Positions 1 to 64,000 are shown, numbered from the stretch's first letter. The stretch: DNA of 64,000 bases from Hormiphora californensis (GCA_020137815.1 CM035361.1:4030001-4094000); one strand, 5' to 3'. A program made the numbers and translations. The notes: generated by a model not told the origin, from the sequence alone.

Positions 1-1440
1 GACACTCTGGTGCTGAATGGAAATAGTTATTGGTGTGAGTTCATTGTAATTTACAAAAAGTATCAGTGCCGTTTACCTGCTCTGTATGCTCCACATCGCC
101 ACCAACCCACGTTGGAACACATTCACTATCTGAACTATCTGCGAACAGGTAGTTTAGCACCTCCACATTGTTACATGTGATGATGAGGGCATTCTCCGTT
201 TTAGTGATGGTCCAGATCTTTTCCACATCCACCGGGGGTTGCACTGGCAGGTCTGTATAGGCGATGCAGTAGCCTATGTAGTACCGCATTGGGAAGGAAA
301 ACTGTACAGCCACCCCACTTATCTTGCTGCTTTTATTGTCGTACACCCCTATCGAGAACTTCTGATCATCACTGTCCAGTGCCGAGTCTGTCTTTATCTG
401 TAGGGGTGTTCCTTCCAGGTCCCAGGGTATGAGGATATCCCGCTCTATAGGTTTCCATTCTGAAATGCATAGTCCGATTTATATGCCGTCCTTACCCGAC
501 AAGGCCAAGGCAGTAGAACTGACACTGACGAAGAAAAAAGGAGAATGAACTCACCAATTTTATCACACTGTGGTACATCAGCTGACCACGATCCATCCTC
601 CTGACAAGTCAGTGTTTCACTTCCGTTTAGCTTGTGGTTGGCATCACATTCGATGGTGGTAGTTGTCCCTGTTGGTGAGGCAGGCCAGTTTCCTTTTGTT
701 GATCCCTCAACAGTAAAGCCAGGACACTCAATTGGTTCTGCAGAATGAAAATAGAAATGGGCGTGAGTTTAGTGTAATTTAAAGGTGATATGTTTGATCT
801 GCATATTAGAAAGCCGCTAGCATAAGTGTAGCGAAAAAAGGAGCATTATACCTGCTCTGTAAAAATCAGACGCTGTGTCATAGCTTCCACTAAACGAGAT
901 GTGCTCCACAACATTACCACCCAAAATTGTAACACAGCGGGTATCGGAACTATCTGCGAACAGGTAGTTCACCACCTCAACATCATTGCATGTGATGATG
1001 AGGGCGGTCTGTGTTTTGGTGATCGTCCAGATCTTTTCCACCTCAGTACTTTAACTTATACTTCACTGGGGAAGAGAACTCAACTACCATATTACTGATA
1101 ACGCTGTCCTTGCCGTTCATATTCACTCTGATTCGCTCACCACTGCCTACTACGGAGTCAGTCTTTATCTGGAGGGGTGTTCCCTCCAGGTCCCAGGGTA
1201 TACTTACAGCCTTCTTTACAGCTGTCCAATCTGAAATGTATAATAAAGAAACTAAGATCACTAAAAGTAATCTAGTGCAAACAAATGTATCATGTTATCG
1301 AACATTTTATAAAAATATCACACACTACAATTCTACATAGCATTACATACATATTTGATATTTGACATGATATGTGACGAACCTGCAGTGAGAACAGCTG
1401 TTCCACACAATGCAGCTGTGAAGAGAAGACGGCGTATCAT
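1..1440 (-). pseudogene. Secreted multidomain gene (signal peptide, then alternating ~140-aa 'PWDLEGTPLQIKTDS' and sushi/CCP domains), frameshifted; runs off the window start
   Basis: GT-AG exons 1440-1383 (MIRRLLFTAALCGTAVLTA), 1230-852, 737-555 (sushi: EPIECPGF...IECDANHKLNGSETLTCQEDGSWSADVPQC), 459-77 and 12-1. Both large exons have lost ~40 nt relative to their paralogues (at ~1043 and ~87), which breaks the frame. Confidence 0.85.
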
Positions 1441-1664
1441 GTTTGTCATCAGAAGGAGACGAATGAAATAAACATAACAAAACTATATCAGGAGTCAGTA
1501 AGGAGTGGTAATTGGTGACATATAGACACCTGGCGCGACCCCAGCTCAATCTTGGTCGCGCACGGTGTCTATGTCATGTCACCAAGAGTGGTAAAAAGGG
1601 GGGGGGGCTTGGTAAAACCCAGACTAATATGACCCTCGTTAGGTTTTCAGATATTTCCCACAGT

Positions 1665-1780
1665 CATAGCTCCATTCCCTGACAGGATAATGACTTGAAA
1701 TTTCGAAGAACATGATAAGATCTTTATAGTTCATAGCCTCCAAATTTCAAGTATCTTTCCTGTCAGGGGGTGGAGCTATG
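1665..1780. repeat. Small inverted-repeat (MITE-like) element
   Basis: catagctcca..cctgacagga..acttgaaattt is mirrored by aaatttcaagt..tcctgtcagg..tggagctatg. Confidence 0.6.
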
Positions 1781-1907
1781 CACGTCTTAACGTTTAAAAT
1801 CCTGTCGCGTGTAGAAAGGCGTCAGGTCTAGTTTTAGGCTCGTTTCGGGTCAGATGACATAAAAGCTCCGCGGTTTGGTCGACTATATCCAAAAAAAAGG
1901 AGCGTAT

Positions 1908-2057
1908 GGGGAAAACAGTCGTGCCTGATCCTCAGCTTCAGGCCACAGCTATTTTCACTAAGACCTGAGATCTCACGTTTCAGTGACGGCCATTCCCTGA
2001 GATTTAAGGGAACAGCCGTCACTGAAACCTGAAGTTCAGGCACGACTATTTTCACCC
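1908..2057. mobile_element. MITE of the 'ggggaaaacagtcgtgcctga' family; relatives at ~7593-7646, ~33909-33965 and ~57566-57644
   Basis: Imperfect terminal inverted repeats and dispersed copies within the window. Confidence 0.65.
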
Positions 2058-2158
2058 AATCCGAGTTCAACTGAAGCTTTTTTGAGCTCAGAGGTATAAT
2101 GTGCAGTCTGAAAGAAAAGGATAGAAAAAGAAAGACAGCACCTTTCAATTCTTCGTAT

Positions 2159-2335
2159 CGTTCTGAAGGTGAATAGAGCGGAGAGATACATACCAAATAT
2201 AGTGCGAATCGCTACCCTTTTCTCTCTAACCGCGCCCATTACCTCTAAGCTCAGAGGTAATGGTTAGAGAGAACAGGGTGATGATTTTTTACTATGTTTC
2301 GTATGTATCTCTCCCTCCTATTCACCTTCAGAACG
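2159..2335. repeat. Hairpin / MITE-like inverted repeat
   Basis: cgttctgaaggtgaatag..ggagagatacatac pairs with gtatgtatctctcc..ctattcaccttcagaacg. Confidence 0.65.
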
Positions 2336-3208
2336 CTTAAAAAGAACGCTCCCGTTCTGCCCGTTCTTTTTTAGGGAAAGAGAGAGGGAGAGAAAGAGAG
2401 GGAGAGAAAGAGAGGGCGAGCATTTTATATTTTTGGTTTGAAACCTCCCTATATTATAAAAATGGGTAATATACCAATTCTTGGTGTTCGAAGGAAATAG
2501 CGCTAATTAGCGGTTTTAATAGCGCTAATTAGCGCTAATTAGCGATAGCGCTATTTATCGATAGCGCTAATAGCGCTAATAATAGCGCTATTTCACAAAA
2601 TAGCGCTAATTTTGACCGCTAATTAGCGCTAATTAGCGATCAAAAATAGCGGTAATTAGCGGTAGCGCTATTTTAGCGCTTTTTGTAACCGCTAATCGGG
2701 CAATTTTAGTAAAAAATAGCGCTATTAACACTTACAAAAATAGCGCTAATCAGCGCTAATTAGCGCTAATTAGCGCTATTAACATTCTCAATTCATTTTG
2801 TTCGAACCGCTAATTAGCGCTATTTTCAATTTCATCAAAATATAGAAAACGCTATGATTGGATAATGTATGTCACGTGACAAAAATCCTGTCATGTGACG
2901 AAAAATAGCGCTAATTAGCGCTATTTTTGTAATCGCTAATTAGCGCTAATTAGCGCTATTATCAACTTAAACGTTTATTATTTTGTTAATAGCGCTAATA
3001 TGCGCTAATTAGCGCTATTAATATTTTGCAAATAGCGCTAGTTAGCGCTAGTTAGCGCTAATTAGCGATATTATCAACTTAAACGTTTATTATTTTATTA
3101 ATAGCGCTAATAAGCGCTAAATAGCGCTATTAATATTTTGCAAATAGCGCTAATAAGCGCTTATTAGCGCTAATTAGCGCTACCTAGCGCTATTTGCAAA
3201 ATATTAAT

Positions 3209-4258
3209 GGTAGAAGGGCCACGGCCCTTGAACACCGCCACGTGGCGGTTTTAACCGCCACGTGGCCCCTGGACGTGGCGTCAATTTTCAGGACGTGGCG
3301 CCAATGAGCCTTTTTGGCGGTGTTCATGTGGCGTTAATAGTCGAAATTGGCGCTTCGAATTGGCGCTTTTCTTTTTTGGCCCCAGGGACGTGGCGTTGGC
3401 CCCAGGACGTGGCGTCAATTTTGAGAGGATGGCGCCAATGGATTTTTTAGTCGATTTTAGCGCCACGTGGTTTTTTGAATTTTCGGTGTGGCGTCAATAA
3501 TTGACGCCACATAGTTGGCGCCACATAAACTCCGCCACATCAAAGCGCCAAAGTAATTATTAGCGCCATTAACATGGCGATATATTTATATAAACACAGC
3601 CCTTTTTTAACTGTTCAATCCTTGATGCCTCTGTGGGTCTTTAGGGACTTCTACGGACATTCAGTGACCTCTGGTGTCCTCTTGGGGCGTTTCAGGGGAC
3701 TCTAGAGAACTCTAGTGGCTTTTTGGGGGCCTTGTGTGCTCATCTGGGGCTGCATTCGATCTTTCTGGGCTTTTGAGGGACTCTAATCGACTCTAGTGGC
3801 CTCTAGGGGTCTCTTGGAGCCTTCTAGGGGGCTTTTAGGTGACTCTAGCGCCTCCTGGGGGTCCCTAGGATCCACTAGGGGGTTTCTGGTATCAGTTTAT
3901 ATGGCGCCAATTTACATGGCGCCAAAAAATTAGCGCCAAAAATTAGCGCCAAATGATAGGCCAAAAAAACAAATTGGCGATTCGAATTTTTCGGGTGTGG
4001 CGTCATCCGAAAGCGCCAAAAAATTTTGACATCTCCGCCACTCAAAAATTGACGCCACGTCCTGGGGCCAACGCCACGTCCCTGGGGCCAAAAAAGAAAA
4101 GCGCCAATTCGAAGCGCCAATTTCAACTATTAACGCCACATGAACACCGCCAAAAAGGCTCATTGGCGCCACGTCCTGAGAATTGACGCCACGTTCAGGG
4201 GCCACGTGGCGGTTAAAACCGCCACGTGGCGGTGTTCAAGGGCCGTGACCCTTCTACC
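3209..4258. mobile_element. Nested long-TIR MITE (GGCGCC-rich, Merlin-like ends)
   Basis: TIRs >200 bp starting GGTAGAAGGG; 8-bp TSD ATATTAAT (3201-3208 / 4259-4266). Confidence 0.9.
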
Positions 4259-4481
4259 ATATTAATAGCGCTAATTAGCGCTTATTAGCGCTATTAATAA
4301 AATAGTTAACGTTAAAGTTGATAAAAGCGCTAATTAGCGCTAATCAGCGCTATTAATAATATGGAAATAGCGCTAATTAGCGCTTATTAGCGCTAATTAG
4401 CGCTACCTAGCGCTATTTGCAAAATATTAATAGCGCTAATTAGCGCTTATTAGCGCTATTAATAAAATAATTAACGTTTAA

Positions 4482-5363
4482 CCCTTTGGGGACGATAAGC
4501 CCCCTGTCGACAGAATTCTCTAAAACTTTCTGGAGACACTTACTTTGAACCTACTTGAACGCAGGAAAAGGAATTTTGGTTCTATCACCTGTATTTCTAT
4601 TGGGTCACCTGTGACCCAATCGTCCCCTAACGCTAAAACAGGAATTGAGATTTCGCAGCTATTTTGCCCCATAACTCGAAAACCGCTCATTTTAGGCCCT
4701 ATGTTTCTTCATAACACTTATACAAACCCGGCCATTCTGCACATTTTGCACACCCTATGGACCTCTCTATCTCATCTGTAGCCGATTTTTGAATTTCAAA
4801 ATTGGCCGAGATGAAAAATTTTATGAAGGAGCACGGATCTCAAAAATTTTTTCATCGACTCCCTACGATGTTGAGATAACAATGATGGAGTCGGTTAGTC
4901 GCTAGCACTTGTTAAAAAAATGCCGTTTAAGACATTTATCGGCGGCCATTCCTTTAGAAATGCTCGTAAAATGCAAATTTCTGTTTTAGCGTTAGGGGAC
5001 GATTGGGTCACAGGTGACCCAGCACTTTGAAGGCCTCTGAGAGGCACAAAATTTGTAATATCACCCTGAAACTTTACCCCGGGGTAAAATACACACTTTT
5101 CTTGCATTTTCCAAGTCCATTTTAAGCATACTCGTACCAATTTTGAGATATGGCCATTAAACTACCCATTTTACCTACCAAATGCACTGTTTTAGCCCTG
5201 TTTTCCGAAGTCGACAACTTCAGAGGCTCAAAACGACCTCAAAATGGTAGAAAAATGTATGTTTCAACCCTGGAAACAACTTAAAACTTTCAAACATGAT
5301 CTATAAAGACGCTAAATGGGTTCAAAGTACTGGGTCACCTGTGACCCAATCGTCTCCAAAGGG
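4482..5363. mobile_element. Nested piggyBac-type MITE
   Basis: TTAA TSD and TIR CCCTTTGG(G/A)GACGAT. The empty site aacgtTTAAgttgataatagc recurs in neighbouring repeat units (e.g. ~5514). Confidence 0.92.
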
Positions 5364-6742
5364 TTAAGTTGATAATAGCGCTAATAAGCGTTAATTAGCG
5401 CTATTAATAATATGAAAATAGCGCTAATTAGCGCTTATTAGCACTAATTAGCGCTAACTAGCGCTATTTGTAAAATATTGATAGCGCTTATTAGCGCTAT
5501 TAATAAAATAGTTAACGTTTAAGTTGATAATAGCGCTAATAAGCGCTAATTAGCGCTATTAATAATATGGAAATAGCGCTAACTAGCGCTAACTAGCGCT
5601 AATTAGCGCTAACTAGCGCTATTTGAAAAATATTAATAGCGCTAATTAGCGCTTATTAGCACTATTAATAAAATAGTTAACGTTAAAGTTGATAATAGCG
5701 CTAATTAGCGCTATTAATAATATGAAAATAGCACTAATTAGCGCTTATTAGCGCTAATTAGCCCTAACTAGCACTATTTGCAAAATATTAATAGCGCTAA
5801 TTAGCGCTTATTAGCGCTATTAATAAAATAGTTAACGTTTAAGTTGATAATAGCGCTTATAAGCGCTAATTAGCGCTATTAATAATATGGAAATAGCGCT
5901 AATTAGCGCTTATTAGCGCTAATTAGCGCTAACTAGCGCTATTTGGAAAATATTAATAGCGCTAATTAGCGCTTATTAGCGCTATTAATAAAATAGTTAA
6001 CGTTTAAGTTGATAATAGCGCTAATTAGCGCTAATTAGCGCTATTAATAATATGCAAATAGCGCTAATTAGCGCTACTTTTAAATTGTCTATAGCGCTGA
6101 TCAGCGCTATTAACAAAATATACATTCATTATTTTGTTAAATGCGCTAAATAGCGCTAATTAGCGCTACTAATATTTTGCAAATAGCGCTAGTTAGCGCT
6201 TATTAGCGCTAATAAGCGCTAATTAGCGCTATTTGCAAAATATTAATAGCGCTAATTAGCGCTTATTAGCGCTGTTATCAACTTAAACGTTTACTATTAT
6301 GTTAATAGCGCTAATAAGCGCTAATTAGCGCTATTAATAATTTGCAAATAGCGCTAGTTGGCGCTTATTAGCGGTAATAAGCGCTGATTAGCGCTATTTG
6401 CAAAATATTAATAGCGCTAATTAGCGCTAATTAGCGCTATTAACAAAGTAATATACATATATTGTGTTAATAGCGCTAATTAGCACTATTTACAAATTGT
6501 TGATAGCGCTAATTAGCGCTATTTAGCGCTAGTTAGCGGTATTTTCATGTTGTTAATAGCGCTAATTAGCGCTAATTAGCGCTATTTTGTAAATACAAAT
6601 AGCTAATCTTTAAGAAATGGCGCTAATTAATTTTATAAATATCGAAATCTTAGATAGCGCTAATTAGCGCTAATTAGCGCTCTTAAAATCGCTAATTAGC
6701 GCTATTTCCATCGAACACCAAGAATTGGTATATTACCTAAAA

Positions 6743-9700
6743 ATGGAGTACAAGGTACTTTTTGTTGTCTCTACAATCCTAGTAGAAAGCGAAAAAGAAA
6801 AAAAGTCATCAGGGTGATGTGAGTGTAATACTGTAATATTTATTGACCAAAAATCAATGATCAGACCAGAATTGAAAGGAAAATTTTTTGGAGCTTAGAA
6901 TGAGAGAGATTTCACTGCTACAGCCAACTCTCTCACCTACTGCAAAGCATTTTCTATTTTAATATCTCCTCCCTATTCACCTTTAGAATACCGAGAAAGA
7001 AATGAAAAGTAATTCTGTACACAAAGGTGAACTTCCTTCCAGTTCTATATGCAAAACACTCAACCCTACATTATTTAACTCTTCAAAGCGAGTTATTATC
7101 ATCAATATTCCCCATTCCCCAAATAACCCTTCAGCAGGTTCATAAGATCAATCAAGAATATTATACCCTAGACCTCATCCTGTTATCCATCCTCGAAAAC
7201 CCTCATTCGCTGATTCCGTACCCCTCTCCAGGCAAGAGCAGGTGTAAGCACAAGGAGGCGCTGGCAAGGTACACGAATGTTAGTGTAACTACAGCGGGTG
7301 ATACGACGTGTAGCGATGAGGGGGAAGTTAGCGCTTCAAGTACAGTCATCACAGAACGATCTATTAGGTGAGCAATGGGGCTGAGATATTGGGTGAGCAA
7401 TGGGGCTGAGATATTAGGTGAGCAATGGGGCTGAGATATTAGGTGAGAATGACATCTGTTCTAGGTGTATTAGGTGAGCGATATGGGGTTGGTAGGTGAG
7501 CTGTATCAGACCTAAAATGTGATTCACTGTTCTGCTTCAATTTAAGTTCCGTTTTGATTCCTTTTTGGTATTTTTTGATTTTCTGGGTATAAGGGGAAAA
7601 CAACTTCGTGCCTGAACCTCAGGTACAGGCCACGGCTATTTTCCCCATAGCAAAAGTAATTTATATGTTGCTTTTATGCTGTTTTCTTTTTATAAGAAAC
7701 CTTCTTTTTTCAGGTCGATTGTCCGAGAGACGACAGCTAACAAAGAGATCCAGCGTCTCCAGGATCTTAATATCCAGTTGTCATGTCAACTGGATGCATT
7801 AGCTAAAGGTAAAATACACATTCTCCAGAAATCAGATTTTTAGTCAGATTTTTGTCCTAATCCCCAAGTCCCAATCCTCAAGTCCTAATCCCCAAGTCAT
7901 GATGCAGGTTTCAGTTTTGGGTATATTTCCGCATATAATAATCCTCTTCTTGTATCAAGCTTAATTGCCATTGTCCTGCAGGGTCTACATCGATCCGAGA
8001 TCTATGCAGTGTACCAACACAAATCAACGGTGTTGAAGAGGAGGAGGAAGAGGAGGAAGAGGACAACACATCGTCAGCACTGGATATAACTCTCCAGGTT
8101 CGTACCTTCTTCAGCACTGGATATAACTCTCCAGGTTCGTACAGCTTCTTCTAATTATTCTCCAGGTTCGTACAGCTTCTTCTAATTATTCTCCAGGTTC
8201 GTACAGCTTCTTCTAATTATTCTCCAGGTTCGTACAGCTTCTTCTAATTCTTCTCCAGGTTCGTACAGCTTCTTCTAATTATTCTCCAGGTTCGTACCTT
8301 CTTCTGATTCTTCTCCAGGTTCGTACCTTCTTCTAATTATTCTCCAGGTTCGTACCTTCTTCTAATTATTCTCCAGGTTCGTACCTTCTTCTAATTATTC
8401 TCCAGGTTCGTACCTTCTTCTAATTATTCTCCAGGTTCGTACCTTCTTCTAATTATTCTCCAGGTTCGTACCTTCTTCTGATTCTTCTCCAGGTTCGTAC
8501 CTTCTTCTGATTCTTCTCCAGGTTCGTACCTTCTTCTAATTTTTCTCCAGGTTCGTACCTTCTTCTAATTTTTCTCCAGGTTTGTACCATTGCCAGCTGT
8601 TAACCACTCTATTAACAGGTGCTCGCTAAAAATTTTGGGGCATACATGTCCTATCATGGACCTCAAAGGGTTAAGAGTGAGAACGTTCGATCTCACACAC
8701 GTGTCAATGTCACTAAACCCCTCCCCCCAGGAAGATCTGGATGCTACCCTGAAGGAAATTGTTGACCTGAGACCCCACCCTCCACCGAGATCAGCTACCA
8801 AGGAGAGGCCGAGATCTGCTACCAAGGATAGATCTGCTACCAAGGATCAGCAGCAGAGAATAGGACGGACTGGTGAAGACCACCATACAAAAAGGGACCA
8901 CCACCAGAGACCAAAAACTGCTGAAAGCGGAGATCACCATTCTACAAGAAGGGCACCAAGTGGAAATACATCACCGGCTACTAAGACAACACCAATTAGG
9001 AGGACAGTTGGGCCGGACAGTGGATATGACAGTGTAAAGATCAATAACCGACCCACCTCAAGTGAGTGAAGTACTTGATAATTAGAGAAATTAGTGAATA
9101 TTATTCGATCTACCGAACCCTCACAGCTCATGCGGTGTGAGCCACACTTATTTTATACATACCTAAGCTGTGTGCTTCTTCAGTTAATCAGTCATCAGTA
9201 ATAACAATCAATTATTTATTTCCCTAGAAGAATTGAACACAGAACTACTTCAAGATCTCGAGGAGGAGAACGAGGTATTGAGATCAGAACTAAAATCATC
9301 TGCAAACGCCACAAAAGAACTGATGGCACTAGAAAGCGAACTTCGCAGGTGTGTAATGAACTGAGAATTGATCTTATTCGAGACAAAAAAAATTATTCGA
9401 GACAAATATTCGTGCGTCGAATATACCTACTTTTTAACTTAACCTACTTTTTATCTGTAAAAGCTTCTCTCTCCTAATTAAAGTAACAATCTCTCCCCCA
9501 GGTTGCGAGATGAAAGTGACATGTATCAAGATGAACTAATGCGACTAAGAGGAGTTGAGGAAAAGTTGATCCAGGTAAAGACCTTTTTTTTCTTTTTTCA
9601 TATATATATATATATATATTTCAAACTTTTCAACACTACTTTAAACAAATTAATTTGAGTGTTCCGCTTATAATCGATTCGATCCGTGTCAGAGTTAATT

Positions 9701-12700
9701 TACTATTCTCCGATATCTTTGAGTAACGCAAATCTCTTTCACTTGGGCTTTTTTGTGAACGTTATTTGAGTTTTGGGGATAGTGTTAATCTCTGTCCAGG
9801 AGTGTGAGCCAGGTGTTTTAGGATGAACAGTATGACTATGAGAATTAATGACGTAGAGATAACGAGTAAAGATGAGTTTGATAGAGCTCTTAACCCTTTG
9901 ACGGCGAGAAGGATTGGCTCGATAGAATTGTCTAATTTTTCGTTTATAAGTAGATGTTATCAACACAAAACGCCTCGAAAAGGAAATTTGTAATTCCGAC
10001 ATGTAGTTTTTGCTGGGCCCACTGTAGCATATATGATACTATCGCCCGTAAGGGAATTCTAGTAATAAATCTAAATTGTACAAGTTTGTGGGTGTTATGG
10101 CATAAATTCATGCTTTCATGAGGTTTGTAGCTACAAGTTCTACATTCGTGAACGGTTTTTACCAGGAAAAGAACCCAAATTTGAGATTTGTATCATATAT
10201 GATACTATCGTCCAAAGGGTAAATTCTCCTAAAACTTACATAATTCGGGCTAGAAAAGGAGCTAAGAGACAAATCAGGGCACTAAAATGTGTAGAATCAT
10301 CGCATTAGTGGGGGTAGAGCACATATTTAGGTCGCTATCCGGACCCCTAATTGAGATAATTGCATAATTAGCTAATTATCTGTCCCGCGTGTGCTAATTA
10401 TTCATGAAACTTTGCTCTGGGAAGGAGTTATGAGACAAATGGGGGCACTAAAATGTGTAGAATCATTACATTAGTGGGGGTAGAGCACATATTTAGGTCG
10501 CTATCTGGATCCATAATTGAGATAATTGGATAATTAGCTAATTAGTTGCCCTGGAGCGCTAATAAATGAGACTAGGCGGAGTATACAAGACAAGTGAGGG
10601 CACTAAAATGTGTAAAATCATCGCCTTAGCGGGGGTAGAGCACATAGCTGAGTTTCTATTCCCACTCCTAATTGAGATAATTGGATAATTAGCTAATTGA
10701 CGGTTGCACACCGTCCACTTTTCACCAAATCCCGTGGTTTCTAGGTAATCCTGAGCTCTTTTGCTCAATCTAAGGATCTTCTGACATCCCCTAATATCCC
10801 TAAACCCCTATAACCGTGTGTCCAAACAATAAATATGGGAAACTGTAGTACATTAGAGGTTGAACGTGTTGTAGGAGCAATAGGATATAAAAATTCTATA
10901 GGAATGTAGTTGGATCTTGGATGTATGAGAGGTCTAGGATGGAACAAGAGGGTTCTAAAGAGCTGAAGGCAGTGTCTAGGGATGTATCGAGTGCTATAAT
11001 ATTGTGTAAAACGAGTCATAGGTGATACAAATGGGGTTAGGGGTTGTCAGAAGATCCTTAGATTGAGCAAAAGAGCTCAGGATTACCTAGAAACCACGGG
11101 ATTTGGTGAAAAGTGGACGGTGTGCAACCGTCAATTAGCTAATTATCCAATTATCTCAATTAGGAGTGGGAATAGAAACTCAGCTATGTGCTCTACCCCC
11201 GCTAAGGCGATGATTTTACACATTTTAGTGCCCTCACTTGTCTTGTATACTCCGCCTAGTCTCATTTATTAGCGCTCCAGGGCAACTAATTAGCTAATTA
11301 TCCAATTATCTCAATTATGGATCCAGATAGCGACCTAAATATGTGCTCTACCCCCACTAATGTAATGATTCTACACATTTTAGTGCCCCCATTTGTCTCA
11401 TAACTCCTTCCCAGAGCAAAGTTTCATGAATAATTAGCACACGCGGGACAGATAATTAGCTAATTATGCAATTATCTCAATTAGGGGTCCGGATAGCGAC
11501 CTAAATATGTGCTCTACCCCCACTAATGCGATGATTCTACACATTTTAGTGCCCTGATTTGTCTCTTAGCTCCTTTTCTAGCCCGAATTATGTATGTTTT
11601 AGGAGAATTTACCCTTAGGACGATAGTATCATATATGATACAAATCTCTAATTTGGGTTCTTTTCCTGGTAAAAACCGTTCACGATTGTAGAACTTGTAG
11701 CTACATACCACATGAAAGCATAAATTTATGCCATAGCACCCACAAACTTGTACAATTTAGATTTGTGACTAGAATTCCCTTACGGGCGATAGTATCATAT
11801 ATGATACGGCGCCTTAAATGTTAATAACTCATTCAATTTTCAATATTTTTTGATGCGGCTTTTTGCATTCGGTCGGTTATGACGAGCACTTTTATTCCTT
11901 CAAAGGATTAGTTGTGCCCCCAAAAAACAAAAAAATGAGAAATGTTTTTAAAAAAAGGCCGAAATTAGCCTCCTTAGAAGGGCTATAAAATTTTTTTCTT
12001 GATTTTCTGAGCTGATCTGGACGTAGTTTTAGGTTCATAATCCCTAAAACTAGCTTGTGACAAAATATGGGCCACCTAGATAAAACATACGGACTTCCAG
12101 GCCGCCTAGAATAGACTGTAGCATATATGCTCTGTCGCCGTCAAAGGGTTAAAGCTCTGACTTATAATAGGTGTAGTGGTGAGCATGTCTTAGATCGTCT
12201 TCGGGTAGGTGGGGATGCTCCTTCGTTCAACAAAGACAATGCCTGGGAACTTCTCTGTGCTGCTTATTCCTTGATTCCAGACAACCCGAGGGTGAGATTT
12301 GATAGTGGTGTTAGTTCCGTATTGGACACGTCCCTGGTGGGGAGTGTAGCGGATGTACTGAAGGAAAGCTTTGAGAGTCTGAAGATGGAGTTACTTGCGG
12401 TGGTTGAGCAGAAGGTAGAAGACAAGGTGAGTGAGCTGCGTGGAAGAAAGGAAGAGGTTGTAGAAGATGAAGGTCCGGTTGCGCCTGTGAGGAGGTATGT
12501 TGATATAAGGTTGGATAACTCTGATGCTGAAGGTACGGCCCCGGTCTGTCCAAAGACGCAGTGGACGGAAGTTGTAAAACCCCAAGTGGAAAAAGCTTTG
12601 AAGGGAGTTCCTGTGATGAATGCGGTAGTGAACAAAGGTAGTGTGCGGCTGTCATTCCAGAATGAGGACCAACTTCAGGAAGCCAATAATGTTTTACCAC

Positions 12701-15700
12701 CAGCACTTGGTCAGGAGGTTCAGATGGTCACAGAGACGAAATCGCTTCTTGACCCAAGAATTTCAATTGGCGATCTTGGGCAGGACTTGCTTGACAAGGA
12801 TACGTTAATCTCGGAGATAACTAGTGGAAAGAATGAGGAAATTAAGAAGCTGGTGGATCAGGGTGGAAAAGTGAAAGTGGTTCATATGAATCCCACTAGA
12901 AGGTTTGCAGTTCTCCAGGTAACTCCAGAAATAAGGAATGTAATCGCCCAGAAAGGGGACAAGGTATTCCTGAAGCTGAGACAATATTGGATCAGAGACA
13001 GGTATCATGTGGTACAGTGTTTTCACTGTCAGGAGTTTGGACATGCCAACGATAAAGAATCTGAATGGAGATAGAGATCTTCTGGCCAATTATCGCCCAG
13101 TCTCAAACATTGCATTTGTTTCCAAGGTCTTGGAAAAGGTGGTATTAATTCAAATGAATGACTACCTACAGAAAAATGATTTACTGAATGCCAATCAGTC
13201 GGGCTACCGAACTGGTCATAGCTGCGAAACTCTTCTGGCTGGAATGTTTGATGACTTGCTGAGAGAACTTGATTCTGGAAAAGTGGCGGCACTCATGCTC
13301 TTGGACATGAGCGCAGCTTTTGATACCGTTGATCACGAGAAGCTGATGGAGGTGCTGGAGGTGAGGTTTGGTGTGAAGGGAAGTGCTCTTGGATGGTTTA
13401 AGAGTTATCTGAGTTCCAGGAGTTACAGAGTAAATGTCAATGGTGAACTCTCGGAGGTCATCGCTCTCATTTGTGGAGTACCACAGGGATCTTTGTTGGG
13501 TCCTGTACTGTTCCTGTTGTACATTGAGGAGCTACAGGATATTGCTAGACCATATGGTCTGATGATAAAGCTGTATGCAGATGATTCCCAGTTATATGTT
13601 GGACTTGTCCCAACGGATAGTGAAGGGTGGAAAGGTACGAAGAATAGTATTGAGGAGTGCCTCACTTCTATTAAGAACTGGATGGTGCAACATTGGCTCA
13701 AATGTAATGAGAGTAAGACTGAGTTTGTTCTTCTTGGAAAATCAAGCTCTCTTGAGAAGATGGTATTCGATCCGGAAATCAGATTTGGGGATGCAGTGCT
13801 GCAGCCGATGGAATGCAAAGGAAGCACAGGGAAGACTCTAGGAATACTTTTGGATGAGCATCTTACCCTGGAGAGGCAGGTGAACAATGTTAAGAGACAA
13901 TGTGGACTGCAACTCAAGAACCTATGGCAACTCAATAAGTGTTTGGATAATGGCACACGGATTCTTCTTGTGAAGCAATTAGTCATATCAAAGATAGACT
14001 ACTGTAATATCCTGTACTTTGGACTTCCTAAACGGATTCTGAACAACCTTCAAAAGGTTCTGAACTCCTGCGTACGGTTCATCTATAACTTGCGAGGACA
14101 TCAGGATAGCTATGATGAGTATTTCAAGGAGGCTCATATCCTCCCAATACAGCAGAGACTGACCTTCAAGGCCTGCCTGTTAGCGTACAAAATTGTACGT
14201 GGAACTGCTCCGGAGTATTTACAAGAACTGGTCCCTAGAGATGAGGATATTCTGGATATGAGACCAACGAGAGCGAATTCAGTGATTGACTTCTATAAAC
14301 TGAAATATCCTAAACTCTCGAGCGTTAATGCAAACTCTAAACTGAGGAGGAGGAGGGTTTCGGTGTTTCTACCGACAGTTTGGAACTCCTTGCCTTTGGA
14401 CCTGAGATCTGTACACCCCATTGAGTTGTTCAAATCTAAGTTGAAGACCAGACTTTTTCTTGAAGCGTTCCCAGCAACTACTCCTGAGGACTCCCGGTGT
14501 GGCGTCTGAGTTGTTCACCGGACTCCCCATCTGTCAGTAGGCGGTCTTGGGCGTGCTCACCATTTTCACTTAGGGCTTTTTTATCAGTATTGTTGAGCTG
14601 CTGATAAGTGTGGGTTGTTGGCTTTGTCCCCTTTATTTAATAAAGTCTGTAATTTTTTCATCTTATCAGTTTTTTGAAAGTTATGTGACCAGTTATATTT
14701 TTAGTATATCTTCAATTAGGAGTGAGTTTTTTCCAAAGTGTGTAAGAATATAAGGATCTTTTTTGCGTTAGGTATACCGCTCTGAAGCTCGTCAGTGTCA
14801 GATACAGTTTGACTTGTCTGGCCCTGTCGTGTCTGTGGCGGTATACAAAACTTGATATTATTATATCTCCTTCGTTCCTATATCTATCACCCCCACCCCA
14901 ACATGTGAACCCTGTCAGGCAATGCCTCGACACATATAATTGCTCCAATCAGGTGGAGACTTTCTATCACAAAGAGAAGAAGACATTCCGTGTGACCATT
15001 GAAGATACACTGATAACCCTGGAGGATTTTAGGAAGGATGTAAGTTAAAAAATGGAAATAAGTTGTTTCAAAAAGTGTGTGTTCAATAAACAACCGATAT
15101 ATGAATTTGACGTTTGTTTTGCCCTAATAAATTCTCATCAATACCCACATTCCTCTCTATATCTCTATCTCTACAAATGCTTCTCTCTCCCCAGAAAGAG
15201 GAACTTCATCATGAACTGGCGAGGATGGGAGAATGTCTGAAAGATGCAAACGCAAAAAACAAAACGCAAAAAATTGAAATTGAAGAACACGAAAAACTGT
15301 TTACAAACAACCAGGTTTGAATAACATGTACAAAATTTTCTTGTTCAATTTCAGTTTTAGCTAATCCGGCAAATTACTTCAAACTATGTATTAGCTAAGG
15401 GGACAAATCGTCAATTTCTTTTCAGGAAAAGTTGAAGTTGGAACTTGAAACAAGACAATCAGAGAACGGGATGCTGCAAAGCCGCGTTGACACCGTTGAA
15501 GAAAACTGTCATTTCCTTGAAGGACAGGTATACTTGATCTGGTGTTCACTGAATTGGAACATCACGTGATCTGGTGTTTCCCCATATTTGGGCATCACCT
15601 AATTTGGACATCTATAGTACCCCATATCATTTTATTCCCAATATATTTTAGGTACTCCATATCATTTTATTCCCAATATATTTTAGGTACAAGCCTTGGA

Positions 15701-18700
15701 GAGGGAGAACGGGGAAAAGAATCAGATTATAACTGCTGCCGAGCAACATGCACTAGATCTTGATAGGCAGCTCGGTAAGGAACCATTCTTTTTCTGCGAG
15801 TGTCTGGTGCCATTGCGATTTGGTCGAACCATGATGCAGCTATCAATTTATAAAAGATGATGATCTCGTCTCCAAATACTAATTAATCTTCAATTTTAGA
15901 TCCAAAAAGCCTTTAGAAAAACAATTATATTTCCGTTTTATATAATTCTGTTATTGATAAGGAGGTTAGAAACTAGTGTGCAATTTCCCAATCACTTATA
16001 GGTGAGCTAAGACGGGAGAACGCCTCTCTTCAGACTGCGGAACACCAGGTAGAAGTACTAAAAAATCAAGTTGAGGAACTCAAGTCCCAGATGGAAGGGC
16101 TGAAAAATGAACGGGATTCTGCGAATTCAAACGTACGATATTATATCTTTATTCTAGGTTGAATCCACTTAATGACACAATAATACGCTATACATATACA
16201 TACATATTATCCAATCAACGTATTTAAGGCCAGAGGGGGGGGGTCCGAGGGTCAAAAAATGCACTTTTCTGAGGTTTACATATGTGATGTAACTCGGAGG
16301 TAGGAAAGTTTTGGATAGGGTAGCTGCGCCCTGTTTTTTGAGGTTAACTTTTCGCCTAAAATGAATGTTAACCTCAAAAAAGCGTGTATTTATGTCACCT
16401 ACACAGATGAAAATGGTACCAATCGATAGATCTTATCAAGGAGACCAAGTATTCAAAGTTTCAGAGGTCTAAGCCATATAGTTGTTCAGATATTTGAGGT
16501 TAACATATCTCCCAAAAAACAACCTTTTGTTGAATATTTTGTTGACATCCTGCCTCACTTCCTGAAGTAACGGCTAGGAACTGTGGGTTGCCGTTTGGCA
16601 CACTTGTTCTATAGACAATGCTCTTCAAATTTGGTGTAGCGATTTTTGATTAAGGCCCCCGTTCCTGAATTATTGGGGTTAACATTAGATTAACGAAATG
16701 TTAACCCCAATAATTCAGGAACGGGGGCCTTAATCAAAAATCGCTACATCAAATTTGAAGAGCATTGTCTATAGAACAAGTGTGCCAAACGGCAACCCAC
16801 AGTTCCTAGCCGTTACTTCAGGAAGTGAGGCAGGATGTCAAAAAAATAGACGAATTACAGGCAATTACGCGTTCAGACCCCTGTGTAATAAGATGTGAAC
16901 CTCAAATTTCTGTGGCCTGTATCTCATGAACAGGTGCTCGGATTTTGATCCGGTTTGTTTCATTAGATTCGGCTTTCCGGGTTCTTTCACATATGAAATT
17001 TTCTAAAAAGGCCATTTTGACCCCCTGACCCCCCCTCCTCTGGCCTTAACTATAGGCTATCTATTTGAAACATCTGTAACCTTCAGGTGGAGAAAGTTGA
17101 AGAGCAGAACGGTCAACTTCACCACCGGCTATCGGAACTCGTTAAATCCCACACTAAAAGTGAGGAATCCCTTCAGGACAGGGACAGGCAAAATTCACAG
17201 TTGAAAAGTGAATTAGATGCGATGAGATCATCCTCGAGGGACTTACAGGAAAAGGTGAAGATATGATTATAAACTTTTTATTAAAACCTTTGTTGAATCG
17301 GAACGGGCTGTAAAGATGGCCATTTGTTAAATTATCAAAGGTTGACAATAAGACAAGGAAAATAAGACAGGGATTTAAAAAGAATAAATTTGAACCAATA
17401 TTTTCTCACGCAGGCCACGGATGCAGAATCGAAAGCAGCTCAGCTTGATGCCAAGTACGCCCAGGAAAATGAAAAACTTAAATCTGCTTTGACGGAGGCT
17501 AAAGCGGAAATCGCGTTTATAGAAGAGGCATTTTTCAAAGGTGAGAATTTTAATAGTTGAACTGAGAGTGACTGTGTATAAATAAGGTTCAAATATTTCT
17601 CATATTTGAACCTTATTTTACAAAGTCATATATTATGAGGTTCAAATATGAGGTTCAAATATGACGTAAGGAGATTTTCTGGGACAGTTTTTCAAGACGA
17701 ACATATAGTCCAGGTTTATCACAAATGTCTTCCAATTTTCTTCCGTTTTCACATATGATCCCCCCCCCCTCCAGGCTGGATAGATTCCCCCGGTCCCGAT
17801 CAACAAGAGTCCCCTGCGGTAAAGTTTCAACAAGATGCGACATTAGGATCAGTATCACAGTTTCCTAAAGCTGAGAAAATAATCCAGTCTATCAAGCTTG
17901 ACAGGTATACTCATTGCTCCCTTTATAGCTTCACACGATACGGATAATAATCGACAACGTTTCTAAATAATTATTTCTTGACCTCCCGTATTGTTTGAAA
18001 AATCAAGCAATAATTTCCTTACAAAATTGTTAGTAACCATGGTTACCATTTCCAGGCAAAAGCTGAAAGCTAAGCTGGTGCGAAGTATGCAAGATACAAA
18101 AACGATACAGTCCCAGCTGCAGGAGAAAGAGGATACATTCCACAGTGAAAACTCTGGTAGGTTCTCGCTATTGGCAGCTGACAGAGCAGTTGCCTGAGTA
18201 TAACAGAGCATTGGCAGCTGACAGTGTTGGTCTGAAAGATCTTTGGTATGACAGTTCCATCGTTTTGTCAGTGTCAAATAGCCTAGTCGATTGAGAAACA
18301 ATCACACTAATTTCAGCGCTCGCCAAACGACTGCGGGAGGCCCTCGACAGGCTCGAGGAATCGGAGGTGAAGGGTCATGTTCTGGAGAGGACTGCAAAGA
18401 ACCTTTCTGTTCAGGTAAAAACATTGGGAGCCCCCCTTTTCTGCCTCTTCCAACTATACAACTACAGAGAAAACTAGTTCTAGACTGTTCTAACTGTTAC
18501 CTTATAGGGTTATCACCCTATATATAAATCACCCTATAAATAAATGCTAGGCGCTTCAAAGGTTCCTATTTCATAGACTCAATTGAGCTCAAGTTGTCTA
18601 ATTTATCAGTAAACTATTCTCCTCCGAAGCTTCTCCGTGCTGCTGCTAATATTATAGCCAGGAACCGACCGAATCAGGAAATACTGGTCCCTGATTGGCT

Positions 18701-18898
18701 CATAACCAGTCACGTGACCTAAATAACGAGTTCTGATTGGTTGTTTACTTGTTTCGGTCGGTTCCTGATTATAGCATACTTTCATTACAGGTTGAGGAAC
18801 TGGGTGTGGTTAGCAGAAGTTTGGAACTTGAAAACTACCACTTGAAGAAACTTAGTGAGACGCTGGGAGAGAAAACACCTACCATTAACATACATTGA
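6743..18898 (+). CDS. Uncharacterised coiled-coil protein, 19 exons, ~727 aa
   Basis: Phase-consistent GT-AG exons: 6743-6754, 6987-7026, 7232-7367, 7714-7808, 7982-8097, 8731-9061, 9228-9348, 9502-9574, 14953-15039, 15195-15314, 15426-15527, 15687-15774, 16002-16132, 17087-17254, 17414-17540, 17775-17904, 18056-18156, 18317-18414, 18791-18898 (2184 nt). E/K/L/Q heptad-rich (e.g. LLQDLEEENEVLRSELKSS). The first two exons and the last exon are the least certain. Confidence 0.85.
7362..7448 (+). repeat. 25-bp tandem repeat that includes a splice donor
   Basis: tattag|gtgagcaatggggctgaga, about 3.5 copies, starting at the exon end (7367). Confidence 0.85.
8092..8590 (+). repeat. 29-31-bp intronic minisatellite built on the exon/intron junction (~17 copies)
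   Basis: Unit ctccag|gttcgtac(ag)cttcttctaattatt. Confidence 0.95.
9619..9659 (+). other. Genomic copy of a ctenophore spliced leader (SL) at the 5' end of a LINE
   Basis: TTTCAAACTTTTCAACACTACTTTAAACAAATTAATTTGAG matches a Pleurobrachia spliced leader as I recall it (not searched). It is followed by TG rather than a GT donor, so it is not an SL RNA gene. Confidence 0.8.
9823..13074 (+). pseudogene. LINE ORF1 (gag-like, zinc knuckle), split by an insertion and 3'-truncated
   Basis: MNSMTMRINDVEITSKDEFDRAL (9823-9891) joins in frame to KALTYNR... (12151) once the TTAA element is removed. It ends at QCFHCQEFGH, a CCHC knuckle missing its last Cys. Confidence 0.85.
9894..12148. mobile_element. 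Non-autonomous piggyBac-type element with ~760-bp internal inverted arms
   Basis: TTAA TSD (9890-9893 / 12149-12152) and TIR CCCTTTGACGGCGA. Internal arms are ~10029-10792 and ~11039-11802, confirmed by identical mirror ORFs at 10559-10768 and 11063-11272. Confidence 0.92.
13043..14509 (+). CDS. LINE ORF2 reverse transcriptase plus C-terminal domain (L2-like); endonuclease missing
   Basis: Motifs NYRPVSN, QSGYRTGHSCET, LLDMSAAFDTVDH, GVPQGSLLGP, YADD, HILPIQQRLTFK and WNSLP. Confidence 0.95.
   Translation: MPTIKNLNGDRDLLANYRPVSNIAFVSKVLEKVVLIQMNDYLQKNDLLNANQSGYRTGHSCETLLAGMFDDLLRELDSGKVAALMLLDMSAAFDTVDHEKLMEVLEVRFGVKGSALGWFKSYLSSRSYRVNVNGELSEVIALICGVPQGSLLGPVLFLLYIEELQDIARPYGLMIKLYADDSQLYVGLVPTDSEGWKGTKNSIEECLTSIKNWMVQHWLKCNESKTEFVLLGKSSSLEKMVFDPEIRFGDAVLQPMECKGSTGKTLGILLDEHLTLERQVNNVKRQCGLQLKNLWQLNKCLDNGTRILLVKQLVISKIDYCNILYFGLPKRILNNLQKVLNSCVRFIYNLRGHQDSYDEYFKEAHILPIQQRLTFKACLLAYKIVRGTAPEYLQELVPRDEDILDMRPTRANSVIDFYKLKYPKLSSVNANSKLRRRRVSVFLPTVWNSLPLDLRSVHPIELFKSKLKTRLFLEAFPATTPEDSRCGV
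16228..17045. mobile_element. Kolobok-like MITE with an internal ~300-bp palindrome (16542-16841)
   Basis: TTAA|GGCCAGAGG ... CCTCTGGCC|TTAA; GG termini with a TTAA TSD. Confidence 0.8.
18659..18767. mobile_element. 109-bp hAT-type MITE
   Basis: TIR CAGGAACCGACCGAA; 8-bp TSD ATTATAGC. Confidence 0.92.
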
Positions 18899-19358
18899 TA
18901 TAATGGTCGCCATGGCAACCCCCTCACCCAACTTGGTCACCATGACAACTCAGTGAGACGCTGGGAGAGAAAACACCTACTATTAACATCCATTGATATA
19001 CTGGTCGCCATGGCAACCCCCCTCACCCAACCTGGTCACCATGACAACTTAGTGAGACGCTGGGAGAGGAAACACCTACTATTAACATACATTGATATAA
19101 TGGTCGCCATGGCAACCCCCCTCACCCAACCTGGTCACCATGACAACTCAGTGAGACGCTGGGAGAGAAAACACCTACTATTAACATCCATTGATATACT
19201 GGTCGCCATGGCAACCCCCCTCACCCAACCTGGTCACCATGACAACTTAGTGAGACGCTGGGAGAGAAAACACCTACCATCAACATCCATTGATATAATG
19301 GTCGCCATGGCAACCCCCCTCACCCAACCTGGTCACCATGACAACTTAGTGAGACGCT
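18851..19358 (+). repeat. 99-bp tandem array (5 full units) at the 3' end of the coiled-coil gene, with two X-box-like motifs per unit
   Basis: Units start at ~18851, 18949, 19048, 19147 and 19246. Each contains GTCGCCATGGCAAC and GTCACCATGACAAC. Confidence 0.95.
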
Positions 19359-19953
19359 AGTGAGAACTATAAAAACGTCGCGTAGATATAATGAATGGCT
19401 GACCACTCTCTACTCTCCTCGCTCCTCGCCGAGATCGTGGTCACCATGATAACTGAAATCGTGTCAGCACGATGGTCCTTACAGCACGATGAATCTGATG
19501 AACGCGGATAATCTGGCTTTGGCCACTTCCCAGATATGATCAGAGACATACGTTTAGTTTAAGTGTATTAGAAAACTGATAACTATTGAGTATTGACATT
19601 TATGGTATATCTTGACTGAGCTGGAGACATTAAAGAAATAAATTTTTAATTAACTTCTTTTTAAATTAATTTGTCGTTCGGTTCTGCTTACCAATTGCCA
19701 GTCATGTATCCATACATAATTATGCGTACATAAAATACATAAAAAAAATTCTAATTTTTCAATTTGTTCTACCTTTTTGATCAACCTCTAATCTCCATCT
19801 TTATTTCAATCTTTATTTCTTTCCCATTGCTCTCTCTTTTTCATTTTCATTGCTCTCTTCTTTTCTTTCTCATGACTGTTTCAACCGCGGATCTATATCG
19901 AGAGACATTGTTTGTATCGCGTCCTACACACGCAAAATGTACACACTGCAACA

Positions 19954-19956
<3 letters not shown>

Positions 19957-20000
<44 letters not shown>

Positions 20001-20033
20001 TAGAGAGAAAGATAGAGAGAGGGAGAGAGAGAG

Positions 20034-20105
<72 letters not shown>
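19957..20105. repeat. (GA)n microsatellite
   Basis: Direct reading. Confidence 0.98.
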
Positions 20106-23100
20106 GCGCACAACCCGGAAAAAGCCCATTATTATCATTGCTAGCATCACGTGTCTCTCCTACTCCCCTCCGATTGGCTCCATTCCGATCACGTGACACC
20201 CACACTGCGCTGTGATTGGTCAACACTTCACCACGTGACCACTCTGCCAGGTGGTTGCTATTTATAGAGTCTAGATGTGCGGTGTGGCTTAGTGTGCCTT
20301 GCCAAGCTCAGCTCGGACCTCGTGTAATGTAGTTTTCGGGGGATACGTTGTTAATTCTCTAGTGGAGGAGGAGGGTAGTCATTGACTAGCTGGTTTCAAG
20401 GAGGGTTTGGATCGATTTTATGGGGAATTCTAAGAGCTGGAGAATGGAGATGTGGTTGTTTAATAGTCTCTAGGTAAGTTAATCGTTATTCTTTAATAAG
20501 CTCAATATCTTATTTAAAATGACAAATACAGCCCAAAGTACACCGATTTTAGTACTTTTTTTGGTTAATTTGCGAATAAAAACATATCCATAGTACTTTT
20601 TCGTTGGTTTTGAATTCTTATCGGTATTTCTATTTTAGGTCGTGGTCGTCAATTTCGGGGATCGGATTCTAATTCCTAGCAACGCAAAAAGGGGGATCTT
20701 CATAACAACTGGCAAGCGCACTCATTGTATAATACTTCAGGATCAACCCATACATCAGTATTCATATCGTTCTTAATTAATTAATTAGTTAATTAGTTGA
20801 TTCTTAACGCATTTTAGTTTTGTGTTCCATTTTATCCTTTGTAAATATAGACCGGATATTAACCAGTGTAAATACAGTCACATCCTCTAAATCTTGGCAA
20901 ACATTTCCATATTTGGCTTTTTGCCCATATTTGGCATTACATTATTTTACACGTGTGTTCCAGAACGTGTGTCAGGAATTTGTTCTGTATTTTTACTCCG
21001 GGGAGGACGAACAGGAATGTTGTGAGACGGGGTTTTGAATTATGCAGTACTCACAGAAATGTTAGATGAACTCTAGTGGTCCTGATTGGAAAAAATTGGT
21101 GAAAATTCGAACTGATACACTTTCAGCTCGTTTTTTATCAGTTTAGACTATATATTGATCAGGGTGCACGTGCTTCTAACATGATTATATGTGTACTTTA
21201 CAGAGGACTAGTAATTGTGTATGAAACTTATTGGCCCCCACTCTGCTGTGCTTATTCCTAGCTGTGGAACATCTGCAGGGGAGATATGAAGAATATTAGA
21301 TGCGACAGAAATCGGAGGAGTTGATAATCTGGTATCTATTATTCTCTCCCGCTGGTGTCTTCCTAGCTGGGGTAGAGGTACAGGGGTGGGTCTGCCACCG
21401 CGTATTAAATGGGAATCTTGAGCGATAATCGTAACCATATACCACACATTAAACCTTGCACGTGCAAAATGCTCCTTCATAAATATAACTATTGAGTTGT
21501 ACACAAAATATCAGTGTACTAAAATGGATATCATCATGATCAATTCTGATAACCTGCAGAGCGTGTGTGGTATATGTGCGATTAAAAACTCACAATTATA
21601 TCTATGAGACAATTAAGAGCAGAGAATATTATTATAAGAACATATTATTAGAGGGACACGGAACTGCGAGATTTTACATTACTAGCGTAAAACACGTGTA
21701 AGCTGTGTGATATTATATGTTAATTAAACTTAATTAGTTTAATTGATTAACAATTCATGGGAATGGAAACTATATTTGTGCGTTATACTATTCTAATATT
21801 GAGTTATGAGTGATGTACTTTTCACGATTAGATATTCAAACGCACATTAATTACTACAACGGATGATTATGGACAACGGACAATTAACCTTATATATATA
21901 TACATATATAACATATATATCAAGTACTGTACTATATATGTCACTATATACTTATTGGGGTTGGACCCTTATCTCACGCAACGTACACCTGTTGTACACC
22001 CTGTTTATGTGTTCCTGGGGCGAATTTATAGCAACAGAATACACACACGTTCTAGAGCACAGTGTATACACATGTTATACATATACATGATATACATGAT
22101 ATACATTATACATGATATACATATTATACATTGTGTACAATATACATGATACATAGTCATACTGCATAGATCACCTGATTTGTACTTTTATTTGTCTAGT
22201 TGAGTGATTAAGAGTTTACATCTGATGAATATACTCGCAGAATTCTTCATACTATTTTGGACGTTTTTGGCCATAAATCTGCTATAATATCTCCGCCATA
22301 CAATATGTATGCCACCCTATATTTCCAGGAATTGTTTGCCAGAAAAGTGATAGAGGGGAACGTTGGTTTTGTCTTTTAGTGAATTTTAATTTGCCATTAT
22401 TGTACTGTTTCGAGTCTTTTAAAATTTTCTGACATTCCTTCAAAAGATATACTTTTTTTGCACAATTAAATAAATAAGCACCCTCACTTTTGCATAAAAA
22501 ATAATTTAATACCACTCATCAAAACCTACAGAAAAAATGTTCCAGTTCAAAAATTCAACTACATACATATATGTCTATAGACCGGGTAGTATGACATACT
22601 GCCTTAACGGAACGTTTGAGGACACATTACGGACACATTGAGGACACAATAAACCCCAGCTGAGTGTCCTAGGAATTTTCACATCCTTAAATCATTCCAT
22701 AGATTGTCTTAATTGATTAACAGTCGTATGGAAACCAAGTCTGCTCATCCCAGAGGACCCCACGACCAGTAAGACAATCACTGAAAATTAGATGTTAATT
22801 AATTATGTAGTTATAGGGAGGGAACTAGAAAAATATATGACGAGGGCCGGGCTCGAACCAACAACCTCTGCATTACATGTTGGTGGCGCCGTCACCTCTC
22901 TATCCGCTTTGCGGGCTTCGTTTTTGTGCGCTACGCGTGTGAGTTGTAAGGGTGACTGCGTCACCAACATTACATGTACCTATTGCGATACCTCGCGAGT
23001 CTCGTCGAGACTTAATTGGATAAATAATTGACACGATACTAAGGTACCAACTTACAAAAAGAACTCGGGTATGTTTGCCAAAAGTTAGTTAAGATACCCC

Positions 23101-23231
23101 AACGTGACAAAAGTACCCGTACTTTTTTTAAGTTGCTCAGTTATATAACTTCATATGCATGACTCACGTTGAGGTGTAACCTCCCTCATCACAGAAGACA
23201 TCGTGCCTCATGCAGCCCTTGTGAGAGCAAC

Positions 23232-24062
23232 AGTCGTTACACACCCATTTCCAACAAGTGGCGCACAACTGAAGGAAGAGAGGACTGGTTGGGGCGGGGT
23301 GGTATGGGTTAGGGCAGGGTGGTATGGGGGGGGTGGGTGTCGTTACACACCCACTTCCAACAAGTGGCGCACAACTGAAGGAAGAGAGGACTGGTTGGGG
23401 CGGGGTGGTATGGGTTAGGGCAGGGTGGTATGGGAGGGGCTGGGGTGGATGTCGTTACACACCCACTTCCAGCAAGTGGCACACAACTGAAGGAGGAGAG
23501 GACTTTATGGTTGGGGCGGGGTGGTATGGGTTGGGGCAGGGTGGTATATGGGGGGGGGGTGGTATATGGGGGGGGGGGGGGGGGGGTGGTATGGGAGGGG
23601 CTGGGGTGGATGTCGTTACACACCCACTTCCAGCAAGTGGCACACAACTGAAGGAGGAGAGGACTTTATGGTTGGGGCGGGGTGGTATGGGGGGGGGGGG
23701 GGGGGTGGTGGTGGGGGTCGTTACACACCCACTTCCAACAAGTGGCGCACAACTGAAGGAAGAGAGGACTGGTTGGGGCGGGGTGGTATACCACCCCAGC
23801 CCCTCCCATACCACCCTGCCCCTCCCATACCACCCTGCCCTAACCCATATATGGGTTAGGGCAGGGTGGTATGGGAGGGGCTGGGGTGGGTGTCGTTACA
23901 CACCCACTTCCAGCAAGTGGCACACAACTGAAGGAGGAGAGGACTTAATGGTTGGGGCGGGGTGGTTTGGGTTGGGGCGGGGTGGTATGGGAGGGGGGGG
24001 GTGGGGGTCGTTACACACCTATTTCCAACAAGTGGCACACAACTGAAGGAGGTGGGGTGGGA
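23232..24062 (+). repeat. G-rich compound tandem repeat (~100-160-bp units) with a short internal inversion at ~23790-23850
   Basis: Repeated gtcgttacacacccacttccaacaagtggcgcacaactgaagga followed by G-run tracts. Confidence 0.92.
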
Positions 24063-24454
24063 GAGGGTCAGGAATACTGGATATACCGGAGGATTTGGGA
24101 ATTTCAGAGACATTGGATTGAAAATGAGTTATTCTCAATCACCAATGTACCTCAAAGGAGAAACCAAATTTAATAATTTTCCTCAAGGCATATCCTGGAT
24201 GGTGTGATGTGAGGAATTAATTTCAATGAGTCCTAAAGAAATCTTAGCCCATAGCTTCAAAAATATTGCGGGTAGTTCTGTTTCTCACTGTAAATGCGTT
24301 AAAGTTGAAAAAACAGCTCTGTTTAATCAAATAACAGCCGCACACACAACAACAGCTCTGTGTTTGTACGTCAGTACTTGCAGAGTTGTTCACACTTTTT
24401 GGACGTTTTTGGCCATATCTCCGCTACATCTCCGCCATTTCCGATGTTGTAGTT

Positions 24455-24819
24455 GTTCAAGAGCGAGCGTGCAAGAGCACACCAAATCCAGAAGAGACCA
24501 TATCCAAGAGCGCATCACATCCAGAAGAGACCATATCCAAGAGTGCATCACATCCAAAAGAGACCATATCCAAGAGCGCATCACATCCAGAAGAGACCAT
24601 ATCCAAGAGCTCATCACATCCAGAAGAGACCATATCCAAGAGCGCATCACATCCAGAAGAGACCATATCCAAGAGCGCACACGCACCACATCTAGAAGAG
24701 ACCACATCCAGAAGATCGGTATCTTTTGGATGCGGAGCTTTAGCTTGGAGTGGTCTCTTCTGGATGGGGTGTGCTATTGGATGTGCAGGTGCGCTCTTGG
24801 ATCTGGTGCGCTCTTGAAC
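24455..24819. mobile_element. MITE-like element with a 33-bp subterminal repeat expanded on one arm
   Basis: Ends gttcaagagcg / cgctcttgaac. About 7 copies of atccagaagagaccatatccaagagcgcatcac on the left, degenerate inverted copies on the right. Confidence 0.7.
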
Positions 24820-25390
24820 TTAATTATGGTTCAAAATCCTGCAGCATAACCATGAGTAAAACCACCTACATAAACACAATTGTTTTCCAGATTCATTTAA
24901 CAAACTAAAACACAGATCAGCTGGCTAAAATAAATAAAAGTTGTAAAATGAATGGGAAAATATCCCGGAGATATAAGGTCACGTACACTACATAAAATAA
25001 ATAGTTTTATTGTTCATTTACTCCTCCTCGTCTAATACATTGTTCTCACTCCTTACAAAGTGTAGCACTTCTATTAATCAAACCATCATCATCATCATCA
25101 TCAAAAAGGGGAGCGAGAGAGGCCGGAGGTGATATCTGATGTGTTTCCTCCTCGTCTAGCAGTCGAGGGGAGTAGAAGTAATTGTATCCCAGAGGACTCC
25201 ACGACAACTCAAACAGTCACTGTAGGTAGGGAATTAAATCAGTGACATCACGGTTACTAGGTAGGGATTAAATCAGTGACATCATGGTTTATGAAAGTGT
25301 AATGTAAATTACTAGTGAGAATAATTTAAAGAAAACAGCTTTGACTTGACTTGGGAATGCGAGAACAATTTATTGAGGCCCATGGTATTA

Positions 25391-25483
25391 CAGTCGGACT
25401 TTAGTGGCATCCTCGGGGGAAAAATCCTGCTACTAAATCGGGGTGCCACTAAATAGGGGTGCCACTAAATCGGGCTCCGACTG
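25391..25483. mobile_element. Tc1/pogo-like MITE (CAGTCGGA...TCCGACTG)
   Basis: TA-flanked TIRs; same family as 40967-41108, 42251-42317, 44161-44317, 52941-53016, 56153-56355 and a partial copy at ~36780-36900. Confidence 0.8.
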
Positions 25484-25559
25484 TATTATGGTTGAACTTT
25501 GGAAACGATATTTCGGGATCCAGAGAGGACAGATTTGATCCAGTGATTCGCCTCACTCA

Positions 25560-27384
25560 CTAAGTTAAGTATCCATCAGCACAAAAGTCGTCGTGTCGTA
25601 AGCAGCCGGTGTGTGAACAGCAATCCCCACAAACCCAATTCCAACATTCTTTGCATGTCTGTAATTAATTATATTGAAAAATAAAATTAAATAATCCTGT
25701 CGTAAAAATTTAATTAAATGAATGTAAAATAATCAAATGAATGAATGAGTGGTGTAATGGACCAGGATATGCCTTAAAAACCAAACTTTTACAAAAATTT
25801 CCCAAAATGGGCCGAATATTTTTGATAAATTAGTAACTTAGCTTAGTAATTTAGTTAGTAACTCAGTTAGTAACTTAGCTTAGTAATTTAGTTAGTAAAT
25901 TAGTTAGTAACTAAGTTGGTTACCATGGTAACTTAGTTGGTTACCATGGTAACTTAGTTGGTTACCATGGTAACTTAGTTAGTATTTACCTTTCCGCAAA
26001 GTCCTCTACACTCATCAGCAATGAGGGCCTCCATATCAGGTGCAGCCCACCCATTGAAAGTACAGACCTTGGTAGCGTTAGGCCCGTTGAATTGATAGGT
26101 CCGAGGATCCACTTCAATGGTCTCGGCCATCAAGCTTCTTTTAGCCTGATCAGATCAGAGGGGGAGTATGGGGACATTCGGATGTCTGTGGACAGCGGGG
26201 TTGATGTGGATCAGAGGGGGAGTAAGAGAAAGTCTAAAGTGTCATACCGACCCTGTGCTGTCAACCTCGATTTACCGGACTCCTCGGGGGTTTTGCACGG
26301 TTAACTGCTGTATAAGGCATCGGGCTGACCCGATCTCGAGAATGGTCAGGCATCTCGCTGACAGGTCATCAGAGGTTCCGTTAAATTGGGGTTTGACTGC
26401 TTCACAAAACCCACGAGTAGTCCGATTAATCAAGACTTGACAGTATAGTACCCGTTTTTGGTGATGAAAGTTATCGGCAGCCATCCCCATTCTGTAGAGA
26501 AACATGGCAGCCGGGGACTTCCCATCCTTTCAGTTGTAGTTCATCGTGAATCAGCTTCACGGCAACGGGGAAGAATCTGAAATGGAAATATAATAAATCG
26601 GGGTCAACTGTGCGATTCTTATCAACAGCTGAAGTTCACGTTAAGCCAAATGCCATTGTAGAATCTGATTAGTTGTTTTACCAAACTATAAACTAAATCT
26701 AAATTTAGTATCTATACCGGAAGTCAGGGTCCTCGAACAGTTTCTTCAACTTCAGTCCCTCCTCCTGGTGTCGGGTGTCCTTGACATCAAACTGTTCACC
26801 TGTATGATGTAATCATCAAAGTTATTGAGATCAGAGTTATTGAGATTAGAGTTTATGAAATATTTTTTAAAAAGGGTTTTAAAAAGGGTTTTCCTAATTT
26901 TGACTGCAAGTCTGAATTTTGGACGATATTCATCACAGTCACTACTTACTACTTAGTGCGGGAAAATAGCCCTTCTGTATGACTCCTGAACTGCAATTCA
27001 GTTTGACGGCCACTTACTGGAAAATATCTAAAGTTTGTGCATAAGTACGGCTGTTTACTCAACTTTTGCAATTTTCACAAACTTCAGTTATTCTCCAGTA
27101 AGTATAGCCCTCGAACTTTGGCAGCGTGTTACATACAGGGGATAGCGCGACGTGCCCAACCTCGAACTGAACCCCAGTTCAGAATTTATATTTGCCACTT
27201 TAACCTACCATCTATAACAATGAACCTACAATGAACCTACCATCTAGAACAATGAACATGTCCTGTTGGTTTGCGTAGTACTCCACCTTTACAAACTCCC
27301 TTTTCCTCCCGTCCTGTTCCCCAGAGACAGCGAGACTCGAATACCCGGTGGATTCCAGCAGGTCCAGAGTTACCAGGTGATACC
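25560..27384 (-). CDS. Cys-rich protein with a C-terminal CxGxCG...CWxWVCGDCCxHxGCxxHDxxC domain (PLA2-like His-Asp motif); 5' exons unresolved
   Basis: Exons 27384-27241, 26799-26718, 26576-26276, 26145-25990 and 25658-25560. C-terminus reads ECRGLCGKTCKECWNWVCGDCCSHTGCLRHDDFCADGYLT*. The model needs two 1-nt corrections in homopolymers (~26514 and ~26140). Confidence 0.75.
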
Positions 27385-27516
27385 CTGCAAAGAAGAATCT
27401 GTCAGTTGGTATTATCTGCAATTAATCTAGGATCAATATACAATCCTAGTAACTTCTTGAATGAACCTTGTAGTTCTCAGTTATAACTATGCATGGCTGC
27501 TGTAATTTAGGCTGCA

Positions 27517-28492
27517 GTACGGTGGCAGATTCCGGCCAAGAGTTTTTTCAATCAAGTGAAATATTTTTGTTTGAAGTTTTATAAAAATTTTATCTCAAAA
27601 TAAAAATAAACATGTCGTTAAAATTATTGGCCGGAATCTGCCACGCGGGTGGCAGATTCCGGCCAAGATTCTCAAAAATCCTTGGCCAGAATCTGCCACA
27701 CACGTGGCAGATTCTGGCCAACCAAATAAAACTTGTTTATATCAAAGCGAAAACCACTGTATCCGACTAATTTTGACACGCTGAATCACGTAAGATACTT
27801 TTCCAATCCCTCAGAGGTCGGGAAAGTGTCATAACTGACCATAATTGGGTCTAATTGACCCCACTTACAACTTTTCACCTTAAAAAGATAGACGCTTATG
27901 TGAAGGCACTTTTCCGACTAATTTTGATACGCTGAATCACGTAAGCAACTTTTCCAAGTCCTCCGAGGTCGGGAAAATGCCTTAATTGGGTATAATTGGG
28001 TCTAATTAGCCTTAATTGCTCAATTAGGGCACTTTGCCGATCTCTGAGGACTTGGAAAAGTTGTTTACGTGATTCAGCGTATCAAAATTAGTCGGAAAAG
28101 TGCCTTTACATAAGCGTCTATCGTTTTAAGGTGAAAAGTTGTAAGTGGGGTCAATTAGACCCAATTATGGTCAGTTATTACACTTTCCCGACCTCGGAGG
28201 GATTGGAAAAGTATCTTACGTGATTCAGCGTATCAAAATTAGTCGGATACAGTGGTTTTCGCTTTGATATAAACAAGTTTTAGTTGGTTGGCCAGAATCT
28301 GCCACGTGTGTGGCAGATTCTGGCCAAGGTTTTTTGAGAATCTTGGCCGGAATCTGCCACTCGCGTGGCAGATTCCGGCCAATAATTTTATCGACATGTT
28401 TATTTTTATTTTGAAATAAAATTTTTATAAAACTTCAAACAAAAATATTTCACTTGATTGAAAAAACTCTTGGCCGGAATCTGCCACCGTAC
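27517..28492. mobile_element. Palindromic (foldback) non-autonomous element A, TGCA-flanked
   Basis: Near-perfect arms of ~465 bp; TGCA at 27513-27516 and 28493-28496. Confidence 0.88.
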
Positions 28493-28496
28493 TGCA

Positions 28497-29982
28497 CACG
28501 GTGTCCCTTAAGGAGGTGAAACCTCGGCTAGATAAAGTATTTTGGAGACCGGACCTAGGTTACGTATTTTTGACCGAGGAATCCGAAAAACATAAAATTA
28601 AAATCGAAAACGTAGCGTTTTTTGTGTAAAACGGGAAAAACTGTCATTTTTCAGCGATTTTCGACTTTTTACGCTTTCTAGAGATTTTTAAAATATTTCC
28701 TTACAAGATATAATCTTGTGCTTCTAGACTAATAAAATACAATCGATTTGCTACTAATTGGTCCCGGGTTTGTGTGATTTGGTCAAAAGCTCTCTTTACT
28801 GTGGCCCATCAAAGATGGCCACTCTGCAAATACGTTTTTGGCTCCTGTGGCTGCAGATGTAAACCAAAAGAAGATTTATTATACACCAAAATTTGCGTCT
28901 TCTCAAGGCAAACAACCTGGTTTTTACGACATTCCATTTCATGCAGGCGTTGAGGAGTTACAGCTGAAAAACTGCTACAGTGGATTTTGGAAATACCCCT
29001 ACTTCATCAAACTCTAACCCGGGAAAGATTTCGAAAAATATGAATTTTTATACATGAAAATGAAGCTCAGACAAATGCCAACAAGATGCAAAAAACGGGA
29101 AGTATCTAACTTATTTCGTTCAGAAGTTATAGTCAAAATAAAAGTGCTTATATTTGCCTTGAAAACACCCTTTGAAAGCCCTGAAAAACAGCAAATCTGT
29201 CTAAAAATGCAATACGAATAAAATTTCACCTCCAGTGCACCAACTTAGCCCCCTGTGGACAAAATTTGTTTGAAGTTGTCAGAAATTGTCTAAAAGTATG
29301 GTTTTAGAGTGTATTTTCAAGCCAAATATAAGCACTTTTATTTTGACTATAACTTCTGAACGAAATAAGTTAGACACTTCCCGTTTTTTGCATCTTGTTG
29401 GCATTTGTCTGAGCTTCATTTTCATGTATAAAAATTTATATTTTTCGAAATCTTTCCCGGGTTAGAGTTTGATGAAGTAGGGGTATTTCCAAAATCCACT
29501 GTAGCAGTTTTTCAGCTGTAACTCCTCAACGCCTGCATGGAATGGAATGTCGTAAAAACCAGGTTGTTTGCCTTGAGAAGACGCAAATTTTGGTGTATAA
29601 TAAATCTTCTTTTGGTTTACATCTGCAGCCACAGGAGCCAAATACATATTTGCAGAGTGGCCATCTTTGATGGGCCACAGTAAAGAGAGCTTTTGACCAA
29701 ATCACACAAACCCGGGACCAATTAGTAGCAAATCGATTGTATTTTATTAGTCTAGAAGCACAAGATCATATCTTGTAAGGAAATATTTTAAAAATCTCTA
29801 GAAAGCGTAAAAAGTCGAAAATCGCTGAAAAATGACAGTTTTTGCCGTTTTACGCAAAAACCGCTACGTTTTCGATTTTAATTTTATGTTTTTCGGATTC
29901 CTCGGTCAAAAATACGTAACCTAGGTCCGGTCTCCAAAATACTTTATCTAGCCGAGGTTTCACCTCCTTAAGGGACACCGTG
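28497..29982. mobile_element. Palindromic element B, TGCA-flanked (CAC...GTG ends, Chapaev-like); the core 28512-29967 may be a TTAA-flanked Kolobok-like MITE
   Basis: Near-perfect arms of ~680 bp; TGCA at 28493-28496 and 29983-29986; internal TTAA|GGAGGTGAAACC...GGTTTCACCTCC|TTAA. Confidence 0.85.
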
Positions 29983-30232
29983 TGCAGTAATTGGACACGG
30001 TTTCAGAGTGATCACCTTTGTCTTGGGCATATAAAAGCAAAAGCAAAGCTTGTTTCTTGGGCATATAGGCTACTTAACACCAGGATTGTTTGTACACTCA
30101 CCGTCACACAAGCACCGGATGACAGTGGCCACCGGTTTCAGTTGGGGATGCGGATAAGATCCGGCAATGGGGAATAGTTGTGGGGAGAGATGATACCACA
30201 GAGACTTACCTGGAGAGAGAGAGAGGACATGT

Positions 30233-30341
30233 CAGGAACCGACCGAAACAAGTAAACAACCAATCAGAACTCGTTATTTAGGTCACGTGATTGGTTATCA
30301 GCCAATCAGGGACCAGTATTTCCTGATTCGGTCGGTTCCTG
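30233..30341. mobile_element. 109-bp hAT-type MITE
   Basis: Same TIRs as 18659; 8-bp TSD GGACATGT. Confidence 0.92.
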
Positions 30342-31351
30342 GGACATGTGATCAAAGCTGCTGTGTGGCACGGTGCTTGTAATTCAACAGCATGATGTAT
30401 CACATGACATGTGCTAGTCACACACGTGTGTCGAGAAGTATCAGCTAAAGGCAACAATAGCCCTCACAATTGGGTCTTGCATTTTCTTCCACACTTTTGT
30501 ATAGCGCCACAAAGATAGAAACTACATCTTTGGAGGTTAAAGACAGTACCTTTCGAGCTCTTTTTAAAGTTGAAGTCTAATTAAGGTCTAATTAGAGCCT
30601 AATTAGGGAGTAGAGCTATAATATGCCGGTGGGAAAATGCAAAACGCAACTTGCAAGTAAGGGTTATTGTTGCCTTGGGGATTTTTAAAACAAGCATCAG
30701 CTGATTTTTAATTGGAGCGGCAAAAGGCAGCACTCTTCCACGGCGGCCAGAATCGTAATACTGCTCCGTAAGAGATGATCAGGTCTTCCCAGTGATAGTA
30801 GTAAAGTAGAAGCATATCCGGAGTAGTCAACCACCAGCAATCAGAGATGATCCGAGCAAACAGAGATGATCCGAGCAGAAAGACCCAGAAAATCCAGAAG
30901 TTGAGAGATCCAGAAGTTGAGAGATCCAGAAAGTGAGAGCATCAGAAAGTGAGAGATCCAGAAAATGAGAGATCCATAAAGTGAGAGCATCAGAAAGTGG
31001 GAGCATCAGAAAGTGAGAGCACCATGTAAATCAGCATGCATCTTGGTATTAGACCGGCTATATTGAAGCACTCACAACTACTAGAACAAGCAAGGACACC
31101 ATCATCACAAGTGTTGTTCTCCTTATTATAAAACAAGGGAGCCTACAATGAAATATCTGATCAAGAAAATTGGAAAAATATCTGGCGGGGGCCGGGATCG
31201 AACCGACAATAAAACTGAAAACTGGAAAGTTGAATGGATTAGCTCGCGAAGCTGTTATTGATAATTGTTTACGTCCACTGCAGAACGCATAGTACGGTTT
31301 TTAAAAAAGCGATTGAGTAACCGACTTTAAATACTTTCTCACTCTCTCATT

Positions 31352-31426
<75 letters not shown>

Positions 31427-32090
31427 CTATGTCTCAATTTTGTCATTGTTTGTGACCTACACCTGGTTGCGCGATTGATTGATGCGCTGTTGTATTTCGC
31501 GACACAATGGGTCTTGATAATTGGAAAAAAGAGAGGGGGTGGGTCATTTGGGGCAACAATAAGGTTTGAAGACAAAGAAGTGAACAATTACTAAATTTAG
31601 GCAGCTGTCATGTGTTGGAGCTCATAAATAGTGCTCCATCAATAGAATCAAGTGGCAGTGATACACCTGTCCTGGTTCTAAAACAGTTGTATTTACCGGA
31701 CCCTGGTTCTAATACGTCAGAACTATGCAGCTGTTGTAACGAGAATCAAAAGTTATTGTTTTATTATCGCTACATCAGCTGCTGAGTACCGCTATAGTTT
31801 GAAAGGGTCTTTATCACACGTGCACGACAGGTACGTGTGGTGTGTCTAAGTGTTTTTAAAATCATGGTTCTGTGCAGGTGACACAATGATAAATTCAGGG
31901 TTGCAAATCAGTGCCTGGGGTGTGGGGTGTGGGGTGTGGGGTGTGTCTTTTCAACCAGGGTTCTGTGGTGGGGTGTGGATCCTTGTTGTGTAACAAATCA
32001 ATGTCTGAGGGTCCGGTAGAGCAAGTAAATCAATGCCAGTGGCTGATAGTTTTAATTCTTAGGGTTTCAAAATGGTCCACATGTGAGGAC

Positions 32091-32255
32091 TAACGGGTGA
32101 TAACAAAAAATTGTTACTAATTTGAAACGGCTGTAGAATTTTTCCCTTTTGAGATACAGCTTCAGGCTCGTGATAGAACGATTTTTTAGACAATTTTAAA
32201 TCAGAATAATATATCTTCGAAGAATAAAAAGTTCATTTTTAGTTATCACCCGTTA
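32091..32255. repeat. Small MITE-like inverted repeat
   Basis: taacgggtgataac ... gttatcacccgtta. Confidence 0.6.
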
Positions 32256-33591
32256 AGAACTGGATTTTATGGTAAGCAGCTCAATGAATCCAATTATACA
32301 AAAAGGGTTTACTGCATATATTAGGCTAAATTAACGATTCATTACTAATGAATATATTTACTAGAAGATTAATTGACAAATCCAAGCTGAAGGCATTCAC
32401 CTGGGCATCTAAAACACAATAGACATCATTCAAAAGAGGTTCAATCAAAAGAGGTTCAATGAATTACAAATAAACTTCCAAAAGGGATGGTACAGAATTT
32501 AAACGTGGCAGATTACACTGAAAATCATCTCACGCACGTGACTCGACAGAGGAGAGAAACTAATTTTCACGAAGCTCTGACTAACACACCTGTGCTGATT
32601 TTATATAATACAGAATCAACTCAATAGTAGGGAAATGATTTCATTAGATTCATTGTAAATACATTTAGCCACAAATTTACCGGGATCCTCGAGCTAAATA
32701 CTGTTAATATCCTATATCGGGGGAAGTTTATCTTTCTGAAAAAAAACCAGCAAAAAAACAAGCAATAGTCAAATGATATCTTAGTTAGAACGGTTGTTAT
32801 GTGAGCGGGGGTGATTCGTGGAGTTTTAGGGTGATCGTGCATGCAGTAATTATATTATAACACACATGCAGTAACTATGGTAGCACACATACAGTATAGT
32901 TATGTCACAAGCATGTCATTGTCACGTCACAACAGCAGAGAATCATATCAATTAACATAATCAATTAATATGATTATTAATTATATCAATTAACTAACAT
33001 AAATTATTATTTAATGTATACCTGGGGACATGAGGGAGAGACAAGATGCAGTATTTGTAAGATCATACCCCACCCAGGAGGCTGGGGTTGACAGGGAAAT
33101 ACTTGCCAGCGCTGTCATCTGCAACGAAAGGAAAATAGGAAACACATGACTTGAGTTGTAACAAGAATTATTTGCATTATGTACCCATAATGCTATATTT
33201 CCCTGCCCAACTTCAAGGATATAAACTTTGAGTCAAACTTTGAGTCAAACTTTGACAGCCGGCATGAGATCTGGATTGTGCCACGCCTGCTTCTAAGTGG
33301 ATGCTGATATGTGAGCCGGTAAAGCTGATGGGTTGACTAATTAGACTCCAGTTTCAAGGTTATGTGATATCATGTAGTATTCAAGTCGCAGTTCATGCCA
33401 TTGCTTTTAGTTAACTACACAATCTGCTGATTTCTAAACCCTGAATGATCTTTTTAGCACGTGCGTGCTAAAAACATCATCCCGGGTAAATGCCCTTCGG
33501 GCATCACCCGGGCAGGGAAAAAATAATTGAAAATTTGAATTTTTCAAATAGATATTATAGGTCAAAAAATTTCGGGTTCGGAAACTCGTAT

Positions 33592-33861
33592 AGTCGAATT
33601 TTTTAATCAAGGGACAGGGGCCGCGCATTTACAAAAGTCTTTTTGCGCGTGCTAAACATTTTCGCTCATATCTCCTGTTCCTGATAAGATAAAGACTTGA
33701 TCTCGGTTGCATTGAAAAGGTCTTAAAATTATCTTTCCAACGCTTCCGGGTTCAAGTCGTAAGATTGTCAGGAACTTGATCTCGATTATCACGCGCAAAT
33801 ACAAAGCCGCGCGACCCCTCTGAATGCGCGGCCCCCTGTCCCTTGATTAAAAAATTCGACT
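33592..33861. repeat. MITE-like inverted repeat
   Basis: agtcgaattttttaatcaagggacagggggccgcgcatt is mirrored at 33823-33861. Confidence 0.7.
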
Positions 33862-35924
33862 TTATACTCTCGGTAAATGTATCCTATAAAAGGAAACTGT
33901 TATAATTAGGGGGAAAACAGTCGTGACTGGACCTCAGATTCACGTCACGGATATTTACCACTGAGCTACCTCAGACCCGACTGTAGCTGTACTGACCTGA
34001 TCAGCTAGAAGAACTTCAGCAGTTGAAGGGCTGAACCTCAGATAAAAAACAACAACGTAGGTTTTAGTGTCAGTGATTTGGAGATGAGACAAGATATCGC
34101 CACCATTTGCATTATAATGAAATGTTTCCGCTCCTCCTAAAATGGTGCAGTTTAAGATTTATTAATTAATTTAAGATATAATTCCAATTACCATATGAAC
34201 AACCAAAATGATTTTAAACTCGTTCAACCATTTCTAACACGGCCGCTTGCAGAGGAGAAACGGTAACACGTAATTACCTGAACTAATCTCGACGAGTTTT
34301 TCAAAAGCAGCAACTGGAAACTGAACCCGATGTCCATCTGCAAATTATTAATCAAACTTATTTCATGGGTTACCAAATATGGTATATTGTTCCTTTATAA
34401 GCCAAAATTATGTGAATATGTGCTGCTAAAATGTTATAACAGGTTGAAGATATTGCTCCTTCATAAAACTAACCGGCGGATAGATAGATGAGTGGCGTTG
34501 AGACACTTGTTATGGGGTAGGAAAATGTAAGAGTTTGCTGCAGGGAGGGAGAAAGAACAACTCCACATGCTCCAGTGGGAGAATTGCAAAGTGTCACTCC
34601 GCTCACAGTGCAACCTAAAATAATAAAACAAAAAAAGAGATTGTTTGAGTCGCCAGAAAATTTATTTGTTTTTCTTTATTTGAAATTTAATTCATCATGA
34701 GAGCTGGTATGTATACCTTGGCCAGTTGTCTCTGCAATTTTGCAGATAAAAAGGATCAGAATGGAGAGGAAATGTAAACCTCTCTGTAACTTTTCCATCA
34801 ATCTTCACACTAGATATTTCTGGATTCAATTCATTAATTAATTAGTTAATTAAGTCAATTAAAGTTTAGTAAGGTTTAAATTGACTGCACTCAATACAAA
34901 ATAGTAAGTTAAACAAAGTTGACCAAGCTATTGTGACACACGCATTGTGGTTAGTGATGTACTATTAGTGGTGAATGATCGTAGAGACTGATATAGTACA
35001 GTAGGGACTATACAAACAATGCTACCCGCTGACTACTATAAAGTTAAACCTCAATTTACTGGATGGATATATTTCCACCCTTTACCCAACGATGTATTGT
35101 ACGGTAATTCGTCATGCAATCAATCGAGATCCTCTAGAGGATAATCTTATTTTTGTTTGTTTGTTTGTCACTAAACCATGGGATACGCTCAGCAAACCTC
35201 CATACCAACCCGGGTATGTGGTAACTATGGCGCTGAGTCCCTTTCTCTCCCCTGGGAGAGAAAGAGACTCATGGTTTAAATTTCTGGAACATTCGAGAGG
35301 ATCTTGGTCCGTTAGGTAACGTTTTGCCTTTGAAGGGGTCTTGGTCGGGTAGGTAATATTTTGCCTTTGAGAGAGTCTTGGTCTTGAAAATAGGTAACGT
35401 TTTGCCTTTGAGAGGGTCTTGGTCGGGTAGGTAACGTTTTGCCTTTGAGAGGGTCTTGGTCTGGTTTGATGTTTATCGTATTTGTTGGTCTGTCTGGGGC
35501 ACACTTTCAAGCTATGTCTTGTCTTACTCTTAATTATTGAATAGTCAATTACATTCACAATATCAACTGTACACAATAAATGAACAAACAATACGGACAG
35601 GTGAACTTACGACCTTGATGAATGATTGGTACCGTGATGTTGTTGGTGATGAGATGAGAGGTGTAAACATTTCCAATGGTGACAAAGAACGAAAACGATC
35701 AAACACAAACAATGGGTTGGGCAGATTGTAGCACCACTAGAGTGTAAAATGTTCTAGAAGACGATTCGGATGAGATAGATAATAACATTTGTTAGTTGTT
35801 ACACGCGATAAGCGACTTAGTGCACCAAAACACAAGGATTGTCTCTGTAGTGTGGTGTTTTGCAATGTCCGCTATATTGGGAGAGGTGGGTGGGGGAGGG
35901 CGGGTGGGGGTGGGGCGGGGGGTA

Positions 35925-36582
35925 ATATTGGACAAAAATGTTGCTGTAATTTAGTAATGAGACCAGGCCAGGCCCGAGAGACAGTTCAGTGGTAACTGGG
36001 GGGTCATGTGTGATGGAAATGAGAACTAGAGGCAGATTTGAGTTGCATTTTATTGAGGAAAATAGCCCTTTTTAGTGTCTGAGACAAGCAAAAGTGAAAC
36101 GAAATGCAACGTAACGAACGAGTAATGAATAGAATTCTGCTCTGTGACTTGTTAGTGCTCCTTTATCAAACACGCAATGGCAAAGTACAAAGTTTCCCAA
36201 ATTTAATTAAATGCGAAATTTCAAAGTTTTGGTCGATTTTGGCCAAAATTGCTGCCCTAAACTAACTATTGGACAGTGCGTTGCCGGGGAGACTGCTCGC
36301 TGGTGACTGAGAGATCATATGTTCTCGAATATTGGTATTTGAGGCGGATTTAAGTTGCATTTTAGTGTGGGGAAGAGCTCATATTGGACAAAAATGTTGC
36401 TGTAATTTAGTAATGAGACCAGGCCAGGCCCGAGAGACAGTTCAGTGGTAACTGGGGGGTCATGTGTGATGGAAATGAGAACTAGAGGCAGATTTGAGTT
36501 GCATTTTATTGAGGAAAATAGCCCTTTTTAGTGTCTGAGACAAGCAAAAGTGAAACGAAATGCAACGTAACGAACGAGTAAT
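35925..36582 (+). repeat. Two apparently identical 202-bp direct repeats with a 254-bp spacer
   Basis: 35925-36126 matches 36381-36582. Confidence 0.9.
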
Positions 36583-37258
36583 TGAGGATAATCTTAGCTA
36601 AGATTATTAATTACTAGCCGACCAACCGACAAACGGATTGTTAGCAATGAATTGTTTGTTCAAGCAATTCTTAGCTCCCCGGTTTTAGATTTCGATATTT
36701 CATCACTGTTCATTTAATCATTTGCCAACAAAGTCAAGGACACCATGTCACTCGATCCATGATAAATTATAAAAATTGCATTCAGACCCCGATTTACCGG
36801 AACCCCGATTTACCGGGAGGATAAATTTCCCCCGATGTTTGACACCGATATACAGGGCACCCCGATTTACCGGGCAAAATTCTTTCCCCCCAGCATTTCG
36901 GAGGATTCTAACGGGTTTTAACAGCCCGTTAAACTCCTCCTGTGCACGTCGAAATGATTGGCACCGTTAGAATTAGAGAGAGCATTTTTTAACAACGGTC
37001 GGTGTGTCCGCTGAAAAAGTTAAAATTTTAATTTTTAATTTTTACTGGTGTGTACTACCCCCAACGTTTCACCACAGTATGTGCGTGACCCTCGTAAAAG
37101 AGAGAGCTAATGCTATGTGTTAAGGGGAGTTTTTGCTGTATTAATATTATTATTATATTATTATATTAATATTATAATTATAACAATTGTAGAGAGAGAG
37201 AGAGAGAGAGAGGTATTGAAGAATAATGGGCATATTGCAGGCTCGTACTAGCTTAGTC

Positions 37259-38628
37259 TTGACTTACTTGACTTGACTTAAGGCGAGTGGTATTCTCGAA
37301 CGCTGTAGGTCAGTTTTCGCCAAGGATCTCGGCCAGCCATCATTGAGGATATCTCTGCTACGCTCTTCACTCCAGTATCTCTTCGTATGGTGTCCACGAA
37401 TGTAAGGTTTGGTCTCCCTCTTTTCGTTTTACCGTGGGAGGGTTCCCATAACAATACTGAGTGAAGTGTTAGCTCTGGGTGTCTAAACGCGTGGCCAGCA
37501 TGTCTCAGGCGTCTCTCTGCTATTTTGGTGCTGAGAATCGGTAGGTCACCATACAGCTCGCAGTTGGTCATCCTCAGGAGATACTGGTTTTTATTCAGTG
37601 CCATCCTGAGCATTCGAGTGTAGGTGCCGTTTAGACAACGCTCTTGGTCCCTAGTAAGAGTCCAAGTCTCACAGCCGTACAGCAGAACAGATTCTACACA
37701 TGCCACAAACAATCGGACCTTTAGCTCATCTTTAAGACTCGAGTTCCAGATCTTCTTGAGTTTATGACATGCCACCCATGCTTTAGCCTTTCTGGTGTTA
37801 ATGTCCCGGGTGGAGTCCGCGATCCAACTACCAAGATACTTGAAGTCCTGTACCCTCTTGATGCTCTCTCCCGACAGAGATGTTAACTGCCCTGGGTTAT
37901 CGATGCCCTCTGTCAGGAATTCTGTCTTACCAAGGTTACAACGGAGGCCAATTTGGCCACACACGGTTTCCACCTCCTTGAGCAGAGTTCCAAGTTGTTC
38001 AGTAGAGTCGGCAAGGAGCGCTAGATCGTCAGCAAACTCCGTATCCGATACCCGTTGAGCCTCAATCGGTCGAGATCTGGTACCCCGTGCTGGTTGGATG
38101 GTGAAACCAATCTCCGGGTGCCTCGAGAGTGCCGTACTGATGCAGTAGTCCAGTGCTATTATGAACAAATAGGGTGCGAGCGTATCGCCCTGTAACACCC
38201 CGGCAACAATTTCAAAGAGAGCAGATTCTCCATCAGCGGTATAAGGTCCACTATCCGTGCCGGGATCCCATACGCTCTGAGAATCTTCATCAAAGATTTC
38301 CTGTTGATGCTGTCGAAGGCTTTACAGAAATCTATAAATACCATCGCAACAGGAAGGTTCTTTGCCCTCGCACCTTCAAGAATCCGCCTCAAAGTGAGAA
38401 CATGATTAGTAGTGGATCGGCCTTCCCTGAACCCGTTCTGATTATCGCTGAGCAGAGTTTCCACATGGGGTCCTAATTCTGTGGAGGATCATCCGATTTA
38501 GCGTTTTAGCTACAATCGAAGTCAGAGCTATCCCACGGTAGTTTCCGGGTTTTGAAAGGTCGCCCTTTTTTGGGACTGGGATCAGGTTGCTTACACGCCA
38601 CTGATCCGGGACTCCTTCCCCATTTAGT
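37259..38628 (-). mobile_element. 5'-truncated RTE-clade non-LTR retrotransposon
   Basis: RT motifs NYRGI, QNGFREGRST, FIDFCKAFDS, LQGDTLAPYLF, FADD and FKYLGS in 38464-37278, with one frameshift/deletion at ~38235. Short gtcaa-type 3' tail; TSD GCTTAGTC (37251-37258 / 38629-38636). Confidence 0.93.
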
Positions 38629-38962
38629 GCTTAGTCACGGACAAGAATATGTAGCTATAGCTCTCTCTTTCTCTCGATTTACTGTAACTATCTCTCGTTT
38701 ACCTTCTCTCCTTTGCTTCTCCTCCTAGCCCTCAACATGCTTTATTCAGTTCGACAGTTCTCTAGTTTTTATTCAGCCACATATATTTTAGTAAGTAGTT
38801 TTTCATAGCTTAGTATTTTAAATCTACCCTCGCGTCAGCAAACTTTAAAAACGAGAGAATTGTTACTTCAACGGTCAATGATCATCGGTGTAAATATCGG
38901 CAGTATTTTACTTTTATATTTATGCTTATATTTTTACATTATCTAGTGAATGAAGTGAACCG

Positions 38963-40333
38963 ATGAATTTAGTTCTGGTACTTTTCCTCTCGACAGCTGT
39001 CCCGTGTCAACTCACTGAAGGAGCAGGTTCGTTAAATAATAAGTGAAACTTTTGATAGTTTTGATAGTTGGAGAAGGGGCACAACCTCGAAAAGTTCGAA
39101 CATATACCCGTGTTTTAACACATGACCTCCCACGCCCCGGACGTGTTTCCCCACCTACCTCGTTAAATAACTTTCATTGATCAGAAATTCATTTTCTCGG
39201 TTACTCCATCTTCTTAAATTAAACTCTCCCAGACTGGACAGCAGTGGAGCGGGATGTTCTGATACCCTGGGACCTGGAGGGAACACCTCTACAGATAAAG
39301 ACAGACTCAAAATTGGGCAGTGATGATCAGAAGATCTCGATAGGGGTGTACGACTATGACAGCAGCAAGATCAGTGGGTTGAGTGTGAAGTTCTCCTCCC
39401 CAATGCAATATCTTATACACGACTGCACAGTTAGTAGCTTGACAGACCTGCCAGTGCAACCCCCAGTTGAAGAGGAGAAGATCTGGACCATCACCAAAAC
39501 AGAGACTGCCCTCATCATCACATGCAACAATGTGGAGGTGCTGAACTACCTGTTCGCAGATAGTTCAGATAGCGACTGTGTTGCAAAGTGGGGTGGTGAT
39601 GTGGAGGAAATCAAGTTTAACAGTGGTTATGACACAGCATCTGACTTATACAGAGCAGGTAAGGGTATCAACTTCATTAATACCACTTATAGTGTAATTT
39701 AATGTATCCCACTATATATAAACAAGGGTCACCACACACCAAAGTTAAAATTAAAATTAAAATTTGACGTTTTTGGTAATAACTCTGCCATTTCTTGGCA
39801 AAATTGCTTCATTTTGGGCTTGTTGGAAAGAGGGCATCGAGCCCGTTCTGAACAGCCCAAGAAACTTGAAATCGGCAAAAAGTGCGCGGCGTTACAGTGC
39901 AAAATGTGTGTGTTAAAATTTTAAAATTTTAACGTGCGCATTATGCGCCTTAACGCCGCGCACTTTGCGCCGATTTCAAGTTTCTTGGGCTGTTCAGAAC
40001 GGGCTCGATGCCCTCTTTCCAACAAGCCCAAAATGAAGCAATTTTGCCAAGAAATAGCAGAGTTATGACCAAAAACGTCAAATTTCAATTTTAATTTTAA
40101 CTTAGGTGTGTGGTGACCCCAATGAATTCACACCTATAACTATTTCCATTCAGCACCAGAGTGTCCAGCCTTTACTATTGAGGGATCAACACAAGGGGAC
40201 TGGACTGCCTCACAAACAGGGACAACTGCCACCATTGAATGTGCTGTCAACCACATCCTTGTGGGGAATGAAACATTTACTTGTGACGATGACGGATCTT
40301 GGTCAAGTGAGGAACCGGAGTGTGATAAAATTG
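38963..40333 (+). CDS. Secreted protein: signal peptide, ~140-aa 'PWDLEGTPLQIKTDS' domain, sushi/CCP domain; 3' end unresolved
   Basis: Exons 38963-39026 (MNLVLVLFLSTAVPCQLTEGA), 39233-39658 and 40154-40333 (APECPAF...IECAVNHILVGNETFTCDDDGSWSSEEPEC), all phase 1. Intact paralogue of the gene at 1-1440. Confidence 0.88.
39726..40119. mobile_element. PIF/Harbinger-like palindromic MITE
   Basis: TIR GGGTCACCACACACC and a 3-bp TSD CAA. The paralogous intron at ~13-50 shows the empty site. Confidence 0.88.
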
Positions 40334-40849
40334 GTAAGTTTGTTAAATACCAAAACAATTTGAGACAGATCAGGATACAGCATTCCTTCATTGTGATATC
40401 CCCCCTCGCGTAATGCATATTGCATATCAGCCATCATTTCATAACCTCATTCCCACCATTCACTAGTAGTTTAAAGGGATAGATGAGAAAGAGATCACAG
40501 CTGGGTTGATGTTTAGTATAACTCAGATATCAGTTACAAATTTGTGTTGGCCTTAATTATTTCTATCGAGAATATTTAATAATGTATTGAAATTTGTTAA
40601 ATAATACGTCATATTAAGATCACAGAGTCTGACAGTATACAATTTTATTGTTTATTGTGTTTTTGTTTATTCTGCATTGAGTGCTGGAGTGTACGCTGTT
40701 TGTCTAGACCATAACGAGACTTAGCTATATACACCTTGTTTGTTAGCTTGTTAGCAAAACTTTTAATTTTGTTAGAATTTTGCAATTAATTAATGCTAAT
40801 TAAATAATTAATGTTAATTTAATAATTAACTAATATTAGTTACCTAACA

Positions 40850-41548
40850 ATGGATAAGAAGCGAGGATCTAAAAGTGTGCAAGTGGTGTGGAAACCAGAT
40901 ATGCGGGGAAGTATTACGTATGTGTTAAAAATGTTTCAAATTTCAAGGAATGAAGCTGGAGCTACTCAGTCGGACCCCGATTTTCCGGGATGTTTGGGAA
41001 ATTAATTTTGCCCGGTAAATCGGGGTGCCCAGTAAATTGGGGTTAAATACTGCTATAATTTCCTATAACGGGGGAAGTTCATCCTCCCGTTAAATCGGGG
41101 TCCGACTGTATTTACTGTATCCATAGAAACACGTTTGATTTCCAGGTTTCTGACCTGTTTGCGGGTGAAGGATGGCTCTCATTGGAAGGTCGATACACGT
41201 GGTCGGATTAACTACTTAACAACACTTAATGTCAAGGAGTACAATAGTGATGAATGGAGAACAGATTGCCGAGGTAGTAATTTACCTAAATATCAAGGGA
41301 CTTAAAACTAGCTTAGTTAAAATGTCATAAACTATAGTTACCCCTTGACGTTAATTTTAGGTTCCTTGATTGATATTTGATTGCCGAGCCAATAACTTAC
41401 CTAAATATGTTTCAATTTGCCAATATTATTACAACAGAATCTGTCATGTTATGAATTATAATGAATATGATTGAATGATGAAGTGTTTTTCATTTCAGGT
41501 GGAATCAAGTTCCTAACCAAACTAAAGAGTGGTCAGCGATCGGCTTGA
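40850..41548 (+). CDS. 81-aa protein with three WxxDxRGxIx(F/Y)LTxL repeats
   Basis: Exons 40850-40917, 41146-41273 and 41499-41548 give MDKKRGSKSVQVVWKPDMRGSITFLTCLRVKDGSHWKVDTRGRINYLTTLNVKEYNSDEWRTDCRGGIKFLTKLKSGQRSA*. Confidence 0.82.
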
Positions 41549-42124
41549 ATTAAGTGAAATGTTTTCTCTTCAAAGTTTTACAGCATTTTTATGGGTTTTA
41601 TCCGTTTTAAAAACTGCGAAATTGTTCTATTCGTCGAATTTGTTATCTTATTACATTTACAAACATTTTGCGTTTTATGATTGTTGAAGTTTTATGCACT
41701 CACATGTTGTCAGGCCATAATACTCTGACCACAGTTCTCGTGCAAGAATAGGGTCGGAGGGCCTATGCTCTGACAGCTCCCATACTGAATGGATGAAATT
41801 TCGACGAGAAATTCAGTGAGAACTGCTGGGTAGAGCACTGGAAGGAATACTGATGTACGTAAATGCTGTTGATTCTATAATTCCTGGTTTATAAAGCATA
41901 CATATATTATGCTTTCCTTAAACTCTCTCTCTCCCCCTCTATCTCTCTCTCTCTCTCTCACCCTCTTTCTCACTCTCTCCGGCAGGTTTAACTGCAAAGG
42001 GGCGAGATAATTTGCTTTTCGCGGGCCTACATAATTTCCCTGTCAAATGCACATACCCTAATCAAATTTATAAATATGCACTTGCACTGCAGGAATGCAT
42101 CCTACTGCTGACCCGCCGCCCCAG

Positions 42125-42132
42125 TATAAAAG
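42125..42132 (+). promoter_or_regulatory. Candidate TATA box
   Basis: TATAAAAG 45 nt upstream of the ATG at 42170. Confidence 0.5.
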
Positions 42133-42169
42133 GGAAGTGTGATTTATCAAAAATCAATACTTTTCAACC

Positions 42170-45100
42170 ATGCGGTTTTCTATTGCGATCCTTCTTCTGG
42201 TGGTGGCATCCATCTCGGCCCAACAATGGTAGGTTTTAGATGGACGTGTACTGTCGGACCCCGACTTAACGGCACCCTCGGGGAAATACTTTTGTCCGTT
42301 AAATCAGGGTCCGACTGTACTGTACTTTTTATACACATTCTCTCCTTCCCGCTTCCCGGTAAGAGAGGGTACTCAAGTGTGCAGTTCTTTTAGATATACG
42401 ACGGTGTGTAGCAGAAAGTTTGGGGTTTGCCAGGGTTAGACTAGCATGTATCCACAAAACAAATGAGTTATGGTGATAGATTCGTAATATAAAAGGGTCA
42501 TCCGCCTTTGCCCACTACTGTGAAAACTATAGTAATCACCTACTAAGCAACTGCTAGGCATTTTATTACAAAACAAAACTTAACAAAACGATTCTCTGCC
42601 CCCCCCCCCTCTCCTTACTTTATAATCTCCCAGTCGACTAGACCAGCTTGTTATTTTTGATATTCATTATTCATTCGTCTATGATATCCAGAGCTAGCGC
42701 TGAGAGTTGAGACATCTTGCACCGAGTCCCCGGCTATAAACTATTGCACCGAGTCCCCGGCTATAAACTATCTCTGATGGTTTAGTTCCACACGTGCAAA
42801 ATTACACAGGATGATTTAGTTCTACACGTGCAAAAGGAACCATGATATGGTTTAGTTCCGCACGTGCAAAAGGAACCATGATGGTTTGTGTCCGCACGTG
42901 AAAAATGACACATGACATGGTTTTGTTCTAGAACACAACTTAGAAGATGATCCTGAATAATTAATTTTTGTAAAGTCATACTATTTTCAACCAGGGGCCG
43001 GACATCCTATGGAAGAGACGATGAATACGAAATGCCAAACTTACCGGAGCAGCGATTCATTTTCCAAGATAGGTAAGTTTCAACGCAATTGTTAACCCAT
43101 GGTAACGCTACATATTGCAAACTCACATTTTACACTCCTCACACATTTTACACTCCTCACATATCATTATTTCCACAGTCCTCAAAATATGTCCACACTC
43201 CTTACATATCAATGTGTCCACACTCCTCACATTATTTCCACACCCCTCACATTATTTCCACACTCCTCACATTATTTCCACACTCCTTACATTATTTCCA
43301 CACTCCTTACATTATTTCCACACTCCTTACATTATTTCCACACTCCTCACATTATTTCCACACCCCTCACATTATTTCCACACTCCTCACATTATTTCCA
43401 CACCCCTCACATTATTTCCACACCCCTCACATTATTTCCACACTCCTCACATTATTTCCACACTCCTTACATTTCAATGTGTCCACACTCCTCACATATC
43501 AATGTGTCCACACTCCTCACATTCTGTCCACATTCCTCACATTATTTCCACATTCCTTACATTATTTCCACACTCCTCACATTATTTCCACACTCCTTAC
43601 ATTATTTCCACACCCCTCACAGTATTTCCACATTCCTCACATTATTTCCACACTCCTTACATTATATCCTCTCCATCAGGATGGCAGAGGAAGGACCCAT
43701 GTATCGATCATTCTCTAACAAGTCCTGTCAACTGGTGTGTAGGGGATCCCTTGCTATTCGCCAGCAACCTGGACAACAGTACTTCAGGTAGATAGATCAG
43801 AGAATTAGCTGATCAGAGCTGGGGAAATTCTCAGGTAATTAATTAACTAATTATCTAGTAGCTATCATACTTAGTGTATCTTGCTCATTTTGTATTTTCA
43901 TTTTACTGTCAGTTATTTATACTACAGTTATAGGGATCTAGCAAACCACCCAACTTAATCACAATTAAGTCCTATTCTGTTTCAACAGGTACCATCGAGT
44001 AAATCTGACTGACTGCTTCAACGCTCCTCAATACACTGAAAACCCCAAAGTCTACAATGGCTCCTATGTAACAAAACTAAATGGTGGACCCTCCGCAAAG
44101 CCATCGCAGCCGGAAATCTTCCAACGATATTACAACAATTACAAGTGAGCTAATAGACTGCAGATGGACCCCGATTTAGTGGGATGTTCGGGACAATGGG
44201 TTTTGCCCGGTAAATCGAGGTGCCCGGTATATCGGGGTCAAATGCCGTCAATTTCCTATATCGTGAGAAATTTATCGTCCCGATAAATCGGGGTTTCGGT
44301 AGATCGGGGTCAAACTGTATTTACCAATTATGGGCATAAAATGTGACACCTGCACCCAAATATATGGGCATAACATGTGACACCACCAAATTATGGATTA
44401 TGGGCATAACTCCACCCATTTCTCAGGCATTCAATCACGTACAGAACTGGGGAGTTTTATATGGATTTCGGTGTGTTTATCCCTCGACAACGGATTGACG
44501 GAAGAGTGTTTATCGACTGGGAGGTAAAAATTAATGTGTTGTAAATCACGTTGTAATGGAAAACATTTTGTAAGGCATTGCAAGCCTTACAAAATGTTTT
44601 TCGTTCAATGTATTGAAACTACTCAATACTCATCCCTGATAAATCTCATATTACCCCATTTTACTGACAATGATTAGTCAACTCCTCCCGGTTAGATCGG
44701 TATCAAACTACCCAAATTTTATCGTGTTTATCATTTTATAGGTACGAAGGAATATCAGTGAGGACCAGTACGCCTCCTACGAAAAATCTAGATGCGATTG
44801 GCAGATCAGGTATATGATGAAGACAGGAGGGGAACGCGAGGAGTGAAAGCTGGGGACGAGAGATTTGATGACGAGATACAGATGAGAAGAAGAGAAACTG
44901 TCAAATGTACTAATCCTAAACACATTCCTGTCGTTAACATCAGACGGCCCGTAACGAGAAAAGAAGAAGGAGGTTAGGAAGTGAGTAGACAGCGGAAAGT
45001 CAAAGGGAAACATATACAACCTGAGATCGGTATAACACTAAATTATGAACTTTACTGAAAAAGCAAGTGGTCTACAATATGCCTCCACGATCTAGACTGA

Positions 45101-45507
45101 TCGGCCCGTTGCAAAGAAAGAGACTTTAAAACTAAGATACGTTACATAAGAGATAACATAACTTAACTGACTCAACTAAAAAATACCGTCGTTAGGAGAC
45201 AGGACAGCCCGTAACGAGAAAGAAAGAAGGAAGGAGGATAGGAGAGATCAGACAGCGGAAAGTCATGGGACAACAACAACAATAATAAGGAGGTAGTAAC
45301 ACTGAAACTTGACTGATAAATGCATGTCAAGTCTATAATAATGACCTGTTTCCCTTTTTAGGGGGGAACGTAGATAGGAAGGATCCAGAAAGGTGGGGTT
45401 CAGGGAGGATTACCTACATGGCTAATACAAACTATGCAGCTGAAAGAATATTAGACTCGCCCTCGCAGTGGAGTGTGTGTTTCGATGGGTGTACCTTACT
45501 GCCATAA
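42170..45507 (+). CDS. Uncharacterised secreted protein, 7 exons, ~236 aa
   Basis: Exons 42170-42228 (signal peptide MRFSIAILLLVVASISA), 42995-43072, 43680-43787, 43989-44144, 44427-44523, 44742-44809 and 45362-45507. Phases agree except for one extra G in the G6 run at 45361. Confidence 0.85.
43120..43665 (+). repeat. 20-bp intronic minisatellite
   Basis: (cactcctcacattatttcca)n. Confidence 0.95.
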
Positions 45508-45869
45508 ACCTGTCAAAGGGGGAGGCAGTGAGGGACCCCAGTCGACACTTTCATTCCAGGCAACTGTGTATAGATCGAACGGTCGGTCTCAATTATCGAG
45601 ATTTCCGGGGCGCCTGACTTAGTAACTTGTGTACCCGTACCGATTTAAAGCCCCGAAACGTGTCAGGTGATGAGTTCGATCTGAGTCTCGGTTGTCTGGC
45701 GAGTGTCCACGTTTCCATCTTAGTGGACGGAGGGTTCTCGGTCTTTCCGCTGTCCGGATCTCTTGGTGTTGGCGGGTGTTTGGCGGCGTAGTTGTGACTT
45801 GTGTTGCGTTTAGGTTTGGAGGTTTGGTGAAGGTTTAGAGGTTTGGAGGTGTGGTGGAGGTTTAGAGTT

Positions 45870-48800
45870 TGAGACCTGATCGTAGAGGAGGGATTGACCC
45901 TGCTTAACGCGGAGACCAACAAGGGTGAACCCTGCTACCGGCACTGAGAGCTCCCCCGACGTAACACTCGTGGGGAAGAAATGGGCTGATAGAGCAGACG
46001 GCATCCCGACCGACCTGATCACCTTCCCATCATATTCAACATCAGATCCAACCTCGCCTTACAACAAACAGATCAGTCGACCTCCCAAGTGGAGAGCAAA
46101 TGTTGACCTTTCCAGCTTCACAGCCGAGCTAGAGAACGACTTCCTGGACTTGGAGGAGGAACAAACACTCCATAGAAGGGTGAGAAGATTCCAGGAAAAA
46201 GTTGATCCAAAGCTGCGGAAAAGCATGTGGGGAAAAACAGTACCAGGAAAGGGCACGATGAACCCCAGAGTAAGAGATGCCGTGACAAAAAGGAACACCC
46301 TAAGAGAGAACGTGAAAGACCCAAGAGAAGAATGGACTTGAGGCATGCGACAACGCCGCCAACCTGATGGACGAAGCAAAAACTGGACCGGTGGGAGGAA
46401 AACTCTTGCTGGAGCAGAGATGCAGGATCCCCAGCTATGAGGCTCGTGCGCTCCCTCAATGGATGCCCTGACACCAACAACCCAAACGAAGCCCTGCTCC
46501 ACAAACGGCCGACTCATCACAACATAAAGAGAAAGGCCGACATATTGCTTCCCTTACGCCCGTTTAGTTCCCTGAACAAAACAGGACCAGAACGTACAGA
46601 GACCAACCTGAAGCTCAACGGACCTCGAGGAAGACCAAACTGGAGAAGACGAAGTAGAAGCTCCAGCTAGCTCCCCCTTTACAATAAGGAGCTAAAGGCA
46701 TAAGCATAAGAAAAGCAAGAAAAGGGCGCACCGGCCCAAATGACATAACACCTGCTTTCATCAAAGCCCTGGGAAGCAACGCCCTGGAAGAACTCCTTGC
46801 CATCTTTAACCAGTCCCTGCACTCCAACATCTGCCACAGATTTGGAGGACTGCCTCGATCATCCCCCGTTGAAGGCTGGCAAGCCAGCCAAGGTCCTAGC
46901 GTCATACAGGCCAATCAGCCTCACTTCATGTGTGGTGAAGACAGCAGAGAGAATGATAGCGGACAGAATCTACCACCTCGCAGAGACTGGAGGCTGGTTC
47001 ATCGCCTCCAGGCTGGTTCCGGAGAGGACGATGCTGTGAAGACCAGGTACTCCGGCTGGTCCAATCTATAGAGATGGCTTCCAATCCAAACCCTCCAACA
47101 GAACAGTAATGGCACTACTAGACCATCCAGGCTTATGACAAGGTCTGGAGGGATAAGCTCCACTGACATGTACAACAAGGGAGTACCCAAACCCTATTCG
47201 CTGGCTTACGATGCTTCCTGAACAATCGACTGCCAGAGTTAACTACAATTATAACTCCCACAGCTCATACGAATCCCAGACAAGGACTACCACAAGGGTC
47301 AGTGTTGGCCCCACTGCTATTTCTGTTTTATATCAACACACTTGCAGAGAACTCCCGGAGGACAGCGTCAACTCCTATTGTTGACGATTGTCAACAGTCA
47401 CCGGTATCGGCTCCACACTCGGAAGGCCGCCCGTAGCTGCCAGAGGGCGGTTGACATAGTAGTGGAGTGGTGCAGGGAATATAAGATGATACTGAGTGAC
47501 AAGAGCGTCAGCACCTACTTTACACATCGAGTAACGAGCCCACTGGAGACCCTCTCTCAAGCGGGGGAGATCATCTTTCTTATGACCCGACACGAGACTC
47601 TTGGGAGTTATCTGGATAGCTCACCTTTGGTCCTCACGTACAAGTCACTGAAGGAGAATCAACTCCAAGTGTCGAATCCTAGCAGCCCTCAGTAACACCA
47701 CTGGGGATGGAAGAAGAACAGTCTGCTAAAGGTTACATACGCACATCCGAAGTGTACTGGACTACTCCGCTAGCGCCTGGCAGCCGTGGATTTCTGATAC
47801 AAACAGAAAAACCCTTGAAACCCTACAGAACAAGCTCTACGTCTAATCAAGGCCAGTACAGATCCACCCCCCTTGAAGCTCTAAGACTAGAAGCAGGAGT
47901 GCAAAGCTACACAACACAATCCAAGAGGCTCCTGCTAACGGCCAGCCGAAAAGCCCTCAGATCTCCACAGGATCACCCGCGCCGGCTAGCGGTTGAGGGA
48001 ACGGTAGCACACAGGCTAGTACGGCCTAGCTTCCGGACCAGATCTGAAGACCTCCAATCCCATCTCCCAGCCACATTCGAGAATAGAGAGGAGCTCTCCT
48101 ACTCCACCCCCTCCCTGGATGGAGGAAACACAATGACCATCCACCAACACTACCGGGCGGAGTGACAAAAAATACCTTCCCGCGGATGACCTGAGAACCC
48201 TCACACTGTCGACCATCAAGTGAACACAAGGCAGAGGTAACGATATACACAAGGAGGGTTATACTTCCAACGGAGGCAGTGTATGGTGGCAGTGGAAGGC
48301 GTGGTATGGTGGCAACCACTGGAACCCCAAAACCCCACCGTCATTGACACCATCAAGACTAGAGGACGACCGACACCTCATCATTTGAGAGGAGCAGAAG
48401 CTTGGAGGAGGACCAAACATCATAGAAGGGTGAGAAGATTCCAGGAAAAAGTGATCAAAGCTGCGGAAAACATGTGGGGAAAACAGTACCAGGAAAGGCA
48501 CGATGAACCCCAGAGTAAGAGATGCCGTGACAAAAAGGAACACCCTAAGAGAGAAACGTGAAAGACCACAGAGAAGAATGGATGTGAGGCATGCCACAAC
48601 GCCGCCAACCTGATGGACGAAGCAAAAACTGGACCGGTGGGAGGAAACTCTTGCTGGAGCAAGATGCAGGATCCCCAGCTATGGAGGCTCGTGCGCTCCT
48701 CAATGGATGCCCTGACACCAACAACCCAAACGAAAGCCCTGCTCCACAACGGCCGACCTCATCCAAACAATAAGAGAGGCCGCACATATTTGTTCCCATT

Positions 48801-51363
48801 ACGCCCGTGTTAGTTCCCTGAAATAACAGGCACCCAGAACGTACAGAGACCAACCTGAAGCTCAACCGGATCCTCGAGGAAGAACCAACTGGAGAAGACG
48901 AAGTAGAAGTCCTACCCTTACTAGCTCCCCCTTTTAACAATGGAAGGACTAATGACAGCTATCAAGAAAAGCCAAGAAGAAGGGCACCGGGCCCAAATGA
49001 CATAACACACTGTCTTTCAATCAAAGCCCTGGGGAGCAACGCCCTGGAAGAATCCTTGCCATCTTTAACCAGTCCCTCATCAACATCTGCCACAGATTTG
49101 GGAGACTGCCTCGATCATCCCCTGTGAAGGCTGGCAAGCAGCCAAGGTCCTATCGTCCCATACAGGCCAATCAGCCTCACTTCATGTGTGGTGAAGACAG
49201 CAGAGAGAAATGACGCGGACAAATCTACCACCTCGCAGAGACGGAGAGGCGGTTCCATCGCCTCCAGGCTGGGTTCCGGAGAGGACGATGCTGTGAAGAC
49301 CAGGTACTCGGCTGGTCCAATCTATAGATGATGGCTTCCAATCCAACCTCCAACAGAACAGTATGGCACTATCTAGACCTATACAAGGCTTATGACAAGG
49401 TCTGGAGGGATAAGCTCCTCCTGACCATGTACACCAAGGGAGTAACCAAACCCCTTATTCGCTGGCTACGATGCTTCCTGAACAATCGACTTGCCAGAGT
49501 TAACTACAATTATAACTCCCACGCTCCATACGAATCCTCAGACAAGGACTACCACAGGGTCAGTGTTGGCCACCCACTGCTATTTCTGTTTATATCAACA
49601 CACTTGCAGAGAGACTACCCGGAGGCAGCGTCAACTCACTATTTGCTGACGATTGTCACAGTCACCGGTATCGGCTCCACACTCGGGAAGGCCGCCCGTA
49701 GCTGCCAGAGGGCGGTTGACATAGTATGGGTGGTCAGGGAATATAAGATGATATGAGTGACAAGAGCGTCAGCACCTACTTTACAACATCGAGTAACGAA
49801 GCCCACTGGAGACCCTCTCTGCAAGCGGGGGAGATCAATCTTTCTTATGACCCGCACCGAGACTCTTGGAGTTATCCTGGAGACTCACCTTTGGTCCTCA
49901 CGTCAAGTCACTGAAGGAGAAGATCAACTCCAAGTGTCGAATCCTAGCAGCCCTCAGTAACACCACCTGGGATGGAAGAAGAACAGTCTGCTAAAGGTGT
50001 ACAATACGCACATCCGAAGTTACTGGACTACTCCGCTAGCGCCTGGCAGCCGTGGATTTCTGATACAAACAGAAAACCCTTGAAACCTACAGAACCAAGC
50101 TCGTACGTCTAATCACAGGCCAGTACAGATCCACCCCCCTTGAAGCTCTAAGATAGAAGCAGGAGTTCAAAGCTACACAACACAATCCAAGGGCTCCTGC
50201 TAAGGCCAGCGAAAGGCCCTCAATTCCACAGGATCACCCGCGCGGCTAGCGGTTGAGGGAACGTTAGCAACAGGCTAGTACGGCCTAGCTTCCGGAGCCA
50301 GATCTGAAGACCTCAATCCCATCTCCCAGCCACATTCGAGAATAGAGAGGAGCTCTCCTACTCCACACCCCCTCCCTGGATGGAGGGAAAACACAACTAC
50401 CATCCACCACACACTACCGGCGGAGTGACAAAATACCCTTCCCGCGATGACCTGAGAACCCTCACACTGTCGACCATCAGTGAACACAAGGCAGAGGTAA
50501 CGATATACACAGAGGAGGGTATACTTCCAACGGAGGCAGTGGTATGGTGGCAGTGGAGGCAGTGGTATGGTGGCAACCACTGGACCCCCAGAAAACCCCA
50601 CCGTCATTGACACCATCAAGACTAGAGGACGACCGCACACCTCATCATTTGAGGAGGAGCTAGAAGCTATGAGGACAGCGTCCTCTTGGCTCCACTCCCA
50701 CCCCCAGTATTGGAGAGTGCTGGTTTGCACCGATAGCAAATCGCTATGCGACAGCATGGCAAGTACAAACCCAACAGCGACAATAGCCGGACTACTACAC
50801 GGTATGGGTGGATGCAAAGCAGACATTACCATTCGGTGGATCCCCAGCCATGTGGATGTTCCCGGTAACGAACTAGCTGATAAGGCAGCCAAGGACGCAA
50901 CCACCCTGGAAACGGAGAATCAGGGTGGAGAGGCCAGTATCCTTCGCAGCCGTGAAGGCCCACATACGGCGGGTGATAAAGGACGAGCCGGTACAACACC
51001 AGCGGACTGCAGAGACCTACAAGAACTATAATAAAGACACGGACAAAGACATAAGGACGAGAAAGGACCAGGTACTCATAGCTCGTCTCCGATCGGGCCA
51101 CCATAATGGTTTCCGAGCCTACCAACACCGGATAGATAAGGCCGTGAGCCCGGAATGTCCACACTGTCCAGGACAACAACAGGACCTGCAACATTGGATG
51201 CAGGACTGCTCCCGAACCTCTGGCGAGAGAATGAGGTTATTCGGGACGACTCGGACAACACTCGACCTACTTACGTTCGACCCGGGGGGATCAGTGGAGC
51301 TGGCGAGGAGGACTCTAGGCCCTCCTCGGCTCTAATCTCCCTAGAACTACTACTACAACAACA
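45870..51363 (+). mobile_element. 5'-truncated non-LTR retrotransposon with RNase H (I/Ingi-like), internally duplicated, many frameshifts
   Basis: APE endonuclease C-terminus (PTRVNP..SSPDVT), RT (SYRPISLTS, DLYKAYDKVW), RNase H (VCTDSKS, WIPSHVDVPGNELADKAAK), C-terminal CPHC..HWMQDC and a ctactactacaacaa tail. Segment ~46150-48395 is repeated at ~48396-50665. Confidence 0.9.
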
Positions 51364-51541
51364 GCAAGGCGGTAGATAGACGGAGATAGAGAGTTAGAAA
51401 GGCGGTTACCTATAATTTGACCTAATCGGTGCCAATACGTGATTACTGATTTTCTACTGTTATTCGCCAATAGTCTTTATGTACACAATTCAGTAGAGCG
51501 GAATCACACATAATATGTACTATGATAGGTTAACCAAGTGG

Positions 51542-51815
51542 CAGGGTGGTGTAGTGGCCAGTGCACTCGCCTTCCACGCGCTAGGTCACAGGTTCGGGCC
51601 TGGACTAGCGCAATGTCTACCTAGACCGCCAAGATATGATTGGTAGAGGCTCTTTCGAGAGTTTCGCAAAGACGGTGCATATCACTAATAAGGTTTCCTC
51701 TGCTTGGGGTGGCGCTCGAGCTATGCTACAGAGAAATCTGTACCAAAAATGGACCGTCGCTGAACGCCATTCGTAATAGGAGATCAGCACCACGACATCG
51801 TTCCGACCTACTTTT
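51542..51815 (+). mobile_element. tRNA-derived SINE (tRNA-Gly-like head)
   Basis: A box TGGTGTAGTGG, anticodon-like gccTTCCAcgc, B-box-like GGTTCGGGCC, T-run at the 3' end, and a 12-bp TSD TTAACCAAGTGG (51530-51541 / 51816-51827). Confidence 0.82.
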
Positions 51816-52550
51816 TTAACCAAGTGGTTGGGTGGTTCCCTGTCATTGTGCTACACGCTCAATCAATAGATCTCTGATCTACCCTACCTCATTAGACCAA
51901 CACTCTCAGTAGTTACTGACTACCTCTACTGAATCGTGGATTGATACGGAAAGACTAATGGAGAATACATAGCGGTAGAGAATCACGTATCGGGACCGAT
52001 GAGGTCTCATTGTCAATTGGTAACTGCTTTTCATTAGAGGATACCATGGTAGCGTGACCATACCGCGATTCTGATTTTCACTCTCTCAGTTCTCACTCGT
52101 ACTCGCTCTCTATCTCGGTCTCTATCGCCTATGGTCTAGTTGGATACGTGGCACGAATCACTTTAATTAGGGGAGGGTGATTCGGTATCTCTACAGCCGA
52201 TACGTGATACGAAACACTATTAGGGGAGGACGATTCGGTCTATCCCCCGCTTTAGTCTGGTTGGTTTTATTGCAGCCTTTTTCTGCAGCCTTTTATTGCA
52301 GCCTTTAGTAGGAGCGAAGTTCTACTCACCTGCCGTTTGCTGGAGGTTTGCTGGTTGTTTGGTTTGGAGGTTGGTATTGCGGGTGTTTGTCTCGGTTCTT
52401 GGGTTTGGTCTGGCAGCATGATTCAAGTTCTCAACTTACTGAGCTTATTCTAGTGGTTGAGATTTTGGGAGTGTATTGGTAGTACACCGACAACGCTTTA
52501 TCACAGTTTTTTCTTTCAGCCACGTAACGCCGTTTTCAAATTATACAAAT

Positions 52551-52807
52551 TGATACAAAGAGTTCATGGTACAAAGGCGGGATAAATCCAACCCTCAATA
52601 TTCATCACAGTGTTATCTCGCTTTTAAAGACGTCACATATTATCTCCAAAGTGGTACCATCTTTTACAAAAATCGAGTGTGATACAAAGAGTTCATGGTA
52701 CAAAGGCGGGATAAATCCAACCCTCAATATTCATCACAGTGTTATCTCGCTTTTAAGACGTCCAATATTATCTCCAAAGTGGTACCATCTTTTTACAAAA
52801 ATCGAGT
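52551..52807 (+). repeat. ~129-bp tandem duplication
   Basis: tgatacaaagagttcatggtacaaagg... at 52551 and 52680. Confidence 0.9.
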
Positions 52808-53019
52808 TGTTGTGTGCCATGTACATGCAGTGTACATTGTACACTGTACATGTACTGCAGTACATGGCTGTGGTGGGAGAAATGGCTCACCCTAGAACAA
52901 TTCCATTGCAAGTTAATAGCAAAAAATGCATTATAACCTCACTCCGATTTAGTGGCACCCCGATTTAGTGGCAGGATTTTTTCCCCCGAGGATGCCACTA
53001 AATCGGGGTCCGACTGTAA

Positions 53020-53108
53020 TATAAGTTTTTGTATACCGCCCAGGCAAAACAGGGCCAGCAAATTGAATTTTGACTGACACTGTTCAGCGTCAGAGCGGTA
53101 TACCTAAA
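53020..53108 (-). mobile_element. Isolated 3'-terminal fragment of the L2-like family
   Basis: The reverse complement resembles 14770-14860 (taggtataccgctctga...ctggccctg...ggcggtatacaaaa). Confidence 0.7.
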
Positions 53109-54359
53109 TTACAACACCTTCCTAACAATTATGACACACACTTTTTGAGATCTTGCACCGGGCAAAGTGGTCCAGCCAATAGCATTGCTCGATTTTCACG
53201 TGCCTGGTGTTGTTAGAGCAACGATCAAATTAGGGGCAAAGTGGTCAATGTTATCTTCAGCAATTTATGTTCTGCAGGACCACTTTGTCCCCGTTGTGGT
53301 ATCACGTGGTATTGCAGGCTCGATTTCATTGGTCCCAGGGTGAACCACTTTGTCCCAGAGAGGTGAACCATATTTACCCCAGTTTGACTAATTTGACAAT
53401 TTAATCAACATAATGGTGAGTTTTTTGAAAAAAAATTCCCTGTGGAATGCCCGAAGGGCCTGAATTCTCGAGTTCCATCTGGACTCTAACTCACCTTAAA
53501 TTATAGTGGGGCGGACAGAAAGTCACCAGATCCGGACTATAACTCACCTAAATTCGAGATTTTTAAAAGCGAGTTAAAGTCCGAAATTTTCGAGTTCGAG
53601 TTATCGTTCGTTCGAGTTTCAGTCCGGTACCCTATGCTAGGACAAAATTTTGAATTTCAAACTCACTTGGGTTTTACCGTACCAACCCAACCCTATTACA
53701 GCCCTAACATCGAACTCAAACGACAACCCTAACACTACTAAAACGGAATATAAACCAGTGAACACTCCTATCCGGCATATCGAGTACCTATGAGAGGTGA
53801 GTTTTGTCATCCTGGACTCACGTCTCACCCTAAACAGTGATAAAAAGTAGGGCAGACAGAAAGTCACTATAACTGTAAACTCATCTAAATACAAGATTTA
53901 CAAAAGTGAGTTTGTTATGTTCTAATCCTCCTTTATTTTGGGCGTGCAAAACACAGTCTAGCTAGGCAAAAGTGAGTAACAGTTCAAAATTTTCGAGTTG
54001 ATCGGGTTCAAGTTCGAGTTTCAGTCCTGTGGGGGTTTAAATTTTTTTGGCCTGGTCTCAAACCACTCAATCAATCGCACAAAAACAACACTGATCTCCG
54101 TGTAAATAAATAACACAACCCACTAGGGACAACATGGGTGAAACGGTTCACTAATCTCGGTATGTCACTTAAATATATTTAAAGTGACATACCGAGATCA
54201 GGGCACAGTTTCATTCCTAATTTCCCTGTATAATATGGTTGAGTTCTCACAACCACCTATATAAACACTACTGCGAGCATTGATCCGTTTCATTCACTCC
54301 GTAGCAAACAGTTCTAGTGTACTTCGGTGGACGAGTTACCAAGCTGTTAATGCTGTAAT

Positions 54360-54950
54360 AATACTATAGATAATGTCTAACGGACTTCGTGTCACTTGAT
54401 GAAACTTGGCGAATAAACATAAACGGTGTCTCTTAAATATCCCCTATCTAGCACCCAATCCAAAATGGAATTCCCATTTTGAGTCATATAAGCAGGTGGA
54501 TTGTCCGGGTTCTGATCCAGCCACCGTCTCCACAAGACCTTCAACATGTATCCAATGCCTCGCCGTGATGACCTCTCTCGGTATATATTTCATACCCGTG
54601 CAGCCCTGACACCGAAGGAGTTGAAGTACATGTATTTAGTTGAGATAGACTTCTGTGCTCCACTGTAAACGGAAGCTACCTCGGCTCTGATATCAAGCCG
54701 TTCATACTTCATCGTGGTATTTGTAATATTTGAGGATGCACTGTTATATAAGCTCTTCCACATCTTTTATGATATATGATAACGTTCTCTGAAGGGGTTC
54801 TTCAACCGCTCCCAATAGTCTTGTTGCGCCATGTCCTCAATTCTCCTGGTAAACTGTCTTTGTACGCTCGAGACCCTATATGTCTCCTACAAGGTACGGT
54901 GAACACAAAGGTGAATAGTATTTCAGTTTGCATCTAACCAAAGACTTGCA
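54360..54950 (-). mobile_element. Degenerate CR1-type LINE ORF2 3' fragment
   Basis: Minus-strand translation gives LVRCKLKYYSPLCSPYLVGDI..QRQFTRRIEDMAQQDYWERLK..FNSFGVRAAR, with stops and frameshifts. Confidence 0.7.
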
Positions 54951-55932
54951 CATTCTTCTGTTGTATGCCTTTTAGAATCATCTGAATGGAAGAGGCACGT
55001 GAGTTGATTATATGACTTTATCTCGTTAAATTAACAAGTTTTACGCTGTAAAAATAAAAGGTCAAAATCTGACATACGCTATAACAGGCCCCTCATCGCG
55101 AGGTTAAGCACATGAGTTGACAAGAATTCTAGCTTATACTATAACAATAGCATGCTTTCTGAACAAGAATTAAAGTTTGAGCAATAAAACTCTTGACAAC
55201 TTGACCATGACAACTAAAATGTAAAAAAATGGTTGTTATGTTCTAACCCTCCCTTTACATTTGTGCGGGGCTCGCGAAAGGCAGTCCACACCACTAATCT
55301 TGGCAAAAAAATGCAAACGCTGCCAGGCCCACATCGCCGGCAAGCACATGAGTTGAAAAAATGTTAAACACATCTGAACAGTGGAACGATATTGCAACTG
55401 ATCTGGCAAAAATGAAATATAAAAATTGGTTAGCATAACGTTGGTTTTGGTAAAGTGAGCATCAAGCTCAAGATCGTTGCGTAGGGTAACAAAAAAAAAA
55501 CTGCATACGCTACAGGCTCCTTATCGCGAGGCCCAAGGCTTTTCCCAAAAACGGTCATACGGCGACATGGAAACGTATGAGGTGAATCATATAAGGACAT
55601 GCCAAAAAGTTCATCAGCAAAAATCGGGAAAAATGAAAAATGAAAAAAAAAACAAAATTAAAGCTGGGTGAATTTTAACGCTTTTTGCGCGGCTTTAACA
55701 GTTTTAGCGCGGCTTTACAATTGCGCGTTCTGAATGTCAGCGAAGATTGGCCAATATATTTGCGCATCCAGCAAAGATTGGCCAATATTGTTGAGGATTC
55801 GCGCATTAATGTTTGAAGATTGGCCAATTTTCACCATAATTGCCCGCGCGACCTTTACTAGGGTAGAACACGCCTACAAAATTTCAGGTCGATATCTCAA
55901 AAAATGTGGCCACAATCGCTGCCTGAAATTTG

Positions 55933-55963
<31 letters not shown>

Positions 55964-56152
55964 GACCTACGTTTGTATATATAGGGCCGGCTTTTTGGAT
56001 TTGGTGCAGGGGCAAAAATTTTTTTTTCTTTTGTTTTTTCTGTTTTCTTCGGGTCGGAGGTGCCTGCCGGCACCTAAATATAGGTATAGTTATCATTGCA
56101 TATTGTATATATTATTATGATAATTATTATAACTAATACATAATATAATATA

Positions 56153-56355
56153 CAGTCGGACCCCGATTTACCGGGCCCCGATTTACCGGAACCCCGATTT
56201 ACCGGGCCCCGATTTACCGGAACCCCGATTTACCGGGAGCATAATCTTCCCCCGAAATAGGAATTTAACAGTATTTTACCCCGATATACCGGGCACCCCG
56301 ATTTACCAGGCAAAACCCTTTCCCCCGAGCATCCCGGTAAATCGGGGTCCGACTG
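56153..56355. mobile_element. Tc1/pogo-like MITE
   Basis: TA|CAGTCGGACCCCGATTTACCGG ... CCGGTAAATCGGGGTCCGACTG|TA. Confidence 0.9.
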
Positions 56356-56646
56356 TATATATATTATCATTAATATATTAATATTTTAATTTTCAAAATG
56401 TTAGTCAGTTAGTCCCAAAAGTGTTTTTATCAAACTCCTCCCACAGTCTTTGAGCAAGACCAATGAAAATTTATACACTGGTACTTTGGACCAAGGCGGT
56501 TTCGTTGTTAGGCTAATGCTCTGACCACAGAGAATAGGGTCAGGCCAATCATTCCCTGATAGCGGTTTCGTGAATATACTGGGGCTTTGCCATATAAGCC
56601 TGTATTTACGAAACCGGACTCATACAATTAACACATCAATAAATAG

Positions 56647-56755
56647 CAGGAACTGACCGAAACAAGTAAACAACCAATCAGAACTCGTTATTTAAGTCAC
56701 GTGACTGGTTATCAGCCAATCAGGGACCAGTATTTCCAGATTCGGTCGGTTCCTG
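56647..56755. mobile_element. 109-bp hAT-type MITE (a fourth, truncated copy lies at ~60744-60837)
   Basis: Same TIRs as 18659; 8-bp TSD ATAAATAG. Confidence 0.92.
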
Positions 56756-56808
56756 ATAAATAGTTTTACGTCTAAAAATTGAAAGCTAATTTGACCTTTA
56801 TTCTCTAG

Positions 56809-62734
<5,926 letters not shown>

Positions 62735-62830
62735 GTAAGTACAGTAGGAGTCCGATTTAATAACGGCACACTCGGGGGAAAGGGTTAATTGACCGTTAAA
62801 TCTATTTGTGTGTTACATGATTACTCTTGC

Positions 62831-63240
62831 AGTTGCATGATATGTGAACCTTAGTTTTCTATCATTCAATAAGTTGCATGATATGTGAACCTTAGTTTTC
62901 TATCATTCAATAAGTTGCATGATATGTGAACCTTAGTTTTCTATCATTCAATAAGTTGCATGATATGTGAACCTTAGTTTTCTAGGTATCCTTATTATAA
63001 TTTGCAAATGCGTGGCGTGATGGTGAGGAGGAGGATGTAGTATCCCACGTGCAAATGGTGGGGGGTTGCCAAGGAAGTGCCATAGCCCAGCTACGCAGCG
63101 GGTGATTGAAGGCTGCACGTGCGGGTTGGTGCAGTGGGTGAGAGGGGTGCTCCTGGGTGAGGGAGAGTGTGGGAATTTTGGTCAACGGGTGCTCTACTTC
63201 AACGGGTTTTCTAGTCATTCAATAAGTTGCATGATATGTG
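62831..63240 (+). repeat. ~42-bp tandem repeat interrupted by a Helitron-like insert (62989-63214)
   Basis: Unit agttgcatgatatgtgaaccttagttttctatcattcaata. The insert starts TC, ends CTAG and sits between A and T. Confidence 0.6.
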
Positions 63241-63467
63241 ACTATGAATCGGAGATAAGCACCGCAGGCTTACCCAGTGATTGGGAGAGACCTACCACTT
63301 TGACTTTTTTTGGAGGTGCATGCCGACATCTAAATATAGGGGCAGTCACCTCTATGCACGTGCAAATTTTTTTTCTCGTTTTCTCTTTTCTTCGGGTCGG
63401 AGGTGCTTGCCGGTACCTTTAAAACAAACCCGGGTTAATTAATTATATATATAATAATTAATTATAA

Positions 63468-64000
63468 TATAATAATAATAATAATAAAGGGTTTTTAGTA
63501 TACCGCTCAGTCCAGACAGGGCTGGATCATTGACATGAGTCCAACACTGCCCAGATTCAGAGCGGTACACCAAGGTTGCTAATATCCTGACTCACTTAGA
63601 ACAAAATAGACACATCTACTGATTATATACTCCAAAAATTGAAAAAAGCCTAAGGAAAAACGGGACACATAAACTTCTGGAAAACAACTTGTTAGCTGAA
63701 ATTAAATAACAGACTATAAATCGAGATAAAGAAACAAAGCCAGTAGCCCTCATGCTACAAACAAAAGTCAGCCCAACTGCATCAGCAGCCCCCCTGCTAT
63801 AATAGCCCTAGGAAGGGAAATAGTAAGGAATTGCTATGCTAGAATTGCCTGCTCGACACGGGAAAGGGGAAGGATAGGACACCTCCGATTACAACTCTGA
63901 AGCAGATCCGAATGCCTCCTGAAACAACCTTGTCTTTAGTCTTGTCTTAAACAGATCAACAGGATGAACTGATCTGAGTTCAAGGGGGAGATCATTCCAT
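63468..64000 (-). mobile_element. 3' end of a second L2-like LINE (continues past the window end)
   Basis: 63999-63889 encodes WNDLPLELRSVHPVDLFKTRLKTRLFQEAF, homologous to the ORF2 end at ~14380-14470. It has the same terminal gcggtatac stem and a (TTA)n tail. Confidence 0.9.

Follow-up and report, generated by a model that had tools for sequence, protein, structure and literature searches.

Structure of the LINE copy and its host intron

The window analysed here is a 64-kb stretch of the Hormiphora californensis genome, in which a damaged LINE copy headed by spliced-leader (SL) sequence lies between the exons of a host gene. Its features are listed below, with a slash marking splice and leader junctions.

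9233–9350, 15195–15315 and 15427–15529, +: further host exons; open, in phase and GT/AG-bounded, read from the sequence
9503–9575, +: host exon upstream of the element-bearing intron, ending ...ATCCAG/gtaaag; by sequence reading, frame open and GT donor present
9619–9659, +: SL sequence, 5′ terminus of the LINE copy; exact match to the published H. californensis SL and to the SL RNA gene exon
9660–9822, +: LINE 5′UTR, 163 nt, beginning TGTTCCGCTTATAATC; 100% identical to two other genomic copies, with a junction common to 20 copies
9823–9893, +: first part of ORF1, from the ATG at 9823 as far as the TTAA target site of the MITE; aligns collinearly with ORF1 in copy L063, where it is uninterrupted
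9894–12148, no strand assigned: nested non-autonomous piggyBac-like foldback MITE, 2255 bp, splitting ORF1; from sequence reading and comparison with L063
12153–13045, +: second part of ORF1, cut off inside the first CCHC knuckle by a deletion; 99.8% identical to L063:1731-2627
13042–13045, +: internal deletion junction, ~2.1 kb lost, 4-nt overlap; positions 1172–3268 of the relative L085 are absent
13046–14509, +: ORF2 remnant, RT and C-terminal domain, stop at 14507–14509; Pfam RVT_1, E = 2.5e-28
14510–14866, +: 3′UTR with a long-range hairpin and a short (ATT)n tail; conserved in related 3′ fragments
14952–15039, +: host exon on the 3′ side of the intron, with ...caatcag/ before it and /gtaagt after it; its open frame keeps the phase of 9503–9575

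The + strand exons on both sides of the element are open, in phase and bounded by GT and AG, and the LINE thus lies in sense orientation within a host intron, a placement established for the window copy, as a single copy, from exons read in frame. A (TA)n run stands directly 5′ of the leader at 9619, and the 41-mer found there (TTTCAAAC...TTTGAG) is an exact match and the single one within the 64-kb window, where zero are expected by chance. Of the 43-nt SL exon the leader keeps 41 nt, lacking only the initial AG (the first two bases), and its final AG is followed by T (GAG/TGTTCC at 9659/9660), with no GT donor at that point. The start of the element after the (TA)n run, the 163-nt UTR leading to the ORF1 ATG, the missing donor and the sense-intronic orientation are all as described in the first-pass annotation. 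The target-site duplication is ambiguous because both ends of the copy lie in TA/ATT-rich sequence.

The MITE that interrupts ORF1 is bounded by terminal inverted repeats (CCCTTTGACGGCGA... and ...TCGCCGTCAAAGGG) and contains internal inverted arms of 771 bp that are 98.4% identical. Its TTAA target is duplicated (9890–9893 and 12149–12152), and L063, which lacks the MITE, has a single TTAA at the corresponding site. Further downstream, with the deletion at 13042–13045 the copy lost its APE endonuclease, along with the last part of ORF1 and the N-terminal portion of the RT; the C-terminal knuckles displayed by the ORF1 alignment are missing from the window copy. The protein encoded by the ORF2 remnant is 100% identical to that of a copy at C6:3940049, itself in a 1105-aa open frame. 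Judged by the piggyBac-like MITE insertion and the 2.1-kb deletion, the window copy is dead. Within the 3′UTR, GGTATACCGC at 14771–14780 pairs with GCGGTATAC at 14838–14846, forming a hairpin that is kept in a related 3′ fragment (53017–53107, −) and in a second copy at ~63490–64000 (−).

Coordinate tables supplied the element length and the integrity of ORF2, and the domain content came from L085, a near-full-length metagenome contig (89–90% identical) that carries both Exo_endo_phos (E = 5.7e-11) and RVT_1 (E = 1.7e-28) within a single 1034-aa frame. The window copy retains RVT_1 only, because of its deletion. These domains identify the family, at the level of sequence, as an APE-type non-LTR retrotransposon (LINE) with APE and RT, which upholds the initial classification of the element as a LINE. 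Further traits of this family are CCHC knuckles in ORF1, a hairpin in the 3′UTR and a tail of (ATT)n in place of poly(A); they fit the CR1/L2/Jockey group generally and do not decide the clade, for which L2, the label in the first-pass annotation, is a candidate.

The host spliced leader and its copies in the genome

The 41-mer is the published H. californensis SL, which is carried by 56% of Iso-Seq reads (PMC8527503), and it is identical at 41/41 positions to the exon of 16 SL RNA genes, by which the full SL exon measures 43 nt (AG plus the 41-mer). These genes display the arrangement SL/GTAAGCTGAG, with a GTAAG donor, a conserved upstream region with the promoter ..CCATCAGC, and a structured intron (folding z = −4.35); one of the genes lies 6.7 kb to the left of the window. 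Run X1, 44 Mb of transcriptome-like contigs whose RNA status is a guess, gave 484 matching contigs, nearly all of them on the SL, behind which the sequence varies from contig to contig, such that hundreds of different contigs are headed by it. The LINE body is covered by none of the 484 contigs of this one small run of guessed RNA status. The recognition of the 41-mer as the genuine leader of the species is thereby confirmed.

Genome-wide, there are 626 SL cores, of which the 16 SL RNA genes account for only a small part, leaving ~610 matches elsewhere; among 30 sites sampled in order of position, 0 were SL RNA genes. An earlier count of “718 leader sequences” in this genome, which were handled as spliced-leader loci and to which Iso-Seq leaders were thought liable to be mis-mapped, made no link to transposons (PMC8527503). 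These are the same genomic objects as the SL matches described here.

Among the copies of the LINE family that reach the start of the 5′UTR, 22/22 carry the SL in a genome search and 0 have a full-length body with a non-SL 5′ end; the exact junction GAG/TGTTCC occurs in 20 copies. From the single window, the SL could be taken for a one-off chimera or a chance match restricted to this locus, and nothing beyond that view favours the idea. With no chance match expected, and with the leader on every 5′-complete family copy and on hundreds of other repeats, this explanation is refuted and can be given practically no credence.

The upstream flanks of SL-headed family copies are unrelated to one another, and the 5′ truncations of several copies fall at differing points inside the SL (L062, L065, L066, L072, L074, L075), which indicates that the SL is part of the mobile unit. 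Among 62 sampled non-gene SL copies, 41 reach 41–43 nt and 21 are shorter. A first look yielded more than 1500 RT candidates, and 90 scored copies show 66–100% identity; in distant subfamilies (66–69% RT amino-acid identity) an SL is also present, ~3 kb upstream and in the same orientation. The copies are thus numerous and dispersed, differ in their points of 5′ truncation and have unrelated flanks, as expected of a LINE.

LINEs of the NeSL/SLACS/CRE type insert into SL genes, carry SL-gene sequence on their flanks and encode a REL endonuclease. They resemble the Hormiphora family in that a LINE adjoins spliced-leader sequence, and it could be that site-specific insertion into SL RNA genes left the SL exon upstream, given that the SL directly abuts the LINE 5′ end and that one SL RNA gene lies 6.7 kb from the window. 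However, the flanks are unrelated and lack the ..CCATCAGC promoter, the sequence past the 3′ end of the window copy is not SL intron, the endonuclease is APE-type rather than REL, and the copies are dispersed on all large contigs. The Hormiphora SL, unlike the leader sequence beside those elements, travels with the LINE to unrelated sites, and targeted insertion is accordingly regarded as exceedingly improbable.

LINE reverse transcriptases are also known to switch templates, as in U6-L1 chimeras. The SL could then be a tag of this kind, lying outside the LINE RNA and added when the enzyme jumped from the 5′ end of that RNA to free SL RNA, which is abundant, or to an SL-capped mRNA. Random switching would be expected to leave variable breakpoints on the LINE side, whereas the LINE-side base is constant in 20 exact copies and across three subfamilies, and this constancy contradicts the proposal. 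In addition, the junction always falls at the 3′ end of the SL exon and never includes SL-intron sequence. Template switching is therefore considered highly improbable.

In the 400 nt that adjoin the SL, the three subfamilies share only 53–62% identity, yet every complete SL among them matches at 41/41 positions. The ~50 nt nearest to the SL are ~80% conserved between subfamilies, well above the rest of the UTR.

Leaders on other repeats and in marine metagenomes

SL heads extend well beyond this LINE family. The sampled SL sites head many repeat families, with more than 25 different downstream families in the sample, and SL-bearing copies are dispersed over all large contigs. At these sites the junction always follows ...TTTGAG, and the adjoining sequence varies in the manner of a splice junction: one family occurs with both SL/CAGGAAG and SL/GAAG, and another with both SL/TTTCAGCAAC and SL/CAAT. 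The SL-adjacent ORFs cluster into three ORF1 superfamilies, and Pfam RT matches lie 2.8–3.8 kb downstream of three further SL sites. A Pfam search of the SL-adjacent first ORFs gave almost no matches. LINE ORF1 proteins usually give few, and the assignment of the other families to the LINE class consequently rests on ORF1 clustering and a few SL-to-RT coordinate matches. Taken as a whole, the sequence comparisons show that the LINE family and many other repeat families have the SL as their constant 5′ terminus, that it lies inside the retrotransposed unit, and that it keeps its identity with the SL RNA genes as the elements diverge.

Relatives of ORF1 in marine-metagenome contigs carry other SL-like leaders, for which a literature text search gave no relevant match (Derelle et al. 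2010 lying outside that search). The same leader can precede different bodies (L104/L109/L111 and L108/L112), and the same body (GACTCCATTT..CTGTGGTTGAAAAG) stands behind different leaders with the same junction (L094, L097/L099, L102, L111). These combinations appear to be those that trans-splicing predicts.

Trans-splicing as the probable source of the LINE 5′ end

The feature in the window is a dead copy of an APE- and RT-encoding LINE, the RNA of which very probably received the 43-nt host SL by trans-splicing before it was reverse-transcribed. Such an origin from an SL-capped LINE RNA had been suggested in the first-pass annotation, and it is favoured by the exact family-wide junction and by the truncations inside the SL. 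The identity of the SL in the face of a UTR at only 53–62%, together with the other leaders that occupy the same junction in relatives, argues that the SL is renewed by trans-splicing. In the proposed cycle, the LINE precursor RNA would be trans-spliced anew in every generation, probably at the terminal AG of the encoded SL; this splice would swap everything upstream for a fresh, capped SL, regenerating an identical 5′ end that would then be copied into DNA with each new insertion. All 5′-complete copies examined already encode the SL, and the acceptor must then be its terminal AG, which, since the body of the SL is free of G, is the first AG after positions 1–2. The initial proposal that the integrated copy carries an acceptor at the end of its leader, and so recreates the same 5′ end each cycle, is thus supported by the invariant SL, the diverged UTR and the presence of the SL on every 5′-complete copy. 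Reading of the Hormiphora SL revealed no clear branch-point motif at the usual distance inside it. Because the encoded and trans-spliced SL are the same in sequence, DNA alone cannot show the re-splicing of a given transcript, and the invariance of the SL could, in principle, be held by selection on the encoded leader.

The precursor could begin in either of two ways, by host read-through, in which case the element would be promoterless, or at an internal promoter at or near the start of the SL. In an extended form of the second possibility, the SL would have been gained once or rarely by trans-splicing, transcription would start at or near its first encoded base from a promoter in the SL or 5′UTR, with no need of read-through, and the encoded SL would be kept by selection (as mimicry of host mRNA) or replaced as a 43-nt outron. 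The conservation of ~50 nt after the SL, well above the rest of the UTR, is reminiscent of the internal promoters of Drosophila LINEs, the SL RNA gene start (...CAGC/AGTTTC) resembles an initiator, and insertions in unrelated contexts all retain intact 5′ ends. Without re-splicing, however, an internal promoter leaves unexplained how the SL stays 41/41 identical beside 53–62% identity in the next 400 nt, and can hardly account for one LINE body bearing different leaders across samples. The internal-promoter reading as a whole we consider unlikely, if still a serious competitor.

A stronger form of trans-splicing, in which a whole group of ctenophore LINE lineages have no transcription start of their own and depend on host read-through only, obtaining both 5′ end and cap by SL trans-splicing at an acceptor that they themselves re-create, is put forward tentatively and falls somewhat short of an even chance. 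It would cover at least three ORF1 superfamilies in Hormiphora, along with the relatives that bear other leaders in marine samples. If it is true, these lineages would represent a spliceosome-based counterpart of the R2 ribozyme strategy, and most “spliced-leader loci” of ctenophores would be retrotransposon heads.

Comparable associations have been reported elsewhere. In parasitic flatworms, SL-like loci on LTR and LINE elements are mentioned in passing (MBE 2025; PMC12582326), and there, too, genomic leaders sit on retrotransposons. Those loci were partial leaders discarded from a screen for SL genes, and the remark came without family-level junction analysis, renewal evidence or an acceptor model, whereas in Hormiphora whole LINE lineages have the full SL as their constant terminus. 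Retroposed genes of dinoflagellates carry relict spliced leaders (Slamovits & Keeling 2008, as cited in PMC12582326 and PMC12014239), and as these citing papers present it, reverse transcription of SL-capped RNA similarly writes the leader into the DNA of a new copy, as its 5′ end. As described there, the dinoflagellate cases are host retrogenes with tandem, 5′-truncated relics that arise when an internal AG of the old leader serves as the re-splicing acceptor, while the Hormiphora elements are autonomous LINEs with one complete leader, in which, unlike the dinoflagellate leader so described, the only usable AG is formed by the last two bases. A genomic search for tandem relics in Hormiphora (an SL 5′ part no more than 15 nt behind an SL 3′ end) returned 0 matches. 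In Hydra, a spliced leader is present on ~30% of the Iso-Seq reads from TEs (Genome Biol 2025; PMC12220107), so that TE RNAs again use the host trans-splicing machinery; the portion of that report considered here describes RNA and does not claim the leader as a DNA-encoded terminus, whereas the Hormiphora LINE is known from DNA alone.

A functional analogy may also be drawn with the HDV-like self-cleaving ribozymes at LINE 5′ ends, such as those of R2 and L1Tc (Pr77/L1TcRz; PMC3383444), which likewise cut an exact 5′ end from a longer co-transcript and make a precise promoter unnecessary. The ribozyme is encoded by the element and leaves an uncapped 5′-OH end, whereas in Hormiphora the host spliceosome would provide both the cut and a capped leader. 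Trans-splicing would thus offer a third solution to the LINE 5′-end problem, beside internal promoters and self-cleaving ribozymes, and a clear-cut natural system in which the host spliceosome generates the 5′ end of a retrotransposon and the product carries its own regenerating acceptor. Every 5′-complete insertion would add a potential trans-splice acceptor, and acceptors planted in this way could, in principle, yield new trans-spliced units, nested intronic genes or truncated host mRNAs. Hundreds of Hormiphora “leader loci”, and probably the 491 reported for Mnemiopsis as well, would be LINE 5′ ends rather than SL genes, a point of consequence for gene models with a false “first exon” in common; the encoded leaders could serve as molecular tags for tracing full-length insertions and the evolution of the SL across ctenophores.

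A hammerhead ribozyme was suspected in families with CUGAUGA...GAAAC immediately after the SL. A search with Rfam gave no hammerhead at E ≤ 0.01, and the matches obtained on these families were spurious miRNA-hairpin matches from head-to-head SL pairs.

The spliced leader and the window LINE

The 41-mer at window positions 9619-9659, likened in the first-pass annotation to the Pleurobrachia leader, is the real spliced leader (SL) of the host. It forms the exon of 16 SL RNA genes in the 110.7-Mb, 45-contig assembly that holds the window at C12:4030001-4094000 and to which the genome-wide counts apply, and it is found in the published trans-spliced leader of Hormiphora californensis, given as GAGTTTCAAACTTTTCAACACTACTTTAAACAAATTAATTTGAG (PMC8527503). 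These 16 loci, the only bona fide SL RNA genes in the genome, read SL|GTAAGCTGAG... behind a conserved upstream region (..CCATCAGC|AGTTTCAAAC), and each displays a structured intron and a U-rich Sm-like site (SL RNA folding z = -4.35). Judged by its RNA genes, the SL exon is 43 nt long (AG plus the 41-mer), and the additional G of the published leader may be cap-derived. In X1, a transcriptome-like run of contigs whose RNA status is presumed, 484 contigs were placed almost wholly on the SL, and directly after it the listed loose ends vary from contig to contig.

SL RNA genes
G000:C13:3181656-3195351: cluster; SL|GTAAGCTGAG, conserved promoter, Sm-like site
G000:C12:4023262-4023299 (-): single gene, outside the window, 6.7 kb to its left
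C5, C9 and C11: divergent (head-to-head) pairs, ~600 bp apart

The match is exact and occurs once in the window, where zero are expected by chance, and a chance origin is thereby ruled out. The immediate context is as first described: a (TA)n run lies upstream, a 163-nt UTR leads to the ATG at 9823, and a GT donor is absent since the sequence runs on as GAG|TGTTCC. Within the SL, G is confined to position 2 and the terminal GAG, and positions 30-41 (window 9646-9657) form a perfect 12-nt palindrome, CAAATTAATTTG. Because in-phase plus-strand exons with GT/AG borders flank the LINE, it is intronic and in sense orientation, as had been proposed; this placement is read from the sequence, with exons read in frame.

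Features of the window LINE and its host gene
9503-9575 (+): host exon, open, in phase, GT/AG borders; more exons on either side
9890-9893 and 12149-12152: TTAA target duplication of the nested foldback element
9894-12148: foldback element, 2255 bp, splitting ORF1; TTAA duplication, CCC...GGG termini
12153 to 13042-13045: second part of ORF1, cut by a ~2.1-kb deletion
to 14509: ORF2 remnant, reverse transcriptase (RT), RVT_1 match
to near 14866: 3′ UTR, conserved hairpin and (ATT)n tail
14952-15039 (+): host exon, open, in phase, GT/AG borders; more exons on either side

This copy is dead: the ~2.1-kb deletion took out the knuckle region of ORF1 together with the endonuclease and the RT's N-terminal part. 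The nested foldback element is piggyBac-like, given its TTAA duplication and CCC...GGG termini, and TTAA occurs just once at the insertion site in L063, an uninterrupted family copy. The foldback element is a non-autonomous DNA transposon; its 771-bp inverted arms share 98.4% identity, and repeat units recur inside it every ~155-165 bp.

The leader as part of a LINE family

The window LINE is not the one-off chimera that the first-pass annotation had held out as an alternative. In a genome search with its 5′ UTR as query, the SL occupies the same junction in 22/22 family copies that reach the start of the UTR, and the upstream flanks of these 22 copies are mutually unrelated. A genome-wide census returned 626 SL cores versus 16 SL RNA genes, and exact SL|TGTTCC junctions number 20 in the genome. 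Several family copies are 5′-truncated at differing points inside the SL, so that the SL belongs to the retrotransposed unit; of the non-gene SL copies sampled, 41/62 reach 41-43 nt. The SL/LINE junction does not vary on either side, and this rules out template switching onto SL RNA. Insertion into SL genes is likewise ruled out, by flanks that lack SL-gene sequence and by an endonuclease of the APE type.

Full-length copies are ~5 kb long with ORF2 frames of 1006-1106 aa, as given by the coordinates of RT matches, and in more distant subfamilies (66-69% amino-acid identity), too, an SL lies on the same strand ~3 kb upstream. CCHC knuckles lie at the end of ORF1. In the metagenome contig L085, a near-full-length relative with 89-90% identity, ORF2 comprises an APE endonuclease and an RT.

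Further retroelement pieces occur in the window. A second copy, which belongs to another subfamily of this LINE, has its 3′ part at ~63490-64000 (-) and continues to C12:4098280, with its SL|TGTTCC head at C12:4098254-4098280, beyond the window; the final 30 residues of the match are 77% identical at the amino-acid level, and the copy has the same 3′ hairpin as the window LINE and a long (ATT)n tail. A 93-bp piece at 53017-53107 (-), 80% identical to the 3′ terminal hairpin region, is either a strongly 5′-truncated copy or a short element with the same tail as the LINE. Weak RT-like matches to ORF2 at 47209-47358 and 49265-49942 (+; 24-38% identity) indicate a remnant of another, unrelated retroelement.

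Probable renewal of the leader and the putative acceptor

Identity among three subfamilies is only 53-62% across the 400 nt that directly follow the SL, and wherever a copy in any of the three has a complete SL, the leader agrees at 41/41 positions. From these comparisons, the SL appears to be renewed, beyond mere inheritance. Relatives of ORF1 are encoded at 38 marine-metagenome loci. In one metagenome sample, the Hormiphora SL heads four different LINE bodies; other relatives carry different G-free, SL-like leaders of ~40-45 nt that terminate in (A)ATTTGAG or AATTGAG. AATTTGAG is mostly conserved between the leader of Mnemiopsis and that of Hormiphora (PMC8527503). Different bodies stand behind one leader (metagenome relatives L104/L109/L111; likewise L108/L112), and several different leaders stand, at one and the same junction, in front of the body GACTCCATTT..CTGTGGTTGAAAAG (L094, L097/L099, L102, L111). 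Such combinations are, by all appearances, the product of trans-splicing, as a merely inherited encoded leader would not yield them. Many of these contigs measure ~5 kb and have the leader at most a few bases from their start, as collapsed repeats would if their unit begins there.

The self-regenerating acceptor proposed at first pass is supported. All 5′-complete copies examined have the SL encoded in them, and this SL is refreshed; re-trans-splicing would therefore use as acceptor the AG at the 3′ end of the encoded SL. With a G-free SL body, no AG comes earlier apart from that at positions 1-2. Within families, junction variants lie 3 or 6 nt apart, directly after CAG or TTTCAG (SL|CAGGAAG versus SL|GAAG; SL|TTTCAGCAAC versus SL|CAAT), the signature of alternative acceptor choice. 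No tandem SL-SL relics within 15 nt occur in the genome, and in this respect the Hormiphora SL copies differ from dinoflagellate retrogenes, which carry them. Precursors may begin in host sequence by read-through, in which case the element would be promoterless as first suggested, or come from an internal promoter that fires on the SL start or close to it; the data are compatible with either. Conservation is unusually high over the ~50 nt that directly follow the SL, a stretch that may serve as promoter, splicing enhancer or protein-binding site.

Retroposed SL relics are known from dinoflagellate genes (as cited in PMC12582326, PMC12014239), and TE transcripts with SLs occur in Hydra (PMC12220107). 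A 2025 flatworm study notes that SL-like loci which it discarded lie on LTR and LINE elements and are perhaps integrated trans-spliced retrotransposons (PMC12582326). Our literature search found neither a description of SL-headed LINEs for ctenophores nor a LINE lineage with a complete SL as constant terminus and a regenerating acceptor.

Other SL copies in the genome

None of the first 30 SL sites on contig 1 is an SL gene, and many repeat families lie downstream of them. ORFs adjoining the SL group into three ORF1 superfamilies, and at three further SL sites (C1:7438570, C2:3718785, C4:828340) a Pfam RT match follows 2.8-3.8 kb downstream. A few SL copies lie ahead of cellular-type ORFs; these may be SL-tagged retrogenes or real genes, possibly downstream of short SL-headed elements.

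Cellular-type ORFs with an SL copy 600-640 nt upstream
L004:348-896 (-): immunoglobulin domains
L013:2171-3028 (+): intronless SLC35F-like transporter

Short SL-headed elements also form head-to-head inverted pairs joined at or within the 5′ parts of the SL (loci L013:1409-1571, L016, L029, L021; further SL pairs include C2:3466799/3466886 and C3:400014/400075). A hammerhead-like CUGAUGA-stem-GAAAC motif lies directly behind the SL in these pairs; an Rfam search at E <= 0.01 returned no hammerhead in them, only spurious miRNA-hairpin matches. Several SL-headed families (loci L001, L003, L009, L011, L022, L025, L030, L038) have in common a 5′ UTR pattern within the first ~60 nt after the SL, in which a tiny upstream ORF (ATG..ATG-TAA/TGA) is followed by a GCCC-NNNN-GGGC hairpin (..CAGCCCCGAAGGGCAG..) and the main ATG, possibly a translational control module.
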